From positions 450,001 through 482,000 of the forward strand of contig MKSO01000001.1 of the NCBI GenBank assembly GCA_001897305.1: a DNA stretch of 32,000 nucleotides. The letters are read 5' to 3'. This DNA is from Candidatus Saccharimonadota bacterium (lineage in GTDB: Bacteria; Patescibacteriota; Saccharimonadia; Saccharimonadales; Saccharimonadaceae). The stretch's first letter is position 1; the number at the start of each line of letters is the position of its first letter. Shown piece by piece: positions 1-32,000 of this stretch. The translations under genes were made by a program, and so were the position numbers. The notes beneath the pieces were generated by a model that saw only the letters and a program-made list of their open reading frames with translations, made no database searches and was not told where the DNA came from.

Positions 1-1472
1 AATTTATTAAATACTTTATTCTGATCAGTTCGGCTTATCCCTATACCCGTATCTTTTACGGTAAAGGTGACGATATTTTTCGAGCGACGACCGATAATAG
101 TAACGCTTCCTTCATTAGTGTACTTAATCGCATTAGTAATAAAGTTTTGGAGTAGTTCTTCAAGGTATAGGCGGCTAGTCATGACCGATCCAAGACTATG
201 TCCAAGATCAAGATTAAGCTCCAGCTTACGGTCGCGAGCCGATTTCTCGTACTGCTGGTGTAAGCTTTGAAGCAAATCAGAGACATTGATTGACTCTGGT
301 GTATCGGCAACGCCTCGCTCAGCACGCGACAAAGTACTGAGGTCGTTAACCATTTTGGCGAGATAGAGCACTTGATCATGCGCCGTCGAGACGGTGTCGG
401 CTAGTACCTCATGCGGTGGTGGTGTCGGACGTTTGATTAATACGTCCAAATTAGATAGGCTCCCCTCGACAATGGTAATTGGCGTACGAAGTTCATGACT
501 AACCACGCTAATAAATTCATCCCGCTCTTCTTCAAGACTCTTTTGCTTTGTGACATCACGCATGATAAGGATATACCCACCCTGCTCAGACGCCTTCTTG
601 CGAGTACTGTAACTACTTTTGATGGGTGACAACGTTATTTCTAATCGAATAGACTCACCGTCTTTATAGGTATGGTTCAGGTCGTCACGACGAATAGTAC
701 GCGTTGCTTCGTTTAGAAGGTTTGTAAGTTGAACCGGCTGACCATCTTTATCGGTCAGATTAAAAAGTTCGCCTATAGAACGGCCTTTAAGCGTATCGTT
801 TGTGTCAAGCAAGTCCAGGCAGGCTGCGTTATACATAAGAATACTACCCTTGTCGTCAGTGCTAAAGGCAGCGTCTGTAAGATTATTCATAATGGTAGTC
901 ATACGGTCATACTGCCAACGTTCCCTGTTTTGACTGTGCTGCAGGGCGCGTCGGCGGGTTTCTTGACTACTACTAATAGCGGTTACGATTGTACTGAGCA
1001 AAATAACACTAATTGCTACTAGTACATTTTGAAGGAGTAGCTGATTCTGAGCGTTTCCGTGGATAGCAGTATCTAGAGCCAAAGCCCCAAGGAGAGCAGC
1101 TATACTTGCCCCATAGCCCAGTCGCCCATAATAGAAATAACTGCTAATAACAAGAACTATGTAAAACGGCATAAATGGCTGTACAAAGCCGATTACCAAG
1201 ATACAGATAGCCAAAGCGAAGAAGTGTAGCAAGATAAGCCGCAGTCCATGATCGGTGTGCTCGCTGGCGGGTTTTATATAGTAATACAGGCTTATAAGAA
1301 CCCAGAAAAATAACAAACTAAACGCAACAGGCGTGCTAATGACACGGTCAGTAGGTATTAGGCCCATAATGACGAGTAACGCGTATATAGCAGTAAGCGG
1401 TGCTACGGCCACACGAATAAGGCGAACGATCGCAATTGTTTCGTCACTGTACTGCATACCACCCGCTTTCAT
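1..1472 (-). CDS. Membrane-bound sensor histidine kinase with PAS-like domain (partial; C-terminus runs off the window start)
   Basis: Missing from the ORF track because there is no stop inside the window. My translation of the minus strand from ATG (1472-1470) reads open to base 1 (490 codons + 2 nt): MKAGGMQYSDETIAIVRLIRV... It has 5-6 hydrophobic helices and a PAS-like segment (TTIMNNLTDAAFSTDDKGSILMYN). It also has H-box FISVVSHELRTPIT, N-box LLQNFITNAIKYT and G1 box VKDTGIGI. Confidence 0.9.
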   Translation of the reverse strand, partial: MKAGGMQYSDETIAIVRLIRVAVAPLTAIYALLVIMGLIPTDRVISTPVAFSLLFFWVLISLYYYIKPASEHTDHGLRLILLHFFALAICILVIGFVQPFMPFYIVLVISSYFYYGRLGYGASIAALLGALALDTAIHGNAQNQLLLQNVLVAISVILLSTIVTAISSSQETRRRALQHSQNRERWQYDRMTTIMNNLTDAAFSTDDKGSILMYNAACLDLLDTNDTLKGRSIGELFNLTDKDGQPVQLTNLLNEATRTIRRDDLNHTYKDGESIRLEITLSPIKSSYSTRKKASEQGGYILIMRDVTKQKSLEEERDEFISVVSHELRTPITIVEGSLSNLDVLIKRPTPPPHEVLADTVSTAHDQVLYLAKMVNDLSTLSRAERGVADTPESINVSDLLQSLHQQYEKSARDRKLELNLDLGHSLGSVMTSRLYLEELLQNFITNAIKYTNEGSVTIIGRRSKNIVTFTVKDTGIGISRTDQNKVFNK

Positions 1473-1483
1473 ATGTGCTTATG

Positions 1484-1512
1484 ATTATAGCGTAAGTTAG
1501 GTATGCTGACTA
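1484..1512 (-). promoter_or_regulatory. Candidate sigma70-type promoter for the histidine kinase (TAGTCA-17 nt-TATAAT)
   Basis: On the minus strand there is a perfect TATAAT (1489-1484), with ATG (1472) after an 11-nt gap. A 4/6 -35 (TAGTCA, 1512-1507) sits at 17-nt spacing. The element overlaps the 3' end of the upstream gene. Sequence pattern only. Confidence 0.35.
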
Positions 1513-1517
1513 TATAT

Positions 1518-2207
1518 CTAAATTGATGGCGTTTCTGTCTTTAAGCGCTTACGATGTACTTTATACTGTGCATCGCCTTGCTCTACGAGTTCCCAGAAGT
1601 GAGTACTATGGTTCATTTCAACAGTATGCGCTAACTCGTGTATTAAGACGTAGTCAATAAGCTCAAAAGGCAGTTTCATCAAAGCAATATTAAGGCTGAT
1701 GGTACCTTCACTGCTACAACTTCCCCATCGGCTGCTCGCATGAGAAAACCGCACCTTAGCATAGGTGAAGCCAAGTGTTTGCGCTAAATACCCTAAGCGC
1801 CTAGGGAGATAGCTTTTGGCTTCCTTTCGCAAGGCTTTAATCGAAGCATCTCTTAAGAGCCGTACAACATCGGCATCGGCCAGCTGTTTTGCCTCGGGCA
1901 GTGTAAGTACAATCCGCTGACCTTCAATGGCCGTACCTACGCGATCACCTTTTTTAACTAAGATAGTGTGACTCTTGCCAATTTGTTGGCCATCATAATA
2001 GGTAGTGTCGGGTTGTGCCTGGGTGAGCATTTTCCGTAGCTGTGGTCGTGAACTTTTAACGAGCCTTTTTAATAGAAAAAGAGGTGCATACAGCGGCATA
2101 GAAGCGCGCAATGTACCGTCGGGGGCGACCCGTAGACGCACTTGACGCGAACGGGCGCTACGTCTGACGGTAATAGTGCCGAACTCATCATCCTGAATCG
2201 TTGGCAT
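1518..2207 (-). CDS. YgjP/DUF45-type (M48-like) zinc metallohydrolase
   Basis: 229-aa ORF with C-terminal motif YVLIHELAHTVEMNHSTHFWELV (HExxH followed by H), typical of the YgjP/SprT-like DUF45 family. It lies 9 nt downstream of the preceding gene. Confidence 0.75.
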   Translation of the reverse strand: MPTIQDDEFGTITVRRSARSRQVRLRVAPDGTLRASMPLYAPLFLLKRLVKSSRPQLRKMLTQAQPDTTYYDGQQIGKSHTILVKKGDRVGTAIEGQRIVLTLPEAKQLADADVVRLLRDASIKALRKEAKSYLPRRLGYLAQTLGFTYAKVRFSHASSRWGSCSSEGTISLNIALMKLPFELIDYVLIHELAHTVEMNHSTHFWELVEQGDAQYKVHRKRLKTETPSI

Positions 2208-2216
2208 ACTTCTACC

Positions 2217-2789
2217 CTATCGAATGCTTATCTGCCGACCATGCGGCCTTGGTGCGGGAGGCGTTGTGCCCGTTTGCGGAGGGCGCGTATTTGCAAGTTG
2301 CTTTAGTACAACCTTTAATTGTGTTGCATAGGTATGCTTGCCGCTAATAACGACCGGTTTTTCTTGTTGAACTGGTGGTTGGAATTGTTGAAGAAGCGTG
2401 TCGAATTGCTCGCTCGTTAACCCGGAACCCTGAGGATACCGCCTCAATGCACGACGTTTAGACTCGTTACTGTCTGTTTGAACCCAGACGGTAAGTACAT
2501 TGTAGCCTTGTTTTGTCAGGAGCTTGTACAGCTCCATACGATGGGTAATACGGTCAGTGCCACCGTCGATAACGATAGTGCGGCGTGTTTTTAGCAATTC
2601 GCTCAAGAAATAAGCACTAATTCCGTCGGCAAGGGATGCGTCAAGATTAAATGATCGCGCCAATTCCGACTTGCTTACAACTGGTGCCTGAAAAGTATCT
2701 GCAAAATGTTGAGCAAAACTGGTCTTGCCCGCACCAGGAATACCAACCATGACAATCACGTGTGGATTTTCGGGAGTCAGGGGTTTCAT
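2217..2789 (-). CDS. P-loop NTPase / small-molecule or polynucleotide kinase-like protein (AAA_33/zeta-like fold)
   Basis: 190-aa ORF with Walker A VMVGIPGAGKTSF near the N-terminus, a VIDGG (Walker B-like) segment and a Pro-rich C-terminal tail. Substrate unknown. Confidence 0.65.
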   Translation of the reverse strand: MKPLTPENPHVIVMVGIPGAGKTSFAQHFADTFQAPVVSKSELARSFNLDASLADGISAYFLSELLKTRRTIVIDGGTDRITHRMELYKLLTKQGYNVLTVWVQTDSNESKRRALRRYPQGSGLTSEQFDTLLQQFQPPVQQEKPVVISGKHTYATQLKVVLKQLANTRPPQTGTTPPAPRPHGRQISIR

Positions 2790-2796
2790 GTTAGAC

Positions 2797-2805
2797 AGTA
2801 TACCA
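2797..2805 (-). promoter_or_regulatory. Extended -10 element TGGTATACT, 7 nt upstream of the kinase ATG (leaderless-type promoter)
   Basis: The minus strand reads cTGGTATACTgtctaacATG. This is TGnTATAcT followed by 7 nt and then the start codon at 2789. There is no Shine-Dalgarno sequence in between. Confidence 0.4.
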
Positions 2806-2857
2806 GATACATCCCTGTGTTGTTAGGGGGTAGAATGAATTCGACGGTTAATACGTC

Positions 2858-3463
2858 TTATTTTACTTCTGCAGTAACAGTAACGACGGTATCTTTAGAT
2901 GTGGTCGTTGTTACTCCAGCTTGGTCTAGACTTTCAGCCGACGCTTTTGATTGCCAGAATAGATACGCACCAACAGCCGCTACAACAACGATAATAAGAA
3001 CTACCAAGAGAATGACAACGGTCTTAGAGGATTTTTTAGCCGGTTCTGTGACAGGAGCGACAGCTGCAACAGTAGCAACTTGCTCAGCAACAGGCGAACT
3101 AACCGTTTCAGTAGATGGTTCTGCTAATGTAACAGGTTCTGACGAAGCCGGCTGCTCGCTAGCAACAGGAGGTGTATTATTTGGTGTGGATTGTGGGGCA
3201 AACGCGTCGTTTGGTACAGCAGACTCGGTCGTTGTGGTTGGGTTTTCAGCGACAGGCTCACTACCAAGAGTCTCGACCGCTTGTTGAGTTGGCGCTTCTG
3301 AAGTAGAAGACAGCTCTGAAGCTATCGGAGATGAAGGGGATGATGTCTCGGCGGCCGTAGGAGCTGCTTCTAGGGGCGTTGTCGCTGGGGTTTGAGCTTG
3401 AGGTTGAGGTGTTGGTGAAAATGGCTGCGTTTCTTCTGGCTGATTTGGTGTTTGCGGATTCAT
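2858..3463 (-). CDS. Hypothetical single-pass membrane protein with ~150-aa Pro/Thr/Ser/Ala/Glu-rich low-complexity N-terminal region
   Basis: 201-aa ORF with strong SD (AGGAGGG, 5 nt before ATG). It has no signal peptide. Residues 1-150 are low complexity (PTPQPQAQTPATTPLEAAPTAAETSSPSSP...). This is followed by KKSSK + TM helix VVILLVVLIIVVVAAVGAYLFW and a ~35-aa tail. Confidence 0.6.
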   Translation of the reverse strand: MNPQTPNQPEETQPFSPTPQPQAQTPATTPLEAAPTAAETSSPSSPIASELSSTSEAPTQQAVETLGSEPVAENPTTTTESAVPNDAFAPQSTPNNTPPVASEQPASSEPVTLAEPSTETVSSPVAEQVATVAAVAPVTEPAKKSSKTVVILLVVLIIVVVAAVGAYLFWQSKASAESLDQAGVTTTTSKDTVVTVTAEVK

Positions 3464-3526
3464 TGTGTCCCTCCTGCGCTAGGTGATGGCATACTGCTTA
3501 TGCCTAATTATGTATTCATGTTGTAG

Positions 3527-3535
3527 TGTATACCA
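3527..3535 (-). promoter_or_regulatory. Extended -10-like element TGGTATACA upstream of the low-complexity protein gene
   Basis: The minus strand reads tttttaTGGTATACActac, about 64 nt upstream of ATG 3463. It shares the TGGTATAC core with the element at 2797-2805. A 6-bp hairpin (GGCATA-ctgct-TATGCC, 3488-3504) lies in the predicted 5' UTR. Confidence 0.3.
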
Positions 3536-3536
3536 T

Positions 3537-3558
3537 AAAAACGCTTATGTCGAATAGC
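3537..3558 (-). terminator. Weak candidate intrinsic terminator after atpC
   Basis: Just after the atpC stop (3565-3563) the minus strand reads GCTATtcgacATAAGC followed by GTTTTTAT. This is an imperfect 5-6 bp AT-rich stem plus a T-tract. It is the only terminator-like structure downstream of the 22.8 kb gene train. Confidence 0.3.
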
Positions 3559-3562
3559 ATTT

Positions 3563-6081
<2,519 letters not shown>

Positions 6082-6095
<14 letters not shown>

Positions 6096-7626
6096 TAAGT
6101 ATCTCCTGGTCGCTTTGAAGGATACCGCTTAGTGTCTCCAACTCAGCAACCAATCGTTCGCGCTTCTTTTGAGGTTCTGGGGTATCGGGGTGTTTTAGGA
6201 AATCATCAAGACATTCTTTCAGCACAATAGCAGCGTGGTCGTATGGCATGGTCAAGATGGTCGAATTCAGAATTGTATCATAAGGTTTCGAACGTATAAA
6301 TTTCAGAAGTGCGACCCTCACGTCTTCAATTTGAGATTCTCCCCACTTCTTAATCACCTCTGATACAACAATATACATCAAAACCGACTCTTCAATATTA
6401 GAGTAATAGTCGTCGTGGGCTTGGTGAAATAGGTCATCCGCCCTTAGGCCTATGTCATAAATAGCCTGAGCTTCATCGGACAGTTCGGCTCCAAACGACA
6501 TAAATTCGACAATTTCGTTATAACGAATCAATAAGCCTTTTAGCTTTTCCGACAATACTTTAATAAGCGGCGACTGAGCACGGCTACCAATACGGGATAC
6601 CGAGAAACCGCTATCAATTGGCGGCTGAGCGCCCCGGTTGGCTAAGGCTTGACGGAAAAGAATGTGACCGTCTGTAATAGACATGAGGTTAGTAGTAATG
6701 TAATCCGTTGCTTCTTCACTTTGCGTTTCCACTACAGGCAGGGCGGTAATAGTACCGCCGCCCACATCATCACTAAATGCCCCAGCGCGCTCGAGCAGCC
6801 TTGAGTGTAAATAAAAGACATCACCAGGGTAGGCCTCACGTGAAGCCGGCCTCTCTAGCAATAGTGACATTTGTCGATACACTTTGGCATGGCTTGTTAA
6901 GTTGTCGTATACAATGAGCACATCTTTACCTTGGGTTGTGAAATATTCTGCAATCGTTGTGCCAACCATTGGTGCAATGTAGTTGAGTGACGCCGTTTCG
7001 GATGTACGGCCCATAATTACTACCGTACGCTCTAAGCCACCTTGTTTTTCAAGCCGTTCAATACGTCGTTTTGAAGCAGCGGCTTCGGCGTCAATCGCCA
7101 CATACACACAGATAAGATTGGTATTAAGGCGTGCCTGATTACAAATAATATCAATCGCCAGGTCACTTTGCCCTGAATTTTTTTCACCCAACAGAAGCTC
7201 ACGCTGCCCTAAACCGATAGGAATTTGTGAATCAATAGCAATGTACCCCGTTTGAAGCGGGCGATCGATAATTTTACGTTGGTAGACGGGTCTCGCAATT
7301 GCCTCTATGGGGTATAATGTGTCGGAAGAATAGCGTATTTCACCCTTTCCGTCTATAGGTTCACCTAGTGGACTGATGACGCGACCAAGCATTTCCAAGC
7401 CCGCGCGAGTACTTAGCTGCGGGGCCGTTACGCGCACAAGGTCACCTTTTTTAACGTCAATATAACTACCGAATAAAGCGATTTCAGCTTCGGCGTGGTG
7501 AAAACCAAGCACCATACCCCTCGCTCCGGATGAAAATGTCACGACGTTACCGAGACCAATAGCCTCGAGGTCGGTAACGATGCATATTTCGCCCTTCACT
7601 TGTTGGACGCGCCCAATATTATCCAT
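6082..7626 (-). CDS. atpA: F-type ATP synthase subunit alpha with degenerate Walker A
   Basis: 514 aa with the alpha hallmarks REAYPGDVFYLHSRLLERA, ITALPVVETQ and SITDGHILF. The P-loop position reads GEKNSGQS (7188-7165) instead of the canonical GDRQTGKT. Confidence 0.93.
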
Positions 7627-8143
7627 TAAGCACCTCCTGAAGGTGGCGTCGGGTTAATTGCGTTGCAGCCGCCCTCATTGTCTTATCTACCACTCTTGAA
7701 CGATCATTGATCCGAAAGCCCGCTATAATGCTGGGGTCGACCTCAAACAGAATACGCGCCCCAGCAGGATAACTAGGCATAATTGTACGAGCAATGTGCT
7801 GTTTAACTTCTTCCGGTAAAGTAAGTGCGGTCGTAAAATGAACTTGTTGAATATGGTGATAGCGCTTAATACAGTGGTTCAAGAAGAGTCTACCCGTATC
7901 GCCTATTACAGCGGCCACTAATTTGTTATCGACTAGCCAACCGACAAAATCGAGAATTTCGGCCGATAATTGACCCTCAAACAATAACTCTACGTCGTCT
8001 TTACTCATATTTCGAACATCCTGGCTGGCAGCGGCAAAACTAATTCGTTCTACCAGCACTTGCAACTCGCCTATAAGCTGGCTAATCGCGAGCGACTGCG
8101 TGCGTGCATCTAGTTCGCTGATAATTTGCTCGGCGGCCGTCAT
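7619..8143 (-). CDS. atpH: F-type ATP synthase subunit delta (OSCP)
   Basis: 174 aa, located between b and alpha. The C-terminal motif VDPSIIAGFRINDRSRVVDKTMRAAATQL matches the delta/OSCP consensus (vDp.liGG..i..gd.viD.S). Confidence 0.85.
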   Translation of the reverse strand: MTAAEQIISELDARTQSLAISQLIGELQVLVERISFAAASQDVRNMSKDDVELLFEGQLSAEILDFVGWLVDNKLVAAVIGDTGRLFLNHCIKRYHHIQQVHFTTALTLPEEVKQHIARTIMPSYPAGARILFEVDPSIIAGFRINDRSRVVDKTMRAAATQLTRRHLQEVLNG

Positions 8144-8655
8144 TGTGATGTCCTATTCTCGTTGATATATTCTTGTAGTAACGAACGGATTAAATCGATA
8201 TGCTGCTGATCGGTATATGTTTTTCCAATGTATTGCCCGACTACCCATTCTATTGTTTGAGCAGATTGCTCGAGAGCTTTTTGTTTATAGGCAGCCGATT
8301 CGTGCTGAGCACCAATGATAATATCCTGCGCTTGTTTTCGGGCTTCTATAATAATTGAGCCTGCATCTTGTTGAGCCTTTACAACCGCTGTCCGCATAAC
8401 ATTGCTCACGTCTTGCAGAGCCGACTGCGTTCCCTTGTGTACTATGTCTACATAGTTTTCCTGAAATTGCTTGTTTGTATCGACAATTTTATCGGCAGCT
8501 TCGTCAAAATACTTTTTTGCATCTTCGCGCACCAAGAAACCCAGTTTGGCGAAAGAAGCATTCAGCCGTCGCATCATCACAATCAAATAAATTATCAGCC
8601 CAAATATTAAACTGATAGCACCAAAAATGAGTACAGTTACCACCCCTGAATCCAT
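8140..8655 (-). CDS. atpF: F-type ATP synthase subunit b (peripheral stalk)
   Basis: 171 aa with one N-terminal TM helix (VVTVLIFGAISLIFGLIIYLIVMM) followed by a long charged helical region (AQQDAGSIIIEARKQAQDIIIGAQHESAAYKQKALEQ). It overlaps atpH by 4 nt (ATGA). Assigned from architecture and position. Confidence 0.7.
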   Translation of the reverse strand: MDSGVVTVLIFGAISLIFGLIIYLIVMMRRLNASFAKLGFLVREDAKKYFDEAADKIVDTNKQFQENYVDIVHKGTQSALQDVSNVMRTAVVKAQQDAGSIIIEARKQAQDIIIGAQHESAAYKQKALEQSAQTIEWVVGQYIGKTYTDQQHIDLIRSLLQEYINENRTSQ

Positions 8656-8669
8656 AAATGCTTAGTGCC

Positions 8670-9866
8670 TTATGAGTACAGTTCCTCGAGAGGATTAAGT
8701 TGTGCGGCCCGCTTTGCGGGTATTGTACCTACTATCCACCCAATTATTACCGATAGCATAAGTATTATTATAATCTGTCCGGTCGGTAATACAAAGACAG
8801 AAATTTCACCATAAAAAGCATCGGACGCGGCTAAGGCCCGCGCGTAGCCATTAAGTATAAATCCGCCGACCGTACCAAGTATAATTCCCATAACAGCGCC
8901 CAGTGACGTAATAAGTATCGACTGAATGACAAACAGAAGGCTAACATCTGAGCTACGAAGGCCCATAATACGCAGGAAGCCGATCTGTTGCGTCTCCTCC
9001 ATGAGTGTGAGTGTAATAATAGTAAATGTCGCAGTGACCGTAATAACAAACACGATGATACTGAAGACTACTAAAATGCCATTTATGACCGCAAAAAGCT
9101 TATTGATCTGATCGATGGTATCTTGGATGCTTGATGTCTGCAGTCCTTGACGCTCAACGGCTTCACGCACGGATGGGGCTTTGTCTGGATTGGTAAGTTG
9201 AAGACTCAATTGGGATACACTGCTAAGCCCCTGATCTTTCAGCGAATCAATTGAAGCATATATAACAGGCAAATTACCCCTGTCAATCACACCCTTAATG
9301 GTATACGACTTAGTTTTCGTGGGTGTCTCTTTATCAATTGTACGAACATAATCTGGCGTAAGGTTAATTGATAATTTGATTTCCTTCCCAATAGCAGACT
9401 TTGGATCAATAGAAAATGCAGTCAGAACAGTAGTGCTGACAACAATAGTGTCATCGGCTGGCTGCTGCTCGGTCGCACCCTGGACGGTGGTCGGCGGGTT
9501 AAGAGCGAAATAGTTACTTGATACAGCATACAGTGGTGCGTTGAGCGTAATGCCATGATATACGGCGTTCGATAATAGTCCGACAGATTCTGCAACATCG
9601 CTCACGCCACTTATGGATTGGATCGACGATACTCGCTGTTCATCTAATTTAACAGCATTAGAGCTCCGTAGCGTTACAGAGACGACGTTCGTCGCTTGAC
9701 CATTTTTTACTTGTGTATCGACAAGGTTTTTTAACCCCATCTGCAAACCAAAAAGCAAGACAATAACGCCGGAAGTTAATGAAATACCGGCCAGCGCCAG
9801 CGCTAAGCGAAGTTTTTTCTTAAAGGTATTAAGAAGAGCTAGACGAATAAAGAATAGGCTACGCAT
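8670..9866 (-). CDS. ABC transporter permease, FtsX/MacB (type VII) family with ~220-aa extracytoplasmic domain
   Basis: 398 aa: TM1 (LALALAGISLTSGVIVLLFGL), a large soluble loop (aa ~45-265), then three C-terminal TMs. This is the 4-TM FtsX/MacB/LolC topology. AAGGTG SD is present. The start is 2 nt after the ATPase gene stop. Confidence 0.85.
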   Translation of the reverse strand: MRSLFFIRLALLNTFKKKLRLALALAGISLTSGVIVLLFGLQMGLKNLVDTQVKNGQATNVVSVTLRSSNAVKLDEQRVSSIQSISGVSDVAESVGLLSNAVYHGITLNAPLYAVSSNYFALNPPTTVQGATEQQPADDTIVVSTTVLTAFSIDPKSAIGKEIKLSINLTPDYVRTIDKETPTKTKSYTIKGVIDRGNLPVIYASIDSLKDQGLSSVSQLSLQLTNPDKAPSVREAVERQGLQTSSIQDTIDQINKLFAVINGILVVFSIIVFVITVTATFTIITLTLMEETQQIGFLRIMGLRSSDVSLLFVIQSILITSLGAVMGIILGTVGGFILNGYARALAASDAFYGEISVFVLPTGQIIIILMLSVIIGWIVGTIPAKRAAQLNPLEELYS

Positions 9867-9868
9867 GA

Positions 9869-10666
9869 TTACACCTTGTCCTTATTTTCTTCGCTTTCAA
9901 CGTAACTAATTGCATCGCGTATATTCGTAAATGGATTACGCCTGTCTTCGATATCCCAAAGGCGACCATCCTGCATAAAGAACCACTTTTTTGACAACTT
10001 AAGGAAGTTCAAGTCGTGAGTTACCATGACAATAGTAATACCGTGAGCGGCAGAGGTATCCATTAGGATTTTTGTCACCTCTTCGACAGATTTTGTATCT
10101 AAGTGAGCGGTTGGCTCGTCCGCAAAAATGACCCAGGGGTCTTTTACGAGTGCCCTTGCTAGTGCAGCCTTTTGTTGTTGACCTGAAGACAATTCATTAG
10201 GGTGCTGATGGATTTCCTTTTCGAGCCCCACTTCTTTAATGAGGGTTATAGCTTTTTTTCGTGCCTTCGAGCGACTCCATCCCAGTAGATACAGTGGCAG
10301 TGCGACATTATCTATGAGCCCCATACCATCAATCCAGTACTGCGCTTGGGGTAGATAGCTCACCTTTTTTCGTCGTATCATCGTACGCTGTTCTTCGCTA
10401 AAACCAAAAAGCGATTCACCTTTTAGGAAAACCTCACCAACATCGGGCTTCGAAAGACCCATCAACATACTCATGAGCGTCGACTTGCCCGAGCCAGACT
10501 GGCCGAAGATAACAGCAAAATCACCATAGCCAACTTGTAACGTTACATCAGATACAGGACTCACCATCTTATCGCCCACTTTGAACACTTTTGATATACC
10601 CAACGTTTCGATAATTGGGGCCTTTACCTCGTGTTCCGGAAGTTGCTGCGTATCGTTATCGCTCAT
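9869..10666 (-). CDS. ABC transporter ATP-binding protein (MacB/LolD/FtsE-like)
   Basis: 265 aa with Walker A GQSGSGKST, Q-loop LPQAQ, signature LSSGQQQKAALARAL, Walker B VIFADEPTAHLD and H-loop VTHD. The start is 1 nt after the stop of the 2426-aa gene. Confidence 0.93.
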   Translation of the reverse strand: MSDNDTQQLPEHEVKAPIIETLGISKVFKVGDKMVSPVSDVTLQVGYGDFAVIFGQSGSGKSTLMSMLMGLSKPDVGEVFLKGESLFGFSEEQRTMIRRKKVSYLPQAQYWIDGMGLIDNVALPLYLLGWSRSKARKKAITLIKEVGLEKEIHQHPNELSSGQQQKAALARALVKDPWVIFADEPTAHLDTKSVEEVTKILMDTSAAHGITIVMVTHDLNFLKLSKKWFFMQDGRLWDIEDRRNPFTNIRDAISYVESEENKDKV

Positions 10667-10667
10667 G

Positions 10668-13600
10668 TTAAAACCTAAACAATTGTAGCATTAGGTTAAG
10701 GACGGTATCAAATACGTTGAGCTGTTTATCGGGGGTTACAACCGTAGTTACACTCCCCTTGGCCGTGTTGCCGTCAAGGTCTCGTGAAATTACTTGAATT
10801 TTGTATATATCAGCAAGGTTAAGACCCGACAGAACAACAACATGATTAGTTGTTGGCTCAGTATCAAGCGGCGTCGTTTTTGACAGTACCTTGTCGTTCA
10901 TACCACCATAGGCAATTTGAGATGTCGCCGGCTCATCTGTTTTCCAGGTTACTATGAGCTGGGCTTGTTTACCCTTCCCTGTGTCTGTTGTTGTGACGGT
11001 GTAATTTATCTCGGAGAGTTCGGGCGGACGCGTATCTACTTGCGAGGTCCAACGCTGCGCCGATGACGATGCCTGGTTGCCATACTGGTCACGACCCTCA
11101 AAAGTAAATTGATATTCGGTGTTACTTGCAAGGTCATGCAGCTCGATACTGTGCTGGGTAACGAGTTCGCTTAGCGATGATTCAAGACTCTTGCCAAGCG
11201 CTTGATAGCGAACTGTAGAGCTGGTTGGCACATTAGTTAACCAACTCACCCTCACCCCGGCGTTCGTTTCATTGTCGAGTGGCTGAAAGCGGATATCACT
11301 AATGATAGGACGAGCAATGGTAGTAAAGGTGTAATCGTCACTACTTAAAGTACTTCCAAAAGCAGTCGTAGAATTAATCTTGAAGTGATACAACGTACCC
11401 GAACTAAGGCTTGTTAATTTAGTGGTGTGCATGGTCGTGTAGCTACCTGCCTCATCATCAAGCGCGAGACCATAGCTTGTGTTTGCGCCATATTGAATAC
11501 GTGCATGGGTTGGTACTGTGGTTGACCACGATACAACTGCGCTATCAGCAGTGATATCTGACACTTTTACGTCCGCCAGCTGGGCGGCGGCTGTTGTTCG
11601 GAAGGTTGCTATGTCCGAGTAGGCGTCTGTAAGGTTGTAACTGCGATCGTTATCGAAACTTTGAATGCGGTAGTAGTACGTACGCGACGGCGACAGCCCA
11701 GTGATTGTTATCGAGTGATCCGTCACGAGCTCGAGTGAACCCTTACTTTGTGACAAATCCGTTGGAGTCGTACCGTAGTAAACGAAGGTAGTTGAACCAC
11801 GGTTAGTTGCCCAAGTAATCTTTGCCTGGTCAAAGCCAACTGTCACCTGTGGTTCAACGACGACACTTGGTGGTGTATTAAATGTTCCTTTAGCACTTTG
11901 AATAACGATACCAGAGAAACCACTCATATTTTCAACACTGTCTTCAGCCGCAACCCGATAGTAATACTGTGTATCAAGCTGTACATCGAGGTCGACAAAT
12001 GCTCTCGTGCTCGTATTTCCAATGGTTGTAAAGGCATGTCCATCAAGTGAGCGCTGGACAACATAATCCTTAATACCATTACCTTCAAAGGTCGGCTTGT
12101 CCCACGTCAACGTGATTGTCCATCGGCTGGTATTGCGGTCAGAAGTATCGGAAGCGGTAACATTTAGTGGTATACCCGGCGATACGGTATTAGCGATAAA
12201 GTTCGCCGAAGCGAAACTATTCCAGTTGGCGTTGCCAGCCTCATCCTTGGCCACCATATATATAATATTCGTACCCTTTTGAGTTGCGGCTTTAAAAGCT
12301 GATATAAACCGGTCAGAAGTACAGGTCGTATTTTGCGGCGAAGGAAGGATATTTATGCTATAGCAGTAGGTCATTTGATCCGGGTCACCTGAATAGACTA
12401 TTGGAAGGTCCCAAGTAAAGGCAAACAAGTTACTTGTAGAAGTAGGCGGTACAGCACGCAGGTTTGTTACAGGGCCAGGCGGATCGGTTGTAAAGTAGTA
12501 CGAAGCGCTCGTGTAACTAGGAGCATAGTTGCCAGCCTTGTCATAGGCGCGGACATAGAAGACGTTTGTACCATTTTGATAGGCGGCCGATATATTCTCT
12601 AACTTCGTGCCATCCTGACATGTCTCGACCGCAAACGGACCGTCTGGCGCCCCTGTGTAATAACAGTATCCGGCGACATCAGAGTCGGCGTCGTATGCAT
12701 TAGGCCATTCAAACGTGTAGTTATTACGAGTAGTAAAACCTGAAGGCGTAACCGTCACGAGACTTGGATTAGTTGGTGGAACGTTATCGAATTTATATAT
12801 AAAGGGACTAAATATAGCACTATCGACATTTCCCGTCGTATCCTGTGCTTGTATGCGAATATAATACGTACCTGACAGCGTCAAATTAGGAGTATATTCA
12901 CTTGTCGGCACAAATACTCCAGCCGTGCGCGGCGTGGCTGTTGGGTCGGTGCCTGCATAGACCCAATACCCAGCGACGTTCGAGCCTAGCGGACCATCAG
13001 TCGCCCCGCCGGCTTCACCTGGTTCAGGCCAGTCAAAATAGGGTTGAGCTTTGTTGTACCAAGTGTTATTTAAGAGAGGTGTCGCTTTGGTATTATCGGT
13101 ATACGCGTCAAAAGTGGTTGGGTTGGTCGGTGGGTCAACATCGTAATAATAATTTAAGCTGTAGTCATTAACAGTCGGAGTTGAGATATTATCGTACGAT
13201 ATCAACACGGCTTTAATTTGCGTGAAGCGTTGCGGCGTCGAATTCACCTTCCCAGAGATACTATTCGTATAGGTCTTAACTTCCGATAATGGTTTCCAGT
13301 CTTCCCAGTTCGTTTCATCAGATGACGAGCGCGTCCAGAATTCTACAGCTGTATTTTGAGGAATCGAAACATTGGCAGTGACGTTGGCATAATCAAACAG
13401 TCCAGCAGTCGTAAATGTCGTCGATATGTGCGTACCCTGACCACTAAAGGCGGACGATGCGGACGGGAAGTTAAACTGCCAGACATCAGGCGTATTCAAA
13501 CCAGCAAAAGCAATTGAGTAATTAGGGTCAACGTCTAATACACGAGCACCGTAGTTGAATTGCTCGGGTGTCGTTACCCCAGCCGACCAAGTATTACTTG

Positions 13601-16600
13601 CGATATCATATATATAACTTGTCTTAGTAACATTGCCGAGTGTGGCATAAATCTTTCCATTTCTCGCAATGAGCGTAGAGCCATAGGAAGTGTTTGCAGG
13701 TAGATTAGTAAGGGTTGTCCAGTTATTCGAGTCAACGTTATAGCGATAGAAGGCGTTTCCCCCATTACCGGCAATCACGTATATATTTCGCTCGGAACTA
13801 TTAAAGTACATCGAACCGTTTTGAATTGTGCCCGGTGCATTAGCCAACGTCGTCCAAGTACCGCCGGTTGTATTTGGTGTGTAGCGGTACAATACTCTAC
13901 TATTACCAGCAAATGCATAAATATTGGAATCAACCGTTACTAGTGATGATGGCCCAGGGCGATAGGCGTTGCCGGGTACATTATTCATCATCACCCAACT
14001 ACTATTACTAAAGTTATACTCGTACAGCACACTCGTACTTTTCGCGGGCAGATAGAATAGCCTGCCACTAACGTAGCCTAGCGAACCGCCAATACCCGTA
14101 GTGGGCGGTGACGTAAGATATAACGTCTCTCCTGTTTTATAATCGTATTTCACAAAGCGTGAAGTGCTATTTGTACCTTCCGATGCCATAAGCGCGTAGA
14201 GATATTTCGAACCGTCATATGTAGCCGTTGTTGCATTACCTGCGATCCACTGATAAGCATTGACCTGAGAATCATAAGGTACTCTATCAAGACTATCGAT
14301 CCCTAGCGTAGACGGACTAAATGTTTTCGTCCATGTGTCATAACGAACCATTTTTCGAGAATTCGTTCCGTTACCACCAGGTAGTATATAAATATAACGC
14401 TGCGAGTCTGAAGTTATCGAACCGTTGTATGTTTGTACGGGCACTCCCCGTACTTCGCTCCAGCTGTCTTTAGCAATGTCATAACGAAAGGCGCGCTGAT
14501 TAGCACTAAGGTTATCTACTGTATTGCCAGTAAATATATACAACCCCCCGTTGCCATCACTAACAAGGTTGTTCTGTACAGAAACAGCAGAAATTGGTGC
14601 AGTAGCGAGTGTCTTCCATGTGTCTGTAGATATACTGTACATCGCCATGGTGGGGCGAGAGCGTCCAGTGTTGTACCATATCCATGATCCTAAATAAGCA
14701 TAAATCGTATCATTGCCATCATACCAAGTACCCGACCCGCTTGCCGTAATGGTAGTTGGATAGGCACTTAGTGGAGAAAAAACTCCAGAGCTAATACTGT
14801 ACATGTAAAATTCTCGCACGCCGGTAAGAAAGACCGATATCCTATCGTTGCCAAGATATATAATATCGGTTCCAGCTTGGGCATTAGAAGGTAACGCTGG
14901 CAATGCAGTCCAGGTATCGTTTGTAATACTATATTTATAAAAGCCAGTAGTACTACCGCCCGTAACGAGATAGAGAGTATCGTTGCCATCGTAGGTCAAG
15001 CTACTACCCGTGCTAACGGTGGCTGGTACAGAGTTGAGTGTCGTCCAAGTAGTTGTTACCGTATTGTATCGCCAGAACGTATTTGTTGAAGATCCTCGCG
15101 CAACGTAAATTGAATCTCCCACTATTTTCATCGCACCGCCTCTAGTGTCTTCGGGTGGCATCGATACGGGTCCAGTAGACCATACTCCACCGCTAGCATT
15201 TGGCAATGACATTGAACCATTATTCAAAGAAATGCCGCTGTTCAGCCCTTGGCTGAAGTCTTCTTGAGATGTCCGTATTTGTGATCCCGGTGGTGAAATG
15301 TAGAAGTAACGGTAGCTATAGAACGTTGCCGGTGCACTCACATTACCCAGTTGGTCAACAGATTTAATACGAACATAGTATACGTCGCCGGCAACCATTG
15401 GTGCCGTTACAGTGTAATCAGTAGATGTCTGGTAGCTTCCGTCAGTAGCTGGGTCGGCGGAAGAGTTTGTGCCATAGTAGACAAAATACCCCTTAACACC
15501 AGAGCCGTTAGCGCCATCATTAGCCCCACCCCAAGTAAAGTATGGATGCTGATATTGGGAAGTTTGACCAGAAGTAAGTTGAGTACCACCATCTTTTTTA
15601 CTATAAGCCGTAAACTGCGAAGGCAAGCTCGGTGGCGTTTCTTCTTGGGTATAATTTAAGGTAATGTTTGAAACCGTAGGCGTTGCACTGCCATTACCCG
15701 ATAGGGCAACCTTTATTTGAATGTATCGATTTACCTGCGATTGAATAGTTTGTCCAGAAACGGTCTGCCAATCATCCCAAATTACACCATCTTTTGAAGT
15801 ACGTGTCGAAATAGTTGTCGTACCAGACCCGGCTATAGTTGTTTGTAGGCCTCCCCATGTTGCAACTTGCGTAAGGTCGTACGTCTTAGAGGTCCACGTG
15901 CCTGAGCTTACATAATTATTGCCATTAGGGCTCCAACTCCACAGGTTACTCATAAGCTGCCCACCCGACACATATAACTTATTTGCCGAGGTGCTATAAA
16001 AACCTGCCGTGTATGGGTATGCCGAACGTGGCAAATCGGCAATGCGAACCCACGTTCCATTTGTCGTATCATAACGGAAGACCATCTTAGCTCGTATAGG
16101 CGTGCGGTCACTGACCCCGACGTATACATACCTCGATCCGTCAGACGTCATAAAGCCACCGTGATCAATCGAACCGGCCGGGATATTTTGAATAGCCGTC
16201 CATACATTCGTATCCATATTGTATTGGTACATAAAACCAGACTGTCCACCAACTAACACGTATATAGTACGGTTAATACGTGTCATGTCTCCACCGCTAT
16301 TGACTCCCTGTGGCACCGACGCGCGTGACGACCAAGTATCTGACGATACATTATATCGATAGAAGTTAGTTCTTGCTCCACCAACGGTTAAATAGAGATA
16401 CCCGTCACCTCCATCTATAATGGCTGCGCCCGCCGACGTCGTAGTAGGCAAACTAGACAATGGAATAAAATTATTAGTTGAAAGATCATAGCGCTGAAAG
16501 TCTGTTGTCGTACTGTAATATGGCAAGAAATAAGGTGAGCCGTTATAATATACGCCCGAAACGCCGCTACGAGTGTTGATCTGACTTCCTATACGAGTAG

Positions 16601-17948
16601 CAGTGTTGGTAGAAAGATCGTACTTGTATACACGATCTGTTGAAGTACTGTCTATACCGCCAGTGTAATAAAGTGACTGCGCCCCATCATACACAGGAAT
16701 TTGGTGACTTTCTCCAGCGTCTGTCGTGCCGGGCAAGAGCGCATTAGTATTCCAGCTATTAGATATAACATCGTAGCGCTGTGGTTGCATTCGGATCTCG
16801 TTAGTAAATACTGTATATAAATAACGGTTACCGTCGGCGGCAAGTGGTGGTGGAAAGTCGTACTCGCTCGCTCCAGACGCTTGCGCATTAAGGGCTGTCC
16901 ATACAGTAGTGGAAGGGTTGTAACTAAGGAGTGAGTAAACATTCGAGCTATAATTAAGCCGCATCGCATATAACACTCCATTCATATACACCATAGACTG
17001 CGCGACGTTACCATACCCCGATTGGTTTGCTAGTGATGACCAGGTATTAGAGATGAGGTCGTACTTTTTAAATTCACCAGAGCCATTCACCATAGCGTAA
17101 ATAGTGTTCGCACCATCCCAAGCCATATTAATACCACCCGACACCGAGCCTGTTGTCGGATACGAATTCAAACTAGTCCAGGAATCATCGTTAACAGAAT
17201 AGCGCCAAAAAGACGGCGAGCTTTGACCGCGGAAAATATAAACGTACTTCCTATTACCCTGAACTACCGTGGCGCCATCGCTTGTATCACCTATTGTCGA
17301 AGGGAAGCGAGCCAGTTCAGACCACGCATCCGAAGGTATATCGTATCTAAAGAACCGGTTAGACGGTGCCGCAGATGGACCACCTGGAGCATAGTAAAGG
17401 CCATTTGTACCATCAAACTCAAGTATTGAACCAGCGCCACAAAAAATAGGTGGCGTCGAAAGCCGTACCCAGGCCTGCTGCTCGATATCGAATCTATTGA
17501 GGTAACAATTCCCATCAAAAGAAGAAAGCATGTAAAGCGTATTATTCGGCCCGTAAGCAAAGCGAATTTGAGCATACGTCATAGTTGGTGAAGTTTGCAT
17601 ACCATTCACCGCCGATGTATCCCAACTTCCAGCCGAGCCATCCTGCAGACGCATTGAACTACCATCAGCACTAATATTTATTCCACCATAATCAGTCGTG
17701 CCGCTGCGAATATCAGTGCTACCAAGTGAAAGTGTCTTAGGGGCAGCTTGTGAGGGCAGCGCTCCCCATACCACAAGTCCAGCACTAACAACTACAATAC
17801 CAACAATAGCAGCATGACGGCCCCACACTGGGGTCTTATGCCAGGTACGATGCGCACGCTTACCAACCGGCGTAGATAGAACACGAAACCAGGCTTTTTG
17901 AAGCCTGATCTTCCATAGTATCCATCGTGTGCTAGTACCCTTTTTCAT
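10668..17948 (-). CDS. Giant (2426 aa) secreted/surface protein: signal anchor, 2 x [12 Kelch-like blades + beta-sandwich + FN3-like], then 7 FN3-type domains
   Basis: AGGA SD is present. The N-region is basic and Trp-rich, followed by a hydrophobic core AAIVGIVVVSAGLVVWGAL and PSQA/AP. About 24 repeats of the f.rYd...n.W..l...P (Kelch-like) motif are present. FN3 motifs include TITLTWDKPTFEGNGIKDYVVQRS...YYYRVAAED and KITWATNRGSTTFVYYG...YYYRIQSFD. Confidence 0.85.
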   Translation of the reverse strand: MKKGTSTRWILWKIRLQKAWFRVLSTPVGKRAHRTWHKTPVWGRHAAIVGIVVVSAGLVVWGALPSQAAPKTLSLGSTDIRSGTTDYGGINISADGSSMRLQDGSAGSWDTSAVNGMQTSPTMTYAQIRFAYGPNNTLYMLSSFDGNCYLNRFDIEQQAWVRLSTPPIFCGAGSILEFDGTNGLYYAPGGPSAAPSNRFFRYDIPSDAWSELARFPSTIGDTSDGATVVQGNRKYVYIFRGQSSPSFWRYSVNDDSWTSLNSYPTTGSVSGGINMAWDGANTIYAMVNGSGEFKKYDLISNTWSSLANQSGYGNVAQSMVYMNGVLYAMRLNYSSNVYSLLSYNPSTTVWTALNAQASGASEYDFPPPLAADGNRYLYTVFTNEIRMQPQRYDVISNSWNTNALLPGTTDAGESHQIPVYDGAQSLYYTGGIDSTSTDRVYKYDLSTNTATRIGSQINTRSGVSGVYYNGSPYFLPYYSTTTDFQRYDLSTNNFIPLSSLPTTTSAGAAIIDGGDGYLYLTVGGARTNFYRYNVSSDTWSSRASVPQGVNSGGDMTRINRTIYVLVGGQSGFMYQYNMDTNVWTAIQNIPAGSIDHGGFMTSDGSRYVYVGVSDRTPIRAKMVFRYDTTNGTWVRIADLPRSAYPYTAGFYSTSANKLYVSGGQLMSNLWSWSPNGNNYVSSGTWTSKTYDLTQVATWGGLQTTIAGSGTTTISTRTSKDGVIWDDWQTVSGQTIQSQVNRYIQIKVALSGNGSATPTVSNITLNYTQEETPPSLPSQFTAYSKKDGGTQLTSGQTSQYQHPYFTWGGANDGANGSGVKGYFVYYGTNSSADPATDGSYQTSTDYTVTAPMVAGDVYYVRIKSVDQLGNVSAPATFYSYRYFYISPPGSQIRTSQEDFSQGLNSGISLNNGSMSLPNASGGVWSTGPVSMPPEDTRGGAMKIVGDSIYVARGSSTNTFWRYNTVTTTWTTLNSVPATVSTGSSLTYDGNDTLYLVTGGSTTGFYKYSITNDTWTALPALPSNAQAGTDIIYLGNDRISVFLTGVREFYMYSISSGVFSPLSAYPTTITASGSGTWYDGNDTIYAYLGSWIWYNTGRSRPTMAMYSISTDTWKTLATAPISAVSVQNNLVSDGNGGLYIFTGNTVDNLSANQRAFRYDIAKDSWSEVRGVPVQTYNGSITSDSQRYIYILPGGNGTNSRKMVRYDTWTKTFSPSTLGIDSLDRVPYDSQVNAYQWIAGNATTATYDGSKYLYALMASEGTNSTSRFVKYDYKTGETLYLTSPPTTGIGGSLGYVSGRLFYLPAKSTSVLYEYNFSNSSWVMMNNVPGNAYRPGPSSLVTVDSNIYAFAGNSRVLYRYTPNTTGGTWTTLANAPGTIQNGSMYFNSSERNIYVIAGNGGNAFYRYNVDSNNWTTLTNLPANTSYGSTLIARNGKIYATLGNVTKTSYIYDIASNTWSAGVTTPEQFNYGARVLDVDPNYSIAFAGLNTPDVWQFNFPSASSAFSGQGTHISTTFTTAGLFDYANVTANVSIPQNTAVEFWTRSSSDETNWEDWKPLSEVKTYTNSISGKVNSTPQRFTQIKAVLISYDNISTPTVNDYSLNYYYDVDPPTNPTTFDAYTDNTKATPLLNNTWYNKAQPYFDWPEPGEAGGATDGPLGSNVAGYWVYAGTDPTATPRTAGVFVPTSEYTPNLTLSGTYYIRIQAQDTTGNVDSAIFSPFIYKFDNVPPTNPSLVTVTPSGFTTRNNYTFEWPNAYDADSDVAGYCYYTGAPDGPFAVETCQDGTKLENISAAYQNGTNVFYVRAYDKAGNYAPSYTSASYYFTTDPPGPVTNLRAVPPTSTSNLFAFTWDLPIVYSGDPDQMTYCYSINILPSPQNTTCTSDRFISAFKAATQKGTNIIYMVAKDEAGNANWNSFASANFIANTVSPGIPLNVTASDTSDRNTSRWTITLTWDKPTFEGNGIKDYVVQRSLDGHAFTTIGNTSTRAFVDLDVQLDTQYYYRVAAEDSVENMSGFSGIVIQSAKGTFNTPPSVVVEPQVTVGFDQAKITWATNRGSTTFVYYGTTPTDLSQSKGSLELVTDHSITITGLSPSRTYYYRIQSFDNDRSYNLTDAYSDIATFRTTAAAQLADVKVSDITADSAVVSWSTTVPTHARIQYGANTSYGLALDDEAGSYTTMHTTKLTSLSSGTLYHFKINSTTAFGSTLSSDDYTFTTIARPIISDIRFQPLDNETNAGVRVSWLTNVPTSSTVRYQALGKSLESSLSELVTQHSIELHDLASNTEYQFTFEGRDQYGNQASSSAQRWTSQVDTRPPELSEINYTVTTTDTGKGKQAQLIVTWKTDEPATSQIAYGGMNDKVLSKTTPLDTEPTTNHVVVLSGLNLADIYKIQVISRDLDGNTAKGSVTTVVTPDKQLNVFDTVLNLMLQLFRF
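10730..12786 (-). repeat. Array of ~7 tandem FN3-type domains (coding repeats) at the C-terminus of the 2426-aa protein
   Basis: Seven ~95-aa units each begin with a Pro-rich linker (NVPPTNPS, PPGPVTNL, VSPGIPLN, TPPSVVV, AQLADVKV, RPIISDIRF, RPPELSEI). Each ends in a Y-x-[FYV]-x-[IV] core such as YYYRI, YHFKI, YQFTF or YKIQV. Boundaries are approximate. Confidence 0.7.
13455..15175 (-). repeat. Second block of ~12 Kelch-like beta-propeller blades (coding repeats)
   Basis: Recurring motif about every 48 aa: FWRYNTVTTTWTTLNSVP, FYKYSITNDTWTALPALP, AFRYDIAKDSWSEVRGVP, FYRYNVDSNNWTTLTNLP, SYIYDIASNTWSAGVTTP and others. Boundaries are approximate. Confidence 0.7.
15908..17576 (-). repeat. First block of ~12 Kelch-like beta-propeller blades (coding repeats)
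   Basis: Recurring motif: LNRFDIEQQAWVRLSTPP, FFRYDIPSDAWSELARFP, FWRYSVNDDSWTSLNSYP, FKKYDLISNTWSSLANQS, FYRYNVSSDTWSSRASVP, VFRYDTTNGTWVRIADLP and others. Boundaries are approximate. Confidence 0.7.
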
Positions 17949-17955
17949 CTATTTC

Positions 17956-26405
<8,450 letters not shown>

Positions 26406-26453
26406 GGCATCCTCCTGATAACTAATTTATACCCCCACAAAATGGTTGTCTTT

Positions 26454-26462
26454 ATGATACCA
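26454..26462 (-). promoter_or_regulatory. Extended -10 element TGGTATCAT: candidate promoter of the TPR/giant-protein/ABC/atp gene train
   Basis: The minus strand reads aatgtacaTGGTATCATaaag (TGnTATcAT, 5/6 match to the -10 consensus), ~50 nt upstream of the GTG start. A second -10-like TATAAA lies ~25 nt upstream of the start. It abuts the palindrome ATGTACAT (26462-26469). Confidence 0.35.
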
Positions 26463-26503
26463 TGTACATTCCGCTTTCGCTATACGAAAACTACTTTAAA
26501 TGC

Positions 26504-26531
26504 TTGAAGTTCATCACTCCTTCTATATACT
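26504..26531 (+). promoter_or_regulatory. Candidate sigma70-type promoter TTGAAG-16 nt-TATACT for the glycosylation operon, 7 nt upstream of ATG 26539
   Basis: TTGAAG (26504-26509), a 16-nt spacer, TATACT (26526-26531), then tatagcc and ATG. There is no SD, so a leaderless transcript starting at or near 26539 is predicted. Confidence 0.4.
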
Positions 26532-26538
26532 TATAGCC

Positions 26539-27507
26539 ATGACCACTCGTCCTATTCTATCTGTTGTTGTGCCTGTATATAACGAAGGTTCTGGCATACA
26601 AACCTTCCACGCTAACTTAATAAAAGAACTTAAGCCTCTTGTTGGTGATAACTACGAGGTAGTGTACTGCAACGATGGAAGTAGCGACGATACCCTCGAT
26701 AAACTTTCTCTCATAGCCCAGAAAAATAAAAAATGTATTGTTATTGCTTTATCGCGTAACTACGGAAAAGAATTGGCCCTAGCCGCTGGCATTGCTGAGG
26801 CAAAAGGCGAAGCAGTAGTACTTATTGACGGTGATGGTCAACACCCGATCTCGGCGCTGCCTACATTTTATAAAGCTTGGCAAGATGGTGGACAGGTTAT
26901 TGTTGGACGGCGTAGCCTTAAGGACACCGAATCTGCTACTAAAAAACTCACATCTAAGCTATTCTATGCGTCGTACAACATTCTTACCGGCAACAAGCTC
27001 GATCGTTCCGCCACAGACTATCGACTACTAGACCGAGAAGTTGTTGATGCATATCTTCATTTTTCCGAAAGTGACCGCTTAAACAGGTTTTTAATAGATT
27101 GGTTAGGTTTTGATCGTCGATCTGTCCCCATAACTCGCGATACTCGCATTGCTGGTGATACAAAGTTTACCTTCACAGCATTAGCAAGGCTCGCTTTAAA
27201 TACACTTGTATCATCCTCCTCTCGTCCGTTGCACTTATTCCTAGCGCTAGGAGCCTGCATCGCTTTAGGTTCATTTATACTGGGTATAAGCGTAGGGGTT
27301 GAACAAGTTCTTCTTGGCGATCCTCTTGGCTGGAATTTTACCGGCACCGCCCTTCTTGGTATATTATTGTTATTTTTGGTTGGAATTTTGCTAATTGCAC
27401 AGGGCGTCAATTCATTGTACGTCGCCGCAACGTATCGTGAGGCGAAGCAACGACCCCTGTACGTTATAAATAAGCGCTACTCATCTAACTTACATGAAGA
27501 AAAATAG
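26539..27507 (+). CDS. GT2 family polyprenyl-phosphate glycosyltransferase (GtrB/ArnC/DPM1-like)
   Basis: MTTRPILSVVVPVYNEGSGI, CNDGSSDDT and LIDGDGQHP (DxD-type) motifs, with two C-terminal TM helices. The ORF track starts at 26500, but family-typical N-termini and the promoter geometry favour ATG 26539. Confidence 0.88.
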   Translation: MTTRPILSVVVPVYNEGSGIQTFHANLIKELKPLVGDNYEVVYCNDGSSDDTLDKLSLIAQKNKKCIVIALSRNYGKELALAAGIAEAKGEAVVLIDGDGQHPISALPTFYKAWQDGGQVIVGRRSLKDTESATKKLTSKLFYASYNILTGNKLDRSATDYRLLDREVVDAYLHFSESDRLNRFLIDWLGFDRRSVPITRDTRIAGDTKFTFTALARLALNTLVSSSSRPLHLFLALGACIALGSFILGISVGVEQVLLGDPLGWNFTGTALLGILLLFLVGILLIAQGVNSLYVAATYREAKQRPLYVINKRYSSNLHEEK

Positions 27508-27901
27508 ACGCAGTATTGTTCGCTACGTCGCAATTGGTAGTTTCGGCTTTGCTGTCGAGTTTGCGGTTATTCTTGTAGCAGAAACACTCGGAGCGCCTGG
27601 GACTATAGCAGTAGCAATTAGTTTTGTTATAGGCTTTATTATGACTTTTCTGTTGCAGAAAATTATCACCTTTCAAAACAAATCTTTTAAGCAGAAACTT
27701 TTTCTTTGGCAAATTATTGCCTATAGCTTGTTGGTTGGATGGAATTTCATATTCACTATCGTCGTCACTGCACTTTTGGAATCATTCTTACCCGTCGTGC
27801 TCATTAGGGCCATCGCGCTTGCGATAACCGTACTGTGGAATTACTATATATACAAGAATTGGATCTTCAAGAAACACACAGATGAAATTCCTCAAATTTA
27901 A
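27494..27901 (+). CDS. GtrA-family small polytopic membrane protein (putative lipid-linked sugar flippase)
   Basis: 135 aa with 4 predicted TM helices. The N-terminus RYVAIGSFGFAVEFAVILV and C-terminal NYYIYKNWIFK are typical of GtrA-like proteins. It overlaps both neighbours (14 and 20 nt). Confidence 0.8.
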   Translation: MKKNRRSIVRYVAIGSFGFAVEFAVILVAETLGAPGTIAVAISFVIGFIMTFLLQKIITFQNKSFKQKLFLWQIIAYSLLVGWNFIFTIVVTALLESFLPVVLIRAIALAITVLWNYYIYKNWIFKKHTDEIPQI

Positions 27902-30431
27902 CCCCTTTATTATCGTTGCGTTGTGTATACTATTTGGCACTACTATTTTTTGGTCAATTCAAGCAGCTCTTATATATCAGTATAATGCCGACCAGATAGC
28001 CGACACTTACCTATTTACTTCGCTTGACACTTTTACACACAGCCTCTTCCCAGCGCAGCACTCCTTTCTCGTCAAGTGGCCCCTATTCCTCGCAGTAGCC
28101 CTTTTTCATAACTCACCTTACGCGCTCATTGCTATGACCGTCATCACTTCACTTATTACAGTGGCCGCCTTAGCCGTTCTTTTGGCGAAAATCGAGAAAA
28201 GGCCGGCTATACTTGCATTACTGTATGTAGCATTAAGCTCCGTGCTCTTAGGTACTGCCATGGAGCCAAGTCCGGGCAGCCTACTTCCTGTTGGAATTGG
28301 CATGCTGGCAACCCGTAACATCGAGTACATCATCTTCCTTATTGCTACCCTGTTAATTATTAAAGGTTCGTTAGTTGTAAAGAAGCAGAAGCTCACTTAT
28401 ACCATGGGTGGTTTCGGGCTGTTGCTGTTACTCATTTTGAGTGATCAACTATTTGTACCGATCGCTATTGGTGGAGCAATTTTGCTTGGGCTATTTAGCA
28501 TCATCGTAAAACATACTATTGTACGTAAAATCGCCCTGCAACTGCTCCTTGTCTCATTAGGGGCGTTTGTGGCCGCTTTCGCTATAAGCGCGCTATTTCA
28601 ATATATAGGGCTTTTCGTTGCCGCATCGGGCGCAGGTGGAAGCCCTTACAGTCTTGTCACCTCACCTAAAGAGCTCGTTATAGCGGTCATTTATGGCATT
28701 CTTGGTATTTTATCCGTATTCGGCGCCAACCCAGTAGTGGGTACTCTGTCTGCCTCACACCTACCAGGTGCCCTTATTCATAGCTTTCAGTCCATATCAA
28801 TCCTTACTACCGCTGTTAATGTAGTCCTGTTTTGCATAGTTCTATGGGGAGCCTGGTATATTGTAAGCCTGCTTGGCAAAAAACCTAAGCCTAAGAAAAA
28901 GAAGCGGCCAGCTTCAATTTGGTATATATACAGCGCCTACTTAGCAGCTTGCTGTATCGTGACACTTTTCATTTTTTTGGGCACAAAACACTATCACCCT
29001 GTTGACGCTCGCTACCTTTCACTGTTCTTCTTCGCTGGGTTTGTCATCCTGGCTGTCTTTGTGTCAAGTAAGAAGTTCTCGAAGCGTTTTATGGCTATTG
29101 CGGCCGCTGTACTAACAGTGAGCTGTATTGTCGGTATGGTTAGTTTTTCATGGTCATATGCCGCCTCAAAACAGGCCTATGCCTCTATAAAAAGTGAGAA
29201 TGAGCTCATCCAATCAGCTCTGCGTCATCACCAAGTACGAACATTTGCGGCTGATTATTGGCGCGTCTACCCAATCATACAGGGGCTCTCCTCGCAACCG
29301 TCCTCGACTACAAAACCGCTCCCCATGGATACCTGTACGCAGCCACGAAACGTTTTAACAAGTACCGTCTGGCAAAAAGACGCTTTTACCCAAAGCTTTG
29401 CTTATCTTTTGACAACCGAACAAACGGGGACCGGATTTCCTGCTTGCTCCCTTACGAGCATAAAGTCTACTTGGGGCTCACCAAGCGACTCGTTGGTTAT
29501 TAGCGGTACGGCAGAAAAGCCGAAAACACTCCTTCTTTTTTACGATACCGGTAAAAATAACCATACCACCACACCTAAAAGCAATAACTCTGAAACATTG
29601 CTCAAAAGCTTTAGCTCATTAAAAGACGTATCGTGCCCCAGTGGCAATACCGTCGTTCAGACCATTGCCCATCAGGATGATGATATTCTCTTTATGAATC
29701 CCGACTTGCTCCACGGGACCCAGCACGGTGATTGTATTCGTACTGTTTACTTTACTGCGGGTGATGCCGGGATTGATCAGGCCTATTGGCTGGGGCGAGA
29801 AGAAGGATCGAAGGCCGCCTACGCAGCGCTGTTCGGCATCAAGCAACCAGAATGGCGTTCGCGTGATATCATTCTTGATTCCGGTCATCAAATAAAGGTA
29901 TCTCAGCTTTTATCCGTGCAGAACCGAGTTACGCTTATCTTCCTGCATCTTCCCGACGGCAATATAGATGGAAGCGGCTTTAAAACACACGATCATCAGA
30001 GTATAAGTAAGCTCGAAAACGGAACCATCACAACTATAAAAACGGTCGACAATACTTCTATCTACACAAAGCCAGGGTTAGAAGATGCCCTCGTCACTAT
30101 CCTGGACCATTACCATCCTTCTCTCGTTCGCACTCAAGCGCTCAATAACCATAGCGAAAAGTTCTCAGACCACAACGATCATATAGTCGTCGGTCGAGTA
30201 ACTGAACAAGCCTTCCAGCGCTACAAACAACAGCACGAAGAGAGCACCATTATTCATTACATTGGCTACCCCGTTAGAGAACAGCCGCAAAATGTCTCGG
30301 GTGAGGACCTGCGCATAAAAAGAAGTATGTTTTACGCCTTTGCCCTCCATGATGGCGCCACCTGTATCAGCGATGAGGCCTGTTTGCACACTGCCTATAC
30401 CTACTACCTGGACCGACAATACACCGAATAA
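27882..30431 (+). CDS. Fusion protein: ~13-TM GT-C-like membrane glycosyltransferase + soluble linker + C-terminal PIG-L/LmbE-family deacetylase
   Basis: 849 aa. Residues 1-425 carry ~13 hydrophobic helices, an acidic first loop (YNADQIADTYLFTSLD) and a KKPKPKKKKRP loop. Residues ~590-849 carry the PIG-L motifs VVQTIAHQDDDILFMNPD, VYFTAGDAG and SDHNDHIVVG. Confidence 0.75.
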   Translation: MKFLKFNPFIIVALCILFGTTIFWSIQAALIYQYNADQIADTYLFTSLDTFTHSLFPAQHSFLVKWPLFLAVALFHNSPYALIAMTVITSLITVAALAVLLAKIEKRPAILALLYVALSSVLLGTAMEPSPGSLLPVGIGMLATRNIEYIIFLIATLLIIKGSLVVKKQKLTYTMGGFGLLLLLILSDQLFVPIAIGGAILLGLFSIIVKHTIVRKIALQLLLVSLGAFVAAFAISALFQYIGLFVAASGAGGSPYSLVTSPKELVIAVIYGILGILSVFGANPVVGTLSASHLPGALIHSFQSISILTTAVNVVLFCIVLWGAWYIVSLLGKKPKPKKKKRPASIWYIYSAYLAACCIVTLFIFLGTKHYHPVDARYLSLFFFAGFVILAVFVSSKKFSKRFMAIAAAVLTVSCIVGMVSFSWSYAASKQAYASIKSENELIQSALRHHQVRTFAADYWRVYPIIQGLSSQPSSTTKPLPMDTCTQPRNVLTSTVWQKDAFTQSFAYLLTTEQTGTGFPACSLTSIKSTWGSPSDSLVISGTAEKPKTLLLFYDTGKNNHTTTPKSNNSETLLKSFSSLKDVSCPSGNTVVQTIAHQDDDILFMNPDLLHGTQHGDCIRTVYFTAGDAGIDQAYWLGREEGSKAAYAALFGIKQPEWRSRDIILDSGHQIKVSQLLSVQNRVTLIFLHLPDGNIDGSGFKTHDHQSISKLENGTITTIKTVDNTSIYTKPGLEDALVTILDHYHPSLVRTQALNNHSEKFSDHNDHIVVGRVTEQAFQRYKQQHEESTIIHYIGYPVREQPQNVSGEDLRIKRSMFYAFALHDGATCISDEACLHTAYTYYLDRQYTE
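29650..30428 (+). other. PIG-L/LmbE-type N-acetylglucosaminyl deacetylase domain of the 849-aa fusion protein
   Basis: AHQDDD (29667-29684) corresponds to the family AHPDDE metal/catalytic motif. HNDH corresponds to the HPDH motif. TAGDAG is also conserved in the family. Confidence 0.7.
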
Positions 30432-31553
30432 CTACACTTTATGAGCGTCGATGCCTATAGCATCCTCGATACTATCAAACCCGTCTCGGTCTAAAAGTTT
30501 TACTAAGCCTCTGTTAATACTTCCTACTAAACTAGGGCCCTCATAAATAAGTCCTGTCAAAAGGTCGACAAGGCTAGCGCCTAGCCGTATTTTCCGGTAA
30601 GCATCCTCGGCGGTAAATATTCCCCCGACACCTATAATAGTAAGCTTATCGCCATATTTTTGATACGTTTTAGCAATAAAGAGATCACTCGCCGCTTGTG
30701 TCGGTAGGCCACTAATACCCCCTTTTACGGATGATGAAACGGCAATGCCTTGACGGTTCTTGCGTAGATTAGATACGGTAACGCCTTGTACCGAATGACG
30801 AATAATGACATCAAGTAGGGAACAATACTTGCGCCACGGTACGTCACTCGGCATCTTTATATAAACTGGTTGCATAAGATTAAGTGCATCAATGGCACCT
30901 AGAAGAGCGTCGAGCCTTGCGGGCGTTGTGAATGGTTCGCCGCCATACGTATTAGGGCATGAAATATTAATTTCGAAGTTATCAGCATACAAACGAAGTG
31001 TTTTTAGGGTTTGAACGTAGTCGTCAATACCTTCCTTATCCGTACTTGTCTCTTGGCTGTTTGTCCGAGCAACGGAGATCGTAACAGGTACTCTTGCCTT
31101 GCTCTGACTACCCTTGGCGTCTCGCAATGACGCGGCGATTGCTTCACGTCCAGTATTTGCCAGCCCTACATGCACAACGATAGCTTTTTGTTCGGGGATT
31201 CGATGAAACCAAGGCTTCGGGTTGCCTTCACAAACTTTACTCGTAATTGACCCGACCGTAATATGTCCAAATCCAATCGCTTGCATAATAGGAATAAGTC
31301 GAGCATTCTTGTCAAAGCCAGCCGACAGACCAACTGGATTGTCATACTCTAAACCATGGATTGTTTGTGAAAGACGTGGGTTTTTATATGCCCATGAAAG
31401 TGAAGCAAGTTGCCGTAGCGGACGATGCTTGCCCACTTTAGATCCAAGCTCAACTGCTTTAGAGTGCACCACATCAGGCGACTGCGTAAACAGTAACGGT
31501 TTAATGACTCCGACATAGGTTTGGTGTGTAAATACTCTTACAATGTTTCCCAT
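30432..31553 (-). CDS. pyrD: Dihydroorotate dehydrogenase, class-2-like architecture
   Basis: 373 aa with N-terminal extension VIKPLLFTQSPDVVHSKAVELG (compare E. coli ALFQLDPERAHEFT). Other motifs are NPVGLSAGFDKN, the active-site loop NISCPNT, GGISGLP and IIGVGGI. Confidence 0.9.
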   Translation of the reverse strand: MGNIVRVFTHQTYVGVIKPLLFTQSPDVVHSKAVELGSKVGKHRPLRQLASLSWAYKNPRLSQTIHGLEYDNPVGLSAGFDKNARLIPIMQAIGFGHITVGSITSKVCEGNPKPWFHRIPEQKAIVVHVGLANTGREAIAASLRDAKGSQSKARVPVTISVARTNSQETSTDKEGIDDYVQTLKTLRLYADNFEINISCPNTYGGEPFTTPARLDALLGAIDALNLMQPVYIKMPSDVPWRKYCSLLDVIIRHSVQGVTVSNLRKNRQGIAVSSSVKGGISGLPTQAASDLFIAKTYQKYGDKLTIIGVGGIFTAEDAYRKIRLGASLVDLLTGLIYEGPSLVGSINRGLVKLLDRDGFDSIEDAIGIDAHKV

Positions 31554-31590
31554 ACTCAGCTCAGTGTATCCTCAAAATGACAATAAATAT

Positions 31591-31604
31591 GTGATCTATA
31601 TCAC
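31591..31604. promoter_or_regulatory. Inverted repeat GTGAT-ctat-ATCAC in the pyrD/ackA divergent intergenic region (candidate operator)
   Basis: Perfect 5-bp arms with a 4-nt spacer. It sits where a -35 element would be, relative to the -10 at 31626-31631. Confidence 0.25.
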
Positions 31605-31622
31605 AGAACACCAAACCGCTTC

Positions 31623-31631
31623 TGCTATAAT
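31623..31631 (+). promoter_or_regulatory. Consensus extended -10 TGCTATAAT, 6 nt upstream of the acetate kinase GTG
   Basis: TGnTATAAT is perfect, followed by aacggg and then GTG at 31638. The predicted TSS coincides with the start codon, so the mRNA would be leaderless. Confidence 0.45.
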
Positions 31632-31637
31632 AACGGG

Positions 31638-32000
31638 GTGATTGAGACGGACTATATACTGAGTATTAATGCTGGATCATCGAGCCTAAAAGTCTCGGTC
31701 GCTCCTTTTATTACGGACACAGACAACAGTGATACAGAGTTGCATTCAGTGACAGTTCCTACGTCAGGTAATTATACCGAGGCACTCGCCCAAGCCGTTT
31801 CTCAATTATCCTTACAAATACCAACCTTCTCCTTGCACAAAGTAAAAGGTATCGGACACCGCATCGTTCATGGCGGCACACAGCAACAGACTGCTCATAT
31901 TATTGATGAAGAGATTATGGCCGATATGCAGCGTTTCGCTCGATTCGACCCAGAACATGCACCCGCAGCTCTAAGTATCATAGCGGTTCTTAAAGAGCGC
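31638..32000 (+). CDS. ackA: Acetate (acetate/propionate) kinase, N-terminal 121 codons (continues beyond the window end)
   Basis: Missing from the ORF track because there is no stop in the window. My translation: (V/M)IETDYILSINAGSSSLKVSVAPF...KGIGHRIVHGGTQQQ...RFDPEHAPAAL. The N.GSSSLK and GHRIVHGG motifs are the acetate kinase signatures. The frame is open to base 32000. Confidence 0.85.
   Translation, partial: MIETDYILSINAGSSSLKVSVAPFITDTDNSDTELHSVTVPTSGNYTEALAQAVSQLSLQIPTFSLHKVKGIGHRIVHGGTQQQTAHIIDEEIMADMQRFARFDPEHAPAALSIIAVLKER

Follow-up and report, generated by a model that had tools for sequence, protein, structure and literature searches.

The window, a 32,000-nucleotide stretch of DNA from a Candidatus Saccharimonadota bacterium, carries three overlapping genes on its forward (+) strand, to which all coordinates below refer. 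The first gene (26500..27507, 335 aa) encodes a membrane-anchored GT2 (PF00535, E 4.4e-26), a putative polyprenol-phosphate sugar synthase of the ArnC/GtrB/PgfS-like type. The second (27494..27901, 135 aa) encodes a small membrane protein of the GtrA family (PF04138, E 2.9e-14), a putative lipid-linked sugar flippase. The third (27882..30431) encodes an 849-aa protein, translated without internal stops, in which a GT-C-fold membrane domain is followed by a PIG-L/LmbE domain and which we refer to as the GT-C::PIG-L fusion. The GT2 and GtrA genes overlap by 14 nt, the GtrA and fusion genes by 20 nt, and, judged from the sequence, all three are translationally coupled. A promoter and terminator scan of positions 26300-30600 gave a result no better than shuffled sequence.

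The GT2 can be aligned with Escherichia coli ArnC from end to end, C-terminal TM region included (28% identity, E 7e-38), and scores 206.7 bits against the NCBIfam model for PgfS and 129.1 bits against the one for ArnC, each under its equivalog cut-off. As the protein falls under every NCBIfam equivalog cut-off, it is only through the presence of the deacetylase that N-acetylhexosamine is suggested as the sugar it handles.

The fusion was modeled with AlphaFold2 at high overall confidence (pLDDT 90.7, pTM 0.87). The membrane domain (aa 1-425; 27882..29156) comprises 11-13 TM helices with a predicted cytoplasmic N-terminus and contains a strongly basic loop, KKPKPKKKKRPA (aa 333-344; 28878..28913), which is predicted to be cytoplasmic and of which KKPKPKKKKRP forms aa 333-343. 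According to the secondary structure of the models, a stalk helix then prolongs the last TM helix and leads into a small alpha/beta middle domain (aa 426-556; 29157..29549) that bears the invariant cysteines C485 and C522. It is followed by a variable linker (aa 557-589; 29550..29648) ending at the invariant C585; this segment is modeled with low confidence (pLDDT 59 for residues 561-570) and the consensus of homologues has no conserved residues in it. The C-terminal part (aa 590-849; 29649..30428) is a predicted exofacial de-N-acetylase domain of the PIG-L/LmbE fold, recognized by its Pfam match, its fold and its invariant motifs. In total, ~424 residues follow the last TM helix.

An earlier note on this DNA had assigned the C-terminal domain to the PIG-L family from its AHQDDD (aa 596-601; 29667..29684), TAGDAG (aa 625-630; 29754..29771) and HNDH (aa 764-767; 30171..30182) motifs, and both the positions of these motifs in the ORF translation and the family identity hold. 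PF02585 (PIG-L) matches aa 595-777 with an E-value of 7.9e-13 (49.5 bits, cut-off 28.2), or 6e-14 with the PIG-L domain alone as query, and this is the sole PF02585 match in the whole 900-kb genome. With VIA-align, the modeled domain (residues 582-849) superimposes onto Dac (3wl3_B; Z 17.7, r.m.s.d. 3.1, 189 residues aligned), MshB (4ewl_B; Z 16.5, 205 residues aligned) and BshB (6p2t; Z 16.4), and Foldseek matches it to PIG-L structures with E-values of 1.7e-4 to 1e-3. The commonest phylum among its nearest structural matches is Actinobacteria. Residues H597, D599, D600, D601, D763, H764, D766 and H767 show no variation among 48 full-length homologues, and the HDDDHH pattern is kept in 199 of the 205 PIG-L domains compared.

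Under the rule formulated for LmbE proteins, HxD1D2 + H, the His, Asp and His are metal ligands and D1 is the general base (PMC4101496, Table 1). Assigning these roles at the level of the HxDD and HxDH motifs, H597 and D600 would be metal ligands and D599 the general base, and the HNDH motif (H764, D766, H767) would be the counterpart of the MshB HPDH motif (H144/H147). Sequence searches of solved structures reached no PIG-L or GT-C structure with the whole protein, the 48-sequence profile, the PIG-L domain or a 47-sequence PIG-L profile as query, and returned only chance matches (USP8, an S1P receptor and an enoyl-ACP reductase). Because the profile of this PIG-L clade reaches no solved PIG-L enzyme by sequence, the correspondence between its ligands and those of known enzymes was drawn from motif and fold. 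From its family, the C-terminal domain is a predicted metal-dependent de-N-acetylase.

The earlier note had also described the fusion partner as a GT-C-like membrane protein, and the fold comparison bears this out. All membrane-protein fold matches obtained with VIA-align are GT-C enzymes, with ArnT (5f15) as the best match (Z 17.0, r.m.s.d. 4.6, 429 residues aligned over model residues 6..555), followed by STT3 (Z 15.8), AglB (15.2), DPY19 (14.5), Pmt4 (14.4), AftA (13.6) and PglB (13.1); the tool quotes a background of Z ~13 for helical bundles, which the top values exceed. As modeled, aa 1-425 has a GT-C fold. The domain nonetheless appears to lie outside all known GT-C sequence families (PMT_2/GT83 ArnT, GT39, GT66, YfhO, GT87 and others). 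A search with aa 1-430 gave no Pfam family at E<=10, YfhO and PMT_2 included, and no NCBIfam match, and membership of GT83 (ArnT) was rejected because hhalign returned a probability of 3.7% for the 48-sequence profile against E. coli ArnT. Two ordinary PMT_2 proteins are encoded elsewhere in the same genome.

The polar residues of the GT-C domain that are invariant in the 48 homologues (N35, D37, H60, K65, R145, N146, E148, D188, H370, D375 and R377) all sit within predicted outer loops. D37, part of an N35-A36-D37-Q38 motif in the loop from TM1 (8-32) to TM2 (79-104), is a candidate equivalent of the catalytic Asp of ArnT or PglB. Modeled alone, the middle domain has a pLDDT of 80.6. A Pfam scan of the middle and membrane parts left aa 431-593 without a match at E<=10, Foldseek gave no match for the middle domain at E<=0.001, and its best fold matches reached at most Z 5.7 (VIA-wide). 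We leave its fold unassigned and refrain from calling it a GT-C periplasmic domain, since the scores of Z 5.4 for the periplasmic domain of ArnT and Z 5.3 for AftD are tied with those of unrelated PRTase-like and methyltransferase folds.

One of the two domains could be inactive, the GT-C-like scaffold acting as a mere anchor or the PIG-L fold serving for binding alone, so that the protein would have a single activity. Such a loss would be in keeping with a GT-C part that belongs to no known family and with a PIG-L clade too divergent for a sequence match to solved enzymes. A dead domain is, however, not expected to keep invariant residues, and here the membrane domain has invariant polar residues grouped in its outer loops while the full HxDD/HxDH set persists in 199/205 PIG-L domains, for which reason we regard inactivity of either domain as very unlikely.

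To place the deacetylase relative to the membrane, the earlier note had counted ~13 TM helices, with three hydrophobic helices after KKPKPKKKKRP, and had located the C-terminal ~420 aa outside. Exactly three helices (346-367, 381-395 and 401-425) follow the basic loop in the AlphaFold2 model. Regarding the total, 11 TM helices are certain, and two short hydrophobic helices (262-279 and 291-303) are either further spans or parts of a long outer loop; the TM parity of the protein is identical with 11 or 13 helices. The location of the deacetylase domain outside the membrane is supported by four independent lines of sequence- and model-based evidence: charge, cysteines, single-pass relatives and secreted relatives. 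First, the charges follow the positive-inside pattern across the 48 homologues: the loops predicted to be cytoplasmic are rich in K/R, with a mean K+R content of 8.8 for the N-terminal tail and 4.5 for the basic loop, and those predicted to lie outside are neutral or acidic. Second, exactly six cysteines lie C-terminal to the last TM helix in every homologue, each in an invariant column, whereas those of the TM region vary. The four cysteines of the PIG-L domain are retained in 187 of 205 domains and are lost pairwise in four clear exceptions (APCC, VECC, CCAT and CCT-), which implies two disulfides, C585-C618 and C828-C834, in the PIG-L part; a third pair, C485-C522, is expected in the middle domain. 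The cysteines, which had been thought to leave the topology unsettled, are thus informative once homologues are compared. Third, in the 473-aa homologue P0131 a K/R-rich tail and a single TM helix precede the middle domain and PIG-L; this protein shares 35% identity and six of six cysteines with aa 394-848 of the fusion. Fourth, forms with a signal peptide occur in the same PIG-L clade and bear DUF7402/discoidin, PKD, PA14, PG_binding_1, ricin or PLL lectin domains. The genome also encodes VKOR and a DsbA-like protein.

These observations bear directly on an alternative in which the PIG-L domain is cytoplasmic and deacetylates polyprenyl-P-HexNAc that has yet to be flipped, like ArnD, NaxD and LgmC of the lipid A amino-sugar pathways. 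It has precedent on its side: to our knowledge, all characterised lipid-linked amino-sugar pathways deacylate on the cytoplasmic face, before the sugar crosses the membrane, and all characterised LmbE/PIG-L (CE14) enzymes are intracellular, working either in the cytoplasm or at the side of the ER membrane that faces it. In addition, the words secreted, extracellular and periplasm do not occur in the review PMC4101496. A cytoplasmic domain would nevertheless need an even TM count after the K/R-rich N-terminal tail and would leave a loop with 9 K/R outside; six invariant, pairwise-lost cysteines would be unusual for it; and homologous modules have signal peptides or type-II anchors together with extracellular partner domains. 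On this topology evidence we reject the cytoplasmic placement, to which we attach only a slight residual probability.

The gene neighborhood is conserved. The GT2-GtrA-fusion synteny is kept in seven of eight related genomes, and 63 of the 72 GTDB loci with sufficient upstream DNA have GT2 and/or GtrA directly upstream of the fusion (GT2 in 48, GtrA in 52), the other nine having neither. In the homologues P0049, P0053, P0074, P0077 and P0114, GtrA is itself fused N-terminally to GT-C::PIG-L. The fusion is patchily distributed: of 201 genomes sampled from the class, 12 carry it. The PIG-L domain is matched by ~2,000 representative clusters, and the majority of the 141 closest ones are multi-TM, single-TM or signal-peptide forms.

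Another possibility is that the two domains serve separate substrates. PIG-L would then act on the outer face as a general de-N-acetylase of glycans, for example of peptidoglycan GlcNAc of the cell itself or of host-surface glycans at the epibiont-host contact, and would merely be anchored by a GT-C decorating something else. The closest stand-alone relatives of the domain are indeed secreted with lectin and peptidoglycan-binding domains, as suits action on polymers and not on lipid intermediates, and PIG-L is connected to the remainder of the protein by a linker of ~33 aa that is flexible and variable. A metagenome scan points both ways, since the single-pass deacetylase modules L015 and L016 have no GT2 or GtrA nearby, whereas those at L041, L049 and L061 adjoin GT2-GtrA. 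Against separate substrates, the fusion itself has no lectin or peptidoglycan-binding domain, and both the fusion and its adjacency to GT2/GtrA are conserved across 33-69% identity and hundreds of loci. We consider this division of labor unlikely, though less so than either inactivity or a cytoplasmic location.

The organization of the locus recalls the three-component transmembrane glycosylation systems GtrB/GtrA/Gtr(type), CsbB/GtcA/YfhO and GtlA/GtcA/GtlB (PMC8035078). As in these systems, a membrane-anchored GT2, a GtrA protein and a polytopic GT-C-fold transferase are encoded here in one translationally coupled operon, and transfer is predicted to take place outside the membrane. Unlike in these systems, the GT-C is without a Pfam match, be it to YfhO or to PMT_2, and carries a C-terminal, predicted exofacial PIG-L domain; the string 'deacetyl' occurs zero times in the review PMC8035078.

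The cassette also resembles the Arn system (ArnC/ArnD/ArnE-F/ArnT), in which the lipid-linked N-acylated amino sugar made by a GT2 has its amine freed by a deacylase, is moved by a small flippase and is transferred by a GT-C; the GT2 is similar to ArnC at the identity given above, and the GT-C finds its best fold match in ArnT. It differs in that the deacylase is a PIG-L protein and not CE4 or YdjC, forms one polypeptide with the GT-C, and has a predicted outward orientation, in place of a separate deacylase on the cytoplasmic face. Moreover, the GT-C has no profile similarity to ArnT and the host is a Saccharibacterium (TM7). The Arn logic is shared by FlmF2/NaxD/FlmK of Francisella and LgmA/LgmC/LgmB of Bordetella.

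A third parallel is the GalN modification of arabinogalactan in mycobacteria and corynebacteria (PpgS, Rv3632, Rv3779), where a GT2 polyprenyl-P-HexNAc synthase and a small membrane partner likewise work with a GT-C that puts a free-amine sugar on a wall polymer. The GT2 of our cassette scores 24.6 bits with the PpgS model, whose cut-off is 370, and is no PpgS orthologue. The flippase and deacetylase of the arabinogalactan pathway are described as 'as yet unidentified' (PMC9671496), whereas in the fusion a deacetylase is built into the protein. With the CE14 enzymes MshB, BshB, Mca, PIG-L, Dac and the teicoplanin deacetylase Orf2*, the C-terminal domain shares the fold (Z 14.5-17.7) and the HxDD + H motif. 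It departs from them in belonging to a clade that is predicted to be exported or exofacial, with two probable conserved disulfide pairs in the domain, in having an insertion of ~55 residues (the Pfam match takes up 183 residues for 125 positions of the model), and in that its clade is unreachable from these enzymes by sequence search.

Taken together, we consider it probable that the cassette produces a lipid-linked HexNAc, flips it across the membrane and then, outside the cell, both deacetylates and transfers it, yielding a surface amino sugar. At the inner membrane face, the GT2 would load polyprenol phosphate with N-acetylhexosamine taken from a nucleotide sugar, and GtrA would carry the lipid-linked sugar to the outer leaflet. 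There, the GT-C domain would move the sugar to an extracytoplasmic acceptor, which may be a wall-linked glycopolymer, a lipoglycan or a protein, and the tethered, disulfide-stabilised PIG-L domain, whose fold and topology are described above, would strip the N-acetyl group on the outer face. The product would be a free-amine sugar of the GlcN or GalN type, cationic at neutral pH; a cationic amino sugar at the surface is probable because a lipid-sugar-dependent glycosyltransferase is joined to a deacetylase located outside. The genome encodes an LCP ligase, so wall-linked polymers exist in the organism and are a possible acceptor.

The earlier note had proposed that HexNAc is transferred first and deacetylated in situ. 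This chemistry fits the conserved GT2-GtrA-fusion cassette, from which we infer it, but the order may differ, as deacetylation could equally precede transfer and act on the flipped lipid-linked donor instead of the transferred product. The amino-sugar GT-C systems ArnT, FlmK, LgmB and Rv3779 transfer a sugar that is already deacylated, and the substrate of eukaryotic PIG-L is a lipid-anchored GlcNAc. By analogy with these systems, we lean slightly toward deacetylation of the donor before transfer. More tentatively, we put forward as a possibility that the protein represents an extracytoplasmic, disulfide-stabilised branch of the LmbE/PIG-L superfamily, whose membrane-tethered members deacetylate polyprenyl-P-HexNAc at the outer leaflet and pass the resulting free-amine sugar straight on to the GT-C fused to them, itself of a new sequence family.

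Our literature searches gave no paper characterising a GT-C::PIG-L fusion, in agreement with a remark of the earlier note; an Actinoplanes paper concerns other systems, and neither a deacetylase nor GtrA nor any glycosyl term is mentioned in a Saccharibacteria Tn-seq paper (PMC10633639). For expression and assay, the soluble module (aa ~430-849) would be a tractable target. Our analysis points to a PIG-L clade that is large, conserved and exported, in contrast with the characterised LmbE/PIG-L enzymes inside the cell, and that in Saccharibacteria is joined to a GT-C inside a GtrB/GtrA-type cassette. Cultivated Saccharibacteria live on Actinobacteria. If deacetylation does occur at the outer leaflet, it would provide cationic envelope sugars by a new route and offer a concrete model for the missing deacetylation step of arabinogalactan GalN in Actinobacteria, and the fusion protein suggests where to seek the deacetylase acting in the GalN pathway of mycobacteria and corynebacteria (PMC9671496). 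If the proposed chemistry is true, the three genes would form a compact, self-contained cassette for placing positive charge on the cell envelope. Surface charge influences how cells adhere, resist antimicrobial peptides and are recognized by phages, and could play a part in the host contact of these ultrasmall epibionts.

The fusion gene (27882-30431, + strand, 849 aa) is the third of three genes on the same strand in a genome assembled as one contig of 900,471 bp (98.8% complete). It follows a gene for a membrane-anchored GT2 resembling PgfS and ArnC (26500-27507, +; PF00535, E 4.4e-26), which aligns over its full length with E. coli ArnC at 28% identity, and one for a GtrA-family protein (27494-27901, +; PF04138, E 2.9e-14). 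The end of GT2 overlaps the start of GtrA, whose end overlaps the start of the fusion. The fusion stop abuts the stop of the convergent pyrD (30432-31553, −; junction 30429-30434) with zero bases between them, and no terminator-like hairpin was found between the two stops. The order GT2–GtrA–fusion is kept in 7 of the 8 related genomes from the class sample search. Of the GTDB loci, 72 extend far enough 5' of the fusion to be scored; directly upstream of it, they carry both genes (37), GtrA only (15), GT2 only (11) or neither (9). On two metagenome contigs (loci L040 and L044, 9128-10484), a second GT2–GtrA pair lies immediately 3' of the fusion gene, which suggests tandem glycosylation cassettes.

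The PIG-L domain recognized from motifs in the earlier note was borne out: AHQDDD, TAGDAG and HNDH are located at residues 596-601, 625-630 and 764-767, and the Pfam PIG-L family, which matches no other protein of the genome, aligns with residues 595-777 over its curated threshold (E 7.9e-13). We built an AlphaFold2 model of the fusion from 48 full-length homologues, 33-69% identical to the query (mean pLDDT 90.7, pTM 0.87). Its residues 586-849 match the solved PIG-L enzymes diacetylchitobiose deacetylase (Z 17.7), MshB (16.5) and BshB (16.4). H597, D599, D600, D601, D763, H764, D766 and H767 are invariant among the 48 homologues, and the active-site pattern is present in 199 of the 205 domains of a wider set. 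Applied to these invariant residues, the HxD1D2 + H rule of the PIG-L/LmbE family for metal ligands and general base (PMC4101496, Table 1) gives H597, D600 and H767 as predicted ligands and D599 as putative base.

Residues 1-555 of the model match GT-C glycosyltransferases, in agreement with the GT-C-like character proposed previously, with ArnT ranking top (Z 17.0, r.m.s.d. 4.6, 429 aligned residues), followed by STT3, AglB, DPY19, Pmt4, AftA and PglB. Judged by sequence, the membrane domain is outside every known family. Its assignment to a known GT-C sequence family was rejected (hhalign probability of 3.7% against E. coli ArnT; no Pfam match at E≤10). The 11 invariant polar residues of this domain (N35, D37, H60, K65, R145, N146, E148, D188, H370, D375 and R377) all lie in predicted outer loops, on the PIG-L side, and none in predicted cytoplasmic loops. 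A long stalk helix, a small α/β domain (residues ~450-556) and a variable linker of ~33 residues connect the last transmembrane (TM) helix to PIG-L. For the small domain modelled alone, fold comparison peaked at Z 5.7; the ArnT periplasmic domain tied with unrelated folds, and no convincing match was found.

Whereas ~13 TM helices had been counted, 11 are clear, and two short hydrophobic ones (262-279 and 291-303), in a charge-poor stretch, may or may not span; the parity is the same either way. Averaged over the 48 homologues, the N-terminal tail carries 8.8 K+R, the loop after helix 307-332 carries 4.5 (KKPKPKKKKRP in this protein) and the loop preceding the last TM helix 1.7, plus 1.25 where that helix begins, while the loops predicted to face outward are either neutral or acidic. 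By this distribution, the N-terminus lies inside and the final 424 residues lie outside. Beyond the last TM helix, every homologue has exactly six cysteines (C485, C522, C585, C618, C828 and C834), each in an invariant column, unlike those of the TM region, which vary. The four PIG-L cysteines are kept in 187 of 205 domains, and four clear exceptions drop them in twos (APCC, VECC, CCAT and CCT-). Because they vanish two at a time, the alignment argues for disulfides 585-618 and 828-834, with the middle-domain pair 485-522 left over. The same 0.9-Mb genome encodes a VKOR homologue (G000:C1:218223-218609, E 4.7e-32) and a DsbA-like Thioredoxin_4 protein (860068-860544, E 7.7e-24), both components of the oxidative-folding machinery for exported proteins, and therefore has a disulfide-forming pathway for such proteins.

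Single-pass PIG-L proteins match the fusion from the last TM helix onward. Those at loci L041 (5174-6592), L049 (430-1941) and L061 (4495-5526) directly adjoin GT2–GtrA, and those at L015 and L016 stand alone; for some modules beside GT2–GtrA, no GT-C gene was found nearby within the available DNA. The homologue P0131 (473 aa), in which a K/R-rich tail and a single TM helix precede the middle domain and PIG-L, aligns with residues 394-848 at 35% identity and has all six cysteines. Used by itself as the query of an exhaustive search, the PIG-L domain returned 1,983 representative clusters, of which 583 had E≤1e-30. A hydropathy scan of the best 141 identified 74 multi-TM fusions and 36 single-TM or signal-peptide forms, its threshold missing several others with evident signal peptides. 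Signal-peptide forms, the nearest clusters of which are mostly from Actinomycetota (ESM Atlas), bear extracellular modules: DUF7402/F5-F8 type C (discoidin), PKD, PA14, PG_binding_1, SGBP, ricin B and PLL propellers. In a large secreted clade, such modules follow a signal peptide and a PIG-L domain with both cysteine pairs of the fusion; examples are found at loci L012 (1033-2394, −) and L013 (433-2346, −) and among proteins P0215, P0221, P0238, P0245, P0251 and P0262. No paper on exported PIG-L enzymes was found in the literature searched. The outward-facing PIG-L domain envisaged in the earlier note is thus supported by the charge pattern and also, without any reliance on helix counting, by the cysteines, the single-pass relatives and the secreted relatives, and the C-terminal part is almost certainly outside.

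The fusion recurs in databases: the 120 matches listed, of 206 proteins retrieved by a word-index search at E≤0.001, are full-length with PF02585 in all, and five of the 120 also have GtrA fused N-terminally. Homologues are annotated almost exclusively as Candidatus Saccharibacteria or Saccharimonadales. In GTDB representative genomes, at least 547 relatives were found; nearly all of the top 80 come from Saccharibacteria MAGs. Locus L124 (DATKKU010000023.1), a 4.7-kb contig assigned to a 'Candidatus Binatia' bin, encodes a full-length fusion homologue; with Saccharibacteria making up the rest of the 80 loci, misbinning is the most likely explanation, rather than real spread beyond the lineage. 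One of four other genomes of the same genus has a match, as do 12 of 201 in an even sample of the class, two of these 12 with the secreted form alone; this sparse occurrence therefore indicates an accessory trait, not a core one.

The genome also encodes two further GtrA proteins and two ordinary PMT_2-type GT-Cs (G000:C1:11425-11793, 898183-898533, 802525-802944 and 419339-419800) as well as one LCP ligase; the extra GtrA and PMT_2 genes thus point to several lipid-linked surface-glycosylation systems in a very small genome. Two giant proteins are encoded side by side: one (10668-17948, −, 2426 aa) has Kelch propellers, fn3 and a purple-acid-phosphatase N-terminal domain, the other (17956-25656, −, 2566 aa) NHL repeats and Big_1. 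Next comes a MacB-type ABC pair (ATPase, 9869-10666; FtsX/MacB permease, 8670-9866), and the two giants are probably adhesin-like surface proteins served by an exporter of their own. A YgjP-like metallopeptidase gene (1518-2207) adjoins one for an AAA_33/zeta-toxin-like P-loop kinase (2217-2789, −, 190 aa).

[quoted passage not shown] It works like Arn-type amino-sugar pathways, but its deacylase comes from another superfamily, lies on the opposite membrane side and forms one polypeptide with the transferase. A further parallel is the mycobacterial/corynebacterial arabinogalactan GalN pathway (PpgS, Rv3632 and Rv3779), for which both flippase and deacetylase are 'as yet unidentified' (PMC9671496). 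No paper on a GT-C::PIG-L fusion was found in the literature searched, and public annotation names the protein merely 'PIG-L family deacetylase'.

In the proposed mechanism, both GT-C and PIG-L domains would be active, the sugar would be an N-acetylhexosamine and the product a surface acceptor bearing a sugar with a free amine. ArnT, FlmK, LgmB and Rv3779 transfer sugars that already have a free amine, and the substrate of PIG-L itself is a lipid-anchored GlcNAc; owing to these cases, precedent favours a donor that would be deacetylated before transfer. By analogy with polymer-directed, lectin-fused relatives, which favour the other order, the product may be deacetylated after transfer. If so, transfer would be effectively irreversible, which would matter because the ArnT reaction can reportedly run in reverse.
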